Made by a program: the position numbers and the translations under genes | Shown: one piece after another, positions 1 through 64,000 of the stretch | How the letters are laid out: each line of letters begins with the position of its first letter | Numbering within the stretch: position 1 is the first letter of the stretch | Notes under the pieces: model-generated | Told to the model about the DNA's origin: nothing | What the model saw: only the letters and a program-made list of their open reading frames with translations | Database searches by the model: none | From: a virus | Strand: one strand, 5' to 3' | Length of the DNA: 64,000 bases | IMG/VR virus record: IMGVR_UViG_3300049001_000080 | Span: 38,446-102,445 of that record

Positions 1-1989
1 GCCGGAGTACAGCGCCTCGGTGGCCGTGTGCCTCGTGGTGTCCGGCAGCCCGTGCAGCGCCCCGACGGCGTCCGCGTACCGGCTCACGTCGGCCAGCGCC
101 AGCGCGGTCGGCAGCCCGCCGACGTCCTGCGGGGTGGACGCGCCCGAGGTCATCTGGGAGAACCTGGCGACCGTGTCGGTGGTGAAGACGCTGACCTGCC
201 TGCGTACCGGCACCAGGCTCTCGTACGGCTCCATGGACAGGCCGGTGAACTCGAACTTCCAGAACCGGGCCCTGGTCGGCGGGAGGTGCAGGTACCCCCG
301 ACGCAGCACGTAGTCGCGCGCCACCGGGGTCCAGGCCATGTCGGCGTAGCAGTCGCACGGGCCGCCGAACAGCCCGACGGGCGACGTCTGCGGGTCCGAC
401 CGCCAGGGCTCCATCCGCAGCACCGAGTCGTCCGTGGTGCCGGAGTCGTCGGCGGCGAGCGGGGCCCGGCGCACGTACGCCTGCGGGTCCGCCATGAAGA
501 CGCCCAGGTCCGCCGCGGAGGCTGCCACCGCCTTGAGGACGAGCGCCCGCACCGAGATGCCGGAGACGCCGGGGTCGCCGTCGTCCGGGTAGCCGCCGAT
601 CCTGATGACGCCCGGCCGCGTCGTGTCCGGGCGGGCGGCCGTCGTGACCTGCACCGGCTGGAGGTCGCCGAGCTGGTAGGTCAGCGTCACGCCGGCCGGG
701 AAGTCGTCGGTGTCCCGCGGGGTGTACCCGACCATCACACGCCAGCGCGCGCCGCGCAGGTGCAGCGGGTCGAGCGGCACCTGCGTCACGACGCCGCCGG
801 CCGTGGTGAACTGGACGGCGCCGGGCACCAGCCTCAGCGTGGCGTCGCCCAGCGAGAGGATCGGGTGGTCGGTGTCGGCGCCCACGCCGACGTAGCCGTC
901 CGCGGAGTACCAGGGGGTCTCCAGGTCCAGCGCGACCCACCACGGCCCGGCGGTGTCGAGCTGGACGAAGGCGTTGTCGACGTCCACGTAGGACGGCGTC
1001 GTGTGCCCGAAGGCGACGGCCTCGGCGCTGGTGCGCTGCGGCGGCTGCTGCGGGCTCGGGCTCTCGCCGTGCTGCTGGACGATCGGGTACCCCAGCGGCT
1101 GGTCGCGGGCCGGGTAGGAGCCGGCCGGCTCGTCGTCGCTGTAGTAGAGGTTGCAGTGCACCCCGACGGTGGTCGGGTCGACGAACCAGCGGTCCACCAC
1201 CTGCCCCTGGCCGTCCGCGTCGCGCAGGTCCGCGTAGTAGCACACCACCGCGTACCCGACCGGCTGCGGGTCGCAGCGCCACGCCCGCCCCGGCGCCGGG
1301 TCGATCGCGTACCGCGGCGAGTCCTCCTGGATCGAGTAGACGACGCGCGACCCGAGCAGGTCGGTCGAGCTGGCGAAGTCGTCCTCGTAGGTGGTGACGT
1401 CCCCGTACCGCGGCGCGTCGGCGCGCGAGTTGATGCGGTACCCGACCTGGAGGGTGCGCGCCCCCAGCGAGTAGGCGGCCGGCGCGCCGAACGGGTCGAG
1501 GGGCGCCCCGGTGCTGCCGGCGCGCTGGAGCACGAGCCGGACGGTCCGGGCCACCACCGGCAGCACGCGCCAGGAGGTGGGCAGCCAGTGGCCCGGCCCG
1601 TGGTGCTGCGCGTGCTCGCCCGGTCGCGTGCTCGCCCGGTCGACGCGCTGCGGTGTGGAGTCGCCCACCGACCGGACGGCGTCGACGCCGCGCTCCACCT
1701 CGAAGGCGACCCACGCCCCCGTGCTCTCGTCCTGGTGCTCCACCCAGGCGTCGTGGGGGAAGTGCGCCAGCTCCAGCGAGAGGTAGTTGACCAGGCGGGC
1801 CTCGCCGAGCCGGACCTGGAGCACCTCCTGCACCTGGCTCGACTGCGGCCGGGCGGGGGTGGACCAGTACCGGTCGGTGCTGTCGCGGGACGTGCCCAGC
1901 GCGCTCGGCTCCCCGAGCCCGGCCGCCTGCGCCTGCGCGGCGACGACCGACGCGACGGGCAGCCGGTCCACGAACAGGGGCGAGGTCAC
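1..1989 (-). CDS. Large minor tail/baseplate protein (3' end runs off window)
   Basis: GTG at 1989 overlaps the TGA of the upstream gene; frame (MTSPLFVDRLPVAS...RARFWKFEFTGL) is open to the window edge; follows baseplate genes. Not in the ORF track because there is no stop in the window. Confidence 0.75.
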   Translation of the reverse strand, partial: MTSPLFVDRLPVASVVAAQAQAAGLGEPSALGTSRDSTDRYWSTPARPQSSQVQEVLQVRLGEARLVNYLSLELAHFPHDAWVEHQDESTGAWVAFEVERGVDAVRSVGDSTPQRVDRASTRPGEHAQHHGPGHWLPTSWRVLPVVARTVRLVLQRAGSTGAPLDPFGAPAAYSLGARTLQVGYRINSRADAPRYGDVTTYEDDFASSTDLLGSRVVYSIQEDSPRYAIDPAPGRAWRCDPQPVGYAVVCYYADLRDADGQGQVVDRWFVDPTTVGVHCNLYYSDDEPAGSYPARDQPLGYPIVQQHGESPSPQQPPQRTSAEAVAFGHTTPSYVDVDNAFVQLDTAGPWWVALDLETPWYSADGYVGVGADTDHPILSLGDATLRLVPGAVQFTTAGGVVTQVPLDPLHLRGARWRVMVGYTPRDTDDFPAGVTLTYQLGDLQPVQVTTAARPDTTRPGVIRIGGYPDDGDPGVSGISVRALVLKAVAASAADLGVFMADPQAYVRRAPLAADDSGTTDDSVLRMEPWRSDPQTSPVGLFGGPCDCYADMAWTPVARDYVLRRGYLHLPPTRARFWKFEFTGLSMEPYESLVPVRRQVSVFTTDTVARFSQMTSGASTPQDVGGLPTALALADVSRYADAVGALHGLPDTTRHTATEALYSG

Positions 1990-3257
1990 CGGTCCGCCCC
2001 CGGTCGCGCCCCGGCGTAGGGCGCGGACACCATCACGGCGTCGGAGACCGCGCGCCCGCGCATGATGGCCTCGGGGTCGGCGATGGCCCGGTCCGGGGTG
2101 AGGTCGACCGGGCGCCCGTCCGCCGCGGTGACCCGCTCGTAGTCGACGGCCGAGATGACCGCGCCCTGGGTGGACTGAGTGTACGCGGTGACCGACTGGA
2201 TGTCGGAGTTGTAGGACCACGCCTCGCCCTGGTAGGCCGTGAACGCCGGGCGCGCCCGGTCGACGGGCGTGGCGGAGGCCTGCGGGTAGTACGCCGCCAG
2301 CGACGGCCTCGGCACCACCCGGGTCCGGACCTCCCAGTACGTGGAGCTGGCCGACGCGTCGCGGATGTGGGCCGGCGAGTGGACCGCCACCCCCTGGGCG
2401 TCGACGGTGAGCAGCGCGCCGGCCGGCTTGAGCCGGTCCAGCACGCGGGTCAGCCGGTACGCCTCCTCCAGCGTCATCGACCGCAGCGGACGGACCACGA
2501 ACTCGGCCCGGTTGGACGTGGTGGTCCGACCGAATGACCCGGTGCCGCCCTCGACGTCGGCGTAGGTGCCGCCGTCCATCGCCCCGTAGGTGACGAAGTG
2601 GGTCTCCACCTCGCCGTAGGTCCGCCCCGCCACCGCCGGTGGGGCGCCGCCAGGGTTGCCGCCGCCGTTCTCGTCGACCAGCGCCCAGGTCTCGTAGACG
2701 CGGCAGTCGACGCTCAGCAGCGCGCGGGCCACCGCGGCCATGCCGGCCGGCGTGCCCGCCATCGGGATGGCGCGCGAGAACTCGCTCACCCGCGACCGGT
2801 AGGCGGCGTCCCTCGCGTCCAGCTCGGCCCACTGCTCGGAGGTCGCGGCCTCGGTGTAGGGCGACAGGTCGAGCCGCTCGCCGGACAGGCGGGGGAAGCC
2901 CAGCAGCGCGCCGTAAAGGCGGTCCAGGTCCAGGTACCTCGTCGTGCTGACGACCGACCCCATGTGCGCGACCAGGTAGCGGCGCCGGAGCTGGCCGGCG
3001 CCGGAGTCGCCGAGCACGGCCTTGAGCAGCCGCGAGAGGTGCGACTCCGGCCGCGTGTCGTAGAGGTCGGGGAACAGGTGCGCGAGCTGCTCGGCCGAGG
3101 GCCGCGCCGGCAGCAGCGGGTCGGTGGTCGTGTCCAGCCGGGTCGAGCGCGGCGCGCCGCTGGTGGGCGCCTGGAGGGCCAGCAGCACGGCGTCCTGGAG
3201 GTACCGCCCGCCCGCGCCCTGGTCGAGCGCGGCCGGGTCGCCGTCGAGGGAGGCCAT
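1986..3257 (-). CDS. Baseplate wedge protein (P2 gpI-like)
   Basis: ATG at 3257 overlaps baseplate J stop; MASLDGDP...; GTPAGM and LDRLKPAG motifs; directly downstream of baseplate J. Confidence 0.65.
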   Translation of the reverse strand: MASLDGDPAALDQGAGGRYLQDAVLLALQAPTSGAPRSTRLDTTTDPLLPARPSAEQLAHLFPDLYDTRPESHLSRLLKAVLGDSGAGQLRRRYLVAHMGSVVSTTRYLDLDRLYGALLGFPRLSGERLDLSPYTEAATSEQWAELDARDAAYRSRVSEFSRAIPMAGTPAGMAAVARALLSVDCRVYETWALVDENGGGNPGGAPPAVAGRTYGEVETHFVTYGAMDGGTYADVEGGTGSFGRTTTSNRAEFVVRPLRSMTLEEAYRLTRVLDRLKPAGALLTVDAQGVAVHSPAHIRDASASSTYWEVRTRVVPRPSLAAYYPQASATPVDRARPAFTAYQGEAWSYNSDIQSVTAYTQSTQGAVISAVDYERVTAADGRPVDLTPDRAIADPEAIMRGRAVSDAVMVSAPYAGARPGADR

Positions 3258-6034
3258 CAGGACACGCCGAACGAGTTGGCGGCCTTGGCCACGTAGTTGA
3301 TCGAGTAGAGCGCGGGCACCTCGTTGTCGCCGAGCTGCACGTCCGCGGCCCGGGCCGGCGAGGACCCGGCGGTGATGAAGGAGATGCGGGTCCCGGCCGC
3401 GTCCACCCGCTCGATGGCGTAGGCGCCGCCGGTGGTCGGCTCGGCGCTGGTGAGGAGCCGGATGTTGTCCACGCCCGTCACCTCGTGCGCGACCTGGATG
3501 ACGTCGGACACCTGCACGGGCGAGCCGAAGTCCTTCGCCGCGAGGAAGACGGCCAGGGAGGCCTGGAGCGCGGTGGCCACCTGGGCCGGGTCGTAGCCGG
3601 GGACGAACATGATCGCGAAGTTCAGCCGCAGTAGCACGCGCTTGGCGGCGTGGGCCCGCACGTCGGTCGCGACCAGTCGCCACCGCTCGACCCGCTCCTG
3701 GACGTCGCGTGGGATGGCGTTGTAGGAGTACTGGAGCGACGCGGCGGCGTTGTTCGCCGGGTGGTGGGCGGCCAGCCACTCCAGCCCGAACAGCGACCGC
3801 GGGCTGTACCCGTACGCCGTGTCGTCGTGGACGACCCAGTAGTCGGTGCCCTTGACGTAGGTGTTCCCGCCGATGATCAGCGGGGAGGGGAAGACGTCGA
3901 TCGGGCCGAACGCGAGCTGCATGAAGATGTTGGCCGCGGTCGGGTGCGTGGAGACGGTGCCCTGGCGGACGAACTTGCCGGTGAACAGCGCGTCGGTCGA
4001 GCCCGACGTGAACACCCGGGCGGTCCGCATGTACGTCGTCTCGCTGGCGTCGACCGGCCGGTCCCCGTCCACCCAGACGTCCACCCGGTTGGTGATCCCG
4101 GCGGCCGGGTCGTTCCTGCTGGCCGAGCTGTTGTACTCGAAGTCGAGGTCGTAGATCGCCCCGTCGGTCAGGCCCACGCCGATCGTGTGCACCTCGGGCG
4201 GGATCACGGTGGCGTCGAACGAGTTACCTGTGAAGTAGGTCCGACCGCCTCGGCGAGCCAGGAAGGTGCCGTTCCGAGTGGTGGGACACCAGATCGGTCC
4301 TGCGTAATGACGCAGGCTCTTCTTCATGGGGGCGACGCTTACGTGGCGTACCTTTTTAATGTTGACGTGATGCATCTGTACGCGGCCAAATGGAGTGTCA
4401 AGGACCTTACGGCCTTGGCGTGTCGGGAGGCCAACTAGTGCGCAAAGTGCCTGGAATACATCTGCCTGATCGGCACTCGCAGTGCAGAAATACCGAGTAC
4501 CCGTGCCTGCCCCTCTGACCCCTCCTCCTTGCATTCCCCCGTCACCCTTGATCAAGGTGTCGATCAACATCTCGCGCTGATGGACAGGTAGGACTGAGAT
4601 CAGCTCGTAGGTCAGCTTCTTGTCGGGCAAGGCTGATCGGACTTGCCGGGCTAGTTCACGTGAAAAGGCAAAGATCGTGATGTCGTCGTCGATGTAGGTC
4701 TGATACGGATGCCCCAGCCTCTTGAGGAGGAGTCGGATCTCCTCCACCTTCTCAGGATTGGCGAGGTGACTCTGTCCGATTTTGACTCGAAGCTTCCTTG
4801 GCTGCGAGTCGAAGGAGCCGTCGCTAGCGACCCACCCCAGTAGTCGTACAAAATCATCGGTATAAATAGATTCGATGGACTCTTCGAGGGGAGCCGTAAC
4901 CACGATGCCGTCCGACGGCCGCAAGTCATGAGTCTCTCGTAGTATGGCGGGCTGGCTCGTGCGAATCCGGTGAGCGTTTGTGACCGGCCAACGGTGGTTC
5001 GTCGTCACCAAGGCCGAGATGGACCTCCCCTCCATCGATACGAGGGGCTCGTCTACTTCCGCTCGGTAAAGATCTGTCACCGGCGTCCATTCAGCGACGC
5101 CGCGATCCAGATTCAAGGAGAGAATCTCATCGCCGATCTGGATCTGTCGATGGTCTACCCAGCCACTGTGTGACAGGGCCTGCGTGTTTTTGTCCACGCA
5201 GTAATGTACCCCCAGGGTTAGGATCTGGCCGGCATCGAGGTCGGCGCCCAGGGCCGGGTTGTCGGCGTAGATGTAGGTCGCGCTGGTGGCGGGGATGGAG
5301 CTGGTCGCGTCGCCGGACCCGTCGATCTGGACCTGCTCGCGCCAGTGCGAGGAGGAGCCGATCACCCTGGCCCGGGTGGCCACCCCGTCGTCGGTGGTGT
5401 CGGGGGTGCTGTCCTCCAGCGAGAGGCCCAGGAACATGTCCTCGGTGCCGGCCAGGCTGCGGAACACCGTCCGCTTGAACCGGTCGATGAGCGCGAGGTC
5501 GTCCTCGGAGCTGGTGCCGCCGGTCGTGGGCGAGGAGTTGGTCACGCTGGCGACCCCGCTGGCCGGCGAGGCGAGCCTGACCAGGGTGTTGGCCGCGAGG
5601 TTCCCGGACTGGCCCCCGACGATCGCCTGCACCGGGACGTCCACGCTCGACACCCCGCGCTGGAGGATCGCGGGAGAGACGGTCGCGAACACAGCGGGGA
5701 CCGAGGTGGCCGTGGTGACCTGGGTGCCGGCGGCGATCGGGTAGTCCTGGTCGGCCGGCGTCGGGCGGGCGAACGTGACGACCCCGGTGCCGCGCTGCGC
5801 GGCGAACCTGGTGAAGCCGAACACGGCCACGAAGTCGTCGAGGTCGGCGCCGCGCTTGGAGTCGATGTCGAGCTGGTAGTTCAGCAGGTGCTGGTCGACG
5901 TACGCGGCGGCCACCGACTCGGCCACCACGTCGAGGATCTTGCGCACCGGCGTGCCGACCGAGGTGTCCAGCTCGGGCTCGGAGACGGCCAGGGCCGCGA
6001 CCATCTGGGCGGCGACGTCGGCGGCGCTGGCCAT
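3257..6034 (-). CDS. Baseplate J-like protein containing an intein
   Basis: GADLDDFVAVFGFTRFAA, GTVVTF-like segment, VQAIVGGQSGNLAA, TTGGTSSEDD are baseplate J features; residues 279-604 are an intein. Confidence 0.9.
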   Translation of the reverse strand: MASAADVAAQMVAALAVSEPELDTSVGTPVRKILDVVAESVAAAYVDQHLLNYQLDIDSKRGADLDDFVAVFGFTRFAAQRGTGVVTFARPTPADQDYPIAAGTQVTTATSVPAVFATVSPAILQRGVSSVDVPVQAIVGGQSGNLAANTLVRLASPASGVASVTNSSPTTGGTSSEDDLALIDRFKRTVFRSLAGTEDMFLGLSLEDSTPDTTDDGVATRARVIGSSSHWREQVQIDGSGDATSSIPATSATYIYADNPALGADLDAGQILTLGVHYCVDKNTQALSHSGWVDHRQIQIGDEILSLNLDRGVAEWTPVTDLYRAEVDEPLVSMEGRSISALVTTNHRWPVTNAHRIRTSQPAILRETHDLRPSDGIVVTAPLEESIESIYTDDFVRLLGWVASDGSFDSQPRKLRVKIGQSHLANPEKVEEIRLLLKRLGHPYQTYIDDDITIFAFSRELARQVRSALPDKKLTYELISVLPVHQREMLIDTLIKGDGGMQGGGVRGAGTGTRYFCTASADQADVFQALCALVGLPTRQGRKVLDTPFGRVQMHHVNIKKVRHVSVAPMKKSLRHYAGPIWCPTTRNGTFLARRGGRTYFTGNSFDATVIPPEVHTIGVGLTDGAIYDLDFEYNSSASRNDPAAGITNRVDVWVDGDRPVDASETTYMRTARVFTSGSTDALFTGKFVRQGTVSTHPTAANIFMQLAFGPIDVFPSPLIIGGNTYVKGTDYWVVHDDTAYGYSPRSLFGLEWLAAHHPANNAAASLQYSYNAIPRDVQERVERWRLVATDVRAHAAKRVLLRLNFAIMFVPGYDPAQVATALQASLAVFLAAKDFGSPVQVSDVIQVAHEVTGVDNIRLLTSAEPTTGGAYAIERVDAAGTRISFITAGSSPARAADVQLGDNEVPALYSINYVAKAANSFGVS
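4223..5200 (-). mobile_element. Intein (326 aa) with LAGLIDADG homing endonuclease
   Basis: Starts CVDKNTQALSHSGW; block B TTNHRWP; LAGLIDADG-like LLGWVASDG and IDTLIKGDG; ends WCPTTRNGTFLARRGGRTYFTGN followed by Ser; visibly lower GC than flanks. Confidence 0.93.
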
Positions 6035-6462
6035 CAGCCGCCGGTCCGGGAGGTGAGGGCGACCTGCTGGCCGTCGACCGTGCGCAGCAGGATGGAGACC
6101 TGGACGGTGTCGAAGGTGGCGACCACCTGGACGTCCTGCACCTCGGCCACCACGTCGGCGGTCTGGTAGCGGCTGCGGGTGGCGGTGAGGGTGTCGCGCT
6201 GGATCTTGTCGCGCTGCACCGCGACGTAGTTGGTGATGACCCGCTGCGCCTCCTGCTCGACCGCGAACCGCGTCGCCTCGTCCAGCGGCACGCCCACCAT
6301 GTCGAGCAGCCGGGACCCCCAGCCGGGGTGGAACCGGTCGTTGCCCAGCGGCTCGCCCAGCGCCATCCGCAGGTCCTGGGCGACCTTGGGCGCGCCGTCC
6401 AGCATCGCGTACGAGGCGCCCGCCAGCGCCAGGTCACCGTCCACCACGGCCAGCGTCCGCAC
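6034..6462 (-). CDS. Baseplate gp25/gpW-like protein
   Basis: GTG start MRTLAVVDGDL...KVAQDL...DRFHPGWGSRL; upstream of baseplate J. Confidence 0.8.
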   Translation of the reverse strand: MRTLAVVDGDLALAGASYAMLDGAPKVAQDLRMALGEPLGNDRFHPGWGSRLLDMVGVPLDEATRFAVEQEAQRVITNYVAVQRDKIQRDTLTATRSRYQTADVVAEVQDVQVVATFDTVQVSILLRTVDGQQVALTSRTGG

Positions 6463-6473
6463 CCCGCCCACCT

Positions 6474-6510
6474 CCACCTCTTCCGGCGCCCGGCGCGGGG
6501 CCGGGACCGG
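6474..6510 (-). promoter_or_regulatory. Putative late promoter motif (variant CCGGT-N23-AAGAGGTGG)
   Basis: One of ten copies of a fixed-spacing bipartite motif upstream of virion genes. Confidence 0.5.
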
Positions 6511-6511
6511 G

Positions 6512-6847
6512 CTACGTCGTGCCGTCCTCGACCAGCCCGAGGGCCACCAGGGCGTCCAGCACGGACAGCGTGACGGCGTCCGCGCCCGCCCTGGCCCCCG
6601 ACACCACCGGCGGCCGTGGGGCGTCAATCATCGCTGACAGCACCCAGGTGTCGCCGGTCATCCTGGACACCACCCACAGCTCGTCGACGGCCGGCGGCGG
6701 GTTCCCCTTGGGGCGGGTCGAGTAGCGGACGACCCGCTCGCGCCCGAGCGTGTCCCGCACGATGCAGGTCCCGTCCTCCAACACCGAGGTGACCCGGGCA
6801 CGGGTCGTCTCCAGGCCGGCGGGCGGGCGTCGCGGGTCGAGCGTCAC
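6512..6847 (-). CDS. Small baseplate protein (possible spike/OB-fold)
   Basis: GTG overlapping hub stop; MTLDPRRP...ARVTSV...PAVDELWVV; position after hub. Confidence 0.55.
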   Translation of the reverse strand: MTLDPRRPPAGLETTRARVTSVLEDGTCIVRDTLGRERVVRYSTRPKGNPPPAVDELWVVSRMTGDTWVLSAMIDAPRPPVVSGARAGADAVTLSVLDALVALGLVEDGTT

Positions 6848-9252
6848 AGCGCCGCCCCCCGGGGGAGGCCCTTGATGCCGTCGCGCGGGCCGATCGTGGA
6901 CCAGCCGATCACCCTGGCCGTGGTGGCGAAGCCGCCGCCGGTCCGGAGGTCGAAGGTGTGCTCGACCTCCTGGACGTACCCCTGGATGCCGTAGGTCGGC
7001 AGCACCACGAGCATGCCGGGGTACAGCTCGGGCATGAAGGTCAGCGGCAGCGACGCGCTGTACTGCGAGGCCCAGTTGAGCATGAACCGGCTCACGGCGA
7101 AGAAGAACTCCTGCCGCGGGCCGGTGATGTCGTCCATCGGCTCCCAGACCGGCCGCGCGCCGTATCGGCGCAGGAACGCCTTGCCGTTCTCGCGGAACTC
7201 GGCCCGGTCGACCTTGAACAACGCGCGCATCAGCGGCGCGAACTCCACGCTCGCGATGCCGGCGGTCGAGTACTGCTGGTAGATCGCGGTGGAGTCGCCC
7301 AGCCCCTCGACGCCGGTCGTCGAGGACGTCACGAACCAGTGCGTCTTGAGGTTGGCGTCGCCCTTGGCGACCGAGAAGCCCTGCTGGATCTCGATCGGCT
7401 GGATCACCATCTTGGCCGCGGTGCCCCACCAGCCGAAGTAGTCCGGGAACCAGGCGATGAAGTCGCCGTTGGGCGCCGAGCAGTAGCTACGCAACCCGGC
7501 GGCCATCAGCGCGGCGACCGTCTCCATGATCGGCTTGTCGTTCATCAGCGCGCGGATGCCGCCGAGCAGGTCGCCGCCGAAGTCGGCGCTGCCGATCCAC
7601 TGGAAGACGTTGAACAGCGACGCGCCCAGGCTCGGGCTCGACCCACCTGAGCCGGAGGCCGACGTCGGGTCGCCACCCGCACCCGTGCCCGCAGTGCCGG
7701 CGTAGTCGAGGTCCGGCACCAGCCCGGCGTGTGTCCAGTGGTTGGAGGCGAACGCGAAGATCCCGCACCCGTCCTGGGTGCCGCGCGCCTCCGCAGTGGT
7801 GCCGTTGCCCATCGAGACGCCGACGTGGTGGATGGCGCGCGGGTCGCCGTTGTCGGTGACGAAGACCAGGGCGCCCTTGGTGGTCTGCGCCTGCGAGACG
7901 GGGATGGGGCGGCACGCCGCGTACTGGTACTTCGCGCCGTCGACGAACGCGCCCGCCCCGATCCTGCTATGTGCCCATTTGACTAGCTCACTACAGTCCA
8001 AGGCGTCGGGGTCCGGGTCGGCGGCGGAGGCGGTGGCGCCGAAGAGGTACGGGTGCCCGAGCCGGCACCAGGCCGCCGCGACGTCGGCGAGAGAGGCCGC
8101 CGAGCGCTGGTTGGCCAGCGCGGCCCCCAGGCCGGTCGCCAGCGAGGCCCCGGAGGTGGAGCCACCAGAGGTGACCAGCGAGCCGGTGGCGGTGTCCACG
8201 GGCCCCACGGGCATGCCGGAGGGCGCGAAGGCGACGCTCACCTGCCCGCCGCCGGCCGGCAGCCCGAGCGCCTTGAGCGCGGCCGGGCTGGTGTCGGCGA
8301 TGTGCGCGGTCGAGGCGTCGTAGTCGACCGGCCCCCAGCCGAGGCCGGCGAGGCAGACCGCCTTGTTCGTCTTGGGGTTGACGATCAGCATCCGCCGGCC
8401 GGTCCACCACGCCCGCGCCCGGCCCTGGTCCACCCCCGGCACGGGGGAGAGCTGCTGGTCGCCCGGGAACCGGTGCTGGCGGCTCAGGTAGGGCCAGCGC
8501 ATGGCGACGTAGTACGGGCTCGCCCCGGGGTTGGCCGAGCGCGCGTCGAGGTGGTCGACCCGCGGGCTGTAGGCGCCGATGGTCCCCGAGATGTCCGGCA
8601 GCGCGCCGGTGCCCGGGCCGTCCCCGGCGATGAGCTGGGTGCCGCGCTCGACCGGCGAGATGCCGGACACGTAGCCGTGGCTGCCGACGTGCGCGACGAG
8701 CTGGAGCTTGGTGGCCTCGCCGATCAGGTCCCGCGCGACGCCGGCCACCACGGTGAACCAGTCGTCGGGGATCGCGCCGATGTGGACCTGGGCCCTCGGC
8801 CAGCCGGCGACCTCGGTCAGCAGCCGGAGCGCTCGCTTGGCCAGCCCGCCGTCGGTGATGTCCGCGCGGTTGGCGACGTCGCCGAGGTAGAGCATCTGGT
8901 AGGCGGCCTCGGTGCTCGGGTCCCACTGCCAGTACTGGAGCCGCTTGAGGGTGCAGCTCGCCGTGAGCACGACGGCGCCCGGCACCGAGGAGAACGCCGG
9001 CACCGAGTCCAGGTAGCCGGTGAGGCACAGCAGCCGCTTGATCCTGGTCAGGTAGATCACGATCCGGTCCATCGTGTCGAACAGGCCGTCGTACTTGCGG
9101 CCGGTGTTCTGGAGCGTCAGCGTGGCCGAGGAGACCCCGTCGACGACACGGGTCGCACCGCCCATCGTGATGTCGTCGCTGACGTCATAGATCTTGCCGT
9201 CGGACGCGGCGATGTGCGCCTCTACCCTCGGCGAGTAAACGAACGTTGACAC
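6844..9252 (-). CDS. Baseplate hub protein with NlpC/P60 peptidase and RlpA/DPBB-like domain
   Basis: NlpC/P60 motifs PYLFGA...DCSELV...HHVGV...EARG; DPBB-like IVNPKTNKAV...GWGP...ADTSPAAL; hub-like termini. Confidence 0.8.
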   Translation of the reverse strand: MSTFVYSPRVEAHIAASDGKIYDVSDDITMGGATRVVDGVSSATLTLQNTGRKYDGLFDTMDRIVIYLTRIKRLLCLTGYLDSVPAFSSVPGAVVLTASCTLKRLQYWQWDPSTEAAYQMLYLGDVANRADITDGGLAKRALRLLTEVAGWPRAQVHIGAIPDDWFTVVAGVARDLIGEATKLQLVAHVGSHGYVSGISPVERGTQLIAGDGPGTGALPDISGTIGAYSPRVDHLDARSANPGASPYYVAMRWPYLSRQHRFPGDQQLSPVPGVDQGRARAWWTGRRMLIVNPKTNKAVCLAGLGWGPVDYDASTAHIADTSPAALKALGLPAGGGQVSVAFAPSGMPVGPVDTATGSLVTSGGSTSGASLATGLGAALANQRSAASLADVAAAWCRLGHPYLFGATASAADPDPDALDCSELVKWAHSRIGAGAFVDGAKYQYAACRPIPVSQAQTTKGALVFVTDNGDPRAIHHVGVSMGNGTTAEARGTQDGCGIFAFASNHWTHAGLVPDLDYAGTAGTGAGGDPTSASGSGGSSPSLGASLFNVFQWIGSADFGGDLLGGIRALMNDKPIMETVAALMAAGLRSYCSAPNGDFIAWFPDYFGWWGTAAKMVIQPIEIQQGFSVAKGDANLKTHWFVTSSTTGVEGLGDSTAIYQQYSTAGIASVEFAPLMRALFKVDRAEFRENGKAFLRRYGARPVWEPMDDITGPRQEFFFAVSRFMLNWASQYSASLPLTFMPELYPGMLVVLPTYGIQGYVQEVEHTFDLRTGGGFATTARVIGWSTIGPRDGIKGLPRGAAL

Positions 9253-9255
9253 CGG

Positions 9256-9885
9256 CTACCTCGGGACGTCGCGGCCCGGGCGGGCCGGCTGCTCGTAGGG
9301 CGGCACCTCGGTGACGTCCGGAACCGCGCCGGCCGGGGTCGGGTCGTAGAAGGTGCCCTCCAGGCTCTCCGCGCCGGCCCGCTGGGTGCCGGACGGGTAG
9401 AAGTACGGCGCGTCGGCCAGGTCCTTGCTCGCCGGCCGGTAGTACGAGACGCCGACCCCCGGCACCGGGTCCTGCGCGCCCTCGAAGCCGAGGTCGACGT
9501 GGTAGGCCAGGTCTCCCACCGAGGCGCCGTACACCAGCGGGCCGACGAGGACGCCGTAGCGGGCGAAGCGTCGGTCGGGCACCTCGACGTAGGCGTACCC
9601 GCTCGTGCCGCGCGCCGCCGTGGCCCGCGCCATGTACTCGGTCGCCCAGGCGTTGAACGCCTCGCGCAGCGACCAGGAGGCGAAGACCGCGGAGACGACG
9701 AAGCTGGGCGAGGCCCGGTACATCGGGTAGAGCGACCGGGAGCGGGCCGCCTCGTCGTCGCGGGCGCTGACCTCGACGCCGTACGACAGCCGGGTGCACA
9801 TGAGGACCCGGGACCCGTAGCCGCGGACGCTGAGCCGGCAGTTGTAGCCGACCGCCGCCCCCGGGAACGTCGCGGCCTCAGCCAT
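9256..9885 (-). CDS. Tail/baseplate protein
   Basis: 209 aa ORF with GC-rich third codon positions inside the tail operon. Confidence 0.6.
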   Translation of the reverse strand: MAEAATFPGAAVGYNCRLSVRGYGSRVLMCTRLSYGVEVSARDDEAARSRSLYPMYRASPSFVVSAVFASWSLREAFNAWATEYMARATAARGTSGYAYVEVPDRRFARYGVLVGPLVYGASVGDLAYHVDLGFEGAQDPVPGVGVSYYRPASKDLADAPYFYPSGTQRAGAESLEGTFYDPTPAGAVPDVTEVPPYEQPARPGRDVPR

Positions 9886-10087
9886 CGAGGCCCCCGGGCG
9901 GTCCGTAGCCGCGGCTGAGCAGCTCCTCGCGGTCGACCTCGGTCAGGTCGTGCACCAGCCCAGTCGCGATGAACGCCAGCCCGCCCAGGTCGGCCTTGGC
10001 CCCGGGGTCCGCGTCGATGGGCTGCGGCATGGAGATCGGCACGTCGGCGCCCCACTGGTCCTCGCTCGATCGCCCTGGCGCCGTCAT
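9878..10087 (-). CDS. Small hypothetical protein (69 aa)
   Basis: ATG overlaps upstream stop; MTAPGRSSEDQWG...; fills the gap between tail genes. Confidence 0.55.
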   Translation of the reverse strand: MTAPGRSSEDQWGADVPISMPQPIDADPGAKADLGGLAFIATGLVHDLTEVDREELLSRGYGPPGGLDG

Positions 10088-11085
10088 CAGTACCCCACGT
10101 AGCGCCGGCCGGCGCGCACCGCGACGACGCCCGGGACCTGGTCGTAGGAGTCGTACTTGCTGGTCACGTAGCCGTAGTCGGAGACCAGGTTGTCGACTGG
10201 GTCGAGGATGTTGCCGTGCCCGAGCAGCGCGTGCGCGGCGAAGGTGTCGTCGCGCATCTGCATCAGGCCCTTGGTCGGGTGGCCGGCCCGGGCGTTGCTG
10301 TCGCTGTTGTTGACGGCCTGCGGGTTGCCGCCGGACTCGTGGTCGATGATGATGCCGATCGCCTGGCGCTCGCTGGCGGTGAACGTGACGCCGAGGACCC
10401 GCTGCGCCTCGTCGACCCACCCCTCGACGCCGTTCGGCTGGCTCACGGTCGCCCCCGATCCCTGCGTCGTAGGCGGGGCGCTGGACACGCCGGCCGCCTG
10501 GTTGAACTGCTCGGCGAGGTAGCCGTGGAGGTCGCCGCCGAACGGCGCCAGGGTCCTGTCCACCTCGGCCTGCGTCATCGGGCCGTTGTAGGCCGACTGC
10601 TTCCAGCCGACCCCGCTCATCAGCCGTGAGATGTAGAGGTCCCGGATCCCCGAGACCACGCGGCGGGTCGAGTCCTGCACGACGAACAGGACGAGCGTCC
10701 AGCTCGGGTTGAACGTCGTGCTGTCGTGCGTGACGGCGGGGCCGTCCGGGCCGGTGTAGGCGCGCACCAGCACCTGGAGGTCCCACCGGCGGGGCGGGTA
10801 GAGGAACCGGATCGGCCGCCCGCCCGACGTCCGCACGGAGGCGTCCACCCAGGACTCCACCTGCCGCCGGAACCGCTCCTGGTCCTGCCAGCCGGCGACG
10901 TCGCCCCGGGCCCGGTCGCCGTACCCGAACACCCCTGTCACCGTCATGTCGCCGAGCTGGGTCCCGTACACCTGGACCACGTCCCCGCCGACGGTCCGCT
11001 GGTGCGACACCTTCATCTGGAACTGCCAGGAGACCGACCGCGGGTCGATGCGGAACAGCAGGTTGCCGAGGCTGGCGATCCCCAC
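10087..11085 (-). CDS. Tail tube initiator-like protein with C-terminal lytic transglycosylase (SLT)
   Basis: HESGGNPQAVN...KGLMQ...DPVDN...Y is an SLT signature; directly after tape measure. Confidence 0.85.
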   Translation of the reverse strand: MGIASLGNLLFRIDPRSVSWQFQMKVSHQRTVGGDVVQVYGTQLGDMTVTGVFGYGDRARGDVAGWQDQERFRRQVESWVDASVRTSGGRPIRFLYPPRRWDLQVLVRAYTGPDGPAVTHDSTTFNPSWTLVLFVVQDSTRRVVSGIRDLYISRLMSGVGWKQSAYNGPMTQAEVDRTLAPFGGDLHGYLAEQFNQAAGVSSAPPTTQGSGATVSQPNGVEGWVDEAQRVLGVTFTASERQAIGIIIDHESGGNPQAVNNSDSNARAGHPTKGLMQMRDDTFAAHALLGHGNILDPVDNLVSDYGYVTSKYDSYDQVPGVVAVRAGRRYVGY

Positions 11086-11086
11086 C

Positions 11087-13543
11087 TCAGTTGCCGGTCG
11101 CGTTCGGGTATTCGTAGGGCGTGGACGGGAACGGGGCCGCGGGCACGCCCTGGCGCCGCGCCTGGTCCACCGTGACGCCGCCGGAGGTGACGATGCCGAG
11201 GATGCGCCGCAGCTCGTCGGTGGCGTAGATCGTCACGGTGCCGGTGACGCCGGCCTGGCTCGGGTCCTTGGAGCCCTTCGGCGCCGCCCTGCCCGACGAC
11301 GTGACCGCGGCGCCACGGTCGCCCATCTGGCCGGTGGCCTGCGCGACCGTCTCGCCCGTCTGCTGGATCACCACGTCGCCGCGGCTGAGCTGGTCCTCGA
11401 AGCTCTTGAACGCCTCCTCGAAGCTGACGGCCTTCGAGCCATCCTTGGTCTGCACGACGAACGACTTGTCCCTGAGCCCCTTCTCGTCGCGCAGCAGCGC
11501 CTCCAGGATCGCGCTGCGCTGGCCGGTGCCCGGGTCGGTGACACGCATGTGCGCGTCCGTCGAGCCCTCCACCCGGCCGAGGTAGGCCTGCCCCGCCTTG
11601 GAGAGGTCGCCGACGCTCGACGCGCCCAGCTCCTTGGCGATCTGCCGCTGCTGCCCGCCGATGGCCCTGGCCGTCTCGCTGTCCCCGCCCTTGACCTGGC
11701 GCTGGTCGCGCACCGTCAGGATCTTCTGCCCACCGATGGTCGAGCCGCCCCCGGGGAGCTGCGGGGTGGACAGCGCCTTGTCGAACCGGAACCCGCCGAG
11801 CGCCACCTTGGCGGCGACCTCGTAGACGTTGGCCGGCGTGACGCCGCCGATGCCCATGGCCTGCGCGACCGCCATGAACTGGGTCGGGTTGAGCATCCCG
11901 CGCTCGGCCATCGTCCGCCCGATGCTGGCCGCGTCGCTCTCGGTGAGCTGGCCGCCGGTCTGCGCCATCGCGCGCTGGGCCTCGCCGTGCGCGAACTGGA
12001 GCGCCGACCCGCCGAACACCGAGTCGCGCACCCGGTCGACCTGGCTCTGGAGGCCGCGGCCCAGCAGCGACGGGTCGTCCTGCGCCTTGGCCGCGTAGGC
12101 CATGGGGCTCATCCCGAGCTGGGAGGCCTGCATCATCATGGCCGGCTGGCTGAGCATGCCGGTGAAGTCGAGCTGGCTGCCGAGCAGCCTGCCCTGCTTG
12201 CTGACCTCCTGCTGGATGCCGGCGGCGATGGCCGGCGCGGAGCTGCCGCCGGTCACCTGCGCCTGGACGGTGCCCAGGGTGTTGGCGAAGGCGCGCTGCA
12301 CGGTCTGCACGTTCTGGCCGGTCTCGCGGGCGGTCTTCGAGACCTTGTCCAGCGCGCCGGTCAGCGAGGAGAACTCGGTGACCCCGTTGCGGACGCTGGC
12401 CTCGATCAGGGCCAGCGAGTCGGCCACGTCCATGCCCGTCTTGCGGAACTGCTGGGTCGCGAAGTCCAGCGCCCCCTGGCGCTCACCGCCCTGGAGCCCG
12501 GCGGCCGTGGTGCCCAGGTAGAGCGACCGGGCCTCCTCGCCCTGCATGACGCCGAACTGGCTCAGCTCGAACCCCATCTGACCGACGCGCTGGCGGAAGC
12601 CGGAGGTCGGGTTGGTGAGCGAGAAGTTGTCGCCGCCGGTGATCTGCTGGTAGGTGCGGTTGGCGTCGCGCTGGCGCTCCAGGAAGCGCGCGCCCAGCAT
12701 CGCCCCGCCGGCCGCGAACCCGACCGGGCCGGCCACCCGCCCGAGGCCCGGCAGCGCCGCGCCCAGCGACTCGCCACGCGCCACCGCGCCGGCCGCCGCG
12801 AGAGCGTTGGCCCGCGCGTTGAGCACGCGCCCGCGCAGCGGCCCGGCCTGCTCCGCCGTCGCCTGCCGGCCCTTACCGGACCAGCGGACCCAGGTGTCCT
12901 CGCCCTCGACCTGCTCCCAGCCGGACTGGGCCTGCGCGTCCTGGAGCCCCTGCGCGAGGTGGCCGGCGGCGCGCTGGCCCATCTCCGCGAGGCTGAACGA
13001 GCGGAAGGCCTCGCGGGGCGACAGCGAGGACAGCGGGCGCGGGCCCTCCGGGACGCCGGGCGCCATCTGCTCCAGGGTCGGCGCGTGGCCGGCCGAGACC
13101 TGCGACGCTGTGATCGACTCGGGGGCGTCCAGCGGGTGCGGCATCCCCGGCCGGCCTGGCGCGGCGCCCCGCATCGCGGCGGTGATCTGGGCGGCGGCCT
13201 GCTGCACCGAGGCGGCCAGCTCGCGCATCCCGACCCTGATCTCGCGGAAGGACTGCTCGATGCCGCCGCCCATCATCTGTCCGTGCGTGGACAGGTCGTA
13301 GGCCTGGCGCATCTGCTGGCGGATGATCGCCTGCGCCACCGGGTCGCCGGTGATCTGCGGGGTGAGCCCCGGCACCGTGCCGGCGCCGTAGAGGCCGCTG
13401 TCCTGGGGCGAGGGCATCATCAGGCCCGGCGGGAGCAGCGGCAGCCCGCTGGGGGACAGTGGCTGCGAGGTCGAGGACTGCACGGTGTTCGGGACCATCG
13501 GCTGCCCGTCGGGGCCGGTGGCGTAGGGGCCGGTCACACCCAC
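11087..13543 (-). CDS. Tape measure protein
   Basis: 818 aa, Ala/Gly/Gln-rich, after tail assembly chaperones. Confidence 0.75.
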   Translation of the reverse strand: MGVTGPYATGPDGQPMVPNTVQSSTSQPLSPSGLPLLPPGLMMPSPQDSGLYGAGTVPGLTPQITGDPVAQAIIRQQMRQAYDLSTHGQMMGGGIEQSFREIRVGMRELAASVQQAAAQITAAMRGAAPGRPGMPHPLDAPESITASQVSAGHAPTLEQMAPGVPEGPRPLSSLSPREAFRSFSLAEMGQRAAGHLAQGLQDAQAQSGWEQVEGEDTWVRWSGKGRQATAEQAGPLRGRVLNARANALAAAGAVARGESLGAALPGLGRVAGPVGFAAGGAMLGARFLERQRDANRTYQQITGGDNFSLTNPTSGFRQRVGQMGFELSQFGVMQGEEARSLYLGTTAAGLQGGERQGALDFATQQFRKTGMDVADSLALIEASVRNGVTEFSSLTGALDKVSKTARETGQNVQTVQRAFANTLGTVQAQVTGGSSAPAIAAGIQQEVSKQGRLLGSQLDFTGMLSQPAMMMQASQLGMSPMAYAAKAQDDPSLLGRGLQSQVDRVRDSVFGGSALQFAHGEAQRAMAQTGGQLTESDAASIGRTMAERGMLNPTQFMAVAQAMGIGGVTPANVYEVAAKVALGGFRFDKALSTPQLPGGGSTIGGQKILTVRDQRQVKGGDSETARAIGGQQRQIAKELGASSVGDLSKAGQAYLGRVEGSTDAHMRVTDPGTGQRSAILEALLRDEKGLRDKSFVVQTKDGSKAVSFEEAFKSFEDQLSRGDVVIQQTGETVAQATGQMGDRGAAVTSSGRAAPKGSKDPSQAGVTGTVTIYATDELRRILGIVTSGGVTVDQARRQGVPAAPFPSTPYEYPNATGN

Positions 13544-14417
13544 TCACCTACCTCGGTCGCCATGACGTCCCCGGTGCTGTGCGTGGCGATCCACCGCTCC
13601 AGCTCGGCCCGCTCGGTCTCGGACGCCGGCACCCGCCACTCGACGTCGGGCTCCGCCCGCGGGTCGTCCTCCTCGCCGCCCGCGGGGAACCAGCGGGGGA
13701 ACAGCGCGCGGACCCGGTCGGGGTGGTTGGCGGCGATCCGCGACCGCAGCTCGTCGAGGAAGCCGCGGGCCTGGTCACGACGCTCGACCATCATCAGCAT
13801 CTGGAGCCCCAGCTCCTGCACGCGGGACAGGCTCGCTCCCCGTAGGACGCCGCGTCGGTCGGCTAGGCGGAGCTGGACCTCCAGCCACGGGTCCACCTCC
13901 CCTAGCCGGAAGCTTTTCCCATTGCCTCCAGCACCCTGCGCACGAGCAGCTCCAGCTCGATGTACTCCTGGTAGACCCGGTCCAGCACCGGCGGGAACCA
14001 CCGGTCCATCACGTACTGGAAGTTGGTCTCCAGCACGCCCTCCGCCCCGGCGTCGGAGAGCAGCGGGACACCGGGCAGCGGCCGGCCGTCGGCCGAGACC
14101 ACGCAGGCCGCGACGATGGCCCCCTGGCAGGCCTTGAGGTACCCATCGGTCTCCGCGTACCGCTTCGTGATCAGGGACGTGGCCACCAGCTCGCCGCTGC
14201 GCAGCGTGCGGATCTTGAACCGGTGCCCGAGCCAGGTGAACTCCTTGGCCAGCGCGCCCAGGTAGAGCAGCCCGGCGAACTCGTCGCGCCAGCGAGGGTC
14301 GAACTCCGGCAGCGGCGGCCCGGGCGTCGGGTCCTCGCTGGCCGGCTCGGTCGGGCGCGCGGCCTCGGGCGGCTCGTAGCCGGAGTAGAGGGCGTCCTCC
14401 AGCGGGTCGTCGCTCAA
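13534..14417 (-). CDS. Tail assembly chaperone, long form via -1 frameshift
   Basis: Slippery GGGAAAA at 13914-13920 joins ORF 13902-14417 to the -1 frame ...KSFRLGEVDPWLEVQLRLA... Confidence 0.8.
13902..14417 (-). CDS. Tail assembly chaperone, short form
   Basis: TTG start with GGAGG RBS; between tube and tape measure; ends MGKASG just after the slippery site. Confidence 0.8.
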   Translation of the reverse strand: MSDDPLEDALYSGYEPPEAARPTEPASEDPTPGPPLPEFDPRWRDEFAGLLYLGALAKEFTWLGHRFKIRTLRSGELVATSLITKRYAETDGYLKACQGAIVAACVVSADGRPLPGVPLLSDAGAEGVLETNFQYVMDRWFPPVLDRVYQEYIELELLVRRVLEAMGKASG

Positions 14418-14439
14418 CCGGCCCTCCTAGGAGGATGCG

Positions 14440-14940
14440 TCATAGCTTCGTTGTGTGCGTGTATGCGACCTGGATCTGCTTCTGTACCGATAGAGCACCG
14501 ATTGATACGGTGTCGCCCGACTGGATGTTGACGACGGTGCAGCGGTGGAACACGGTCCCGTACCGGGCGCCGTTGGGCGGGTCGATGATCTTCGTGCAGG
14601 TGACGTACTGCGGGGTCTGCGCGAGGCGGTCGAAGATCTCGACGATGGTCTTCGTCCCGGTGAGGCCCTGGAGCTGCTCCCAGACCTGCTGGTTCCACAG
14701 CTCGCGGATGCCGAGGGTCAGCACGCCGCCGTCCAGCACGCGCGAGGTGACGATGTCGATCGGGTGCCGCGAGCCCAGCGGGGTGATGAACTCGAACCCC
14801 GGTCCGCCGTTGCTCACCGCGGCCTGGCCGGTGTCGTTGATGATCTCCAGGTAGGCGATGGCCTTGCCGGCGTAGGTGAAGGTCGTGTAGCCGCTGCCGA
14901 CGACCCTGACCTTGGCGGTGGTCTCGCTGGGGGACGTCAT
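14440..14940 (-). CDS. Tail tube protein
   Basis: 166 aa, beta-rich, immediately after sheath; RBS GAGGAGGA. Confidence 0.8.
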   Translation of the reverse strand: MTSPSETTAKVRVVGSGYTTFTYAGKAIAYLEIINDTGQAAVSNGGPGFEFITPLGSRHPIDIVTSRVLDGGVLTLGIRELWNQQVWEQLQGLTGTKTIVEIFDRLAQTPQYVTCTKIIDPPNGARYGTVFHRCTVVNIQSGDTVSIGALSVQKQIQVAYTHTTKL

Positions 14941-14965
14941 CGGCTCTGCGGTCCTCCTCTGGCCG

Positions 14966-16456
14966 TCACGCGGCCACCGTGGCGCTCAGGTCCTCGGTGG
15001 TCCCGGTCGCCACGTTGATCGAGAAGCTGACGACCAGGTAGTTCAGGGGGTACGCCGGCTGGTAGGCGAACTTGACCTCGACCACCGACGGGTCGATGCT
15101 GCGCTGTCGGACGGCCAGCCCGGTGTAGCCGACGATCGTGCCGACGATGACCGCGTGCTCCAGCAGGCCGGAGACCACCGACTTGACCGTCAGCGTGGTG
15201 GTCGTGTCGATCGGCTGACCGATCAGGCCGGAGTTGTTCAGGCCGGTCTCGCACAGCGCCACCAGGGCGTCGCGCGCCCGCACCACCGACAGCTCCTTGG
15301 TGTTGATCGAGGTCGTGTCGGTGGTCAGGCTGTGGCGCACCACGAGCTGCCCGGCCCGGTCGACCTCGACCAGGAGCACGCCCGCCGCGGCGTACTGGTT
15401 CTTCGCGCTGGTCGACGGAGCAGTGCCGGACAGGCCCGTGAAGGAGCGCACCAGCTCGCGCGTCAGCGCCTTCTGCACCGGCAGCGCGGCGGCCCGCCCG
15501 GCCAGCGCCGCAGCCAGGTACTGGTGGCCGAGCGAGAGGTACTGGAGCGAGCCGCCGTTGTAGTAGCTCATCCCCTGCGAGCCGGCGTAGACGAGCGCGA
15601 GCCGCTTGCTGCGGAACCCGCCGCCGGAGACCAGGGTGTCCGGGGTCGTGCCCACGCCCGCGTCGAACCCGAGCATGCCGGTGCGGAAGTAGCCGTCGGC
15701 GGAGGCGGCCGTCAGGTGCGTCGACAGGTCGACGCCGACCCCCGCCGCGTCGGCGGCGATGACGTCGTCGGTGAGGGGCACGACGACGCTCACCGAGTAG
15801 TCGGTCGCGACCTTCGCGTAGGCGGCGCTCAGGGCCGTCTTGCGTGCCGTCGAGATGGCCCCAGAGGTGGTCGCGCCGGACCCCGGCGGGGTGGTGGCGC
15901 ACAGGACCAGCTCGCCGGACCCGTTCTCGAACGCGATCTTCGCGGCCAGGCTGAGGGGGGAGGTGACGCCCTTGTACCCGACCTGCCCGAGCGACGGCGG
16001 CGTGAGGTTGAGCGGCTCGCCGTAGGCGTCCTTGACGTCCTCGTAGCTGCTGTACCTGGTCGGGTCGTAGTAGGTCGGCTCGGCGTAGTGGTAGGTCGCG
16101 AAGACCGGCGTGTCGCCGCTGAGCGTGCCGCCACCGGCGCGGGTGATGTCGGTGTAGTAGTCCTGGTTCGTCGACGGCGAGCTGGTCGTGGTGACCACGT
16201 AGTCGGACGAGACCACCACGGCGCCGGTGTCCACCCGCGTGATCACCAGCGTGGCGCCGTCGAGGCCCTTCTTGGCGAACCGCCAGGCCGGCGAGGTCGC
16301 CAGCGTGAACTGCTCGCTGCCGGACCGGTAGCCGACCGCGGGTCCGACGATGGCCACCAGGGTCGGCGGTAGCCCGGAGGTGGATGCCAGGGGCGTCACG
16401 ACCTCTTCGATGTACACACCGGGAGCCGTGTACCCATGCGCGAAGTCCTGGACCAC
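14966..16456 (-). CDS. Contractile tail sheath protein
   Basis: N-terminal YTAPGVYIEE; C-terminal KELSVVRARD...VEVKFAYQPAYPLNYL. Confidence 0.93.
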   Translation of the reverse strand: MVQDFAHGYTAPGVYIEEVVTPLASTSGLPPTLVAIVGPAVGYRSGSEQFTLATSPAWRFAKKGLDGATLVITRVDTGAVVVSSDYVVTTTSSPSTNQDYYTDITRAGGGTLSGDTPVFATYHYAEPTYYDPTRYSSYEDVKDAYGEPLNLTPPSLGQVGYKGVTSPLSLAAKIAFENGSGELVLCATTPPGSGATTSGAISTARKTALSAAYAKVATDYSVSVVVPLTDDVIAADAAGVGVDLSTHLTAASADGYFRTGMLGFDAGVGTTPDTLVSGGGFRSKRLALVYAGSQGMSYYNGGSLQYLSLGHQYLAAALAGRAAALPVQKALTRELVRSFTGLSGTAPSTSAKNQYAAAGVLLVEVDRAGQLVVRHSLTTDTTSINTKELSVVRARDALVALCETGLNNSGLIGQPIDTTTTLTVKSVVSGLLEHAVIVGTIVGYTGLAVRQRSIDPSVVEVKFAYQPAYPLNYLVVSFSINVATGTTEDLSATVAA

Positions 16457-16485
16457 GTCGCCCCCTCCGCGCTCGGACAGCCCCT

Positions 16486-16523
16486 CTACCTCTTCACGAG
16501 GGGCCGCCCGCCGCGCGGACAGG
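16486..16523 (-). promoter_or_regulatory. Putative late promoter CCTGT-N24-AAGAGGTAG
   Basis: Upstream of sheath; repeated motif. Confidence 0.65.
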
Positions 16524-17135
16524 TCAGACCCAGGGGTCCGGCTCGCCCGGCGCCTGGCTCTGCACGACCACGCTGGAGATCGGGATCAGCAGCCCGTGCG
16601 AGCCGCCGCTGACGAACTCCCCCTGGCAGTCGACCGAGACGGTCATCTCGTAGACGACCTCGTCGGTCCCCCACGGGGTCCCCGGCGTCTCGCCCTTCGC
16701 GCCCAGGGTGAACTTGTCCCACTGCGCCTGGCAGGGGATCAGGTCGTTCGTCTCGATGGTCGTCCGGAACACCGCGGTCTCCGGCAGCTCGCGGCCGAAC
16801 GCCATGACCCGGACCAGCTCGTCCACCAGCCGGTCGCGCTCCAGCGAGGTGAGCGCCACGCAGGTCATCTGGAGCACCCCGGCGTAGCGCCACCTGCCCA
16901 CCCGGTGGAGCTGGCCGGCGATCGTGGCGTCCTCGACGTACTCGGCGTGCCCGATCCCGGCCGTCTGGAGGTCGGCGGTGGGCAGGAAGTCGACCCAGAC
17001 GCCGGGGTAGTTGGCCTTGGCCAGCGGGTACTCCATCGACACCCAGATGCCGCGGAAGTCGACCTGGGGGTAGTCGGCGTCCAGGGTGGCGCGCCACGCC
17101 TCCACCACCAGCGTCTTGAGCGGGACGAGGAACAC
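16524..17135 (-). CDS. Tail terminator/completion protein
   Basis: GTG start MFLVPLKTLVVEA...EYP...YPGVWV...ALTSLERDRL; just before sheath. Confidence 0.65.
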   Translation of the reverse strand: MFLVPLKTLVVEAWRATLDADYPQVDFRGIWVSMEYPLAKANYPGVWVDFLPTADLQTAGIGHAEYVEDATIAGQLHRVGRWRYAGVLQMTCVALTSLERDRLVDELVRVMAFGRELPETAVFRTTIETNDLIPCQAQWDKFTLGAKGETPGTPWGTDEVVYEMTVSVDCQGEFVSGGSHGLLIPISSVVVQSQAPGEPDPWV

Positions 17136-17137
17136 GG

Positions 17138-17782
17138 CTACTCCCCGCCCAGCTTGATGAGCACCTGCGGGGTGCCGAGGCCGGCGCCCGAGGCGACCTC
17201 CAGCACGGCCCGGTTGATGAACCCCCGCGGCGCCAGGCCGGGGTGGCGCCACCGGACCCCGACGTGGCCGGACACCGGGTGCGCGGAGCTGATCCGGCCG
17301 CCGTCTCCGCGGGTGGCGATCCGGCCGGGTGCGCCGGGGTAGGAGGCCGGCACCGAGACCGACGTCTCCTGGCCGGCGACCCGGCGGCGCACGCTCTCGC
17401 GCTGCCCGATCCGGGCCGCGCGGCGGAAGATGAGGACCAGCACCCGCCCGTCCGCGGCCACCTTCGTCTCCGCCTTCGCGTCGTCCCTCCGCAGCTCGCC
17501 GGAGGGGTCCGGCACCCACATCGGGATCGTGCGGCCGGCCAGGGACGTCATGGTGCGCGGGCGCGTGCCGGCCTCCTGGTACCAGACCCTGGCGTCCGCC
17601 CAGCGCACGCCGAAGAAGCCGGCGCCCCAGTACGGCCTTATCCGGCGTGCGCTGTCCCCCGACAGCTTGGGCGCCCGCCGCGCGGCCAGCTTGGCGGCCT
17701 GGCGGGCCAGCAGGTGCGCGGACGCCTCGGGCAGGTCCTTGGCGAGCACGTAGGCGACGCCGGGGCCGGGCGCGCTAGACAA
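17138..17782 (-). CDS. Neck/tail completion protein (HK97 gp10-like)
   Basis: Basic; AP..SG, WYQEAGT and HPG..PRGF patterns; position in neck cluster. Confidence 0.55.
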   Translation of the reverse strand: MSSAPGPGVAYVLAKDLPEASAHLLARQAAKLAARRAPKLSGDSARRIRPYWGAGFFGVRWADARVWYQEAGTRPRTMTSLAGRTIPMWVPDPSGELRRDDAKAETKVAADGRVLVLIFRRAARIGQRESVRRRVAGQETSVSVPASYPGAPGRIATRGDGGRISSAHPVSGHVGVRWRHPGLAPRGFINRAVLEVASGAGLGTPQVLIKLGGE

Positions 17783-18473
17783 GGAGCGGCCCCCTGACGC
17801 TCTCCCAGGCCGACGGCGTGTCCGACACCAGGTGCGTCCCCGGCGGGACCGTCAGCGCGACCTGGACGTTCGCGGGGGACGGCGGGATGAGGTACGCGAC
17901 GCTGGACGGGTCCTCCAGGGTCGCCTGGCTGACGACGCCGGAGATCGTCACCGCCGCACCAGGGGACTCGAACCCGGAGCGCACCGGCAGCACGTTCATC
18001 TCCGCGACCCGGTAGCGGGCGCCGCCGAGCCGGAAGGCGTAGTCGCCGGTGTGCAGGGTGAAGTCCGAGGTGGTCTCGATGCTCATCGTCGAGTTGACGA
18101 CCTCGCCCCGCGGCGAGTCGGCCGAGTCCTGCTCCAGGTCCGTCCAGAGCGCGGGCCGGACGATCCTGGCCCGGTAGCCGCCCTCGAACGTGGTGCCGTA
18201 GCAGTCCGGGCACCGGCGTCGGGTGGGCTGGTCGTAGGCGTCGAACGCGCGGCTGTCCTCGGCCGTGCAGGTCGCGCAGAGGGTGACCAGGCCGGCCAGC
18301 AGGTCGTCGGCTCGCCACATCAGCACGAAGATCGAGTACTCGCCGTAGGCGTAGATGACGTCGAGATGGGAGTTCAGCACCTGGGCAACCGCCCAGTCCT
18401 CGGTGCGGCGCACCCAGAGTGGCTGCTGCCGGCCCGGGTGCGGCTCCTGCGACGGCGTGAGCGGGGTGGACAC
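17775..18473 (-). CDS. Head-closure/stopper protein
   Basis: CxxC...CPDCYGTTFEGGY; between adaptor and neck genes. Confidence 0.6.
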   Translation of the reverse strand: MSTPLTPSQEPHPGRQQPLWVRRTEDWAVAQVLNSHLDVIYAYGEYSIFVLMWRADDLLAGLVTLCATCTAEDSRAFDAYDQPTRRRCPDCYGTTFEGGYRARIVRPALWTDLEQDSADSPRGEVVNSTMSIETTSDFTLHTGDYAFRLGGARYRVAEMNVLPVRSGFESPGAAVTISGVVSQATLEDPSSVAYLIPPSPANVQVALTVPPGTHLVSDTPSAWESVRGPLLV

Positions 18474-18479
18474 GCCGGC

Positions 18480-19352
18480 CTACCCCAGGATGGCGACGGG
18501 GAAGTAGCCCCGCGCCAGCGCCTGGCCGCCGCCGGGCGTGTAGTAGCCCAGGTACTGCCCGTACACGCCGCCGGAGACCAGCACCTTGGCCTGCCCCAGC
18601 CCCATCGACGCGATCTTGAAGCTGTCGAGCTGCGAGTCGAGGTCCCGCTGCTCGATCGCGAGCATCTCCTGCCAGCGCTGCATGTAGTCGCGCCGGTCCA
18701 GCCTGGACACCGCGGTGGCCAGGACCACGTCCGGCTGCTCGACGTAGGACCGGACCAGGTGCTTGATCACCTCGACGTAGAGCGCCTGCTCGACCAGCGG
18801 CCCCCACTGGTCGAACGGGAAGTCGGCGTTCACGGCGTAGCCCTGGTGCGGCTGGCTGATCGTGTTGAGCCGCCCGACGGCCTGGCGCAGGAGCTGGGCC
18901 ATCCGGTTCCGGCCGAACCGGGTCTGGGCGTAGACCTGGAGGTTCGGCCCGCCCAGCGGGCTGTCGAACAGGTCGGCGAAGCGCACCCAGGTCGCCTCCA
19001 CCACCGCGCGCCAGGACGGGTCCAGCGCGTCGTAGTCAGGCGCGGACGGGCCGACCTGTAGCTCGACCACGTAGATGCCGGCGACGCCGGCCACCGCGAA
19101 GTTGAACCGGAGGTCCAGCAGGCGTGGCGTCGCGGTGTCGGCGCTGCTCAGCGCGAGCCCGTACTGGCCGGTGGCGAGGTGCGCCGCGGCGGCGGTCCGG
19201 ATCGTGCTGGCGGTGGTCGCGTCCAGCAGTGACACGGCGACGCTGTTGCCGTCCACGTCGCCGGGGGCGCCCCCGATCATCGCGACGAACCCGACCGTCT
19301 CCGCCGCGTACCTGGACAGGTAGCGGCGGTCGAGCGGCAGCGGCGCGGTCAC
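18480..19352 (-). CDS. Head-to-tail adaptor
   Basis: GTG overlapping upstream TGA; RFADLFDSPLGGP...LDRRDYMQRW; first gene of neck cluster. Confidence 0.6.
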   Translation of the reverse strand: MTAPLPLDRRYLSRYAAETVGFVAMIGGAPGDVDGNSVAVSLLDATTASTIRTAAAAHLATGQYGLALSSADTATPRLLDLRFNFAVAGVAGIYVVELQVGPSAPDYDALDPSWRAVVEATWVRFADLFDSPLGGPNLQVYAQTRFGRNRMAQLLRQAVGRLNTISQPHQGYAVNADFPFDQWGPLVEQALYVEVIKHLVRSYVEQPDVVLATAVSRLDRRDYMQRWQEMLAIEQRDLDSQLDSFKIASMGLGQAKVLVSGGVYGQYLGYYTPGGGQALARGYFPVAILG

Positions 19353-20023
19353 AGCTCGATCGCGACTATCCGGCAGACGTTGGTGGCGTCGGCCCTGACG
19401 TAGCTGGTCCCGCCGTAGGTGGCCGAGGAGCGGAGCTGGAAGGAGTAGTTGTAGGTGCCGGGGCTGACGCCGGTGGGCTCCCAGCCGGCGTAGGAGGCGC
19501 CCGGGCCCTGCGCGCCGGCCGACGGGCTGGAGCTGTCGCCGACGATGCCGAAGTTGCCGACCTGCGGGCCGGTACTGGCGGTGGCCGAGCGGAAGATGCC
19601 GCCGACCGCCGCGCCGGAGGTGTTCTCGCCCTTGCCGAAGCTGACGACGATCATCAGGACCCGCAGCCCGTCGGGGACCACGACGTTGGTCAGGCTGAGG
19701 CACACCACGAAGGTGGTCGAGGCGGTGGAGAAGTCCGTCGTGCGCGTGGCCACGGCCGGGGTACCGTCGGAGCGCCTCAGCACCCCCGCCGGCCCCACCC
19801 TCTTAAAGTTCGTGCCGTCCCAGCGCCAGACGAGGCCCGTGTCCGTCTCGGAGATCAGCATGCCGGTCTGCGCGGCACCCCAGGCCGGCCGGGTCCCGGC
19901 GGTGCAGATCTTATAGCCCGGGTTGTCGTCGATCTTCTGCCAGTTCGACGCGATGTCAGCCGTCACGTAGGCGTCGCTGGTGCTCGGCTTGAGCAGCCCT
20001 AGGCGAGCTGAGGGGGTCGGAAT
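19349..20023 (-). CDS. Virion fibre/collar-like protein, apparent ATT start
   Basis: Frame extends upstream of the track's GTG (19966) as IPTPSARLGLLKPSTSD; AAGGAG lies 7 nt before ATT at 20023. Confidence 0.6.
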   Translation of the reverse strand: MPTPSARLGLLKPSTSDAYVTADIASNWQKIDDNPGYKICTAGTRPAWGAAQTGMLISETDTGLVWRWDGTNFKRVGPAGVLRRSDGTPAVATRTTDFSTASTTFVVCLSLTNVVVPDGLRVLMIVVSFGKGENTSGAAVGGIFRSATASTGPQVGNFGIVGDSSSPSAGAQGPGASYAGWEPTGVSPGTYNYSFQLRSSATYGGTSYVRADATNVCRIVAIEL

Positions 20024-20064
20024 GGTGGGGCTCCTTCCCTGTCACCAGCTCGGCCTGGCGGTAC

Positions 20065-20101
20065 TCACCTCTTCCGCCGGGGCCATCCGGAGGCCGGCAG
20101 G
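20065..20101 (-). promoter_or_regulatory. Putative late promoter CCTGC-N23-AAGAGGTGA
   Basis: Repeated motif upstream of neck operon. Confidence 0.65.
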
Positions 20102-20103
20102 GC

Positions 20104-20148
20104 GGAGGGGCGGGTGCCCTCCCACCGCGCTGGGTGCCCCGCCCCTCC
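20104..20148 (-). terminator. Intergenic stem-loop
   Basis: GGAGGGGCGGG / CCCGCCCCTCC inverted repeat after gene ending 20166. Confidence 0.5.
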
Positions 20149-20165
20149 TGGATCGCCCGGTGGCG

Positions 20166-20582
20166 CTAGCTGCCCCTGCTGCCTGAGCGCCGACGTCGAG
20201 CGGTGGCCTGTGCCTCGTCATCCGGGTCGGCCGGCTGTGCTGTCCCGCCGGCAGGCCCCGCGCCGCGCCGCAGGGCGTCCTCCTGCACCTCGGTGGAGGT
20301 GGAGACGCCGCCGTCCCTCAGGTCGTCGGCGCGCCTGTGCAGCGCGGCCTCGGCGGCCTCCCGCTCGGCCGGGTCGTCGGGCAGGATCACCCGGCTCTGG
20401 TCGCCGTCCCGCAGCGCCTGCGACGCCTCCACGGCCTCCCGCTTGGCGGCCACGTCGAACACGTCGGAGACCTGCCGGGGGCTGCTCGGGCCACCCAGCC
20501 CCGTGGTGTCGATCTGCTCGACCATGTCGGTCGGGCTGGGCACGTGGTCGTCGGACTCGCGGTACCGCTTGTTGTCTCCCAC
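20166..20582 (-). CDS. Hypothetical protein (138 aa)
   Basis: GTG with GAGGAG RBS; MGDNKRYRESDDH... Confidence 0.65.
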   Translation of the reverse strand: MGDNKRYRESDDHVPSPTDMVEQIDTTGLGGPSSPRQVSDVFDVAAKREAVEASQALRDGDQSRVILPDDPAEREAAEAALHRRADDLRDGGVSTSTEVQEDALRRGAGPAGGTAQPADPDDEAQATARRRRSGSRGS

Positions 20583-20593
20583 GACTCTTCTCC

Positions 20594-21142
20594 TCAGCTC
20601 TGGACGACCTGGGCCTGCTGCGCCCAGATCTGCTTGGTCTGGCCGTCGCCGGACGGCACGCTCACCAGGACCAGGGAGGGCGCCAGGTGCTCGTGGGCCT
20701 TGCACAGCGGCGGCGCCTGCGGCGCGCCCCGCGGCGGTGCCGGCGAGATGACCTGGGTGCCGCACTCGCCGGCCCGGCCGCGCTGGCCCGGCCCGACGCA
20801 GGCGGCGGCGAGCAGGTCGCGCTCCTGGCGGCGGTCGATGGTCGACTCCACCGCCAGCAGCGCGGCGGCCCGCTGGGCGTCGCGGATCAGCGGCGGGGTG
20901 ACCTCGACGCGCAGCTTCGCCAGGTGCGCGGTGACCTCGTCGTCGGGGTCCTCGATGGCGATCGACCCGTGCTGGAGCGCCCGGATGAAGCGCAGGTCGT
21001 CCAGCACGGTCGAGGGCATGAGCTGGACGTCCTCGCCGTCCTTGGCGCCGGCCGGCTGCCAGATGAACAGCTCCCGGTCGCTGAGCTGGAGGATCGTCGG
21101 CCCCGCCTCGCGGTTCCGCACGCTCAGCATCTGTAGCTCCAC
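20594..21142 (-). CDS. Hypothetical late protein
   Basis: 182 aa ORF after late-promoter motif; C-terminal Cys/His cluster. Confidence 0.65.
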   Translation of the reverse strand: MELQMLSVRNREAGPTILQLSDRELFIWQPAGAKDGEDVQLMPSTVLDDLRFIRALQHGSIAIEDPDDEVTAHLAKLRVEVTPPLIRDAQRAAALLAVESTIDRRQERDLLAAACVGPGQRGRAGECGTQVISPAPPRGAPQAPPLCKAHEHLAPSLVLVSVPSGDGQTKQIWAQQAQVVQS

Positions 21143-21175
21143 GCCATGCCCTCCTCCGGGGCACGCGGCGCCCCT

Positions 21176-21212
21176 CTACCCCTTGGGTGCGCGCGGTGGT
21201 CCTGGAGACAGG
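21176..21212 (-). promoter_or_regulatory. Putative late promoter CCTGT-N23-AAGGGGTAG
   Basis: Repeated motif. Confidence 0.65.
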
Positions 21213-21287
21213 TCAGGGGCCGCCGTAGCGGCCCCTGTCGCCCTCCGCCGGCCCGGGCTCAGGTGGAGCGCCGGGTGGGTCCGAGCC

Positions 21288-21671
21288 TCAGGCGAGGCGG
21301 CCCTCAGGACCGGGAGCGACCCGCGAGGTGTCCGCCGCCACGCCAGCGTACCGCCGACCTAGAGCGTTGCCCGGCGACGGCATACGCGACCAGCGGCTCG
21401 TCGGGTCGTTGTCGTACACCTCGCGCATCAGCGGGATGAGCGGCCGGTACCTGGCCAGGACACGTGGCGGGAGCGGCTCGCTCGACCTCGCGTTCGGGTG
21501 GCCCCAGTGCCAGAGGTCGCACAGCTCGCACCGGAAGCTCTGGCCTCCGGCATCGGCCGCCTCCAGCTCCAGGCGTGCCGTCTCAGCCAGCTCGCACGTG
21601 GGGTACTGCCTCTTCTTGACGCAGCCCCAGACGACGTGCTGCTTCCAGGACTTACGGGGCCTCCTGGTCAC
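21288..21671 (-). CDS. Small putative zinc-binding protein
   Basis: GTG overlap start; C.KKRQY...FRCELCDLWHWGH. Confidence 0.6.
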   Translation of the reverse strand: MTRRPRKSWKQHVVWGCVKKRQYPTCELAETARLELEAADAGGQSFRCELCDLWHWGHPNARSSEPLPPRVLARYRPLIPLMREVYDNDPTSRWSRMPSPGNALGRRYAGVAADTSRVAPGPEGRLA

Positions 21672-22237
21672 AGCAGCTCCAGCGGGGCGTCGGGCTCCAG
21701 GCAGCGTCGCAGCACCGCGGAGGCGGCCCGGACGTTCAGCGGGTCGTTGTAGGCCCGGTTGAGGCCCGACGGGTGCGGGATCACGGCGTACTCGAACTCG
21801 GTGCCGAGCCGGAGCACGTACCCGTCGCCCTCCATCGGCAGGGTGTTCGCCGGGATACGACGCGGCGAGGTGCGCCACTCGAACATCGGCGCCGGCCACG
21901 GCAGGCTCAGCGCCGCGGGCAGCCTGGTGCCGAGCAGCACCACCCGGCGCCCGTCCAGCTCCGCCTCCAGCTCGGCGGCGGCCTCGCGGGCCGGGCCCAT
22001 CGGCAGCGCGGCGCCCTCGCCCTGCGGCCCGGGGTAGCGCTCCAGCAGGTTGCGGCACTCGAACGCGGCGACCAGAGGCCAGTACCACTGCCCGTAGCGG
22101 GTGCCACCCGGCTGGGGCTCCAGGCCGGCCCAGCGGGCCAGGCGCTCGCCTACGGCTCCTGAGAGCGGGCACATGAAGTACCTGTCGCCGCTCCTGCTGG
22201 GCGCCTCGCCGAGGATGAGGGGGCGTCGGTCAGACAC
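21668..22237 (-). CDS. Uracil-DNA glycosylase superfamily protein
   Basis: Motif A LILGEAPS, VVLLG strand, motif B IPHPSGLNR. Confidence 0.75.
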   Translation of the reverse strand: MSDRRPLILGEAPSRSGDRYFMCPLSGAVGERLARWAGLEPQPGGTRYGQWYWPLVAAFECRNLLERYPGPQGEGAALPMGPAREAAAELEAELDGRRVVLLGTRLPAALSLPWPAPMFEWRTSPRRIPANTLPMEGDGYVLRLGTEFEYAVIPHPSGLNRAYNDPLNVRAASAVLRRCLEPDAPLELL

Positions 22238-22646
22238 CGTCCGTGCCCTCCAGCGGCGCGTCGAGCGGGAGGGCGTAGTCGGCGCGGCGGCGGTACTCGT
22301 CCAGCAGCCCGTCCAGCGCGCGGTGCACCTCTGAGCCCCGCGGGACCCACTCGTCCCGCCGCCGCTTGAGCCACGCCTCGACGTCGCTGCCACGGCGCGG
22401 CCGGTGCTGCTCGACCTGGTACATGCCCTCCGGCGCGACCGTGATGCGCGCGTACCGCATCTCTCTGTCTAGCGCCTGCCCCAGCGCCTCCGCCTCCGCG
22501 TCGGTGGGGGTGCGGAGTATCAGGAGTGGGTGAGCCTCCTGCTCCAGGCGTAGCGCCTCGACCTCGTCGGCGGAGACGACGCGAGCCGGCCTCTCGACCA
22601 GCGTGACCAGCTCGTCTCGCTCTGGCGGGATAGAAGTATCTTCCAC
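22230..22646 (-). CDS. Hypothetical protein
   Basis: 138 aa ORF, RBS AAGGAG before GTG. Confidence 0.6.
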   Translation of the reverse strand: MEDTSIPPERDELVTLVERPARVVSADEVEALRLEQEAHPLLILRTPTDAEAEALGQALDREMRYARITVAPEGMYQVEQHRPRRGSDVEAWLKRRRDEWVPRGSEVHRALDGLLDEYRRRADYALPLDAPLEGTDGV

Positions 22647-22714
22647 AGTGACTCCTTCTGGCAGGGTTCCTTGATAGAGGCTAGCACCGCGCCCGGGTAG
22701 ACCCTAGACGCGAG

Positions 22715-22745
22715 GGCGCCCCCGGAGGCGTGCTCCGGGGGCGCC
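22715..22745 (-). terminator. Stem-loop after secreted-protein gene
   Basis: 13 bp perfect stem GGCGCCCCCGGAG / CTCCGGGGGCGCC. Confidence 0.6.
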
Positions 22746-22778
22746 GACGTGCCGCTGTGGTGTCTAGCTGAGTGGTGC

Positions 22779-24053
22779 CTAGCTGACGCGCGTCGTGGAG
22801 AGCCGGACGGACGGCGCGACCTTGACCGCCCCGAGCTTGCTCTGGTTGGTCGCCACCAGGTCCGCGCCCTTGGCCCACGACAGCGCGCCCGTGGACAACG
22901 TGGAGTGCGGCGCGACCGTCAGGGTGGCCAGGACGTGGCCGCCCGTCGTGAAGGTCAGGACGTGGGTGTAGCGGGTCGTGTTGACGTCCTCGTACCGGCC
23001 GGACAGCGTCCCGCGGCACGGGCAGTCGATCGTCATGGTCAGGTGCGGGATCGGCGGGCAGTTCAGGACGTAGTTGCCGCCGACGCCCTTGTCGACGCTC
23101 CAGTTGACGAACCCGACCCGGTAGACGAAGTGGTACTGCTGGCCATCATTGAGCCCGACGGTGATCGTGCCGCTCTTGCGCGGGCCGACGGTCAGCCCCG
23201 GCAGCTTGGTGGTACCGGCGACCAGCCAGCACTGGATGGTGGCGTACGGGTTGAGGTTGGAGCAGGTGTAGGTGACCGACCCGTGGCCGTCGCAGTCGCC
23301 CTTGCACTTCGCGACGACGTGGATGGCCGGCGGGGACAGGCACCCGTGGTTGTCGCCCACGTAGAAGGCGATCTCGTACGGCTGCGGCTGGCCGGGGCCG
23401 CCGAGCACGGCCGGCCAGGCGCCGTTCCAGCCGTTGGAGCGCAGGCCGACGTCGAACTGCGCGCAGGGGTTGGTGACGGCCGGGAACCGGAACCGGTGGT
23501 GACCGGCGGCTGCGGAGAGCCCCTGCCACGCCGTGGTGGAGACGCGGCGCTGCGGCCACAGCGGCACGCTCGGGTGGCCGGCGCCGTGCGGGGTGGCGCC
23601 GAGGTAGAAGGCGTACGCCGCGCCGGCCCCGGCGAGGCCGACGCCGCGGCACAGCGGCAGCCGGGTCACGAAGTCCGCGACCCCGTGCGCCCAGTCGACC
23701 GCCGTGCCGACGTAGGCCGGGTTCTTGAGGTCTGCCACGGCAAGGCAGGTCTTCGCCGCCGCGGCGTGCGCCGTGGCACGCCGGACGAGCGCGTGCGGCA
23801 TGAGGGTCGCGTGGCCGCCGCGCACCGGGCTGGTGGCGCGGTGCACCTGGATCAGGCGGCCGGCCCGCGTCGGGGTCACCGGGATCAGTGCGCCGATCGC
23901 CGTGATGGGCGACGACTTGCTGGTGTGGGCGCCCTGCGCCGCGGAGGCGGAGGAGTCGCTCGCGGTGGCCGCGATGGTCAGGGCCGCCACGGACGCGGCG
24001 ACCGCTGTAGTGAGGGCCACACGCAGCGCGCTGGCCAGCTTGATCTTCTTCAT
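22779..24053 (-). CDS. Secreted cysteine-rich protein (moron-like)
   Basis: RBS AGGAG; MKKIKLASALRVALTTAVAASVAAL signal-peptide-like N-terminus; many paired Cys; beta-rich C-terminus. Confidence 0.7.
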   Translation of the reverse strand: MKKIKLASALRVALTTAVAASVAALTIAATASDSSASAAQGAHTSKSSPITAIGALIPVTPTRAGRLIQVHRATSPVRGGHATLMPHALVRRATAHAAAAKTCLAVADLKNPAYVGTAVDWAHGVADFVTRLPLCRGVGLAGAGAAYAFYLGATPHGAGHPSVPLWPQRRVSTTAWQGLSAAAGHHRFRFPAVTNPCAQFDVGLRSNGWNGAWPAVLGGPGQPQPYEIAFYVGDNHGCLSPPAIHVVAKCKGDCDGHGSVTYTCSNLNPYATIQCWLVAGTTKLPGLTVGPRKSGTITVGLNDGQQYHFVYRVGFVNWSVDKGVGGNYVLNCPPIPHLTMTIDCPCRGTLSGRYEDVNTTRYTHVLTFTTGGHVLATLTVAPHSTLSTGALSWAKGADLVATNQSKLGAVKVAPSVRLSTTRVS

Positions 24054-24277
24054 GCCTCTCCTATCGTTCGGGACTGAGTCGTGCCCGGAGCGCGTGGTAT
24101 CGCTGGACTTATCCAGGGGCGCGGCGGGGTCTGCCTCGTGATCGTAGTACGAGGGATGCTTGACGGCTACGCCGCTCTGGCACCTCTGCCCTCCCGGTGC
24201 GGGTTGACCTCCTCCAGCCCCCTCCCGCGCCCCCATCGGCTGACGCCCCTCCAGCTCGTGGCGGTCTGGCGGCGAGA

Positions 24278-24293
24278 CTTGTCCTAGGACAAG
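24278..24293. promoter_or_regulatory. 16 bp perfect palindrome CTTGTCCTAGGACAAG (possible operator)
   Basis: Perfect inverted repeat in the ~300 bp non-coding leader of the secreted protein gene. Confidence 0.4.
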
Positions 24294-24366
24294 GTGCGGC
24301 GGGCGATAGCTGACGACGAGGCCCCGACCCCCGTAGTAAGCGGGGCCGGGGCCGGGTGGGCGAGGG

Positions 24367-24699
24367 CTAGCTCAGCGCGCCGACGATCGCGCCAAAGAGG
24401 TCGTCCTTGCGCCGCTGCGCCAGAGACAGCTCGGCGTACGGCACCAGGTTCGGGTGCGTCCGAGCGCCCTCGTCCTTGACGGGCCCCGGCACCCAGTCAG
24501 CGGCCTCGCGGCGACGGCGCCACGCCTCGTGCCTGTCGGCCGCAGTGGCGCCGCTCTGGGCGACCCGGACGCCCTCCAGCGCCGACTCGCGGTCCCACTC
24601 GGGGGCGTCGTCCCAGGCGGGGGAGACGGGGTCGCCGATCGACTGCTGGTAGGCCCGCATAGCTGCTCGCGCCACGCGGGCGATCTCCTCGTTCGTCAT
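24367..24699 (-). CDS. RyR-domain protein
   Basis: HEAW...DW.PGPVKD...THPNLVPYAELS..QRRKD matches the RyR repeat. Confidence 0.85.
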   Translation of the reverse strand: MTNEEIARVARAAMRAYQQSIGDPVSPAWDDAPEWDRESALEGVRVAQSGATAADRHEAWRRRREAADWVPGPVKDEGARTHPNLVPYAELSLAQRRKDDLFGAIVGALS

Positions 24700-24764
24700 G
24701 CCCTGAGCCTGCCCGCGCCCCCGGTCGAGCGGCAGGGGTTGACCGTTGACCACGTAGACCGGGC

Positions 24765-25412
24765 CTAGGTCGACATGACCCAGGCGCCACCCGCGGCTGC
24801 GCCCACCGAGACCACGAGGAACAGGCCGCGCCAGAACCACGCCTGAGCGACCGAGAGGCGGGCCAGGGAGTCGGCGTCCTGCTCGCCGCCGCGCTGGTAC
24901 TGCTCGATCGCCGCGCGCACCCCGCCCAGCAGCAGGAGCCACGCCAGCGACCAGAGCGCCAGCGGTCGCCAGCCGGCGGGCGCGTACCAGGTGAAGGCGC
25001 CCAGCGCGGCCACCACGCCGAACGCGAAGCCGAGGCCGAACCAGTTGCGCATCAGCAGCAGGACGGCGACAAGGCAGGCCACCGCGGCCCACAGCCCGGC
25101 GGTCGTCCAGCCGTGGTGCGCCGCCTCCACGGCGGCCAGGCCGAGCAGCGGCGGGGTGGGGTAGCCGGCGAGCAGGAACAGGACGCCCGTCTGGCCGTCC
25201 TCGTCGTCGCGGGCGTCGGTGGTCCCCCCGCCGTTGGCGTGCACGCGGATCGCGACCACCCGGCCCGGCGTGAGCCACGTGATCGCGGCGTGGCCGAACT
25301 CGTGCAGCGCGGTGACCAGCAGCCCGGCGCCGAGCCACAGGGGGGTGCCGACCAGTAGGGCGCCGATGGCGAGCCCCACCAAGCCGGTCCCGATGCCCCA
25401 GGTCGTACCCAC
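24765..25412 (-). CDS. Membrane metallopeptidase, M50B-like
   Basis: HEFGH zinc motif, LAGYP, DADSLA, several hydrophobic helices. Confidence 0.85.
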   Translation of the reverse strand: MGTTWGIGTGLVGLAIGALLVGTPLWLGAGLLVTALHEFGHAAITWLTPGRVVAIRVHANGGGTTDARDDEDGQTGVLFLLAGYPTPPLLGLAAVEAAHHGWTTAGLWAAVACLVAVLLLMRNWFGLGFAFGVVAALGAFTWYAPAGWRPLALWSLAWLLLLGGVRAAIEQYQRGGEQDADSLARLSVAQAWFWRGLFLVVSVGAAAGGAWVMST

Positions 25413-25464
25413 TCGTCCGCTCCTCTGCTCGGTTTCCTTGACAGATGGTAGCGGAGAGGTACGA

Positions 25465-25550
25465 CAGAAAGACAGACCGAGCTGCCTCGCGTGGGGATCG
25501 CGAGGCAGCTCGGTCCTGGGGGAGGTGGGTCGACGGCTGGCGGGGGTGCT
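25465..25550 (-). ncRNA. Candidate small RNA (~85 nt)
   Basis: Sigma70-like promoter followed by an ORF-less stretch ending in a 17 bp hairpin plus TGTCTTT. Confidence 0.4.
25475..25515 (-). terminator. Intrinsic terminator
   Basis: Perfect 17 bp stem GACCGAGCTGCCTCGCG, 7 nt loop, T-rich tail on minus strand. Confidence 0.75.
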
Positions 25551-25556
25551 CAGGTG

Positions 25557-25586
25557 ACGCTAGCTCGCGTTAGAGATGTCTGTCAA
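25557..25586 (-). promoter_or_regulatory. Sigma70-type promoter TTGACA-N18-TAGCGT
   Basis: Consensus -35; TANNNT -10; same hexamers as the promoter at 63752-63780. Confidence 0.6.
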
Positions 25587-26609
25587 CCCCGCGAGCTGGT
25601 CGCGCCACCACTCCGCCGACCGGTCGGCCTTGCCCGTGTTGCAGCGCCGGCAGGCCAGGACGAGGTTGTGGCGCTCACGCCTGCCGCCTCTGGACCGAGG
25701 CACGACGTGGTCCGCGGTCCCCATCCGTAGCCACTCGTCGCGGCCGGAGGGCACGAGGTCGACGCGCGCTAGGTACGGCTCGGGTGGGGCCGGTGTCCGG
25801 CCGGGTACCCAGGTGATGTCCGGGTAGTCGAGGATCGCCACCTCGCAGTAGTGGCAGGTCCAGTCGGACTCGTCGGCCAGCCTGTGCAGCTTCTGGTAGT
25901 GGTAGCCCGTCGTGGCGCCAGCGCACGAGACGGAGAACCTCGTCTCTCCCCTGCTCCTGGAGCTGGTGACCCAGGTCGGCGGGACGACGGACCCGCCGAC
26001 CATCCAGAAGATCTCGGTCGACTCGTCCGACCTCGGCCTCGCGAAGTACTGCCGGTACCACCGACGCGCCGTCTGAGCGGTCACCCCGAGGTCGGCGGCC
26101 ACGTCGGCCAGTGGCTCGCCAGCGGCGACCCGGGCCACCAGGAGGACGTGCCGGACGCGGGGCGGGCCCGCGACCGCGGTGAGGTCAGGAATCCGCGCCG
26201 GCTGCGGGTCGGCCGGCGGCTCCTGCGGCTGGTAGCGGCGCGTCTCGCCACAGCAGCGCCGGCAGGAGATCACGAAGTCGTCCGTGCCGCAGTCGGTGGG
26301 GACCCGGCGCGTGATGGCGATCAGGTGCTCGGGGGTCTTGAACGGGTAGAGCACGTCCTGCCCGCTCGCGCTCAGGCGCCAGTCGACGTCGGAGACGTCG
26401 AGGGTGGTCTCGCCGCAGGAGCGGCACGCCCACCCGTCCCGCTCGGCGACCCGGTGGATGCGCCGGTGGTTCTGGGTGTCGGGGCACTCGACCCGGTAGC
26501 GGGTCAGGAACGGGTACAGGGGGTGCGGCTCGCCGAGGCGGTAGGCCGGCGCTCGCTGTCCGGTGCAGGTCCAGGTGAGACCGATCGGTACCTCGGTGGA
26601 GTCTCCCAT
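25560..26609 (-). CDS. HNH endonuclease (degenerate HNH - HTH - intact HNH)
   Basis: WTCHYC...TADHVVPRSRGG...HNLVLACRRCNTGK; central ADVAADLGVTAQTARRW; RBS GAGGAG. Confidence 0.85.
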   Translation of the reverse strand: MGDSTEVPIGLTWTCTGQRAPAYRLGEPHPLYPFLTRYRVECPDTQNHRRIHRVAERDGWACRSCGETTLDVSDVDWRLSASGQDVLYPFKTPEHLIAITRRVPTDCGTDDFVISCRRCCGETRRYQPQEPPADPQPARIPDLTAVAGPPRVRHVLLVARVAAGEPLADVAADLGVTAQTARRWYRQYFARPRSDESTEIFWMVGGSVVPPTWVTSSRSRGETRFSVSCAGATTGYHYQKLHRLADESDWTCHYCEVAILDYPDITWVPGRTPAPPEPYLARVDLVPSGRDEWLRMGTADHVVPRSRGGRRERHNLVLACRRCNTGKADRSAEWWRDQLAGLTDISNAS

Positions 26610-26680
26610 ACGTGCTCCTCGTGCTGCTGGCGGAGACCACATCGTGTCACGACGAGGGGTCGGCTATCAACTATCTTTGA

Positions 26681-26944
26681 CTATCGCCGGGTCCGATCGA
26701 GTGCGAGAGCGGCCAGCCTCACCCTGTGGCGCCGGACCTGCTGCCACCAGCCGGCCCGGCGAAGGCTCGCGCCGCCCCCGCCCGAGCCGCCCGCTCCACT
26801 GGATCCACGCTGCCCGCCCTCAGCGACCCAGACCTGGGTGCCGTCCGCGCGCTCGTAGGAGTACGCACGACCGCCGGCCCCGCCTCGTACAGCGTCACCA
26901 TCGGCACCCCGCGCACCATCCACACCAGCCCTCTTGATCCTCAC
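26681..26944 (-). CDS. Small Gly-rich hypothetical protein
   Basis: GTGA overlap with upstream stop; frame choice uncertain. Confidence 0.35.
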   Translation of the reverse strand: MRIKRAGVDGARGADGDAVRGGAGGRAYSYERADGTQVWVAEGGQRGSSGAGGSGGGGASLRRAGWWQQVRRHRVRLAALALDRTRR

Positions 26945-27252
26945 GGCCCGACCTCCACCACGACCTCGGCGACGCCGTCGTCCAGGGTGCGCACGTCGAC
27001 GATCGTGGCGCGCAAGGCACGCAGGGCCGCAGCCACATCGTGGCTCAGCAGCGGGTACTCGCCGACCCTCGGCACCTTGACGGCGAGGCGCGTCGGCTGC
27101 GCCTCGTGCCACTCCATGAGCCGACGGTGGTCGTCCGGGTGCAGCGGGGGCATCACCTCGTACGCCTCGCCGTAGAGCGTGAGGTCCATGACCCGCCGGC
27201 TCGCCTCCTCCACCCCCAGCGGGTCGTACCAGACGGCACCGGGCTCGGCCAC
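26941..27252 (-). CDS. Hypothetical protein
   Basis: GTG overlapping TAG; MAEPGAVWYDPLG... Confidence 0.55.
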   Translation of the reverse strand: MAEPGAVWYDPLGVEEASRRVMDLTLYGEAYEVMPPLHPDDHRRLMEWHEAQPTRLAVKVPRVGEYPLLSHDVAAALRALRATIVDVRTLDDGVAEVVVEVGP

Positions 27253-27524
27253 TACAGGCCTCCTGTCGGCTCGCACCAGCGCCGTGCGTCGCAGCGGCAG
27301 CGGACCACGAAGCCGACGGTGACCCGCTCGCCCTGGATCACCCAGTTGAACGGCAGGTCGGCGTAGGCACGGTGGCCGCGCAGTGCGCACCAGGTGCCCC
27401 AGGTAGCGCGCAGCCGGAGGTGGTCGAGCTGCGGGTACCAGCGAGAGTCGCGCACGGCGTCGGGCAGCCACGGCAGCGGGACCAGCCGCGCAGCGGCCTC
27501 CGCGAGGAAGCACTCGGCCATCAC
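27252..27524 (-). CDS. Hypothetical protein (WC..RGH...C.C motif)
   Basis: 90 aa ORF in tightly packed operon. Confidence 0.5.
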   Translation of the reverse strand: MMAECFLAEAAARLVPLPWLPDAVRDSRWYPQLDHLRLRATWGTWCALRGHRAYADLPFNWVIQGERVTVGFVVRCRCDARRWCEPTGGL

Positions 27525-27545
27525 CGGGTCAGTGTGCCACGACGG

Positions 27546-27713
27546 CTAGCCGGCCATCTCCAGCTCAGGCGCCTGCGCGCGCAGGCGCCCGGCCCGCATC
27601 CGCACCGCGTGCCGCGTGCGCCCTAGCCGCCAGGCGACCTCGCCGACCGGCATCAGCTCGTAGTTGGCCGTCAGGAAGGAGAGCTGTACCGGCCCCCAGG
27701 GCGCGCCCTGCAC
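27546..27713 (-). CDS. Small HTH DNA-binding protein (55 aa)
   Basis: PWGPVQLSFLTANYELMPVGEVAWRLGRTRHAVRMRAGRL; below ORF-track cutoff. Confidence 0.6.
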   Translation of the reverse strand: MQGAPWGPVQLSFLTANYELMPVGEVAWRLGRTRHAVRMRAGRLRAQAPELEMAG

Positions 27714-27750
27714 GCTGCCGGGGCCGCGCGACCTGAGCCGGAGCCGCAGG

Positions 27751-27963
27751 TCAGCCGGGTGGTCTGGAGCAGTAGATCTCCGCCAGCAGGAGCACCACGC
27801 GCCAGGATCGCTTGACCCCCGCGTTGCCGTCGAAGAACCGGCCGTGCAGCGGCGTCACCTCGTCCCAGCTCACGCCGGCCCGCAGCGCCAGCGCGGTCAG
27901 CTCGCCGAACGCCGCGATCATCGCTGTACGACCATCGTCGTGCTGGTCCCGTAGCTCGTCCAC
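27751..27963 (-). CDS. Hypothetical protein
   Basis: 70 aa ORF; may be the N-terminal half of the HTH gene. Confidence 0.45.
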   Translation of the reverse strand: MDELRDQHDDGRTAMIAAFGELTALALRAGVSWDEVTPLHGRFFDGNAGVKRSWRVVLLLAEIYCSRPPG

Positions 27964-28006
27964 GCCACCCGTAGACGCCGCACCGCGCGACGGCGTCCGG
28001 TCTGGA

Positions 28007-28342
28007 TCAGGAGTCCGGCGCCGGGTCCAGGCGCCGCTTAATCTCGACGACGACCCACTCCTCCGGGGCCTCGGGCCAGGGCCACGCCTCGACCGTCGCG
28101 CGGTACCGCATCGCGATCAGGTCCACCTGCGCCACCTCGGCCGGCCGGATCACGGCTCGATGGATCGCTTCTCCACCGCAGACTCCAGCCGAGATGAACA
28201 GGGTGCTCAGCTCGCGGTAGAGCGTGCCCAGCCTCCACCCGGCGACGAAGGCGTCGTCGTCGTAGGCGCCACCCTGGGACCGGCACGCCACGAAGGGCAT
28301 CTCCAGGCTGTAGGAGGCCTCGGCGTCCGCCGGCTCGCTCAC
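28007..28342 (-). CDS. Hypothetical protein
   Basis: MSEPADAEASYSLEMPFVACRSQGGAYDDDAFVAGW...; overlap start. Confidence 0.65.
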   Translation of the reverse strand: MSEPADAEASYSLEMPFVACRSQGGAYDDDAFVAGWRLGTLYRELSTLFISAGVCGGEAIHRAVIRPAEVAQVDLIAMRYRATVEAWPWPEAPEEWVVVEIKRRLDPAPDS

Positions 28343-28611
28343 GCCACGCCCAGCATCGTCAAGCGCTGTGTGTAGGAGAGCTGGTTAAGGATGTCCGATA
28401 GCTCTGTTGCCCACGCCACTACGTCTGCCTCGTACTGGTCGTCTGATCCTAGGACAGGAGGGAACGGCGCGTAATCGTCCTCGACGTTGAGGTCGTCGAT
28501 CCAGACGTGCATCGGTCCTCCAGCCTCGTGCCTGGAGTAGATCATCCGGATCAGGAGTCGGCCTCGTTCGATATCCCGCGCTGCGGTCGTGCTGTCCGCT
28601 GGCTCGCTCAC
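28339..28611 (-). CDS. Hypothetical protein (lower GC)
   Basis: MSEPADSTTAA...GGPMHVWIDDLNVED; flanked by a 19/20 bp direct repeat. Confidence 0.6.
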   Translation of the reverse strand: MSEPADSTTAARDIERGRLLIRMIYSRHEAGGPMHVWIDDLNVEDDYAPFPPVLGSDDQYEADVVAWATELSDILNQLSYTQRLTMLGVA

Positions 28612-29279
28612 GCGGCCACCTCCAGCGTCGCCATGAGCCGGGAGCCGACCCACTCGGTGTAGGCGGGAGGGATCGCCTGGGCAAGCTCGATGTTGGTCAT
28701 CCAGTCGATGCCCATCGCCGCGACCCGCTCGGCCTTCGCCCCGTTGTACTCGCCCCTCGGGGCCGTACCCCCCCCGCCGTGCCCGTAGACGCCCACCGAG
28801 GCGTCGGTGTGATCGCACGGCCCCGGGGCGGCCAGGGTGAGGCTGGACTCGAACAGGCGGTGCCTGCGGAGCTGCCTGTGGACCCCGTCGGAGCAGGTGG
28901 TGCCCAGCCCGAACATCGACCCGCACAGCACCAGCGGGTCGCGCAGCGGGGCGCCCGGGACGTTCTCGATCACCCACGGCAGGCCCGAGCGCTCGAACAG
29001 GTGCCGGGTCGCCGCGACCAGCCAGCCGGTCCCGTGCTCGGGCCACATCGCGCGGAACCTGCCGTGGTCGTGGCAGGGCGGCGAGCCGACGACCACGTCG
29101 AACCGCCCGGAGGCGAGCAGCTCCGCGCCCACCTCCAGCGCGTCACCCCGCACGAACTCGAAGGGGTACCGGGGCTGCGGCGCGATGTCCACGCCCACCA
29201 CGTCGAAGCCGGCCCGGTGGTAGCCGGCGGACGCCCCGCCGGCCTTGCAGAACAGATCGAGGGCTCGACGGCGGGTCAT
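28608..29279 (-). CDS. Short DNA (cytosine-5) methyltransferase
   Basis: Motif I LDLFCKAGG, IV GSPPC, VI IENV, VIII RRHRLF, X AQAIPP. Confidence 0.85.
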   Translation of the reverse strand: MTRRRALDLFCKAGGASAGYHRAGFDVVGVDIAPQPRYPFEFVRGDALEVGAELLASGRFDVVVGSPPCHDHGRFRAMWPEHGTGWLVAATRHLFERSGLPWVIENVPGAPLRDPLVLCGSMFGLGTTCSDGVHRQLRRHRLFESSLTLAAPGPCDHTDASVGVYGHGGGGTAPRGEYNGAKAERVAAMGIDWMTNIELAQAIPPAYTEWVGSRLMATLEVAA

Positions 29280-30250
29280 GATGTCGCTCCGGTACACACC
29301 AAGACCGCCCCAGCCATCAGCGGGGGGATCGCGTTGCCGATCTGACGGAAGCGCGAGGCGACCGGACCACACCAAGGGTGGCCAGGAGGGAGGCTCTGGA
29401 GAGTGGCCGCCTCCTCGATGGTGAGTCGAACCTGGCTGTGCGCGGCCCGGTCGGTGGGCCGTGGCACCCAGGTCGACTCCGCGATCCGCTCTCGCCACCA
29501 GGCACGACGCCAGGACGAGCCGACCAGCACGTCCGCCCCCGCCTGCCGGCCACGGGCCGTCAACACCGTCGGGGCGGGCGCGTCGGACAGCCCCCACCCG
29601 ATCGCCTCGGCCATGCTGATCCACCTCGGAAACGCGGCGTCTACGGGTCCGCCTCGACCGTTGTACGCGGCGTGGGTGGCTGCGGGTAGCTCGGCTTCAC
29701 CGTGTAGCCGAGCTACTAGTACAGCTCGCTTGCGGGCCTGAGGCACGCCGAACTGCTCAGCGGATAGCACGCCCGTAGCGGTGGAGTAGCCTCGCCCCGT
29801 CAGCACGGCCGCGATGGCCTCCCAGATCGGCAGGACACTCGGCACCTGTTCCAGCGCGACCCACTCTGGCTGGGTGGTCAACGCCCAGCGGAGCGGCTCC
29901 AGCACCAGCGCGGTGCGCGGGTCATCGGTGGCCGCGACCTCCTCGGCCGGCCACTCCCCGGTGTCGAGCCGCTTGATCGCCTGCACCACCAGGTCGAGCT
30001 GTCGCTGCCCGCTACGTAGGCCACCCTCACTAAAGGTCTGGCACGGCGCGCTGGCGATCAGGCCTCGTGCCAGGATCGGCTCGACCTCACGCACGTCGGC
30101 CTGGAGGGTGTCTAGCCCGGCTGCAAGCCTAGTCGCCACACAGTCGGGGTCCGTCTCCACGCCCAGCACCCGCAGGCCGAGCCCTCGGGCAGCGAGAGAC
30201 CATCCACCTGCCCCGCCCGAGAACAGGTCTACAGCGTCGTACGCGCTCAC
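29276..30250 (-). CDS. DNA (cytosine-5) methyltransferase
   Basis: VDLFSGGAGG, ASAPCQTFS, LEQVP, GVPQARKR, RLTIEEAATLQS, QIGNAIPP. Confidence 0.92.
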   Translation of the reverse strand: MSAYDAVDLFSGGAGGWSLAARGLGLRVLGVETDPDCVATRLAAGLDTLQADVREVEPILARGLIASAPCQTFSEGGLRSGQRQLDLVVQAIKRLDTGEWPAEEVAATDDPRTALVLEPLRWALTTQPEWVALEQVPSVLPIWEAIAAVLTGRGYSTATGVLSAEQFGVPQARKRAVLVARLHGEAELPAATHAAYNGRGGPVDAAFPRWISMAEAIGWGLSDAPAPTVLTARGRQAGADVLVGSSWRRAWWRERIAESTWVPRPTDRAAHSQVRLTIEEAATLQSLPPGHPWCGPVASRFRQIGNAIPPLMAGAVLVCTGATS

Positions 30251-30941
30251 GCTGCGGCCTCAAGAGCCCGCATGACCTGTCCCCCGACGTAGCGGGTGTA
30301 CTCGGGCGGGATCGCCTCGCACACCTCGCGGATGCCGACGCGGGTGCGCTCGAAGTCGGCGTCCTCCGGGATGGCCAGCCAGGGCAGGCCCATGACCTCG
30401 GCCGCTGCCCGCTGCCAGGCGCGAGAGTGCTTGCCGCCGTGGACCGACATGAACTGGCCGTCTCGCGGGAGGTAGCCGTTGCGCGCGCAGCGGGCGACGT
30501 GCGCGGGCAGGGCAGGCCGTGTGATCGGGACGGACGACTCGAACCCCCGGTGCCGGTAGACGCGGAGGTCAAACATGGACCCGCAGAGGACGACGGGGTC
30601 CAGCAGCGGGGCCTGCGTGACGTTCTCGATCACGTACGGCACGCCGCTCGCCCTGAGCAGCTCGCGTACCGGGGCCACGAGGTCGGGGTAGGTGTGCCGG
30701 TTGTAGGCGTTCAGCAGGCTGTACGACTGGCACGGAGGGCTGGCGTGGATGAGGTCGAACGTCCTGAGGAAGGGCAGGTCGGCCAGCACCGTCATCGCGT
30801 CGGCCTGGATGAACTCGTGTGGGTAGCGCGGCTGAGGGTCGATGTCGACGCCCACGACCTGGAGCCCGGCGAGCTGGTAGCCACGGGACGCACCCCCCCG
30901 CAGCAGAACAGGTCGAGCACCTTAGGGCGGGTCAGCGGCAT
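30247..30941 (-). pseudogene. Short C5 methyltransferase frameshifted at a G7 tract
   Basis: RBS AAGGAG plus ATG gives MPLTRPKVLDLFCCGG; one extra G at 30893-30899 restores GGGASRGYQLAG and joins SPPCQ, IENV, EAIPP (231 aa). Confidence 0.85.
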
Positions 30942-31035
30942 GGGGTCTCCTTCTGGCGGGTTCCCAAGAGCGTAGCGCCTGCGCGCTGTCTAGTGGCAGG
31001 GAAGTCTAACTCACGAGGCCGCCTTCGCCTCGTCC

Positions 31036-31311
31036 TCATCGACCTTCCTCTGCCTGACGGATGGCGATCCTGCCGCCCGTCCATGCCTCCGGGTCGATCG
31101 GCTTCACCCACAGGATGCCGCCCTCGACCTCGACGGCCCAGACCTCGACCGCGATGCCGGTGCTGGCGAGGCGCGTGACGTAGTAGTAGGACCGCCCCAG
31201 GTCGGTCACGCTGGTCGAGGCGCTCTCGATCGAGGCGACGTCGGGGTGGTCCTCCCGGATGGTCGCGACGACGCCGAGGTCTGGTCGGTAGGGGCTGCCG
31301 TACCACCCCAT
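31036..31311 (-). CDS. Hypothetical protein
   Basis: ATG overlaps nuclease stop; MGWYGSPYRPD... Confidence 0.55.
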   Translation of the reverse strand: MGWYGSPYRPDLGVVATIREDHPDVASIESASTSVTDLGRSYYYVTRLASTGIAVEVWAVEVEGGILWVKPIDPEAWTGGRIAIRQAEEGR

Positions 31312-32858
31312 CACAGACCCCGGGGGTCGTCGGCGTAGGACCGCAACAACGCGACGAAGGCGGCGCGGGTCGGGGTCGCTGACACCTCCAGCAGGCGACC
31401 GCGATCTGCTACGGCGAGCGCTCCCCGCTCCTGGCGGAATGCCGCCCACTGCTGGAGGTTGTGCGCCTTGACCTCACCTTTGATCTCTACTGGGAGGTCG
31501 CCCTCGGGGGTGGATACGACGAAGTCGGGGCCGTACAGGTGTCCGTCGTAGGCCACCTCTCCGTCCGCTTGACGGTCGTACCTGCGCACGACCGCCTTGC
31601 GGAGGGTGCACGCCGAGACGAACGCGGCCTCGTAGGAGGACTCGTGGTAGACCCCGTTGATGTAGCCGGTGCTCTCACTGGCAGGGAGGCTCTTGAGGTG
31701 CGTCCGAGCGCACTCCTCGTGGTACTTGCGCGGCTGACTCTTCCGGTGCCGGATGTCGCCGTCACCCGCCGCGCAGGGGGTGGTCGTCCAGTTGGCCGGG
31801 TCCTCCTCGCGCTTCTTCCCGTACCGATCCCGGCACTCGGGGTGGTAGCTGCGGCTCTTGCTCCCCGTCCATCCGCCGCACGGGCAGAGCTGGCCGCGTA
31901 GGTCGTCCAGCACCTCACCGAAGCGGCCCTCTGCCGTCACCCCGCCCTGAGCCAGCAGGCGCCGGACGGTGTAGAAGTCGGCGTGCGCCCGCTTGGCGAT
32001 CTCGCTGATCCCGACCCCCTCGCCGTACATCTTGACGACCTCGGCGACGCGCTCAGGAGAGTCGGGGGAGGATCGCGCCGGGGAGCCAGCCTCCCGCAGC
32101 CACCGGTACAGGCTGCTCGGCGTGACCCCGACGTCCTGGGCGACCGCCACCGGCTCCTCCCCTCGGGCGATGCGTTCGACGGCCTCTTTGGTGCGGGGGT
32201 GAGGCGGGCGCCCCGGCTGCGACCGGTGATCTTCTGTCGAGTGGCTCGCGAACGATGTCGGGTACAGCGGCCTCACGCCGCTGTCGCGCAGCCACTTCTC
32301 GATGGTGCCGCGGTTCACCAGCTCGTCGAGTGCCTGGCGGATCTGCTCGGTGTCCTTGCCCTGCCCGTGCAGCTCCAGCACCCGGGCGAGGTTTCGGTCT
32401 CGCTTCGCCGGAGGCTTCCCTCCCGGCGGCTTGCGCTGGACCCCCTGCTCGCCGGCCCAGCGCTGGACGGTGCGCTCGGAGACGTGGTAGCGGGCGGCGA
32501 TCTCTCCGACGGGGTGGCCGTCGCGGTAGAGAGCCACCGCCTCGTCTGCGACTCGATCTACCGGGTTCGCGGTGGCCAGGCCCATCTCGCGCATCCAGCG
32601 GTGGACCGTATGGATCGGCTCGCCGATCGTGCCGGCGATCTTGGAGGGGCCGTCCCCCCGGGAGTTCAGCTCGCGGATCTGGTCCTCGAAGCCTGATCGA
32701 CGGCTCTTGACCCCCGCCCTCTGCCCCCGGCCGTTAGCCCTGACGATCTCCCGGACGAGGTAGCCGGGGACCCCGACCTTGAGCGCGATGGCGTTCGCTG
32801 GCTCCCCCAGGTCGTGCAGGCGCAGGACCTCGGGGGTGCGATCTGAGGTATCATGCAT
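31311..32858 (-). CDS. Six-HTH, zinc-binding, PD-(D/E)xK nuclease (free-standing homing-endonuclease-like)
   Basis: Six G...IA....V....V.RW.R..G-type HTH repeats; CPCG..YHPEC and C..YHEEC; C-terminal SSYE...YGPDF...VEIKG. Confidence 0.85.
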   Translation of the reverse strand: MHDTSDRTPEVLRLHDLGEPANAIALKVGVPGYLVREIVRANGRGQRAGVKSRRSGFEDQIRELNSRGDGPSKIAGTIGEPIHTVHRWMREMGLATANPVDRVADEAVALYRDGHPVGEIAARYHVSERTVQRWAGEQGVQRKPPGGKPPAKRDRNLARVLELHGQGKDTEQIRQALDELVNRGTIEKWLRDSGVRPLYPTSFASHSTEDHRSQPGRPPHPRTKEAVERIARGEEPVAVAQDVGVTPSSLYRWLREAGSPARSSPDSPERVAEVVKMYGEGVGISEIAKRAHADFYTVRRLLAQGGVTAEGRFGEVLDDLRGQLCPCGGWTGSKSRSYHPECRDRYGKKREEDPANWTTTPCAAGDGDIRHRKSQPRKYHEECARTHLKSLPASESTGYINGVYHESSYEAAFVSACTLRKAVVRRYDRQADGEVAYDGHLYGPDFVVSTPEGDLPVEIKGEVKAHNLQQWAAFRQERGALAVADRGRLLEVSATPTRAAFVALLRSYADDPRGL

Positions 32859-32915
32859 GGTAGGGAGCCCTTCATCATGGTGGTCCGACAACCTCCATGG
32901 TACGGGCTCCCTACC
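32859..32915 (-). promoter_or_regulatory. Hairpin covering the nuclease translation-initiation region
   Basis: GGTAGGGAGCCC / GGGCTCCCTACC 12 bp stem with inner CATGG/CCATG; the 3' arm abuts the ATG. Confidence 0.7.
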
Positions 32916-32955
32916 TTTTTGGCAAAAACACGCTGTAACTAAGTGCCACGAAGAC

Positions 32956-33175
32956 CATCTCGTCGAACACCCAGCCCTTCCAGAAGCTCTCCAGGCCCTC
33001 CACGCAGCACTAAGCCCACATCTCAACCCCGTTCAGGAGGGTGAGCTGCGGGCTTAGTGAGAGGTATGTCAGCCCGTGTAGGTTGATTTCGTCACAGTGG
33101 CGATTCCACGTGGGTTCAAGATCGCCATCGAGATCATCTCGTCGAACACCCAGCCCTTCCAGAAGGACTCCAGGC
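32956..33175. repeat. 41 bp direct repeat: intergenic copy (32956-32996) of capsid codons LESFWKGWVFDEM (33135-33175)
   Basis: 39/41 identical with a 31 bp perfect core; the two mismatches are TCC versus AGC (both Ser). Confidence 0.95.
33008..33059 (-). terminator. Long stem-loop after capsid stop
   Basis: CACTAAGCCC...GGGCTTAGTG, extended by G-U pairs on the minus-strand RNA. Confidence 0.65.
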
Positions 33176-34079
33176 GGTTGTTCTCCTCGACGTCCAGGCT
33201 GTAGAGGACGGGGAAGACGCCCAGGAACTGGGGGTCCGGCAGCAGGAACGCCTTGCCCTGCGGCACCATCACCGACCGCTGGACCTGGAACTCGCCGAAC
33301 GTGGTGATCTTCTGGCCGGCCACCACGCGGTCCTTGAACGCCCAGCCCGTGGTGTTCTGGTCGAACAGGTAGAAGTCCCGGTAGTCGGCCGGGCTCAGCA
33401 GCAGCCTGGCCGCCTCGATCTCGCGCAGGTCCGTCATGGTCACGGCGGCGTAGAGCGCGGCCGGCGTGATGCCGCCCGAGGCGATGGTGACGTTCTGCGC
33501 GCCCGGCGTGGGGTTGTCCGCCCGGGTCGCGTAGTCGGTGACCGCGGCCTGGAGCAGGACCATCAGCCGCGCGTCCTCCTGCTTGAGGATCGACTGCTTG
33601 GTCTCGTCCTGGGCCTGCTCGACCATGTTGACGCGGAAGGAGTAGAGGTCCTCCTTGCGCATCGCCGGGAAGCTCGCGAGGCGGAAGAAGTCCACCCGCA
33701 CGCGCTTGCCCTCGAAGGGCGTGACGCGGACCTCGCCGTCGTGCCCGGACAGGACGTACGACTGGCCGAGGTCGTCGAACACCTCGTAGGTGACCTCGGT
33801 GCCGGGCACGACCGGGTCCTCGATCAGGACGTTGCGGATCATGCCCTGGTACCGGAGCTTGAGCTGGATCGGGCCGATCATGCCGACGCCCAGGCGCTGG
33901 ATGCCGTTGACCGAGTCGCTCAGGATCAGGGCGAGCTTCTGCTGCTTCTCGGCGCTGCTGAGCCGGGTGACGACCAGGTCGTCGCCCTCGCGCCGGGCGT
34001 GCTTGAGGTACGCGTCGACGTAGTCGTCGGACCGCCGCGCGGGCTTCCGGAGTCCACCCGCCAGGACGGGGAGTGTCAT
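33069..34079 (-). CDS. Major capsid protein
   Basis: 336 aa after protease/scaffold and decoration genes; PIQLKLRYQG, IQ/LKQED-type and GWVFDEMISMAILNPRG motifs. Confidence 0.9.
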   Translation of the reverse strand: MTLPVLAGGLRKPARRSDDYVDAYLKHARREGDDLVVTRLSSAEKQQKLALILSDSVNGIQRLGVGMIGPIQLKLRYQGMIRNVLIEDPVVPGTEVTYEVFDDLGQSYVLSGHDGEVRVTPFEGKRVRVDFFRLASFPAMRKEDLYSFRVNMVEQAQDETKQSILKQEDARLMVLLQAAVTDYATRADNPTPGAQNVTIASGGITPAALYAAVTMTDLREIEAARLLLSPADYRDFYLFDQNTTGWAFKDRVVAGQKITTFGEFQVQRSVMVPQGKAFLLPDPQFLGVFPVLYSLDVEENNRLESFWKGWVFDEMISMAILNPRGIATVTKSTYTG

Positions 34080-34119
34080 CGGTCTCTTCCTCTCGGGTGC
34101 TCGGCCGGCCCGCGGACGG

Positions 34120-34629
34120 TCAGGCGTCGATGGCGGCGAGGCCGCCGATGGTGAGCTTGGTGGCGGACACCTTGAGCACCTTGGCCACCGGGTCGGTGCT
34201 GGCGTTGGCCGCGCCGTGCGGGATGAGCTGGCCGCGCTTGGACCCCGTGGTGCAGGCGTGCGCGAGCAGGAACGTGCCGTTGCCCGGGTCGGTCCAGGTC
34301 GCCGACGTGTCGAACGAGGGGGCCAGCACGTCGGCCTCGGCGTCGGGGCCCATGACCCAGACGGCGCAGGCGTTGACGCCAGCGTCGAGCAGCTCGTCGA
34401 TCGAGTCGCCGCCGATGTAGTTGCCGAAGAACCCGTACGGCACGCCGGTCCCGTTGATCAGCGTGACGTTGTCACCGGTGGTCTTCATGGCCACCATGCC
34501 GGGCCAGATGTTGACGCTGCGGTCCCAGGCCGGGTCCAGCAGCATCGACTTCGGCGTCTGCTGCGTCCACCCGTAGGTGGCTCGGTAGGGCCGCTTGATG
34601 TACGACCGAGAGATGCTGGTCTTGATCAA
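34120..34629 (-). CDS. Capsid decoration/stabilisation protein
   Basis: 169 aa, TTG start with GAGG RBS, directly upstream of capsid gene; WPGMVAMKT, beta-rich. Confidence 0.65.
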   Translation of the reverse strand: MIKTSISRSYIKRPYRATYGWTQQTPKSMLLDPAWDRSVNIWPGMVAMKTTGDNVTLINGTGVPYGFFGNYIGGDSIDELLDAGVNACAVWVMGPDAEADVLAPSFDTSATWTDPGNGTFLLAHACTTGSKRGQLIPHGAANASTDPVAKVLKVSATKLTIGGLAAIDA

Positions 34630-34646
34630 GGGGTATCGTCCTCTCT

Positions 34647-35435
34647 ATGACTCAGAACCAGTCCTGTGGATGTACTCCCGAGTGCCCGATCACGTGGGGT
34701 ACCTGCCACTGCGGATGTAGCACTCCGACTCGGATCGCACCCCAGAACAGCGCCGAACGAGGCTGGGTACGCGGCCAGCCGGTCCGCTACCGGAGAGGGC
34801 ATGCGCCACGGAATATCAACCACACACTCAGCGATCTCGACGAGACGAGACGGACCGCCACCTGCTCGCTCTGCGGCTCGGTCAGCATCAAGCGAAACGG
34901 GGCGAGCGGCTGGCGATGCCATCGCGGGATCATCGCTAAGCATCGGATCGTCGAGGTCGACGAGGAGGCCCGGACCGGCTACTGCCGGGCCTGCTCCAGT
35001 CGCGTCGACCTGCTGCGGCACACCCGGGACGGCTGGGTCTGTAAGCCGAACAAGGTCAAGACTGCCCAGGCCTGGCGCGATGCCAACATCGAGCGTCACC
35101 GTGAGATGAACCGCGCCTGGCGTGACGCCAACCGTGACCGCATTCGGAGCACCCATCTCGCGAAGAAATACGGCCTCACCGTCGAGCAGTACGAGGCGAT
35201 GATCGCCGGCCAGGGCGGCGTCTGTGCGGTCTGTCGTCAGCCACCGAGACCCGAGCACCGAGGCGGCATGCTGCACGTCGACCATGACCACGAGACCGGC
35301 GTCGTGCGTGGCGCGCTGTGCGCGAGCTGTAACCTGCTGCTCGGCCTGGCGGGTGACGCCGTCGAGGTCCTGAGGGGCGCGATCGAGTACCTGCTCCAGC
35401 ATCAGGACCTCCTCCCCGTTGCCCCGGCGGGGTGA
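34647..35435 (+). CDS. Endonuclease VII-family HNH nuclease
   Basis: KYGLTVEQYEAM...QGGVCAVC...LHVDHDHETGVVRGALCASCN..LG; N-terminal CHCGC; the only convincing + strand gene. Confidence 0.9.
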   Translation: MTQNQSCGCTPECPITWGTCHCGCSTPTRIAPQNSAERGWVRGQPVRYRRGHAPRNINHTLSDLDETRRTATCSLCGSVSIKRNGASGWRCHRGIIAKHRIVEVDEEARTGYCRACSSRVDLLRHTRDGWVCKPNKVKTAQAWRDANIERHREMNRAWRDANRDRIRSTHLAKKYGLTVEQYEAMIAGQGGVCAVCRQPPRPEHRGGMLHVDHDHETGVVRGALCASCNLLLGLAGDAVEVLRGAIEYLLQHQDLLPVAPAG

Positions 35436-35445
35436 CCCTTCCCGC

Positions 35446-35482
35446 TCACCCCTTGCGGTGCTGCCGGGTCGAGGACGGCAGG
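35446..35482 (-). promoter_or_regulatory. Putative late promoter CCTGC-N23-AAGGGGTGA for decoration/capsid
   Basis: Repeated motif; would read through the antisense EndoVII gene. Confidence 0.65.
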
Positions 35483-35499
35483 GTGCCTGGTGCAGAGGG

Positions 35500-35543
35500 C
35501 GCGCCGGGGCCGCCGTGTAGCCCGGCTGGGCGGCCCCGGCGCG
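35500..35543. terminator. Stem-loop between convergent scaffold and EndoVII genes
   Basis: 15 bp stem CGCGCCGGGGCCGCC / GGCGGCCCCGGCGCG. Confidence 0.65.
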
Positions 35544-35553
35544 TGACACCGCG

Positions 35554-36636
35554 CTACGCCAGGTCGAGGAACTCGGCCTGGACGACGGCGCCCGGTGACG
35601 CCGCCGCGACCTGCACGCCTGGCGTGCCGGCGACGCTCGGCATCGACCGCCCGCCACCTGCGGGCGTCGGCACGAGGTCGCGCCGCGCCGTCGAGGCCGC
35701 CGTGCGCCTGCCGGCGCCGAGCACGTCCTGGAGCGTCTGGGTGGCCGCCGCGACCACCTGCGGCGTGGCCGTCGCGTCGGCGACGATGGCCTGCGCCTCC
35801 TCCAGCTCGTCGCGCCGGGTGATGCCGGCCGCTCGACGAAGGCGGGCCAGGCCCAGCGCGGCGAAGAAGCGCGAGTCGGCCGAGCCGGTGGTCCAGCCCG
35901 TGTCGGTCATCGCCGGCTGGAGGTCGGGCGTCGTCAGCGTCTCGTTCTGCTGCGGCACGTGCGAGTCCTGCACCGGCGGCGGAGCCGAGATGTCCGCGGG
36001 CGTCGGGGCGGTGACGTCGGTGAGCTGGTTGAACGGCACCGCCGGCAGCGCCACGTCGGTGCTCTGGACGTCCGTGGTCGCGGCCGGGGTGACGCCCTGG
36101 TTGGCCGGTGCCGGCGCGGCACCGTAGGCCTGGGGGTCGTCGGTGGCCGCGGGCGCGAGCGCCTGCTCGTTGGTCGTCGGCACCGGGTCGCCCCGCTGGT
36201 CGCCGGCCGCGGTACGCCTGCTGGCCTCGTAGCCGGCGGTCCAGCCGTCCTTCCACGCGTCGTCGGCGCGGCCCCACTCGTCGGCCTTCGCCGCGGTGTC
36301 GAGCGCCGCGTGCTGCTGGTGGTCGAGGGCGCCCTGGCGCCGGCCGGCGTGGAAGCTGGCCGTGCGGGCGTCCTGGGGCGGGGCCAGGGCCGCGGCCTTT
36401 GGGTGCCCCGAGAGGCCGGCCAGATCGACGATGACGCCCAGCAGCCCCACCGCCCGGTCGAGCTGCGCGACCACCTGCTGCCCGACGCGCTCCTGCGCCG
36501 TCAGCCGCGCGCCCTGGGCCTCGATGAGGTTCTGCTGCGCCCGCATCGCCGCGAGGAGCCGCACCCGCTGCTCCCCCGCCGGGTTCTTGCCCTCACCCGC
36601 GCCGACCGCCTGGGTCCTACCCGTGCTCGTGCTCAT
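35554..36636 (-). CDS. Nested in-frame scaffold protein (360 aa)
   Basis: Internal late-promoter motif, AGGAG and ATG at 36636 (MSTSTGRTQ...). Confidence 0.6.
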   Translation of the reverse strand: MSTSTGRTQAVGAGEGKNPAGEQRVRLLAAMRAQQNLIEAQGARLTAQERVGQQVVAQLDRAVGLLGVIVDLAGLSGHPKAAALAPPQDARTASFHAGRRQGALDHQQHAALDTAAKADEWGRADDAWKDGWTAGYEASRRTAAGDQRGDPVPTTNEQALAPAATDDPQAYGAAPAPANQGVTPAATTDVQSTDVALPAVPFNQLTDVTAPTPADISAPPPVQDSHVPQQNETLTTPDLQPAMTDTGWTTGSADSRFFAALGLARLRRAAGITRRDELEEAQAIVADATATPQVVAAATQTLQDVLGAGRRTAASTARRDLVPTPAGGGRSMPSVAGTPGVQVAAASPGAVVQAEFLDLA

Positions 36637-38592
36637 CCGTACTCCTACCCCTTCGGGATGCGCCGCCCCTGACGTGGCCAGGGGTGGCCGGTCGTCGTCC
36701 TCGTCCTGGTCGTCGTCGGGCTCGTCGTCCTCTTCCTCGTCGTCGCCCTCGTCGTCCAGGTCGTCTGGGTCCTCCTCGGCGTCGGCGGCCGGGTCCTCCG
36801 CGCCGTCGTCGCCCTCCTGGTCGAGGCCTCGGGCCATCTCCAGGTCGGGGTCGGTGAACTGGTCGGGCGGCGCGACGTACCCGCACACCTGGCACTGGTC
36901 GCCGTCGAACGTCTCGGTGTCCCCGCAGATGGGGCAGTCCTCGGGGCGCAGGGTGTCGACCTTGGCGGGGGCGACCTGCTCGCCGTACCCGAGGCGCGCC
37001 GAGCCGGAGTGGTAGCCGGGCCCGTGCAGCTCGGGGTAGTGCTCGTGCGACCACTGGTCCCACCTCTCGCGGTCGTGCCCGCGGTTGGTGCGGCGGCCCT
37101 TGTCGAGCTGGTCGCTGTCGGCGTTGGCGTCGTCCTCCTGGACGTTCTCGCGCTGGCGCACCAGCCAGGTCGTCGCCTGCACCTGGTGCGGCTCCACCGG
37201 GTGGCCCTCGGTCTCGGAGATCCGGCGGGCGGCCTCGTGGTAGGCCGCCACGACGTGGCCGTAGTAGTGCCGGTTGTCGAGCGGCGCCTTGTCCAGGTCG
37301 TGCGCGCCGAACCTCTTGCCGGCGGCCACCGACATGGCGTGCCGGTCGATGACGGCGCGGGGGTGCGCGGGGTCGGCGTCGCCGCCGTGCTCGATGAGGT
37401 GGGCGAAGTCCTGGATCTTCGGGCCCTTGAGCACGTCCTGGTGGTGCTCGCCGTCGATGATCCGCTGCGCCTGGCCCTTCATCGAGCCGGTGGCGAAGAC
37501 GCCGGAGCCCGGCCCGCCCAGGGCGGTGCCGGTGTGCAGCGACCGGGCGGCGTTGAACATGTTGACCGGCCACGCGGTCTGCGGGGAGTAGGCGGCCAGC
37601 ACCCCGGCGCCCTTGTGCGCGTCGCCGTGCGCGATGGCCTTGGCCACGATGTGCGCGTCGCCGTACCAGCGCTTGCCCTGCTCGCGCTCGTCGGGCGTCG
37701 CCCGGCCCCAGTGCGCCACGATGTGGTCGGCGTGCACGGGGTTGGCCTGGAAGAAGGGGTGGTCGCCCGGGTCGGCGTGGCGCGGAGCGGCCTCGGCCTG
37801 GAGGGCGGCTGCCTCGTCTAGGCGCTCGCCCGGCTGTGTGGCTTCCCGCCGGCTCGCGGTCGCTACCAGACGAGTGGAGGCGTGGGGCTCACGCTCCAAC
37901 GAGCTGGTCGTCCTCGTGGGGGCGTCGAGCCCGCGGGCGTCCACGCCGACGACGTGCGCCGTCGGATCGGCGGGCTGCTCGACCAGCAGGCTGTTCTCGA
38001 AGAAGCCGAGGCCGTAGCAGACCTCGCTGACGAGCACGGCCTCGCGCCGGCCGGAGGCGGCCCGGCGGGTTACGCGCTGGCCCTTCATCGTCTTGACGTG
38101 CGCGCAGTACTCCAGCGGGGTCTCGGCGCGGTTGCCGCAGAACGAGCACAGCGAGTACTCGACGTTCGCGCCCATGCTGGTCCGGTCGACCTCCTCCTTG
38201 AGGATCGCGGCGGCCAGCTTCGGGAATCGGACGGCGTCGACCTCCATGAGGGCCTCGACCCACACGTCCGGCGACCCGTCGGGGTTGACGTCCTCGTGCA
38301 GGGCGGCGTCCACCACCACGCCGCGGGCGCGACGCGGGTTGGCGTTCGCGTGGTTGACGAATACCGGCTTGCCGATGAAGGTGCGCCAGGCCTTCTTGAT
38401 CTCCGCAGCCGGGAACGTGTCGTAGTTGTCGTTCGTCCGGCTACTTATCGCCCTGGAGCGGACATACAGGAATCCGGGGCGCGGCTCGTAGGCGAAGGCG
38501 TGCCTGTGCCCGGTGACCAGCAGGCGGGGGTGGTCGGGGCGGCTCACCAGCGTGCTGGACAGCACGCGCATCCGGGCGTAGCGCTGGATCAC
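35554..38592 (-). CDS. Capsid maturation protease with inserted HhH-glycosylase-like domain and C-terminal scaffold
   Basis: TFIGKPVFVNH, TSMG, FFENSLLVEQPADPTA protease motifs; central WY...AAYSPQ..W..N...GPK..F...IDRHA...QATTW domain; acidic linker; coiled-coil tail. Confidence 0.8.
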   Translation of the reverse strand: MIQRYARMRVLSSTLVSRPDHPRLLVTGHRHAFAYEPRPGFLYVRSRAISSRTNDNYDTFPAAEIKKAWRTFIGKPVFVNHANANPRRARGVVVDAALHEDVNPDGSPDVWVEALMEVDAVRFPKLAAAILKEEVDRTSMGANVEYSLCSFCGNRAETPLEYCAHVKTMKGQRVTRRAASGRREAVLVSEVCYGLGFFENSLLVEQPADPTAHVVGVDARGLDAPTRTTSSLEREPHASTRLVATASRREATQPGERLDEAAALQAEAAPRHADPGDHPFFQANPVHADHIVAHWGRATPDEREQGKRWYGDAHIVAKAIAHGDAHKGAGVLAAYSPQTAWPVNMFNAARSLHTGTALGGPGSGVFATGSMKGQAQRIIDGEHHQDVLKGPKIQDFAHLIEHGGDADPAHPRAVIDRHAMSVAAGKRFGAHDLDKAPLDNRHYYGHVVAAYHEAARRISETEGHPVEPHQVQATTWLVRQRENVQEDDANADSDQLDKGRRTNRGHDRERWDQWSHEHYPELHGPGYHSGSARLGYGEQVAPAKVDTLRPEDCPICGDTETFDGDQCQVCGYVAPPDQFTDPDLEMARGLDQEGDDGAEDPAADAEEDPDDLDDEGDDEEEDDEPDDDQDEDDDRPPLATSGAAHPEGVGVRMSTSTGRTQAVGAGEGKNPAGEQRVRLLAAMRAQQNLIEAQGARLTAQERVGQQVVAQLDRAVGLLGVIVDLAGLSGHPKAAALAPPQDARTASFHAGRRQGALDHQQHAALDTAAKADEWGRADDAWKDGWTAGYEASRRTAAGDQRGDPVPTTNEQALAPAATDDPQAYGAAPAPANQGVTPAATTDVQSTDVALPAVPFNQLTDVTAPTPADISAPPPVQDSHVPQQNETLTTPDLQPAMTDTGWTTGSADSRFFAALGLARLRRAAGITRRDELEEAQAIVADATATPQVVAAATQTLQDVLGAGRRTAASTARRDLVPTPAGGGRSMPSVAGTPGVQVAAASPGAVVQAEFLDLA
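36645..36682 (-). promoter_or_regulatory. Intragenic late promoter motif CCTGG-N24-AAGGGGTAG
   Basis: Repeated motif directly before the internal RBS/ATG. Confidence 0.55.
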
Positions 38593-38619
38593 GACCCGCC
38601 CCTCCTGCCGCCGGCTCCC

Positions 38620-38656
38620 TCAACACTTCGGGAGCGCGGTCGGAGGGGCGGACAGG
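38620..38656 (-). promoter_or_regulatory. Putative late promoter CCTGT-N23-AAGTGTTGA
   Basis: Upstream of protease gene. Confidence 0.6.
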
Positions 38657-38657
38657 T

Positions 38658-38891
38658 CTAGCGGAGCACCTCGCGGTAGCCGGTCAGGTCGACGTGGACG
38701 ACCGGCTCCTCGGGCCTGTAGTCGCGGCTGCGCAGCACGTAGGCGATGGCCTCGGCGAGCCCGTCGCGGTCGCGCACGGCCGCCCGGCCTGCGTGGCGGA
38801 CGTCGTAGGTGCCGTTCGGCTGCTGCTCCAGCTCCCAGCCGACGCCCGGGCGGACCCGGCCGGGGCGCCTCGGCGCCCGGCTAGACGGCAT
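38658..38891 (-). CDS. Hypothetical protein
   Basis: 77 aa ORF overlapping upstream stop. Confidence 0.55.
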   Translation of the reverse strand: MPSSRAPRRPGRVRPGVGWELEQQPNGTYDVRHAGRAAVRDRDGLAEAIAYVLRSRDYRPEEPVVHVDLTGYREVLR

Positions 38892-39123
38892 GGGGGTCGG
38901 CGGCCACCTGCCACCAGCGACCGTCCGGCGTCTGGGTGATCCTGGCCTCGGGGTACGGCGCGCCCTCGGGGTACAGGGCCAGGCCGGTCCAGCCGCCCTC
39001 CTGCTTGCGAGTCCTGATCTCGGAGCGGCAGTGCGCGAGTGTGCCGCCGGTCAGCCTGATCGGGTCGGAGACGTACTTGACCCCCCAGGCCACCCACTCC
39101 TTGGTCTTAGCCACAGTAGACAC
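38881..39123 (-). CDS. Hypothetical protein
   Basis: 80 aa; GGAGGGGAAG before start. Confidence 0.55.
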   Translation of the reverse strand: MSTVAKTKEWVAWGVKYVSDPIRLTGGTLAHCRSEIRTRKQEGGWTGLALYPEGAPYPEARITQTPDGRWWQVAADPHAV

Positions 39124-39382
39124 CTTCCCCTCCGAACGAGATCCCAGGCCTCCGGGTGGTCCCGGCGACCCTCCAGCTCGCGCCGCCCGACCAGAGGTCG
39201 GGCTCGATCAGGCGCCCCTCGTCGAGGCCGCACATGACGGCGACGTCGTGGCGGAGCTGCTCCATGTCCACCGGCTCGCCCACCTGGTCGTCGTCAGGCA
39301 GCAGCGCGCCGATCGTCACCACGGCGAGCGCGGCGACCACCCCCAGCGCCGCGGTGGCCACCAGCGCGGTCACGGCCCGCAT
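39107..39382 (-). CDS. Small membrane-anchored protein
   Basis: MRAVTALVATAALGVVAALAVVTIGALL hydrophobic N-terminus. Confidence 0.5.
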   Translation of the reverse strand: MRAVTALVATAALGVVAALAVVTIGALLPDDDQVGEPVDMEQLRHDVAVMCGLDEGRLIEPDLWSGGASWRVAGTTRRPGISFGGEGVYCG

Positions 39383-39387
39383 CGGCC

Positions 39388-39561
39388 TCACAGCGCCTCC
39401 CGCGACCGACGCGCTGCCGGTGGCTCGTGCGACCAGGGCTCCTTGAGCGAGGACGGCACGTGGCAGGTGCAGGCGCACGATCCGGAGCCCTCGCACGAGT
39501 TGTGGTCCCAGCACACCGCGCGCAGCTCGCCGGGCGCGGGCGGCTGGGAGAACTCCAGCAT
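39388..39561 (-). CDS. Small Cys/His-rich protein (57 aa)
   Basis: ATG overlaps upstream TGA; CWDHNSC...CACTCH. Confidence 0.5.
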   Translation of the reverse strand: MLEFSQPPAPGELRAVCWDHNSCEGSGSCACTCHVPSSLKEPWSHEPPAARRSREAL

Positions 39562-40211
39562 CACGCCGCGCCCGCCTTGCGCCGGAACTCCTTGGCGCAG
39601 TCCGGCCCCATCTTGCGGGCCAGCGAGTCGGGGTGGGTGAGGCCGGTCCCGCACTGGCTGCACTCCTCCTTCTCCTCGGCGTACAGCTCGGCGGCGGCCA
39701 GCGGTTCGGCGGCGATCCGGGCGAGGATGGGCGTCTGTGCCGGCTTCGGGATCTCGTGGCGCTGCGGGCCGGCCAGCACCTCGACCGAGGTCCAGCCACT
39801 GTCGCTGCGCGAGACCAGGTAGAACTTCACCACGCCGTCGTCCCCTCGCAGGGCGTAGCGACCCTTGTCGTGCTTGCCGACCGGGATGCGCCGGATGGCG
39901 GCCCAGTCGACGCGCTGGCGCGGGGTGTCGTCCTCGCGCGCACGCTCGGCGGCCCGCAGCGCCTCGTCGAACGGGATGACGCCCCGACGGGCCTCCATCT
40001 CGTCCTGGAGCCGGGCCTCGTCGTCGCCCGCGCTCTCCAGCTTCCGCTCGTACGCCAGCTCGGCCTGCCGCGCGCCGTCGTCCTCGGTGTCCTGAGCGGC
40101 CTGCTCGGCCTTGGCGTCGTAGTACCGGCGCGAGCACAGCGCGACCTGAGCGGACGTGTCGTGGTGCGTCTGGCCGGGGTGCATCTGGGCTGCGAAGCCG
40201 CACGCGGGCAT
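39561..40211 (-). CDS. DUF6011-like zinc-finger protein
   Basis: C-terminal CSQCGTGLTHPDSLARKMGPDCA; RBS GGAGGA. Confidence 0.7.
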   Translation of the reverse strand: MPACGFAAQMHPGQTHHDTSAQVALCSRRYYDAKAEQAAQDTEDDGARQAELAYERKLESAGDDEARLQDEMEARRGVIPFDEALRAAERAREDDTPRQRVDWAAIRRIPVGKHDKGRYALRGDDGVVKFYLVSRSDSGWTSVEVLAGPQRHEIPKPAQTPILARIAAEPLAAAELYAEEKEECSQCGTGLTHPDSLARKMGPDCAKEFRRKAGAA

Positions 40212-40242
40212 CTGGTCCTCCTGGCGGTGTGCTGGAGGTGCC

Positions 40243-40272
40243 AGCCTAGCTGTCAGAGATAGCTGACGTCAA
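40243..40272 (-). promoter_or_regulatory. Sigma70-type promoter TTGACG-N18-TAGGCT
   Basis: Near-consensus hexamers before an accessory gene block. Confidence 0.6.
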
Positions 40273-40592
40273 CCCGTGAACTCCATGCCGGCGAGCATCA
40301 TCTGACGGCGCATCCGCGCGACGGTGTCCTCCAGGTCGCTGATCCTCGTCCGCAGCCGACCGGACACCTCGCGCTCCTCGTCGAGCTGGGTCCGGAGGTG
40401 GGTGAGCTGTCCCTCTAGCTGCTTGATGCCGCTCTCCCAGATGAGGCGGGCGCGCTCGTACGCCCCGGCGTCCACCTTCTGGATCTCGACGCGACTGGTG
40501 GCGGCCGAGACCTTGGTCGCCTGCTTGTACGCCAGGTACGCGCAGATGACCGCGGCGAATCCAGCCAGCACGGGGCCGATGACGCCGTTCAC
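40269..40592 (-). CDS. Lysis-associated membrane protein (1 TM plus coiled coil)
   Basis: MNGVIGPVLAGFAAVICAYLAY followed by a heptad-rich region. Confidence 0.6.
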   Translation of the reverse strand: MNGVIGPVLAGFAAVICAYLAYKQATKVSAATSRVEIQKVDAGAYERARLIWESGIKQLEGQLTHLRTQLDEEREVSGRLRTRISDLEDTVARMRRQMMLAGMEFTG

Positions 40593-41044
40593 GGCGCGCC
40601 GACCGGCGGGGGAGGTGGGCGGTACTGGGTGCGTCTCCGGGGCTCTGGCCACCCTGAGATGAGGTAGACCAGGGCCGCGAGGATACCCCAGGTGGCAGCG
40701 GCCACCCACGCTCGGTACGCGCCGTACAGGACCCATGCCGCGAGGAACCCGCCCGCCCAGACCACCTTGATGGCCACCGCGCAGGCGAACCCGCCCCAGT
40801 CCTCCCGGGCGAACGCCTGCACCGCGCAGACTACACCTGCGCTAATCCAGACAAACGCCCATACTTGGTATGGGGCCAGGTACTCCAGCGCCCGGTACGT
40901 GGGGGAGCCGGTCGGCTGGGAGTGGGGGTCGAGGAGGCTGTAGCCCACCACCTCGTCGATGAAGCCGAAGATCAGCAGCGCGGCACCCCGCCTCCCCACG
41001 CGGAGGCCGACTCGGTGCGCCAGCAGGAGCGCTGCCACCCTCAT
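40589..41044 (-). CDS. Holin-like four-TM membrane protein
   Basis: GRRGAALL then four hydrophobic helices; start uncertain. Confidence 0.55.
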   Translation of the reverse strand: MRVAALLLAHRVGLRVGRRGAALLIFGFIDEVVGYSLLDPHSQPTGSPTYRALEYLAPYQVWAFVWISAGVVCAVQAFAREDWGGFACAVAIKVVWAGGFLAAWVLYGAYRAWVAAATWGILAALVYLISGWPEPRRRTQYRPPPPPVGAP

Positions 41045-41127
41045 ACGCCAGACAGCCCTCACACGCCTTCTGTGGCCATGCGGGTAGATACGCAGGGTCA
41101 CGACGAACGAGCGGCCTACCGCGTGCG

Positions 41128-41496
41128 TCAGCCTAGGAGGTGACGCACGGCTACCTGTAGCTCGTCCGCCGTGAGCATCTCGCGCCGGGCCGCTTTGGCC
41201 CTGATCACGTCGATCGAGAGGTGTGCCGGCATCGACCGGCGTGACGTCCACCCGGGGTCGGGCTCGTGGGCCCTGACGGCCTCCAGGACGCCGGATACCT
41301 GCGCGGTGACGCCGTCGACCCAGAGGAGGGCCGGCGTCTCCTCCGTGGCCACCAGGGGGTCGCCGTGGCAGGAGAGCGACGAGTCGGGGCCGATGACGCC
41401 GGCCAGCTCCTCGGCGAGCTGGTGCAGGACCAGCGGGCCCTCGACCTGCACGACCCAGCGCGTGCCGTCCCAGAGCCAGCCGGCCGAGCTAGTCAA
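41128..41496 (-). CDS. Hypothetical protein
   Basis: 122 aa ORF overlapping upstream stop. Confidence 0.55.
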   Translation of the reverse strand: MTSSAGWLWDGTRWVVQVEGPLVLHQLAEELAGVIGPDSSLSCHGDPLVATEETPALLWVDGVTAQVSGVLEAVRAHEPDPGWTSRRSMPAHLSIDVIRAKAARREMLTADELQVAVRHLLG

Positions 41497-42889
41497 CGGA
41501 CCACCACCCGTCGTCCTGCTCGGGCATGTGCTGGTAGTGCGTCCCCTCCAGGTCGAGCGCGGCGAGGTTGCGCGCCGCGACGCCCTCGCCCTCGTCGATC
41601 ATCGCCCGCTGCTCGGCGGGGGTGAAGGACCTCATGGCCACCCGCGCCGAGGCCGTCGTGCTCAGGCCGCCCCGGCGGCCCACCTCAGCTCGCACCAGCG
41701 AGGCGACGTGCCCCTCGTCGCCGTAGGTGGTCGGCAGCGCGTGGTCAGGGTCCGCGTCCACCGTCTCGTCCTGCGGCAGGTCGCCGAACTCCTGGCGGTC
41801 CGGGCCGCGGTGCCACAGCAGCGGGTCCGCGGCGGCCAGCGTGGGTCGGGCTCCGTCGAGCGAGGCCATCTTGATCTCCCTCCAGGGCGACGCCTTGCAC
41901 TCGTCCCGCAGCGCGGGGTTCTTCCGCGCGTGCTCCGGCTCCCACCACGCGGCCTGCTCCGAGTGGTCGCCGTCCGGGTCGTCGGGGTTGACGGCCACCC
42001 GGCCGTCGTGCAGCGTCAGGGATGCCTCGCTCGGGATGACCAGGACGTGGCCCTGGTACGGCCCGGACCGCCAGGTGTGCGTGACGACCCCGCCGTGCGG
42101 CACGGCCTGGCCGACCTCCTCGGCGAACTCGCGCATCGCGCCGTGCAGCGAGTTGTGGTCGCCCGGCTCGATCCCTCCTCCTGGGAACTCCCAACGGCCG
42201 GCGGCCGGGTCACCCTCGTCGTGGATGCCGCGCTGGAGCATCAGCACCCGGCCGGTGTCACGGGCCTTGAGCGCCAGGCCGGCGTGCGTCGGGGGCTCGA
42301 CGGCCTCCGGGGTGCTGGCGAGCACGAGGCCTGCGTCGGGGTGGTAGCCGGGGTAGGTGACCGCCGCCGGCTCCACCGGTCCCTGGGGGCCGACCAGCCC
42401 GTGCTCCGGGTCGAGGTGGAGCGGGGTGAGCTGGCCGTCGAGCACCCCGTCGAACGTCCCTGCCGATGCCATCGAGTGCCTCCCGGTGCCGCGGTCGTAG
42501 CTGCCTGGCTGGAGCACCGGGCTGCCCGGGCCGATCCAGTGTGGCTCGTCCTTGTCGATGGTGACGTCCCTGCCGAACATGCCGCGCGCCTGCGCCTCGT
42601 ACTGCGTCGCGAGGGCGTGGGCGCAGAGTCTGCCCTCGTAGCGGCGCCAGGGGCCGGTGCGACCCCAGCTATAGGAGGCCCAGGCGCACGCGCAGGCCCA
42701 GCTCGCGACCTGCTGCCGGCCGGGCACCCGGGACAGCTCGGTCTCGTAGACCGCGGTGTCGCCCCGGACGTGCGCCACGACGCGCCCGGGGTTGGCCACG
42801 ATGACCCGGACGCCGCCCTCCGACCTGATGCGTCGGGCCTTCGCCCGGACGTCGGCCCACGTCGCGGTACGCGCCAGGTCGAGGGCCAC
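41489..42889 (-). CDS. SWIM zinc finger plus NUDIX hydrolase fusion
   Basis: WACAC...LCAH (SWIM); WEFPGGGIEPGD...AMREFAEEVG (Nudix box). Confidence 0.85.
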   Translation of the reverse strand: MALDLARTATWADVRAKARRIRSEGGVRVIVANPGRVVAHVRGDTAVYETELSRVPGRQQVASWACACAWASYSWGRTGPWRRYEGRLCAHALATQYEAQARGMFGRDVTIDKDEPHWIGPGSPVLQPGSYDRGTGRHSMASAGTFDGVLDGQLTPLHLDPEHGLVGPQGPVEPAAVTYPGYHPDAGLVLASTPEAVEPPTHAGLALKARDTGRVLMLQRGIHDEGDPAAGRWEFPGGGIEPGDHNSLHGAMREFAEEVGQAVPHGGVVTHTWRSGPYQGHVLVIPSEASLTLHDGRVAVNPDDPDGDHSEQAAWWEPEHARKNPALRDECKASPWREIKMASLDGARPTLAAADPLLWHRGPDRQEFGDLPQDETVDADPDHALPTTYGDEGHVASLVRAEVGRRGGLSTTASARVAMRSFTPAEQRAMIDEGEGVAARNLAALDLEGTHYQHMPEQDDGWWSVD

Positions 42890-42892
42890 GGC

Positions 42893-43834
42893 TCAGCGCA
42901 GGTGGTAGTGGTGGTGGAGGATCTCCATCACGCGCTCCGCCCGCGTCTGGCCGCCCGCAGCAGCCTCGTGATCCACGCGCGCAGCCACGCGAGGGTCCTC
43001 GTCCAGAAAGGAGGCACCATCGCCCGGCGTCGGCGCGGGCGGCGTGACCTCGGGGAACGGGCGGCCGGTGATGGCCGTGAAGGCCTGCGCGTACTTCGCC
43101 AGGTCGAACCCGGCCCGGAACTCGGGGTGCTCGGCGTGCGCGCGGAAGATAGCCACCCAGACCTCGGACCGCTGGTGCCGGAGGAATGAGGCGGTCATCT
43201 CGACCCGCTGCGCCCAGGTGATGTTCGCCTCGGCCGATCGGTCCGACGGCGAGTACGCGCCGCTGACGGTGCAGTGGCCGCCCCATCGAGGGGAGCCGGC
43301 GACGTAGTCCCACTGGCCGGCGCGGGTCTGCGACTGCTGCGCGACGTGCAGGTCCAGCCCGTTGAGCACGCCGAGGAAGAGGTAGAGGGCGGCCCGGACC
43401 TCCTCCTCGTCGGTCGGGTCCACCTTGGCGAAGCCGAGGATCACGCCCTCGCGGGTGAGGTACTCCAGGAAGTCCTGGATCACCATCCCGCCGTCCTCCT
43501 GGCGGGGGTCGCCCTCGGGCAGCGTCGGGTCGAAGCCGGGGTTCTGGCTCCGGTACCAGGCGCAGACCTCGTCCCAGGTCGCCTCGACCCGGCTGCCGGT
43601 CAGGACCTGCGTGACAAGCCGCCGCAGGTTGTCGGCGCCGGTCGGGACGCAGATGCCGTACGCGTCGTTGTGGTCGAGCGCGAACAGGACGCCGGCCAGG
43701 TCGTCGACGCCGATGGGGTGCTCGGGGACCTGGCGGACGAAGTCGCGCAGCCTGAGCGCGGGGCGCTCGGGGTCGCCCGGCCGTAGCCCGAGCTTGAGCT
43801 GCGGGTGGTCCTGCACGCCGACTGCGTCGCTCAC
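42893..43834 (-). CDS. Papain-like cysteine peptidase
   Basis: NDAYGIC (Cys), DGG, GGHC (His), ITW; GTG overlap start. Confidence 0.65.
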   Translation of the reverse strand: MSDAVGVQDHPQLKLGLRPGDPERPALRLRDFVRQVPEHPIGVDDLAGVLFALDHNDAYGICVPTGADNLRRLVTQVLTGSRVEATWDEVCAWYRSQNPGFDPTLPEGDPRQEDGGMVIQDFLEYLTREGVILGFAKVDPTDEEEVRAALYLFLGVLNGLDLHVAQQSQTRAGQWDYVAGSPRWGGHCTVSGAYSPSDRSAEANITWAQRVEMTASFLRHQRSEVWVAIFRAHAEHPEFRAGFDLAKYAQAFTAITGRPFPEVTPPAPTPGDGASFLDEDPRVAARVDHEAAAGGQTRAERVMEILHHHYHLR

Positions 43835-45591
43835 GCGGGTGTCCCCTCGTCGTCCGGGTGGGTGTACCCGGGCTGGACGGACTCGGCGTACGAGCGCCAG
43901 TGCCCCGGGCCGCTCCACCGTACCGGCTGGCCCAGCTCGCTCACCGCGCCCCGCTTGTCGTCGCCCTTGACGTGCGGCGGGAAGTAGCCGTCGCCGGTGC
44001 GGAAGTGGTACGCGCCGCCGATGGCGTGGGTGTGGGCGCCGATCGCCTCGACCTCGTCGGGGGTGTCCACTACGACCACCGGGTCGATGTCGATGCGCTT
44101 CTGGTCGTCGTCATGGAAGACCCCTAGGTGGTGCCGGCCGTTCTCCAGCAGGGGGCGGAACCTCGCGAGCGCGGAGTCCATCGCCCGGTGGAAGGTGTGG
44201 CGGTCTGCTCCCTCGTGCACCGATACGGACTGCATGCCCGGCGGCTTCACCGAGAGCGCGTACTTGTCCGCGTCCGACTCCAGGGCGACCCCGGTGTGCG
44301 CGTCGATGGTGGCGCCGCCCCAGGGCTTGCGCGCCTCGCCGTAGGCGTGCTCCTTGACCTGGCCCCACTGCTGGTCGAGCCCGGTCAGCGGGGCTCGGTC
44401 GTGGCGCATCTGGTCGACCATCCCCCTGCCTCGCATCGCGATGTCGTCGAACTCCTCCCGCGACACCGGGCGGCTGTTCCCGCGCGCCTCCGCCGGGGTG
44501 ATGTACCTCGTGCCGGCGTCCGGAGTCCTCGTCAGGGCCGGCGCCGAGGCCGTGGCGTGGGAGGCGTGGTGCTCGGAGTCCAGGTGTCGCCTGGCGCTCG
44601 ACAGCGCGTCGCCCCAGTCGCGGTGCCAGAGCTGGCCGGGGCCGTGCTGAGGGCAGTTGACGCGGTACCGGACGTCGTCCTCCCAGCCGGCGGGGTCTGC
44701 CTCGGACTCGACGATGTCCTCCGGCCTCGTCGCCCCGGCGGCCGTCGCGTAGGGCATCCCGCCCGGCACGTGATCCCCCGGCTTTCCGAGGGGACAGGAC
44801 TCCTGGAGCGCCCAGGAGCCGCGGGGGCACCGGCCGCGGTCGACGGACGTCCACACCGCGTAGCCGGCGCGCTGGGTCGCCTGCGCGTCGAGGCCCCGCG
44901 GGTACCAGCAGTGCGAGTCGCGCCTGAAACGGCACCAGTCGTATGAGGAGTCCGGATCGGCCGGCGGCTTGAGTAGGTCGGAGACCCAGCCGGCCTCGCG
45001 CATGAGGTCGGAGACGCTGCGGCCCCGGAACGCGCCGTCGTGGCTGTAGGACGTGTCGGAGTGCTGCCACCCGTTGTCCGGGTCGTAGCGGGCCGGCGTG
45101 CCGCAGGGGCACGTAGCCGCGGTGCGCGCCAGCAGGCCGTCGGTGACGGCGTACGGGGCCGGCTCCCCCTCGTAGTCCGGGCGCCAGCGGTCGGCGTTGG
45201 CCTCGGTCAGCAGCTCGGCGGCCAGCCGGTCCAGACGCTCGGACCGGTCGGTGTCCACCCAGTGCCCGGCCGTCTTGGCCAGCACGCGCCCGCCGTGGTA
45301 GTCGCTGGCCGGCACCGACGGCGCCATGGGCGGCCGGTCCACCAGTACGCCAGCCAGCCCCGGGTAGTGCTCGGCTGCCGTGCCCCCGGACGCGGTCGCC
45401 TGCTCGCCTAGGGGCGCCAGCTCGGAGCTGGCGTACTCGCCGCCACCCAGGCCCCCGTCGAGGCGGACCAGGTAGGTCTCGTCGCCGGCCCGTGAGCCGT
45501 CCTCGACGGCCGTCACCGTCCCGGCCACGCGCTCGCGGGTCATCACCCGCTGGCCCGGCCGGTACTCGTACCACAGCCTAGGGTCGACCAT
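43831..45591 (-). CDS. Modular putative head-associated protein
   Basis: 586 aa of small domains (SH3-like, Cys/His clusters, C-terminal alpha/beta) separated by KTA/RTA/ATA linkers. Confidence 0.6.
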   Translation of the reverse strand: MVDPRLWYEYRPGQRVMTRERVAGTVTAVEDGSRAGDETYLVRLDGGLGGGEYASSELAPLGEQATASGGTAAEHYPGLAGVLVDRPPMAPSVPASDYHGGRVLAKTAGHWVDTDRSERLDRLAAELLTEANADRWRPDYEGEPAPYAVTDGLLARTAATCPCGTPARYDPDNGWQHSDTSYSHDGAFRGRSVSDLMREAGWVSDLLKPPADPDSSYDWCRFRRDSHCWYPRGLDAQATQRAGYAVWTSVDRGRCPRGSWALQESCPLGKPGDHVPGGMPYATAAGATRPEDIVESEADPAGWEDDVRYRVNCPQHGPGQLWHRDWGDALSSARRHLDSEHHASHATASAPALTRTPDAGTRYITPAEARGNSRPVSREEFDDIAMRGRGMVDQMRHDRAPLTGLDQQWGQVKEHAYGEARKPWGGATIDAHTGVALESDADKYALSVKPPGMQSVSVHEGADRHTFHRAMDSALARFRPLLENGRHHLGVFHDDDQKRIDIDPVVVVDTPDEVEAIGAHTHAIGGAYHFRTGDGYFPPHVKGDDKRGAVSELGQPVRWSGPGHWRSYAESVQPGYTHPDDEGTPA

Positions 45592-45618
45592 CCCCGGCCC
45601 CTCCTGGCGCCTAGGGCG

Positions 45619-46587
45619 TCAGCCGCCCGTGCGCGTGATGACGATGACCACTCCCGCAGCACCCGCGCCACCGGCGCCCGACGCGTTGGTGTTCAGGCTG
45701 CCCGCGCCCCCACCGCCGCCACCGCCGTAGATGCCGCCCGCACCCCCGGCACCGCTCGCGGCCGAGATCGACGACGCGCCCCCGCCACCCCCGACGCCCG
45801 GCTGCCCGGAGGTGGAGGCCCCCGCCGCGCCCGCCGCGCCAGCGCCACCGGCCGTGCCGCCGGCACCGACGGCCAGCGTCGAGATGGCCGACCCACCGCC
45901 CGCGCCACCGACCGACGCCGCGTCGCCCGTGGTGATGCCACCGCCGGAGCCGCCACCGCCCGTGCCGGCCCCCGTCGACCCCGCGACCCCCGCGGCTCCG
46001 GTGGTGGAGGCCGAGCCTCCCGCGCCGGAGGCGAGCAGGCCGGAGACGGACGCGCCGCCCGCGCCTGCCGTCGCCGTCCCCGCGGCGCCGGCCAGGCCGC
46101 CCAGGGCCCGCAGGACGCTGCCGAAGGCCGACGCGCCACCGGCGCCACCCGCGTTGCCGTCCGTGGTGTCCGCGGTGACCGCCGCCCCGGCCGTACCCGC
46201 CGCCCCGACGGTCACCGCGACGGTGGCGCCCAGCGAGGCCGCCGGCACCGTGATCGAAGAGTACGCACCCCCGCCTCCGCCACCCCCGCCGCAGCGGACG
46301 GCACCAGCGGCACCGCGCCGGCCTGAGCCGCCGCCGCCGCCAGCGCCGACGGCGATCACCGTGACGGAGGTAGCGCCGGCCGGCTTGGTCCAGGTCCCGT
46401 TGGCCGTGAAGACCTGGGTGCCCGCCGTGGTCGGGCCGAGGTCGGTGATCGTCGTGCCCACGAGGCCGCTCGGGATGCTGGCGAACTGGTCGTCCGTCAG
46501 GCTGGCCGACTGGCCCTCGTTGTAGCTGTTCCCGTCGGGGAGGAGCACGCTCCGGTAGCCTGTGGCGATCTGTACCAGGCGGCCCAT
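45619..46587 (-). CDS. Glycine-rich fibre protein with shared N-terminal domain
   Basis: MGRLVQ..LPDG N-terminus; FTANGTWTKPAG..VIAVGAGGGGG Gly-rich domain. Confidence 0.75.
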   Translation of the reverse strand: MGRLVQIATGYRSVLLPDGNSYNEGQSASLTDDQFASIPSGLVGTTITDLGPTTAGTQVFTANGTWTKPAGATSVTVIAVGAGGGGGSGRRGAAGAVRCGGGGGGGGAYSSITVPAASLGATVAVTVGAAGTAGAAVTADTTDGNAGGAGGASAFGSVLRALGGLAGAAGTATAGAGGASVSGLLASGAGGSASTTGAAGVAGSTGAGTGGGGSGGGITTGDAASVGGAGGGSAISTLAVGAGGTAGGAGAAGAAGASTSGQPGVGGGGGASSISAASGAGGAGGIYGGGGGGGAGSLNTNASGAGGAGAAGVVIVITRTGG

Positions 46588-46618
46588 GGGTCCTCCTCGG
46601 GGGTCGGGCTCGGCGTCG

Positions 46619-46655
46619 TCACCCCTTCACCCGGCTCCCGCCGCGCGTGCACAGG
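46619..46655 (-). promoter_or_regulatory. Putative late promoter CCTGT-N23-AAGGGGTGA
   Basis: Repeated motif. Confidence 0.65.
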
Positions 46656-46680
46656 GCACGCGCGGCACCCCGCCCCCGGC

Positions 46681-47727
46681 CTAGGTGACGGGCCCCTCGT
46701 GGACCGTGACGGTGAGGCCGTCGACGGCCTCCCGAGCCGCGTCCACCGCGATCTGGTGGAGCTGCGCGGCGTCCACGCCTCCGGGGTGCTGGAGGACCGA
46801 GGCCAGCGCGGCGAACTTCGCGGCGAGCGCCTGCTGGCCGCTGGCCAGGGAGGCAACCTGCTCCGCCAGCGTCTTGACGGCGTCGCCGAGGCCGGCGGCC
46901 GGGTCGTCCCCCAGCGTGGCGCGCATGGCGCTCAACTGGGCGTCACTGAACCCAGCGACGCTGGGCAGGCCCGCCTTGGCGAACCCCGTCAGGGCGGCGG
47001 AGGACACGCCGGAGATGCCGTGCTCTCGGAGCAGCCAGGCCGTGCCGTCGTCGTCGCGGCGCAGGATGATCATGTCGGTGTCCTCCCGTGGTGGGGGTGG
47101 GGGCGCGACCGGCGGCGCGGTGGCGAGCCAGTCGAGGAGCACCCGGCTGTAGTCAGCCGGCCCGGGCACGCCCGGCACGCGGGCGGTCGAGGTGAACTGC
47201 CGCGCGGCGACCTGCCTGCGGTCCCAGCCGTTGGGCAGCCGCATGGTCGCGTCGAGGTGGGCGGAGTTGTAGTCGGACAGCCACAGCCGCCGCCAGCCGG
47301 GGTGCAGGATGCTGGCGGTGATCTTGTACGGGTTGGCGAACCAGACGCCGGTGTAGAGGCTCCCCGGGTAGCCGAGGCCGCCGCCGCGGTAGGTGAACCG
47401 GGCCGCGGATGCGTCGGCGTCAGCCGGGTTGTTGGTGTCCTCGCTGTCCAGGCACAGCAGGTCCAGCGGGAACGGGCGTGGGCCGCCAGCGTCGCGGATC
47501 GCGTCGAGGTAGTAGTCGAACTGCTCGGCGCCGTCGAACCTGGCCCGGTCGAAGTGGTAGAGGTCCAGCGGCTTGTGCCGGGCGACGGCGTACCGGTAGC
47601 GGTCGGGGAAGGCCGGGTCGCGGAACCCGATGCCCTCGCTGACCTTGAGCGCGAGGCGGTCGTGCGCGGCCCAGTAGACGGCCTGGTCGAGCGCCTGGTG
47701 GTGGGAGGCGTCGAGGAAGGTGGTCAT
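46681..47727 (-). CDS. Endolysin, GH25 muramidase
   Basis: DASHHQ, KVSEG, YHF, LDSE, LWLSDY, QFTS...VPG motifs; Pro-rich linker; C-terminal domain. Confidence 0.85.
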   Translation of the reverse strand: MTTFLDASHHQALDQAVYWAAHDRLALKVSEGIGFRDPAFPDRYRYAVARHKPLDLYHFDRARFDGAEQFDYYLDAIRDAGGPRPFPLDLLCLDSEDTNNPADADASAARFTYRGGGLGYPGSLYTGVWFANPYKITASILHPGWRRLWLSDYNSAHLDATMRLPNGWDRRQVAARQFTSTARVPGVPGPADYSRVLLDWLATAPPVAPPPPPREDTDMIILRRDDDGTAWLLREHGISGVSSAALTGFAKAGLPSVAGFSDAQLSAMRATLGDDPAAGLGDAVKTLAEQVASLASGQQALAAKFAALASVLQHPGGVDAAQLHQIAVDAAREAVDGLTVTVHEGPVT

Positions 47728-47903
47728 CGCAGTCGCGCCCGCGCCTGCGCCAGGTCGCGGTGCCCGGCCAGCTCCGCGCACTCGTCACACGGCGGTCCGT
47801 CACCTGGGCCCGTCGGCTCGCGACCGCAGAACGTCAGCTTGCCCAGCGGCGGCACGAGGTGCGTCGACCCGTCCGCGACGACTACTTTCTGGTCCTCAGG
47901 CAT
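47724..47903 (-). CDS. Small zinc-finger protein (59 aa)
   Basis: RBS GAGGAGG; MPEDQKV...THL...FCG...PCDEC; stop overlaps lysin ATG. Confidence 0.6.
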   Translation of the reverse strand: MPEDQKVVVADGSTHLVPPLGKLTFCGREPTGPGDGPPCDECAELAGHRDLAQARARLR

Positions 47904-47939
47904 GCACGCCCTCCTCGGCGTCGATGGCGCGGCTCGCGG

Positions 47940-50900
47940 TCACGAGACTAGGAACGCGACGCGCGGGGCGATGGAGATCGAGGTGGGCGTGCCGGCGGGC
48001 GACGGCAGCGCCCCGGTGGCGGAGGGGGTCGAGTAGCCGCACCCCTGGCTCGACAGCGAAGTGGGCGTGGTGGTGTTCAGGGCCATCAGCAGGGGTGTGC
48101 TGGTGGCCGTCCTCATCGTCGGCTGCGTGGTCACCACGTTCTGCACCGCGCCGCCGAACCAGTAGAGCCCGCGGGTCAGCCCGACGGTCAGGCCGGTGAC
48201 GGTCCGCATGCCGGTTGCCCCGTCTCCGGCCACCGTGCCGGCGTCCACCACCAGCACGCCCGGGAGCCCCGTCCCGTCGTCGGCGTAGACGCCGATCCGG
48301 AAGAGGGAGCCGGCCTCGCCGGCCGTCGTCACCTCGACGGCTATCGAGGTCAGGGTCACTGGCCGGTCGATGTAGTAGGGCACGAGGCGGAGCGTCCCGA
48401 CGCCGAGGGTGGCGAGGGTGGAGAAGACGCTGCCGGTCACGTGCCACCGGCCCGGCTGCGTGAAGAAGGGCGAGCGCGACGACGCCTCGTGCCAGGTGGT
48501 CCCGTCGTTCCACTCCAGCCCCCGGTCGGCCCGGAACCCGGCCTGGCCCGGCAGCACGAGGGCGGGGCGCCCGGCGGCGTTGTCCCAGGACGGGATCACG
48601 AGCTGGCCCGCGGAGCCGGGGAGGGAGAGCGCCGGCCGGTAGATCGACGCGCCGTTCCACCCCGCGGCGCCGCCGTAGTAGGGGACGGCGTGCCCCTCGG
48701 AGATGCTGCCGCCCTGGAAGGTGAGGTAGGTGACCTTCTCCACCCACAGCCCGTACTTGGGGTGCAGGTAGGAGGGGTTGCCGCCCCCGTCGTCGGCCTT
48801 GCCCTCGGTGGTGGTGCACCCGACGAAGGAGACCCGGTCCACGAGGTTCCCCGTGATCCCTCGCACGCGGATCGCGGCGAACTCCCCGATCGTGGTCATG
48901 TCGCCGAACCCGTCGCGGTTGAGCCTGCACCCGACGAACTGGATGTGGTGCAGGCTGCGGCCGGACGCCACGTCGACGTCGACCCCGTGCCCGGAGTTCG
49001 CGTCGGTCGAGCAGCCCACGAACGAGGCGTTGAGCAGGTTCCCGCGCAGGTGGATGCCCGGCGCCGAGGTGGTCACGGGCGCCGTCGGGTTGGCGGGGTC
49101 CCAGCCGGACCGCTCGAACCGGCACTCGGAGAAGTGCACCTCGCCGGAGGAGCCGGTGCTGTCGATGTTCAGCGCGCCGGACAGGCACCCGGTGATGATC
49201 AGGCCGATGAACCACACGTCGGTCCAGCTCGTGGAGCCGGTGCAGTTCGCCCCCCACCCGTGGCAGCCGCCGATGAAGACGTTCTTGAGCCGGGAGGCGA
49301 ACAGGCGCCCGCGGATGCCGTCGCCGCCGAAGCCGATGATCGCGACGTTGTCGACGACCATGTTGTTCTCGACGCCGCTGGGGTTGGCCAGCACGACGCC
49401 GTGGATGCTACCGACGTTGTTGCCGAGCAGGCTGATGTCCCGGATGCTGCCCGCCGTGTAGGAGCTGCCCGGCGCGAGCATGGCCGTCTGCGCGCTACCG
49501 GTCCTCATCTTGAGCGCGCAGGAGGTGGGCGGCGTCGTGGTGCTGTTGTAGCCCCAGTACCGGGAGGAGGGCTCGCACCCGAGGATGTGCGAGTACGCCG
49601 GCAGGGCGTGGCCGCCGTCGGTCATGTAGGTGCCGGCCGGGAAGAAGAGGACCCCGCCGCCGGCCGAGGTGATGGCGGCCAGCGCGGTGTTGATCGCCGC
49701 GGTGTCGTTGGTCGACCCGTCCCCCACGGCGCCGTAGTCCTTGGCGTTGAGGAAGAGGCTGCCCTTCGTCACCTTCGTCGCCAGGCCGGTGTCCACGTAG
49801 GACGTCGAGGCCCCGCTGCCGGCCCTCAGGGCGGGTGTGTAGGTCTTGCTGGTCCGGTCCCCGATGACGGTCAGCTCGGGCAGCAGCGGCGTCGTCTGGT
49901 GGCTGCCTAGGTCGTCCACCGCCGTCACCACGGCGCCGACGACCCCGCGGATGTCGACCATCGAGGTCCAGTGCAGCCTGATCCCGACGTCGGGAGCCTT
50001 GGAGCCGGCCGAGCCGTCGGTGTCCGAGACGGAGATCGACAGGCCGTCGATCGAGACGGGCGACGTGGGCAGGCTGGAGGAGCTCCCGATGATCTCCAGC
50101 GCGGCGTAGGTGGAGTCGCGGACGGTGGACGCCCCGCTCTGCCTCCCGTTGATGCCGTCCCTGTGCAGGCGGATGTTCGTGTAGACGTTGTTGCCGAACC
50201 CCCTGCGCAGGATGCGCATGCCGCACTTCTGGTTGCGGTCGGTGGAGAAGTTCGTGATCTGCACGCCGCCGGTCTGACCGAGGCCCTGGATGACGAGGCC
50301 GTTCCCGTTCCTGAACACGGCGCGGCAGGAGATCATGTGCGACTCGGCGCCGTCAGAGATGTTGAACCCGTCGCCGGTGGACGAGGTGCGGGTGGTGGCG
50401 CCGCGGGCCAGGCAGTCGAACATGACGCAGTCGGTGAAGCCAGACTCGAACCAGAAGGCGTGCGCGTCGCCGTCGCCGCGGACGGTGTAGTACTCGTGGC
50501 CGCGCCCGGCGTTGCCGCTGGCGTCGTCGAGCGTGTGCAGGGTCGAGCCGGTGATGTGGTAGACGTCCAGGCGCTCCAGCCTGACGTTCTGGACGTCGCC
50601 CTCGATCCGGAAGGCGTCCACCACCTGCCCGGTGGTCGCCAGGTTGTTGCCGTCCACGCTGAGCCCGACCACGGCGCCCGCGTAGTTGTCGACGCCCGAG
50701 CCGAGGTTGACCCCGAACTCGCTCAGTAGCTTGGAGGCGGTGAGGAACAGGAACACGGCCCGGCCGCTGAACGAGGACGCCGGCTGGATCATCACCCGCG
50801 CCGGGGCGGCGTAGGGCCAGCGCGGGGAGAAGTAGCCCTCGACCGTGACGGCGGGCTTCATCAGCAGCGGCGCGGTGACCTTGTAGGTGCCGGGCGGCAG

Positions 50901-52487
50901 GATGACCTTGCCGCCCTTGGGGCACGCGTCGATCAGCGCTTGCAGCGCGGCCGTGTCGTCGGTGGTGCCGTTGCCCGTGACCCCGTTGGCCTGGCTGTTG
51001 GCCATCGCCGTGTAGGGGCTGAGCGCGAGCGTGCCCGCAGCCGCCTGGGTGGCGCCCGTCCCCAGCGTGCGCAGGCTCGCCGTGCCTGCGGCGGCGTCCT
51101 TGATCGCGGACGAGACCTCCGCACCCCCGACCGCGCCCGCCGCGATGGTGGGCGCCGGGTAGCTCCCGGCGAGCGAGCCCGAGGCGCTGCCGCCCGGTGT
51201 GCGCGAGTCCGACAGGCGCGAGTCGTTGCCGGCCGCCGCCTGAGCGGCGCCCGTCCCGAGCGTCCTGAGCCCCGCGGTGCCGGCTGAGGGGTCCTTGATC
51301 GCGGACGCCACCTCTGTCCCGCCCACGGAGCCGGCCGCGAGCGTGGGGCTGGGGTACGTGCCCGCCAGGGAGCCGCCAGCGGTACCGCTCGGCGCCCGGG
51401 AGTCGGCCAGCCTGGCGTCGTTCCCCGCGGCGGCCTGCTGGGCTCCGGTGCCGAGGGTGCGCAGACCCGCTGTGCCGGCGACGGGGTCCTTGATGCCCGA
51501 GGCGACCTCGGTGCCGCCTACCGACCCAGCGGCCAGTGTGGGCGACGGGTAGGTGCCGGTCAGCGACCCACCGGCCGACCCACCGGGCGCCCGGGAGTCG
51601 GAGAGCCTCGCGTCGTTGCCGGCGGCGGCCTGGACGGACGAGGTACCCAGCGTGCGCAGGGAGGCCGTGCCTGCGGGGCCGTCTGTCGGCACGGCAGCGA
51701 CAGCAGCAGCGGCGGCCCCCGCCGCATCGGCGCCGATGCTGGCGGCCGTGATGGGGTCGGTGCCAGCGGCGGCGTGGGTCGACGCGTGCGAGAGGGGGGT
51801 GCGCGCGTCGGACAGCCGAGCGTCGTTGCCGGCCGTGGCCTGCGTCGATCCGGTGCCCAACGTGCGCAGGCCCGCCGTGCCGGCTGAGGGGTCGGCGGGC
51901 GGCGTGAGGTGGACGTGGTCGTCCCGCGCCGCGCTGGTGGCCACGCCGGGCGCGGCCACGCCCAGGGGCTGCGGCGTGGCGGAGCTGAGTGGCGGGTTGG
52001 CGGAGTGCGCGTGGCTTCCTACCGCAGCCTGCTGTGCTCCGGTACCGAGCGTGCGGAGGCCGGCCGTGCCGGCGACCGGGTCGGCTGGGGACGGCGGGTG
52101 CACGTGGTCCTCGTGGCCCGCGGAGGTCGAGGTGCCGGCCGCCGCTGTGCCGGGGCCGAGCGGCGTCGCCGAGCCGAGCGCGGGGCCGCCACCGCCAGCG
52201 TGGGAGTGGTCGCCGGGCGACGCCTGGCGGGAGCCCGCGCCCAGGGTCCGTAGCGACGGCGTGGTGGCGACGGCGTCGCTCGTGATCTCGGCGCCGCTGG
52301 ACTCGATCGGCGGGTCATCCGCAGACCCTAGGTCGACGATCCGGACCCCGACCCACCCGGCGGGCAGCTCCGCCCACTGCAACTCGGACAGCGTCACCAG
52401 GTCGCCTGGGCGGTGCACCTGGCCGTCGGGGAGCGTGATGCCGCGGTACTCCCCCGGTCGCGAGATGACCTGCACGAGCCTGCCCAT
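47940..52487 (-). CDS. Fibre/spike with two pectate-lyase-3-like beta-helix domains
   Basis: Shared N-terminal domain; seven LRTLG repeats; GVTGNGTTDDTAALQ...PPGTY and KDYGAVGDGSTNDTAAIN...PAGTY. Confidence 0.85.
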   Translation of the reverse strand: MGRLVQVISRPGEYRGITLPDGQVHRPGDLVTLSELQWAELPAGWVGVRIVDLGSADDPPIESSGAEITSDAVATTPSLRTLGAGSRQASPGDHSHAGGGGPALGSATPLGPGTAAAGTSTSAGHEDHVHPPSPADPVAGTAGLRTLGTGAQQAAVGSHAHSANPPLSSATPQPLGVAAPGVATSAARDDHVHLTPPADPSAGTAGLRTLGTGSTQATAGNDARLSDARTPLSHASTHAAAGTDPITAASIGADAAGAAAAAVAAVPTDGPAGTASLRTLGTSSVQAAAGNDARLSDSRAPGGSAGGSLTGTYPSPTLAAGSVGGTEVASGIKDPVAGTAGLRTLGTGAQQAAAGNDARLADSRAPSGTAGGSLAGTYPSPTLAAGSVGGTEVASAIKDPSAGTAGLRTLGTGAAQAAAGNDSRLSDSRTPGGSASGSLAGSYPAPTIAAGAVGGAEVSSAIKDAAAGTASLRTLGTGATQAAAGTLALSPYTAMANSQANGVTGNGTTDDTAALQALIDACPKGGKVILPPGTYKVTAPLLMKPAVTVEGYFSPRWPYAAPARVMIQPASSFSGRAVFLFLTASKLLSEFGVNLGSGVDNYAGAVVGLSVDGNNLATTGQVVDAFRIEGDVQNVRLERLDVYHITGSTLHTLDDASGNAGRGHEYYTVRGDGDAHAFWFESGFTDCVMFDCLARGATTRTSSTGDGFNISDGAESHMISCRAVFRNGNGLVIQGLGQTGGVQITNFSTDRNQKCGMRILRRGFGNNVYTNIRLHRDGINGRQSGASTVRDSTYAALEIIGSSSSLPTSPVSIDGLSISVSDTDGSAGSKAPDVGIRLHWTSMVDIRGVVGAVVTAVDDLGSHQTTPLLPELTVIGDRTSKTYTPALRAGSGASTSYVDTGLATKVTKGSLFLNAKDYGAVGDGSTNDTAAINTALAAITSAGGGVLFFPAGTYMTDGGHALPAYSHILGCEPSSRYWGYNSTTTPPTSCALKMRTGSAQTAMLAPGSSYTAGSIRDISLLGNNVGSIHGVVLANPSGVENNMVVDNVAIIGFGGDGIRGRLFASRLKNVFIGGCHGWGANCTGSTSWTDVWFIGLIITGCLSGALNIDSTGSSGEVHFSECRFERSGWDPANPTAPVTTSAPGIHLRGNLLNASFVGCSTDANSGHGVDVDVASGRSLHHIQFVGCRLNRDGFGDMTTIGEFAAIRVRGITGNLVDRVSFVGCTTTEGKADDGGGNPSYLHPKYGLWVEKVTYLTFQGGSISEGHAVPYYGGAAGWNGASIYRPALSLPGSAGQLVIPSWDNAAGRPALVLPGQAGFRADRGLEWNDGTTWHEASSRSPFFTQPGRWHVTGSVFSTLATLGVGTLRLVPYYIDRPVTLTSIAVEVTTAGEAGSLFRIGVYADDGTGLPGVLVVDAGTVAGDGATGMRTVTGLTVGLTRGLYWFGGAVQNVVTTQPTMRTATSTPLLMALNTTTPTSLSSQGCGYSTPSATGALPSPAGTPTSISIAPRVAFLVS
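51030..52270 (-). repeat. Seven coding repeats D.(.)AGTA(G/S)LRTLGTG..QAAAGND.RLSD.R.P
   Basis: Read from translation; three more copies in the next gene (~53070-53500). Confidence 0.85.
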
Positions 52488-52513
52488 CGATCCTCCCCGT
52501 CAGCGGTCGAGCG

Positions 52514-53683
52514 TCACGGCGTCGGCGCGCCGTAGTTCAGCGCGCGCCAGCGCATCGGGTAGTCGGTGCTGTAGTACAACTTGCCGCTCGCCGCGCTCTT
52601 GTGGCCCAGCCCGAACGTCACCTGGCCGCTGGACAGGTGGCCGGAGGCGACGACCAGGCCGCCGTACCAGCCGCGCGGGCTCAGGGTCGGGTACAGCGCC
52701 GGGTCGCCCTCGGTGGCCGGCGTCGCGGTCTCCGTGCTCGCGTACCAGACCGCGGAGCCGCCGACGTACACCGCCACGTCGAACAGCAGCGCGGTGTCGC
52801 TCCTGTTGGTCAGCAGAGACAGGAGCACCTCGACGTAGTCGCCCACGACGGCGTCGATGGCCAGCGTCCCGACGGGCGTGTAGCGGGCCCACGCGCCGCT
52901 GGTGCTCGTGGGCGTGTCGCCGCCTGCCGACCCGGAGGTGACCAGCGCGCGGACCAGCCGGGGGCCGGCGGGGGTGTGCGTGTGGCCGGTGGCCGAGGCC
53001 CCGATCGCTGCGGGCGTCACCGGGTCGGCGCCGGCCGACGCGTGGCTGGCGGCGTGCGCGATCGGCGTGCGCGAGTCCGAGAGGCGGCCGTCGTTGCCGG
53101 CGGCGGCCGTGGTGCCCGACGTGCCCAGCGCCCGCAGCGCCGGTGTGCCCGCCGAGCCGCCGGAGGGGATGGCTGCCACCGCCGTGGCGGCCGTGCCGGC
53201 GGGGTCGTAGGTGCCGGAGTGCGTGTGGTTGCCGGCCGCCGCGGTAGTCGAGGTCGCCCCCAGCGTCCGCAGCCCCGCCGTCCCGGCAGCCGGGTCGGTC
53301 GCTGGTGCGGCGTGCACGTGGTCCTCGTGGCTGGCGGCGTCCGCCGTACCTGCGGCAGCCACGCCTAGCGGCTGCGGCGTCGCCGTGCCCACCGAGGCGC
53401 CGGAGCCACCTCCGCCGCCAGCGTGCGTGTGGTTCCCCGCAGCGGCCTGGGTAGCTCCTGAGCCCAGCGTGCGCAGGGATCCGGTGCCTGCGGCGGCGTC
53501 GGTCGGCGGCTCGGTGGGGTAGGAGGTCGGCCCCAGGTCGGTGACCATCGTGCCGATCCAGCCGGAGGGCACCAGGGCGTACTGGGGGTCGGACAGCACC
53601 ACCTGCTCGCCGGGGCGGTGCACGACCCCGTCCGGCAGCATCACGGCCCGCCGGTCGGCCATCACCTGCACCAGGCGCCCCAC
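52514..53683 (-). CDS. Fibre protein with shared N-terminal domain
   Basis: MGRLVQV..LPDG; three LR(T/A)LG repeats, HxH motifs, beta-rich tip. Confidence 0.8.
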   Translation of the reverse strand: MGRLVQVMADRRAVMLPDGVVHRPGEQVVLSDPQYALVPSGWIGTMVTDLGPTSYPTEPPTDAAAGTGSLRTLGSGATQAAAGNHTHAGGGGGSGASVGTATPQPLGVAAAGTADAASHEDHVHAAPATDPAAGTAGLRTLGATSTTAAAGNHTHSGTYDPAGTAATAVAAIPSGGSAGTPALRALGTSGTTAAAGNDGRLSDSRTPIAHAASHASAGADPVTPAAIGASATGHTHTPAGPRLVRALVTSGSAGGDTPTSTSGAWARYTPVGTLAIDAVVGDYVEVLLSLLTNRSDTALLFDVAVYVGGSAVWYASTETATPATEGDPALYPTLSPRGWYGGLVVASGHLSSGQVTFGLGHKSAASGKLYYSTDYPMRWRALNYGAPTP

Positions 53684-53684
53684 C

Positions 53685-55829
53685 TCAGACCGCCTCCTCG
53701 TCGTCGACCGCGGCGGGCCGGCGCCCGACGTGCCACGGGCCGTCGATCAGTGTGCCGCTCACCCTCACCCGCCGGCCGTCGCCGTCGAGCACCACGCGGG
53801 GGTCGTCCACGTCGTCCCCGGGCTCGACGGGCGTCGCCGAGCCGGCCACCGGCATGCCGGCCCGCATCTCGTCGCTCTCGGGTGGGCGGGCCTGGTTGCG
53901 GGGCAGCCGTACGAGCCCGCCGGGGTCGGGCTCTCCCGCGACCCCGGCGGGCAGCTCCGTGGGCACGCCCGCGGGCATCATCAGGGCGTCCGGCGTGGGC
54001 GCCAGCGTCACGGGCGGCACGCTGTCCACGCCGAGCTGAGGGACCCGCGCGCCCATCCCGCCCTGCTGGAGCGCGGCCTGCTGGGCCGCCGCGTCGGAGA
54101 TCTCGGCGGCGTTGATCGGCTTGGGGTCGAAGTCCTCGCGCAGGTCCGGCGGGATGGGCAGCCCCTTGGCCTTGAGCGCCCGGTAGGTCTCGCGCCTGGT
54201 CTCCTGCGCCTCGACCGCGAGGCGGACCTGCTCGTCGCGGGTGGTCTCCACCTCGTCGTCGAGGTCCACGGGCACGTTGAGCAGGCGGGTGCGCATCGAG
54301 ATCGGCACGCCAGCGGCCCTCAGGGCCTCGTAGAACTGCCGTGTCACCTCGTCATCACGCATGTTCATCGAGGCGAACTCGGCGGTAGGTATCAGCAGCT
54401 TCGGACGCTCCTCGACCCTCTTGGAGCCGTCCTCGTCGACGACTAGGACCTCCTCGTTGACCACGTAGCGCTTGCCCCCGCGCTCCTCGTAGTCGTAGTG
54501 GCCCTGGGCCTCGGCGACCACGAGCATCCGCTGGCGCATCAGCCGCTTGTGCTGCCGCTGGAAGGTCGTCAGCAGTTGCGTCACTAGATCCCTATTGAGC
54601 GCATCTGCCGCGTATGTCTCTCCTGTCCCGGCGCCCGTCAGCGCCGTCTTGGACAGGCCGAACGCCTGGAGCTTCTTGTCCTCCAGCCGCTCGAAGTCGG
54701 CGTCGAGGTTGGGCATCGTCTCGCGCCCGAACACTGTGTCCATCTGGGTGGCGAAGTGGGTGACCATCACGCGGAAGTCGGCCGCCAGCGCCGCGTCGAG
54801 GCCCTCCTCGAACGCGGTCAGGTCGTCCGGCGTCGGCACCCAGGGCTTGTCGGTGCCGAGGTCCTGCGCGCTGGCGCCGAGCCGGGCCAGCACCAACGGG
54901 GTGTAGAGGCGGTCGCTGATCGCGTCCTGGGCGGCGTTGAGCATCTCCTCCTGGATCGCCGGCCGCAGCGCGCGGGTCAGGATCGGGATGCCCCGCGGGC
55001 TGAACGTGTCGCCCTTGAACCGATACTGGTGCAGCAGGGTCGAGCTGACCGGCATCCGGGCGTCCTCGCCGGTGTAGTACCGCAGCTCGGGGTAGGACTG
55101 CATCAGCTTCGTGTACTCCCACGCCGGCTGACCCGAGCGCAGCACGTTGCGGAGCGTCTCCGGCAGCCGGATCGAGTAGCGCGGGTCGCGCAGGAACGGC
55201 GACCGCTCCACGAACACGTCGTCCGGGTCGATCAGCTCGTCGGCCTCCCAGACCCCCAGCATCTCGTTGAACGACCCCAGGGGCCACGCCTCGCCCACAC
55301 ACCAGTACTCGCGGCCTATGTCGACCAGGAAGTCCTCGTAGTCGAGCTGGTCCAGCAGCAACGATGAGTAGAAATCTACCAACTTGCCGTCTTTGCACCG
55401 AAGCTCAAGGCCGAGCACCGGGTACCGCGAGTAGATGTCGATCACGGAGCTGAGCGTGCTGTCGGAGCGGTAGATGAACCGGCACCACTCGCGCAGCCGG
55501 ACCAGCTCCTCGGGCGACCTGATGTCGTAGGGCAGCATCGAGTCGCGCCAGTACCACATCGGGTCGCGCGGTCGCTGGGTGGCGAAGCTGACGTCGCCCC
55601 CGCCCCCGCCGACGGCCGCGGTGCGACGCCGGGACGAGATCCGGCTCAGCCGCATCTTGGTCGCCTCGGACCAGTCGGTCGGCGACGGGCCCTGACGACC
55701 TCGGCTCAGGGCGTCGGCCACGTCCTGGCCGGTGACCGCCCGGCGCACGTCGGCCGCGCCGCGGGCGACGATGACCCCCGAGTCACGCGTAGAGAGGCCG
55801 CGCCGGTCCTTGACCTCGAAGCCCGCCAC
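53685..55829 (-). CDS. Portal protein
   Basis: 714 aa; IDIYSRYP, GEAW, PRGIPIL.RA, LYTPL, GETYA motifs; position in head module. Confidence 0.85.
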   Translation of the reverse strand: MAGFEVKDRRGLSTRDSGVIVARGAADVRRAVTGQDVADALSRGRQGPSPTDWSEATKMRLSRISSRRRTAAVGGGGGDVSFATQRPRDPMWYWRDSMLPYDIRSPEELVRLREWCRFIYRSDSTLSSVIDIYSRYPVLGLELRCKDGKLVDFYSSLLLDQLDYEDFLVDIGREYWCVGEAWPLGSFNEMLGVWEADELIDPDDVFVERSPFLRDPRYSIRLPETLRNVLRSGQPAWEYTKLMQSYPELRYYTGEDARMPVSSTLLHQYRFKGDTFSPRGIPILTRALRPAIQEEMLNAAQDAISDRLYTPLVLARLGASAQDLGTDKPWVPTPDDLTAFEEGLDAALAADFRVMVTHFATQMDTVFGRETMPNLDADFERLEDKKLQAFGLSKTALTGAGTGETYAADALNRDLVTQLLTTFQRQHKRLMRQRMLVVAEAQGHYDYEERGGKRYVVNEEVLVVDEDGSKRVEERPKLLIPTAEFASMNMRDDEVTRQFYEALRAAGVPISMRTRLLNVPVDLDDEVETTRDEQVRLAVEAQETRRETYRALKAKGLPIPPDLREDFDPKPINAAEISDAAAQQAALQQGGMGARVPQLGVDSVPPVTLAPTPDALMMPAGVPTELPAGVAGEPDPGGLVRLPRNQARPPESDEMRAGMPVAGSATPVEPGDDVDDPRVVLDGDGRRVRVSGTLIDGPWHVGRRPAAVDDEEAV

Positions 55830-55840
55830 TCGGCACCCTC

Positions 55841-55877
55841 CCAGCCCTTAGGGCGGAGGGCGGGGTCAGGCGGCAGG
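55841..55877 (-). promoter_or_regulatory. Putative late promoter CCTGC-N23-AAGGGCTGG
   Basis: Upstream of portal. Confidence 0.6.
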
Positions 55878-55878
55878 T

Positions 55879-56673
55879 CTAGGAGGCGGCGTCGGCCCGG
55901 ACCTGCTCCAGCACCGGCTCGGCGTACCCGCTCTCGACCAGCGCGAGGTGCCGGAGGTACTGCGCCACGCTCAGCTCGCCGCCGGTCGAGGTGCGCAGCG
56001 TCGAGCCCTTGCCCCTGAGGAACGCCGGCACGTCGCCGTCGTCGTCCTGGTCGTCCGGTGGCGCGCCGTCCTGCTCCTGGTCGGGCGGCTGCGACGGGTC
56101 GACCTCGCCGGCCGGTAGCTGCCCGGGCACCTCGTCTCCAGGTGCGCCGGGGTCCGCGCCGGGCTGGCCGGGCGGGTAGGGCTGACCGTCGACCGTCTGG
56201 GGCATGGCCGGGAACTTGGGTTGGAGGCGGACGGTGTAGGTCCGGTCGCAGTACCCGCAGTTGATCGAGCCGTCCGAGGTCGCCACCGTCTGGCCGCTGC
56301 CGCACCACGCACAGTGCGCCGGTGCCATGTCGTCGTCCGACTCGTGCGCGACCGTGAGGAGGCCGGAGGTGTGCTCGTGGCCGGAGTGCGGTGCCCAGGC
56401 GAACATCTTGCCCACCTCGTGCAGGCCGACGTGCAGGCCGCGCAGGTCGTCGGGGTGCGCCGAGTCCATCTCCTCCGCCGACCAGCCGTGCTCATCGGCG
56501 AGGTGGCGGCGCGCCTCGTCAGGCGTCATCTGGTACCCCGCGGTGCGCGCGGCCCACGCTGGCTGTACGCCGGCCTGGTGGCAGTGCGGGCACACCAGCA
56601 GCCCGTCCGGCGAGCGCTCGCGCGCCAGCCGGCGGGGGATGGACCCGCCGCACCGCTCGCACCGCCTGTCCAC
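55879..56673 (-). CDS. Zinc-ribbon protein, putative head-associated
   Basis: CERC/CPHC and HCAWCGSG...CGYC; HL...HG..H module after RTAG. Confidence 0.65.
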   Translation of the reverse strand: MDRRCERCGGSIPRRLARERSPDGLLVCPHCHQAGVQPAWAARTAGYQMTPDEARRHLADEHGWSAEEMDSAHPDDLRGLHVGLHEVGKMFAWAPHSGHEHTSGLLTVAHESDDDMAPAHCAWCGSGQTVATSDGSINCGYCDRTYTVRLQPKFPAMPQTVDGQPYPPGQPGADPGAPGDEVPGQLPAGEVDPSQPPDQEQDGAPPDDQDDDGDVPAFLRGKGSTLRTSTGGELSVAQYLRHLALVESGYAEPVLEQVRADAAS

Positions 56674-56679
56674 GAGCGC

Positions 56680-58191
56680 CTACCGCTCGGCCTGGACCGC
56701 GGGGAACCTGCGCAGCGTGGCCAGCGCGACCCGCCGGGCGCCCTCGTGGCCCACCTCCGGGTTGGCGGCCAGCACCCGGGCCGCGAGCCTCGACACGACG
56801 TCCGGCGGGCGGGTGAAGGCCTCCTCGGGCCGCTGGACGGCCACCAGGGGGTCGGCGTCGCCCAGCATCGTGTCGGCCGGCGCCACCACCTCGGACGGCA
56901 CGTCGCCCGCGTGCTGCGGGTACGTCGCGGCCCCTGGAGACTCGGCGGACCCCGGCACGCCCGGCCCCGTCGTCTTGAACTCGTTGTCCTCGGGACCCGC
57001 GGCCACCCGCGGCGGCGCCGGCTCGCGGCTGGGGACGGGGGGCGTCATCATGCCCGGCGCCGGCACGGGAGGGTGGGGCGTGCCCCACTCGTCGACGATC
57101 CAGGGCGGCGTCGGCACGGGGGCGAGCTTCTGCCAGCGCTCCGACCCGAACGCGTCGGGGTCGAACTGCACGGCGCCCGTCGCCGTGAGGCGCACCAGCC
57201 CCTGGTCCCATCCGTCGGCGGCCTGGATCGCCGCGGTGACGACGTCCAGCGAGCCCCGGCCGAGGCAGTACCCGCACGCCTGCTGGTCCGGCGTCTGGCC
57301 GCCCACGCACTTGCGGCATGCCATCCGAGCCGCAGACTCGCGGGCGCCGGGCACGTTCGCGTAGAGGGCGCGCTGGAGGTCGAGCGCCTCGCCGCGGCTC
57401 TTGGGCTCGTCGTTCTTCCGCTCGCCCTTGGCGTTGACGACGTACCAGCCTCCGTCGCCCTCCTCCAGCTTGTACGGGGCGTGGGAGCCTCCACCCGGGG
57501 CGGTGTGGCGCACCGAGGACGTGTGCCAGGCGTGCGCCTCGCTGGCCGGTACCGCGCCCTCGCCGTGGCAGACCGGGCAGTCCTCGTGACCGCCAGTCCC
57601 CGGGGCGTGGCCGGTGCCGCGACAGGCGGGGCAGTCGACCTGGTCGGTGCCGGACCTGTAGCCGAGCCGCGGCGCGCCCATGGCGAGTGGCTCCGGCGTC
57701 GGCTCCACGGGCTCGGCTGGCGGCTGCTCGACCTGCTCCTGCTGCTGTGGCTCCTCGGCCGCGCGGCGACGGATCGCGTGGGCGTCGGCCAGCCGGTCCC
57801 GCAGCGCGCGGGCGTGCGAGGCTGACTGCCCGGGTGGCGCGGGCTTCGGGGTGGGAGCGGGCGCTCGGCGGGCCAGCTCGGCGGCCACCCGGCGCTCCAG
57901 CTCACGCCGGCCCTCGCGCTCGCGGTGCAGCAGGCCGAAGTCGGCGTCGAGCCCGGCCACGAGCTGCTCAGCCAGCGCGCGGTCGCCGGGGGCCACCTCG
58001 TCGCACGCGGCCTCCAGGCGCTCGGCCGTGAGGGCTAGGCGCTGCCGGTACTCCTCGACGCTGCCGGCCGCGCTCAGGAACGGCCACAGCCCCGAGCACT
58101 TGACCCGGGCCAGGGCCAGCGCTCGGTCACGAGCCTCGGCGGCGGCGTCCCTCGTCGCCTCCACCCACATCGAGTCGGCCAGCCCGGTCAT
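56680..58191 (-). CDS. Modular putative head protein with DnaJ-type CxxCxGxG fingers
   Basis: CPACRGTG, CPVCHGEG, CRKCVG, CGYCLGRG. Confidence 0.65.
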   Translation of the reverse strand: MTGLADSMWVEATRDAAAEARDRALALARVKCSGLWPFLSAAGSVEEYRQRLALTAERLEAACDEVAPGDRALAEQLVAGLDADFGLLHREREGRRELERRVAAELARRAPAPTPKPAPPGQSASHARALRDRLADAHAIRRRAAEEPQQQEQVEQPPAEPVEPTPEPLAMGAPRLGYRSGTDQVDCPACRGTGHAPGTGGHEDCPVCHGEGAVPASEAHAWHTSSVRHTAPGGGSHAPYKLEEGDGGWYVVNAKGERKNDEPKSRGEALDLQRALYANVPGARESAARMACRKCVGGQTPDQQACGYCLGRGSLDVVTAAIQAADGWDQGLVRLTATGAVQFDPDAFGSERWQKLAPVPTPPWIVDEWGTPHPPVPAPGMMTPPVPSREPAPPRVAAGPEDNEFKTTGPGVPGSAESPGAATYPQHAGDVPSEVVAPADTMLGDADPLVAVQRPEEAFTRPPDVVSRLAARVLAANPEVGHEGARRVALATLRRFPAVQAER

Positions 58192-60089
58192 CGGGACTGC
58201 GCCTGGAGGGAGGCCTGCACGCGGGCACGGAAGGCGGCCGTCTGCGCGGTCATCGGCCAGCCGGTGCCGGTCGCGGCCCGGTCGGCGGAGCCGTGCTCGT
58301 ACCCCTCGTGGTAGTCCGCCCGCTTGAGGTTGAACGAGTGGAACTTCCTCGACTTGATGTTGGTGGACGGGCGCGGCTGGTAGTAGACCTTCGCGTTCCC
58401 GTTCAGACCGTCGTAGTACCCGTGGGTGTAGTGGAGCGGGTTCCCCGTCTCGAAGGCGCCCTCGCTCCGGTAGCTCGGTCCGGCGGTGAACTGGAGCTTC
58501 TCCGTGGGGTACCAGGTGCTGGCGTGGACGCCCCGTGGTGGACGGAACTCGTACTTGTCACCTGCGGCGGCTGTCAACGCCATGATCGAGACCTTCTTCG
58601 GCATCGCGTCATCGTCATCATCGTCATCATCTTCATCGTCATCATCGTCATCATCTTCATCGTCGTCCGAGTCGTCGTCGCAGCCAGACCCGTCCTTGCC
58701 CTTGTCGTCATCATCGTCTTTATCGTCGCTGTCGTCGGCTTTGTCCGAGTCGTCTTTCTTGTCGTCGGAGTCGCCGTCGTCCTTCTTCTTGAGCCAGGGC
58801 GGCAGGTCGCCGGCCACGCGGGGGGCGAGGTGCGCGCTCAGCTCGGCGACCAGAGCCTCGCCGAGGTGCGGGGCGGCGTGGTCCAGGAACGACGACACGA
58901 CCGCGTGGCCGGAGACCGAGCCGAACGGCTCGTCGCCGGACCGCATCATCGCCAGGGCGTCCAGGAAGACGCGGGCCGGCACGGGCACGCGGTCGCCCAC
59001 CTCCCGCCGGATCTGCGCCGCCACGGCGCTCAGCGGGCGCCTGGCGGCCTGCCCGGGCCACGGGAAGACCTGCCCGTCCAGGCCGTCGACGGCCGGCCCG
59101 TTCCCCGGTCCCGCGTCGTGCGGGGCCAGCTCGACCGGCAGCGCGCCGGTGGCCGGCACCGGCGCGGCCGGCGGCGGGCCCATCTGCTGCGAGGGGGTCA
59201 GCGAGTCGTCATGGGTCGAGGGCATGGGGGCGACGCCGGACGGCGGGGTCAGGGCCATGTCGGCGACCACCCGCTGTGCCCGCCGGCTGATCAGCGAGCC
59301 GAGGGCCGGGTGCAGCGCGTTCAGCGTGGTCATGCCCGTGCCGGCCGCGGGGGGCGTCGGGGTGCCGTCCAGGTAGTCGAACGACGGCTGAGTGCCCGGC
59401 CCGGGCCCGGCGTCGTGCGGCTGGTCGGCAGCCGGGTTCTCGATGCCCTCGGCGACGTCGCCGTCGATCGGGCCGCCCTCGGCCAGGGATGGGGTCTCGC
59501 CCTGCTGCGTCTGCGAGTCCGGCGCCCCCGCAGGGCCCCACATCGAGTCGTCGAAGGTCTGCTCGTCGTCCACGCCCACCGGCAGGCCGGAGCCCGGCGG
59601 GGTCTGCGAGGTGGCGTCGGCCAGGACCAGCCCGCCAAGGTGGGAGGCCTGGTCGAGGAACGCCCGGCACGCCTCCGGCGCCTGCTCGCCCCAGGCGGAG
59701 GCCTCGCGCCGGGCCATCCCGTCGGCCTGCGCCGCGAACTCCTGCCGGTCGGCGCGGACCGCGGGCGGCAGCCGGTCGTACCAGAGGCTGGCCGCCGCGA
59801 CCATCCGCTGCGCGACGTCGGTCGGGTCGTACCGGGTGGGCTGCACGTAGGCCAGCCAGTCGGAGGCCGCGGTGGTCCGGACGCCGGGCAGCACGCCGCC
59901 CCCGTACTGAGGCGGTGCCGGCGGCAGCGCGGCTGCCGCCAGGTCGAGGGAGCGCCGGTCGCGCTCGTCAGCGACCCGGGCGGCGCGCAGCGCGGCGAGC
60001 TGGGCGCCGAGGGTCTCCTGGACCTCCAGGGTGGGCGCGGCGGCCATGGCCTGGAGCAGGTCGACCTCGCGCGTTGTGTCAGCGGGCAT
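58188..60089 (-). CDS. Modular putative head protein with long acidic tract
   Basis: First gene after late-promoter motif; LPPWLKKK followed by a poly-Asp stretch. Confidence 0.65.
   Translation of the reverse strand: MPADTTREVDLLQAMAAAPTLEVQETLGAQLAALRAARVADERDRRSLDLAAAALPPAPPQYGGGVLPGVRTTAASDWLAYVQPTRYDPTDVAQRMVAAASLWYDRLPPAVRADRQEFAAQADGMARREASAWGEQAPEACRAFLDQASHLGGLVLADATSQTPPGSGLPVGVDDEQTFDDSMWGPAGAPDSQTQQGETPSLAEGGPIDGDVAEGIENPAADQPHDAGPGPGTQPSFDYLDGTPTPPAAGTGMTTLNALHPALGSLISRRAQRVVADMALTPPSGVAPMPSTHDDSLTPSQQMGPPPAAPVPATGALPVELAPHDAGPGNGPAVDGLDGQVFPWPGQAARRPLSAVAAQIRREVGDRVPVPARVFLDALAMMRSGDEPFGSVSGHAVVSSFLDHAAPHLGEALVAELSAHLAPRVAGDLPPWLKKKDDGDSDDKKDDSDKADDSDDKDDDDDKGKDGSGCDDDSDDDEDDDDDDDEDDDDDDDDAMPKKVSIMALTAAAGDKYEFRPPRGVHASTWYPTEKLQFTAGPSYRSEGAFETGNPLHYTHGYYDGLNGNAKVYYQPRPSTNIKSRKFHSFNLKRADYHEGYEHGSADRAATGTGWPMTAQTAAFRARVQASLQAQSR
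58615..58662. repeat. Perfect 24 bp tandem duplication within the poly-Asp tract
   Basis: TCATCATCGTCATCATCTTCATCG x2. Confidence 0.85.
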
Positions 60090-60129
60090 AGAAGTATCTC
60101 CACTCCACGACGGCAGGGCGCTCGCCCCT

Positions 60130-60167
60130 CCACCCCTTCCCTCGGGGTCGGCCGGGCGGGCGGCAGG
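60130..60167 (-). promoter_or_regulatory. Putative late promoter CCTGC-N24-AAGGGGTGG
   Basis: At the start of the head module. Confidence 0.65.
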
Positions 60168-60168
60168 G

Positions 60169-60615
60169 TCAGGCTCTGAGCCGGTACTCCCAGACGTCGG
60201 GGCGCCCGCGACGCTGCCGGCGACCGATCGGCCAGCCCGCGGCGACCATCAGCCGGAGCGCCTCCACGGCCTCGCGACGGCCGCCCTCGGCGGCCACCAG
60301 GTCGCCCGCCGGCACCCAGCGGTCCGACCTGCCCTCCAGGTACCCCAGCAGCCGGGCCTCCATGGTGCCGGCGGCGGGCCGTACGAGCGGCTGGCGGACC
60401 TGGGGCGCCCCGATGGCACTGGAGGGCGGGGTGGCGCTGGCGGCGACCCTGCGGACGATCTGGCGGCCGGGCGTCGTGGCCCGCTCGTACTCGGCCTGCG
60501 CCGCCTCGTCGGGCCAGCGGTGCCCCTCGTCGTCCTCGTGGTCTAGGTGCCGGGACGCCTCGGGCAACGTGCAGACCCAGGGCTCGGATGGGTGAGGAGA
60601 GCCGCAGCGCCTCAT
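60169..60615 (-). CDS. Putative winged-helix protein
   Basis: ATG overlap; RLLGYL...WVPAGDL...GWPI...WEYRL. Confidence 0.55.
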   Translation of the reverse strand: MRRCGSPHPSEPWVCTLPEASRHLDHEDDEGHRWPDEAAQAEYERATTPGRQIVRRVAASATPPSSAIGAPQVRQPLVRPAAGTMEARLLGYLEGRSDRWVPAGDLVAAEGGRREAVEALRLMVAAGWPIGRRQRRGRPDVWEYRLRA

Positions 60616-61202
60616 GCGAGCAGGTGCCGGGCCACCCGGTCGGTCACCAGGTCGTCGTACAGCGGGTGGTGCACCGCCGCCGGCAGCCCCAGCCGCTCGG
60701 CGTCCGCCGCCACGTCGAGCCCGTGGTCGGTCGCGTAGCTGCCGGCCGAGATGGTGTTGTAGTAGCGGGCCTGGGTGAGCAGCGAGGACAGGTCGAGCAG
60801 CGGGAGCGGCCCGCTCGTCAGGATGGCGTCGTCGTCCGGGAAGACGTCCAGGAGCAGGCGGGCCTCGACCGGCCAGGTGACGTGCCCCAGCACGAGCGGT
60901 GGCGATGCGGAGGTGAGGCGCGCGACCGCCGGGCCGGCCTCCCACCACTCCCGCAGGGCCGCGCACATCGACTCGTAGTCGTCGTGCGTCTCCTCCTGGT
61001 CGGCGAGCGCCGGCAGCACGTTCTCCACGACCCAGGGGTTGATGCCCTCGGTGTGGGGGTGCTGCCGGTAGTCCCGCAGGATCGGGCAGCGCAGCACCAG
61101 CGTGTCGAGCACGGAGGCGTCGTCGCGGGTCCACAGTGCGGCCACGGCGAACGCCTGGCCGCTGAGCCCGTTGCTCTCGGCGTCTAGGGTCAAGATCTGC
61201 AC
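60612..61202 (-). CDS. DEDDh-like 3'-5' exonuclease
   Basis: LTLDAESNG, PLLDL, HHPLYD motifs. Confidence 0.7.
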   Translation of the reverse strand: MQILTLDAESNGLSGQAFAVAALWTRDDASVLDTLVLRCPILRDYRQHPHTEGINPWVVENVLPALADQEETHDDYESMCAALREWWEAGPAVARLTSASPPLVLGHVTWPVEARLLLDVFPDDDAILTSGPLPLLDLSSLLTQARYYNTISAGSYATDHGLDVAADAERLGLPAAVHHPLYDDLVTDRVARHLLA

Positions 61203-61209
61203 GGTTACC

Positions 61210-61791
61210 TCACTTCTTGAACGGGCTCGGGCAGGCGCCCCAGGCACCGGCGCGCTCTAGCTGCGCCTCGCCCTGGGCGATCGTGTAGGTGGCGCTGCGG
61301 GACTCGCGGTGGCCGTAGTCGTTGTGCTCGGCGTACCCGGCCCGGATGGCGTCGGCGCCGTAGTCGCGCCCGCCCACCTCGACGAAGAAGAGGCGCCGGC
61401 CGTACTTGTCCACGCGGCCCGCCCTGGCGTCGGCGACCAGCACCACGTCGTGGCCGGCGAGCTGGCTGGTGGCGTAGGCCGAGGCCTGCGCGCCGTAGCA
61501 CTGCACGGGGCTGCGGGGCTTCTTGGTCTCGGGCGTGTTGATCCCGATGATCCGGTCTGTGGTGGTCGCGCCCGCCTCGGGGCCGCAGAGGAGCTGCGTG
61601 TGGATGGTGTCGCCGTCCGTCACCTTCGTCACCCTCGCCGCGACACCGTCGGCCGCGCAGGCCGCCGCGGTCGCCCGCGGTGCCGGCGAGGTACGGAGGG
61701 CGTGCTGCATGGCGGTGGTCAGGGTCGCCGCGACGACCGCGAGGGCCAGGGTGATCTTGATGTTGCGCCAGCTCCAGATCCCGCGCCTCAC
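61210..61791 (-). CDS. Thermonuclease (SNase family) with signal/TM segment
   Basis: VTDGDTI, RIIGINTPE, DKYGR.L, AGYA. Confidence 0.92.
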   Translation of the reverse strand: MRRGIWSWRNIKITLALAVVAATLTTAMQHALRTSPAPRATAAACAADGVAARVTKVTDGDTIHTQLLCGPEAGATTTDRIIGINTPETKKPRSPVQCYGAQASAYATSQLAGHDVVLVADARAGRVDKYGRRLFFVEVGGRDYGADAIRAGYAEHNDYGHRESRSATYTIAQGEAQLERAGAWGACPSPFKK

Positions 61792-62147
61792 CCCTCCACC
61801 GCCCCGGTGGGTGCGGGCTCGTCGTCGAGCTGGAGCCCGGCCGCGGCCAGCGTGTCCCTGATCTCCTGCATCGCCTGCCGGTACCTGTCCAGCTCCGCGG
61901 TGAGGCGCCGCCTCTCGGCGAGGAGGTGCACCTCCTCCAGGGTGGTCGGCTGCCCGTGGTGCTCCTCGACGGGGGTCGCCTCCAGGTGCAGCTCGTACCC
62001 CATCGCCGAGTAGGCGGCGGTGAGCTTGTCGAGCGGGACGCTTCGGCTGGCGCGCCGCCAGGCGTTCACCGCGCCCGCCGAGGAGCCGACCAGCCGGCCC
62101 AGCTCGGGGGCCGAGACCCCCTGCGTCCGCATCAGGCTCCGGAGCAT
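61788..62147 (-). CDS. XRE-type HTH protein
   Basis: GVSAPELGRLVGSSAGAVNAW...PLDKL; C-terminal coiled coil; start uncertain. Confidence 0.7.
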   Translation of the reverse strand: MLRSLMRTQGVSAPELGRLVGSSAGAVNAWRRASRSVPLDKLTAAYSAMGYELHLEATPVEEHHGQPTTLEEVHLLAERRRLTAELDRYRQAMQEIRDTLAAAGLQLDDEPAPTGAVEG

Positions 62148-62209
62148 CCCGGCGGCGCCCTGACGGGTGGCCGGCCCTCGCACTAGGGGCCTGGTGGGCC
62201 CGGGCCGCC

Positions 62210-62572
62210 TCACCCGTCGTCCCGCGACGACCGCGCGTCCCGGCGCACGTCGTCGACGAGGCTGCGGCACACCTGGCCGTCCAGGTCGTTGAGCCCCACC
62301 CCGGACAGGAGACTGGTGAGCACCGCCTCACGCCGCGGGATGCTCACCCGCCAGCCGTTGATCAGGTACAGCGCACGCCTGAGGTCGTCGCGCTCCTTCT
62401 GCACCTGCATGAAGTCCTCGGCGTCCACGTAGATGGCCGGCCGCGCGCTGCCGCTCGACCTGCCGATCGTGACGTGCACGCCGGTGCCGTCGTTGATGTA
62501 GAGGCCGTCGTCCCGGCGCTCCACCGCGTCCAGGGCGGCCCGGACGGGGTCGGGGTGCTCAGACGAGGGCAT
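62210..62572 (-). CDS. Hypothetical protein
   Basis: 120 aa ORF. Confidence 0.55.
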   Translation of the reverse strand: MPSSEHPDPVRAALDAVERRDDGLYINDGTGVHVTIGRSSGSARPAIYVDAEDFMQVQKERDDLRRALYLINGWRVSIPRREAVLTSLLSGVGLNDLDGQVCRSLVDDVRRDARSSRDDG

Positions 62573-62891
62573 GGGCCAGCTTGCCGATCAGAGAGGCCGC
62601 CTGCTCGCGGGTCATCGGGGGCAGGTCCCACACGGTGACAATCGCAGTGGTGGGGCCGCCGATGACCTCGACGGAGTGGTCCTTCTCCAGGGCGTCGACC
62701 AGCTCGGTGACCAGGTTGTAGACCTTGGTCTTGTCGACTGCGAGCAGCGCCTTGGAGGCGACGAGCTGCCGGTTGCGCGCCCCGCGCCCGGTCACCTCGT
62801 ACGTGTTCTTCTGGACGCTGACGCCTTGCAGGTCACCCGAGTTGTCGGCGTGGGCGACGACGTCCAGCTCGGTGAAGCGAAATGCGTGCAT
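62559..62891 (-). CDS. Hypothetical protein
   Basis: RBS GAGGAG; MHAFRFTELD... Confidence 0.65.
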   Translation of the reverse strand: MHAFRFTELDVVAHADNSGDLQGVSVQKNTYEVTGRGARNRQLVASKALLAVDKTKVYNLVTELVDALEKDHSVEVIGGPTTAIVTVWDLPPMTREQAASLIGKLAHALV

Positions 62892-63099
62892 ACGGGTCTC
62901 CTCGGTTCGGCGGTGAGTGCTGCTCAGGAGGGGTCGGTGCGCTTCTTGGTGCGGACCGAGTTGTTCGAGGGCCGGCGCAGGTGCGCGGGGATCGCGGCGC
63001 GGGCGAGAGAGTGCGGCCCGTCGTCGTGAAAGCCGCCAGGCGCGCCGCAGGTAGGGCAGGGGGGTGACCGTCGGCCGGCTCTCCTGCGGGCCCGTCACG

Positions 63100-63417
63100 T
63101 TAGCGCCCGAAGCGGGTGGGTTGGGTGTCGAGGAGGGACGCCGTCCCGAAGGAGGCGAAGCCGAAGGAGGAGTTCGGGTAGGCCTCCTGGGCGAGGCGCC
63201 GGGCGCGGGGCACGCGCTCCAGAGCTGTCATGTGCGACACGAACGGCCCGAGCAGCAGCGCGGTCCTGCGACCCTGCCGGAGTGTGACGTAGAACCGGGC
63301 GCCGGGGCGGACCTGGACAGGCTCGGGCTGACCCTGGCCCCACTTGTGGCGGAGGTACCGCTTGGCGGCGTCGAGGTCAGCGATGCCGGTGCCGAGGTGG
63401 GTCTCGCGGTCAGACAT
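63100..63417 (-). CDS. Hypothetical protein
   Basis: MSDRETHLG...FYVT...LLLGPF.SH..AL; overlap start. Confidence 0.6.
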   Translation of the reverse strand: MSDRETHLGTGIADLDAAKRYLRHKWGQGQPEPVQVRPGARFYVTLRQGRRTALLLGPFVSHMTALERVPRARRLAQEAYPNSSFGFASFGTASLLDTQPTRFGR

Positions 63418-63714
63418 CAGATCACACTCCCGCCGAGCAGCGGCTGGCGGGCGATGCGGCGCTGGTGGCTCAGGACCTCGTCGATGGTGAAGTCGGCCAG
63501 CCGGGCGCCGGAGCGCAGGCCCACGGCGGTGACGCCCTCGGCGCGCAGCTTGCACAGCCAGGAGGCCGAGACCCGCTTGCGGTAGCTGGTGGTCTTCCAG
63601 CCGCGTCCAGGCACGAAGGTCTGCGCGACGATCGGGTGCTCGGACGGAGTCGGGGCGGCGAAGTACTCGCGGACGAGCGCCGGGACCTTGGGCCTGGAGG
63701 GAGGAGATCGGCAT
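63417..63714 (-). pseudogene. Small gene with apparent +1 frameshift near 63690
   Basis: RBS/ATG gives MPISSLQA; removing one C continues KVPALVREYF... to the stop at 63417. Confidence 0.5.
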
Positions 63715-63751
63715 CGCTGGCTCCTTCTGGCGGGGTGCTCTAGCTGGTACA

Positions 63752-63780
63752 ACGCTACCCATCCCGCCATCGACTGTCAA
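63752..63780 (-). promoter_or_regulatory. Sigma70-type promoter TTGACA-N17-TAGCGT
   Basis: Consensus -35 and spacing. Confidence 0.7.
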
Positions 63781-63968
63781 GGATCTCTAGCAGCGTCGCG
63801 CTGTAGTTCCTCGGTCCGGCAAGCCTGCCACGACGAGAAGTGACCGGCCGCGCAGGCGTACACCGACAGGCCCACTAGGTACGGGATGGAGTCGCGCCAC
63901 CACAGCATCGAGGGCGGGGCCAGGAGGGCCCACAGCACCGTCGCCCACCCGTGCAGCCGGCGCATCAC
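63777..63968 (-). CDS. Small two-TM membrane protein
   Basis: 63 aa hydrophobic ORF. Confidence 0.6.
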   Translation of the reverse strand: MMRRLHGWATVLWALLAPPSMLWWRDSIPYLVGLSVYACAAGHFSSWQACRTEELQRDAARDP

Positions 63969-64000
63969 GGTGGGGTCGTGCAGGACACGGGAGAGGCTCG

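Follow-up and report, generated by a model that had tools for sequence, protein, structure and literature searches.

Along the minus strand of the window, the 64,000-nucleotide stretch of viral DNA analysed here, we find the major capsid gene, a first hairpin, a 41-nt copy of capsid sequence, a second hairpin, an ATG and the gene for a 515 amino acid nuclease, in that order. An earlier note had described this succession of capsid stop, hairpins, 39/41 copy and a gene with six helix-turn-helix (HTH) modules, zinc motifs and a PD-(D/E)xK domain, and every element was found again. The window's lineage is known from one metagenomic contig, and the start codons are predicted. The capsid gene (33069..34079, minus strand) specifies a 336 amino acid, Bixzunavirus-like protein of the HK97 type (PHROG 2522, E 6e-96) and shows about 70% nucleotide identity to the capsid genes of cluster C mycobacteriophage and Gordonia phage. 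The nuclease gene, P0002, occupies 31311..32858 on the same strand and is followed by a 91 amino acid ORF (31036..31311, minus strand), the ATG of which overlaps the nuclease stop (TGATG). The right-hand conserved flank consists of this ORF and the final 45 nt of the nuclease gene, up to 31355.

Residues 8-304 of P0002 (31947..32837, minus strand) form six tandem three-helix HTH modules: the AlphaFold model contains 18 helices in six triplets, with a pLDDT of about 85-93 inside the modules, and the Pfam matches are to HTH_23 and HTH_7. On this model, six such modules would be enough for recognition of DNA by protein alone. Two zinc-knuckle motifs of the CxC/CxxC type come next (residues 325-387; 31698..31886, minus strand), and zf-FCS matches were obtained for 7 of 47 relatives. 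Because residue 365 is a Gly in a zinc-ligand column where at least 90% of the relatives have Cys, the window's own enzyme may be impaired. The C-terminal portion, about residues 396-515 (31314..31673, minus strand), is a predicted PD-(D/E)xK nuclease domain, in which the catalytic columns E410, D445 and K460 never vary across 47 sequences, with E458 conserved in at least 90%. Its model (pLDDT 89.6) has the alpha-beta-beta-beta-alpha-beta core fold of this superfamily, and the top structural matches with Foldseek are all PD-(D/E)xK proteins (VRR-NUC, Bax1 and Hjc; prob about 1.0, E 3e-3). The structural Z-scores are middling: 7.6 for VRR-NUC, 6.6 for Vsr, 6.4 for TnsA, 5.9 for the homing endonuclease I-Bth0305I (3r3p) and 4.4 for I-Ssp6803I (2ost). 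The last two provide examples of a restriction-endonuclease-like catalytic fold in homing; however, they have no sequence similarity to the window's nuclease domain, both are intron-encoded whereas the window's gene is free-standing, and it is VRR-NUC, Vsr and TnsA rather than these enzymes that are the nearest structural neighbours. I-Ssp6803I is a compact tetramer, while I-Bth0305I, of the Vsr-like 'EDxHD' family, has other DNA-binding regions.

The closest homologues are P0003 (79% identical; on a 2,763-nt NCBI contig), P0004 (46%; Logan) and P0005 (43%; Logan). TBLASTN of P0002 against 50,697 phage records at E 1e-5 gave no match, a locus search with P0002 or its alignment was likewise negative in contigs of viruses, genomes and metagenomes, and a PDB sequence search with the nuclease domain gave spurious matches only. 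Pfam Phage_endo_I matched 7 of 47 relatives and not P0002 itself, and no HNH Pfam domain was detected in P0002 or in seven homologues.

Homologues of the nuclease follow the capsid gene immediately in 17 further unique metagenomic loci, the gene being carried by 18 of the 98 metagenomic loci that could be classified. They are also found immediately 3' of the capsid gene in cultured Bixzunavirus mycobacteriophages (Catera gp97, QBert gp94 and Spud gp100), where they are annotated as 'HNH endonuclease' or 'Holliday junction resolvase'. The products share homologous zinc-knuckle and PD-(D/E)xK regions with P0002 (E 3e-6) and the same position after the capsid gene, but are short forms of 229-313 amino acids which lack the six-HTH array. 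The 'HNH endonuclease' label was rejected, since there is no HNH Pfam match and the catalytic domain folds as PD-(D/E)xK. Near-identical Bixzunaviruses differ in the presence of this gene: QBert, Catera and Spud are among those that have it, while at the same site it is absent from Rizal, SmallFry, Gabriel and others. When the carriers are compared with the gene-less Rizal, capsid nucleotides 1-960 differ by 0.1-0.4% and the last 42 nt by 7-29%, with the amino acids unchanged.

The window's capsid gene shows the same kind of change at its 3' end. The stretch 33124..33175 hardly varies in nucleotide sequence among relatives, TTCTGGAAGGGCTGGGT[GC]TTCGACGAGATGGT being common to most of about 160 of them, and is the presumed recognition core of a homing site. 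Past this site the earlier note had pointed to a switch to AT-rich codons, and we agree: GC3 falls from 1.00 in the 200 codons that precede the motif to 0.67 in the 18 that follow it. L083, a relative that is 95% identical, matches the window at 93-98% up to 33134; of the last 22 capsid codons, stop included (33069..33133, minus strand), 12 differ from L083, 11 of them synonymously, against 49 of 315 upstream (Fisher 7e-5). Metagenome-wide, capsid tails beside a nuclease gene diverge more (body minus tail 0.167 vs 0.06, p 6e-7) and have a lower GC3 (p 1.5e-5). Clustered silent changes separating the target gene of carriers from that of naive genomes were therefore found in the window, in the metagenomic loci and in the Bixzunaviruses, and the recoded tail is presumed on these comparisons to be a co-conversion or immunity tract plus the cleavage region.

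A bridging contig from another study is 96% identical in the capsid gene and the downstream flank and has a different nuclease body; over 31054-31355, the match to a contig of run X2 is 96%, with a nuclease body less than 80% alike. For the window's lineage an empty site was not seen, L083 being too short, and its exact form could not be derived because the downstream genes have no homologues in the flanks of relatives. The presence or absence of the gene and the recoded ends of the neighbouring capsid genes bear out the suggestion that this is a homing endonuclease. The locus is best explained as a cassette for a free-standing homing endonuclease, inserted directly 3' of the major capsid gene in a soil actinophage that has not been cultured.

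Intronless homing is known from the T-even endonucleases of the Seg (GIY-YIG) and Mob (HNH) types, for example SegG and MobE (PMC2988022, PMC2790892). As in those systems, the gene is situated between conserved genes and is sporadic among close relatives, its inferred target belongs to an essential gene next to it, co-conversion would take flanking markers along, and the allele of the carrier is silently different from the naive allele. It differs from them in coming from an unrelated protein family, in having actinobacterial hosts and in its presumed target, which lies at the 3' end of the gene for the major capsid protein.

The 236-nt leader between the two genes is unusually structured as a whole (z -4.6). 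Hairpin 1 (33008..33059, minus strand), detected as an inverted repeat 3' of the capsid stop, has 21-nt arms that are 86% complementary and forms in the MFE fold; it is terminator-like and lacks a U tract, and the terminator scan did not call it. At the corresponding position the related locus L088, in which the nuclease ORF is truncated, has a canonical terminator. Hairpin 2 (32859..32915, minus strand; outer stem of 12 bp plus an inner stem, -40 kcal/mol, z -4.3) carries SD-like purines in its 3' arm (GAAGGGCTCCCTACC), which abuts the ATG at 32858. Within its 5' arm and loop lies a predicted sigma-70-like promoter, TTGCCA-N17-TACCAT (32897..32925, minus strand), the single match of the promoter scan in 3 kb, where 0.2 were expected. 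L088 has TTGCCA-N17-TACTGT at the matching position and retains the hairpin layout with compensatory changes, such that the stem of hairpin 2 covaries. RNA that begins at the predicted start of transcription, near 32890, has a folding energy of just -7.6 kcal/mol, compared with -40 for hairpin 2. The layout of a ribosome-site hairpin with an internal promoter, as in T4, is accordingly present in the window, with the start of transcription predicted, and the T4 analogy drawn in the earlier note holds for this hairpin, which ends at the ATG, has the predicted promoter inside its 5' arm and covaries in L088. A hairpin at the start codon is modestly enriched across loci (11 of 18 with the nuclease vs 27 of 77) and is seen in Catera and Spud. 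Rfam gave no match, on which ground a group I intron or other known RNA was ruled out.

Between hairpin 1 and the promoter, 19 nt upstream of the -35 hexamer, is the capsid-site mimic (32945..32996, minus strand). It repeats 33124..33175 (minus strand) in direct orientation, that is, the capsid codons LESFWKGWVFDEM plus four more, over 52 nt at 88% identity with 39/41 in the core (BLAST E 1.5e-14). An exact 30-mer of this repeat has just two occurrences in the 102-kb record, where 0 would be expected by chance, and the resident capsid gene retains this 30-nt core unchanged. Tandem duplication of the entire capsid tail was rejected, because past the first 52 nt the leader is unlike the tail and is shared with L088. 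For the same reason we discard the proposal that a 'VFVA vs ISMA' similarity marks a decayed older capsid end; that stretch is conserved leader sequence common to L088. In L088 itself there is at best a decayed remnant of the copy (18/22 with two gaps, p about 0.007-0.03).

Look-alikes of this kind recur with the nuclease. Leaders that match their own capsid motif on either strand with a score of at least 24 were found in 6 of 18 nuclease-bearing loci and 0 of 80 nuclease-less loci (Fisher 1.8e-5), the loci being phylogenetically non-independent. Direct-orientation copies analogous to the window's occur in L021 and L027. In L032, L059, L039 and L033, whose nucleases are 25-46% identical, an inverted look-alike is the sole alignable block of the leader. 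In the window, L088, L032 and L039 the element ends 12-19 nt before a TTGnnn-N17-TAnnnT promoter and does not overlap it. About half of the homologues have no significant look-alike, and five leaders of Bixzunaviruses showed none. Scanning IMG/VR for the leader pattern gave no match, and a scan for the inverted element returned the known loci, one duplicate, six chance matches and nothing further.

Our tentative preference is for the copy as a candidate DNA operator like that of I-TevI, a reading to which we give slightly less than an even chance, ahead of a repair relic and of a guide RNA. It is favoured because the copy is upstream of the promoter, look-alikes recur in either orientation, and a look-alike is the sole conserved leader block in four diverged cassettes. 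Of the options put forward before, the one that agrees best with such an element in the DNA upstream of the nuclease promoter, and with its recurrence in homologues, is a captured binding site used as an operator. The copy itself probably arose, or was refreshed, through recombination with a capsid allele.

The full reading, which combines a homing cassette, a capsid target, control by hairpin and promoter, and the copy as an autoregulatory DNA look-alike, appears to us evenly poised between right and wrong. According to it, the six HTH modules would read a long DNA site, with the zinc knuckles next and the C-terminal PD-(D/E)xK domain cutting. In gene-less phages the enzyme would recognise the capsid block TTCTGGAAGGGCTGGGTSTTCGACGAGATGGT and cut in or near the following ~60 nt; repair from the carrier genome would then copy the nuclease gene along with the silently recoded capsid tail, and the latter would shield the carrier from cleavage. 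Read-through RNA from the capsid gene would fold into the -40 kcal/mol hairpin and bury the ribosome site, while the promoter within the 5' arm would give a short RNA unable to form it. Binding of the HTH array to the 41-52 nt leader copy, without productive cleavage, could provide autoregulation, as with T4 I-TevI.

I-TevI, the GIY-YIG endonuclease of the T4 td intron, has an autorepression operator and a hairpin that sequesters the ribosome-binding site and contains an internal late promoter, as described in PMC2988022 (citing Edgell et al. 2004). In T4 a homing-site look-alike adjoins the endonuclease's own promoter, and the window has a candidate for one, resembling a putative homing site, close to the predicted promoter. 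Both systems have a stable hairpin in which long transcripts would hide the ribosome site, while the promoter's own transcript, predicted in the window, lacks the 5' arm. In contrast to I-TevI, the window's enzyme is of the PD-(D/E)xK type with six HTH modules as its DNA-binding part, its gene is free-standing rather than intron-borne, and its promoter is sigma-70-like, as in the host, rather than a late phage promoter. The I-TevI look-alike matches at 15/20 and lies over the promoter, whereas the window's is longer and closer to its model and stands upstream of the -35. Two counterpoints may be set beside an operator: the element is upstream of its promoter, not overlapping as in I-TevI, and its sequence is so close to that of the capsid gene that a recent accident of recombination would give the same picture.

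Such an accident is the principal rival and a serious one, although we regard it as less likely than not. The copy would be a non-functional recombination scar, left when a break at the capsid 3' end, made in homing or cassette exchange, was repaired by template switching or microhomology-mediated joining and ~50 nt of a capsid allele were copied into the leader; it would persist because deletion by recombination between the repeats would take out the essential capsid tail. At 39/41 the copy is near-identical to the capsid gene and hence young, which suits a scar. Where the resident capsid has TCC and ATGATC, the copy has AGC for Ser and ATGGTC, as in the coding alleles of L063, L065 and L066, which suggests a capsid-gene template. 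The junctions show microhomology to an L088-type leader (GCG...GTCTT), and contig X6, from an independent study, resembles the window through the capsid tail, hairpin 1 and the start of the copy to 32992 and is then unlike it, so that it departs no more than 5 nt from the start of the copy, as for a recombination junction; the low or absent coverage of the nuclease body in run X6 was given no weight. The look-alikes also vary in position and orientation among relatives and are missing in about half of the homologues. A neutral remnant, however, should not be the sole conserved leader block across proteins that are 25-46% identical, nor should it share derived bases such as the GGGTATT common to the look-alikes of L032, L059 and L039 and missing from their capsids. 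Moreover, the enrichment is limited to the motif (leader look-alikes to the capsid tail, 0/18 at p<=0.05; to the stretch just upstream of the motif, 2/18), and four loci place the element at a similar distance from the promoter.

It is quite improbable that the copy acts in cis at the RNA level on read-through capsid transcripts, through processing, stability or attenuation, independently of the nuclease protein. The strong structure of the leader would agree with this, and the inverted element of L059, L032 and L039 could pair with the capsid motif of the same RNA. The window's copy, being in direct orientation, cannot do so, and one common RNA mechanism could not serve both orientations.

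Still less probable is the proposal that the leader is a guide RNA displaying the capsid copy, which would pair with naive capsid alleles and so bring the nuclease to them. In RNA-guided nucleases the guide is part of a conserved, transcribed scaffold RNA and the catalytic domains are RuvC/HNH or PIWI. Here the match is of guide-like length, beside a nuclease gene and flanked by strong hairpins, and recoding adjacent to the target would equally protect the carrier from an RNA-guided enzyme. The copy would nevertheless be absent from the nuclease's own transcript, since it is downstream of the terminator-like hairpin and upstream of the predicted promoter. The supposed display stem, AGTGCTGCG/CGTGGCACT, occurs in neither the MFE nor the centroid fold, and its arms are ordinary leader sequence shared with L088, where the pairing is not conserved. 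A guide with the sequence of the copy would also match self, because the resident capsid keeps the 30-nt core. Polarity flips among the look-alikes, their differing positions, the lack of a conserved scaffold or an Rfam match, and a multi-HTH protein that could recognise DNA by itself all disfavour a guide, and short homologues without HTH arrays fill the same niche without a copy. Membership of the known RNA-guided classes (Cas9/Cas12, TnpB/IscB and Argonautes) was rejected on the HTH and PD-(D/E)xK domains, the missing scaffold and the location of the copy upstream of the promoter. We are equally sceptical of a variant in which the copy, on read-through capsid RNA, is held between the hairpins and loaded onto the nuclease, directing or licensing cleavage of naive alleles; were it true, this would be an RNA-assisted homing endonuclease with a fold not known for guide use. 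An assembly artefact, in which two strain paths were joined serially at a shared 30-mer, is likewise very doubtful: the evidence is a single contig and the 30-nt core is near typical k-mer sizes, but the independent X6 contig runs through the capsid tail and hairpin 1 into the beginning of the copy. Resident capsid and copy also disagree at three positions, the right flank of the copy is leader sequence shared with L088, and L021 and L027 have analogous direct copies.

A six-module HTH array combined with zinc knuckles and a PD-(D/E)xK domain represents a homing-endonuclease architecture so far undescribed, and short relatives of this nuclease are widespread yet mislabelled in cultured mycobacteriophages. 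The target of the enzyme, an invariant capsid 3' block and a recoded tail, could be predicted from comparative data alone. If the look-alike is bound, a long DNA site recognised module by module could be read from it directly, which would help in the study and engineering of HTH-array nucleases. For homing, a genetic system is at hand in the Bixzunaviruses that infect M. smegmatis mc2155. It is conceivable, though improbable, that capsid-site mimics are a general, selected module of self-control and self-protection of homing endonucleases across unrelated nuclease families. Two control devices of the T4 type, one a hairpin over the ribosome site that contains a promoter, the other a look-alike next to the promoter, appear from the sequences to have re-arisen in an unrelated enzyme family and host phylum.

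The major capsid protein gene (33069–34079, minus strand; PHROG 2522, E 6e-96) is followed on the same strand by a hairpin with 21-bp arms (hairpin 1, 33008–33059), a direct copy of the capsid codons LESFWKGWVFDEM (32956–32996 versus 33135–33175, 39/41 identical), a second hairpin that ends at the nuclease ATG (hairpin 2, 32859–32915) and the ORF of the 515 amino acid nuclease (32858 to 31311, predicted start). The repeat and its two flanking hairpins were thus recovered as an earlier note had described them. The repeat can be extended to 52 nt at 88%, and its exact 30-nt core occurs at only two sites in the 102-kb virus record, against a chance expectation of none. The capsid DNA is 93–98% identical to that of L083, a relative with a 95%-identical capsid, as far as 33134; beyond this point 12/22 codons are unlike L083, 11 of them synonymous and the window mostly shifted to A/T, which bears out the suspected codon switch past the matched site. 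The copy has AGC and ATGGTC, like other capsid alleles, where the resident capsid gene has TCC and ATGATC; it would therefore have been templated from a capsid gene, probably one other than that now present. Downstream, the nuclease stop and the ATG of a 91 amino acid ORF (31036–31311) overlap (TGATG), so that the two genes may be translationally coupled. No homolog of this ORF was found in any fetched relative, and the mechanical ORF list has another frame here instead (30932–31306).

In AlphaFold models, residues 8–304 of the nuclease form six successive three-helix HTH modules, joined to the nuclease domain via two zinc-knuckle motifs. The C-terminal 216 residues are confidently modeled (pLDDT 89.6), and all good structural neighbors of the last ~120 are PD-(D/E)xK nucleases, including VRR-NUC (Z 7.6), Vsr, TnsA, Bax1, Hjc and the homing endonuclease I-Bth0305I, at middling Z values. 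Alignment of 47 relatives, seven of which match Pfam Phage_endo_I, revealed no variation at E410, D445 or K460 and almost none at E458. Codon 365 (31764–31766) specifies Gly in the window versus a Cys zinc ligand in at least 90% of these relatives; the 79%-identical homolog P0003 keeps the Cys (CAAC versus CAAG). Given Gly365, the window enzyme may be weakened or heading to decay. Among 1.84 billion clusters, 93 representatives are related to the nuclease domain, only three of them full-length-like. Within the window, the HTH region has another, weak match (26025–26168, E 1e-3), which lies in a 367 amino acid open frame. About 160 capsid relatives were fetched, among which 17 further unique loci carry a homolog (25–54% identical) directly 3' of the capsid gene.

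The sole sigma-70-like site in 3 kb, TTGCCA-N17-TACCAT (32925–32897), is the predicted promoter and lies within hairpin 2, in its 5' arm and loop. A fold of -40 kcal/mol (z -4.3) is predicted for the long leader RNA, versus only -7.6 for RNA from the predicted start site; the stem proposed to display the copy as a loop is used in neither the MFE nor the centroid fold. The closest leader relative, L088, likewise has a terminator after the capsid stop and a TTTGCCAAAAGG box with TTGCCA-N17-TACTGT, and the hairpin abutting its ATG is of other sequence and the same geometry, with the SD in the 3' arm. Its nuclease N-terminus is 54% identical. In L088 (1782–3488, minus strand, and 1600–1866) the nuclease ORF ends after 88 amino acids, the rest of the contig specifying an NRPS-like adenylation protein on the opposite strand; either the assembly is chimeric or the cassette has been truncated. 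The predicted combination of an RBS hairpin and an internal promoter is the leader design of T4 I-TevI, SegB and MobE (PMC2988022). Across the nuclease family, enrichment of hairpins over the 15 nt preceding the start is only modest (11/18 versus 27/77).

When each fetched locus was compared with itself at E <= 0.01, a second copy of the capsid motif, the near-invariant 3' block of the gene, was detected in the window only. In a more sensitive test every leader was compared with its own capsid motif. Direct look-alikes were found in L027 (15/16), L033 (14/15), L021 (~44 nt, decayed) and L114 (10 exact), and inverted ones in L059 (25/29), L039 (19/22), L032 (22/32), L033 (17/20) and L140 (15/16). 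Of the nuclease-bearing leaders 6/18 scored >=24, as did none of 80 nuclease-less downstream regions (Fisher 1.8e-5, loci not independent). Against the capsid tail no leader of the 18 reached p<=0.05, and the segment immediately 5' of the motif was matched by 2/18 only. Where a promoter-like site was found, the gap between element and -35 is 12–19 nt. The inverted look-alikes of L059, L039 and L032 (intergenic positions 100–129, 126–148 and 68–100, numbered from the capsid stop) could base-pair with the capsid motif over 19–25 nt where both are on one read-through RNA, with the capsid tail and terminator enclosed between them.

Among the functions proposed in the earlier note, autorepression is favored: the HTH array would bind the copy as an operator, by analogy with that of I-TevI, a reading to which we give close to an even chance because the element lies upstream of the promoter, occurs in either orientation, recurs in diverged cassettes and equals the most conserved DNA block of the presumed target. 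A function-less recombination scar is plausible for the window's very young copy, though less probable than the operator. In L032, L059, L039 and L033, whose nucleases are only 25–46% identical, the inverted element is the sole alignable leader block, and in the first three it has common derived bases (GGGTATT) not in their capsids, which argues for selection. A decayed capsid 3' end, suggested by similarity beyond the copy, is not borne out, the stretch in question (GTCTTCGTGGCAC...) being leader DNA in common with L088, which has a remnant of the element at most. That the copy is a guide RNA is very improbable, since the predicted promoter lies downstream of it, look-alike orientation varies, a scaffold is lacking, the self target in the capsid is unchanged (exact 30-nt core kept) and the protein has its own DNA-reading array. 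The window lineage is known from one metagenomic contig, for which the gene starts, like the promoters and the homing site, are predicted.

Two contigs assembled in other studies overlap the locus. A 3,278-nt soil contig from run X2, compared over window 31054–33623, agrees at 96% in the capsid gene (33071–33623) and right flank (31054–31355), and its nuclease body, similar in length, is a different one, <80% alike and probably P0004 (46% amino acid identity). The exchange is delimited on one side by the capsid stop and on the other by position 31355, which falls in the last 14 codons, common to both (LLRSYADDPRGL). The run X6 contig has the capsid tail and hairpin 1 as in the window and diverges from 32992, <=5 nt from the start of the copy.

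Nuclease-adjacent capsids were compared with their nearest gene-less relative, and gene-less capsids with each other. The body-to-tail drop in identity is 0.167 beside a nuclease versus 0.06 in gene-less capsids (p 6e-7), and nuclease-adjacent tails have a larger GC3 loss (p 1.5e-5), the loci in both comparisons not being independent. A short form of the family is present in cultured Bixzunavirus mycobacteriophages, inconsistently annotated as HNH endonuclease, Holliday junction resolvase or hypothetical, and near-identical genomes have or lack the gene. In Mycobacterium phages QBert, Rizal, Spud, Catera, Darko and Napoleon13 (L165–L170), the capsid gene is directly followed by one of several short-form alleles or by no nuclease. 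Outside the last 42 nt these capsid genes are 99.6–99.9% identical; carriers differ from gene-less Rizal by 0.1–0.4% over capsid nt 1–960 and by 7–29% over the last 42 nt, every change silent. Such presence and absence with silent divergence at the capsid end is what intronless homing classically leaves behind, and on these comparisons the nucleases would form a homing-endonuclease family linked with the 3' end of the capsid gene.
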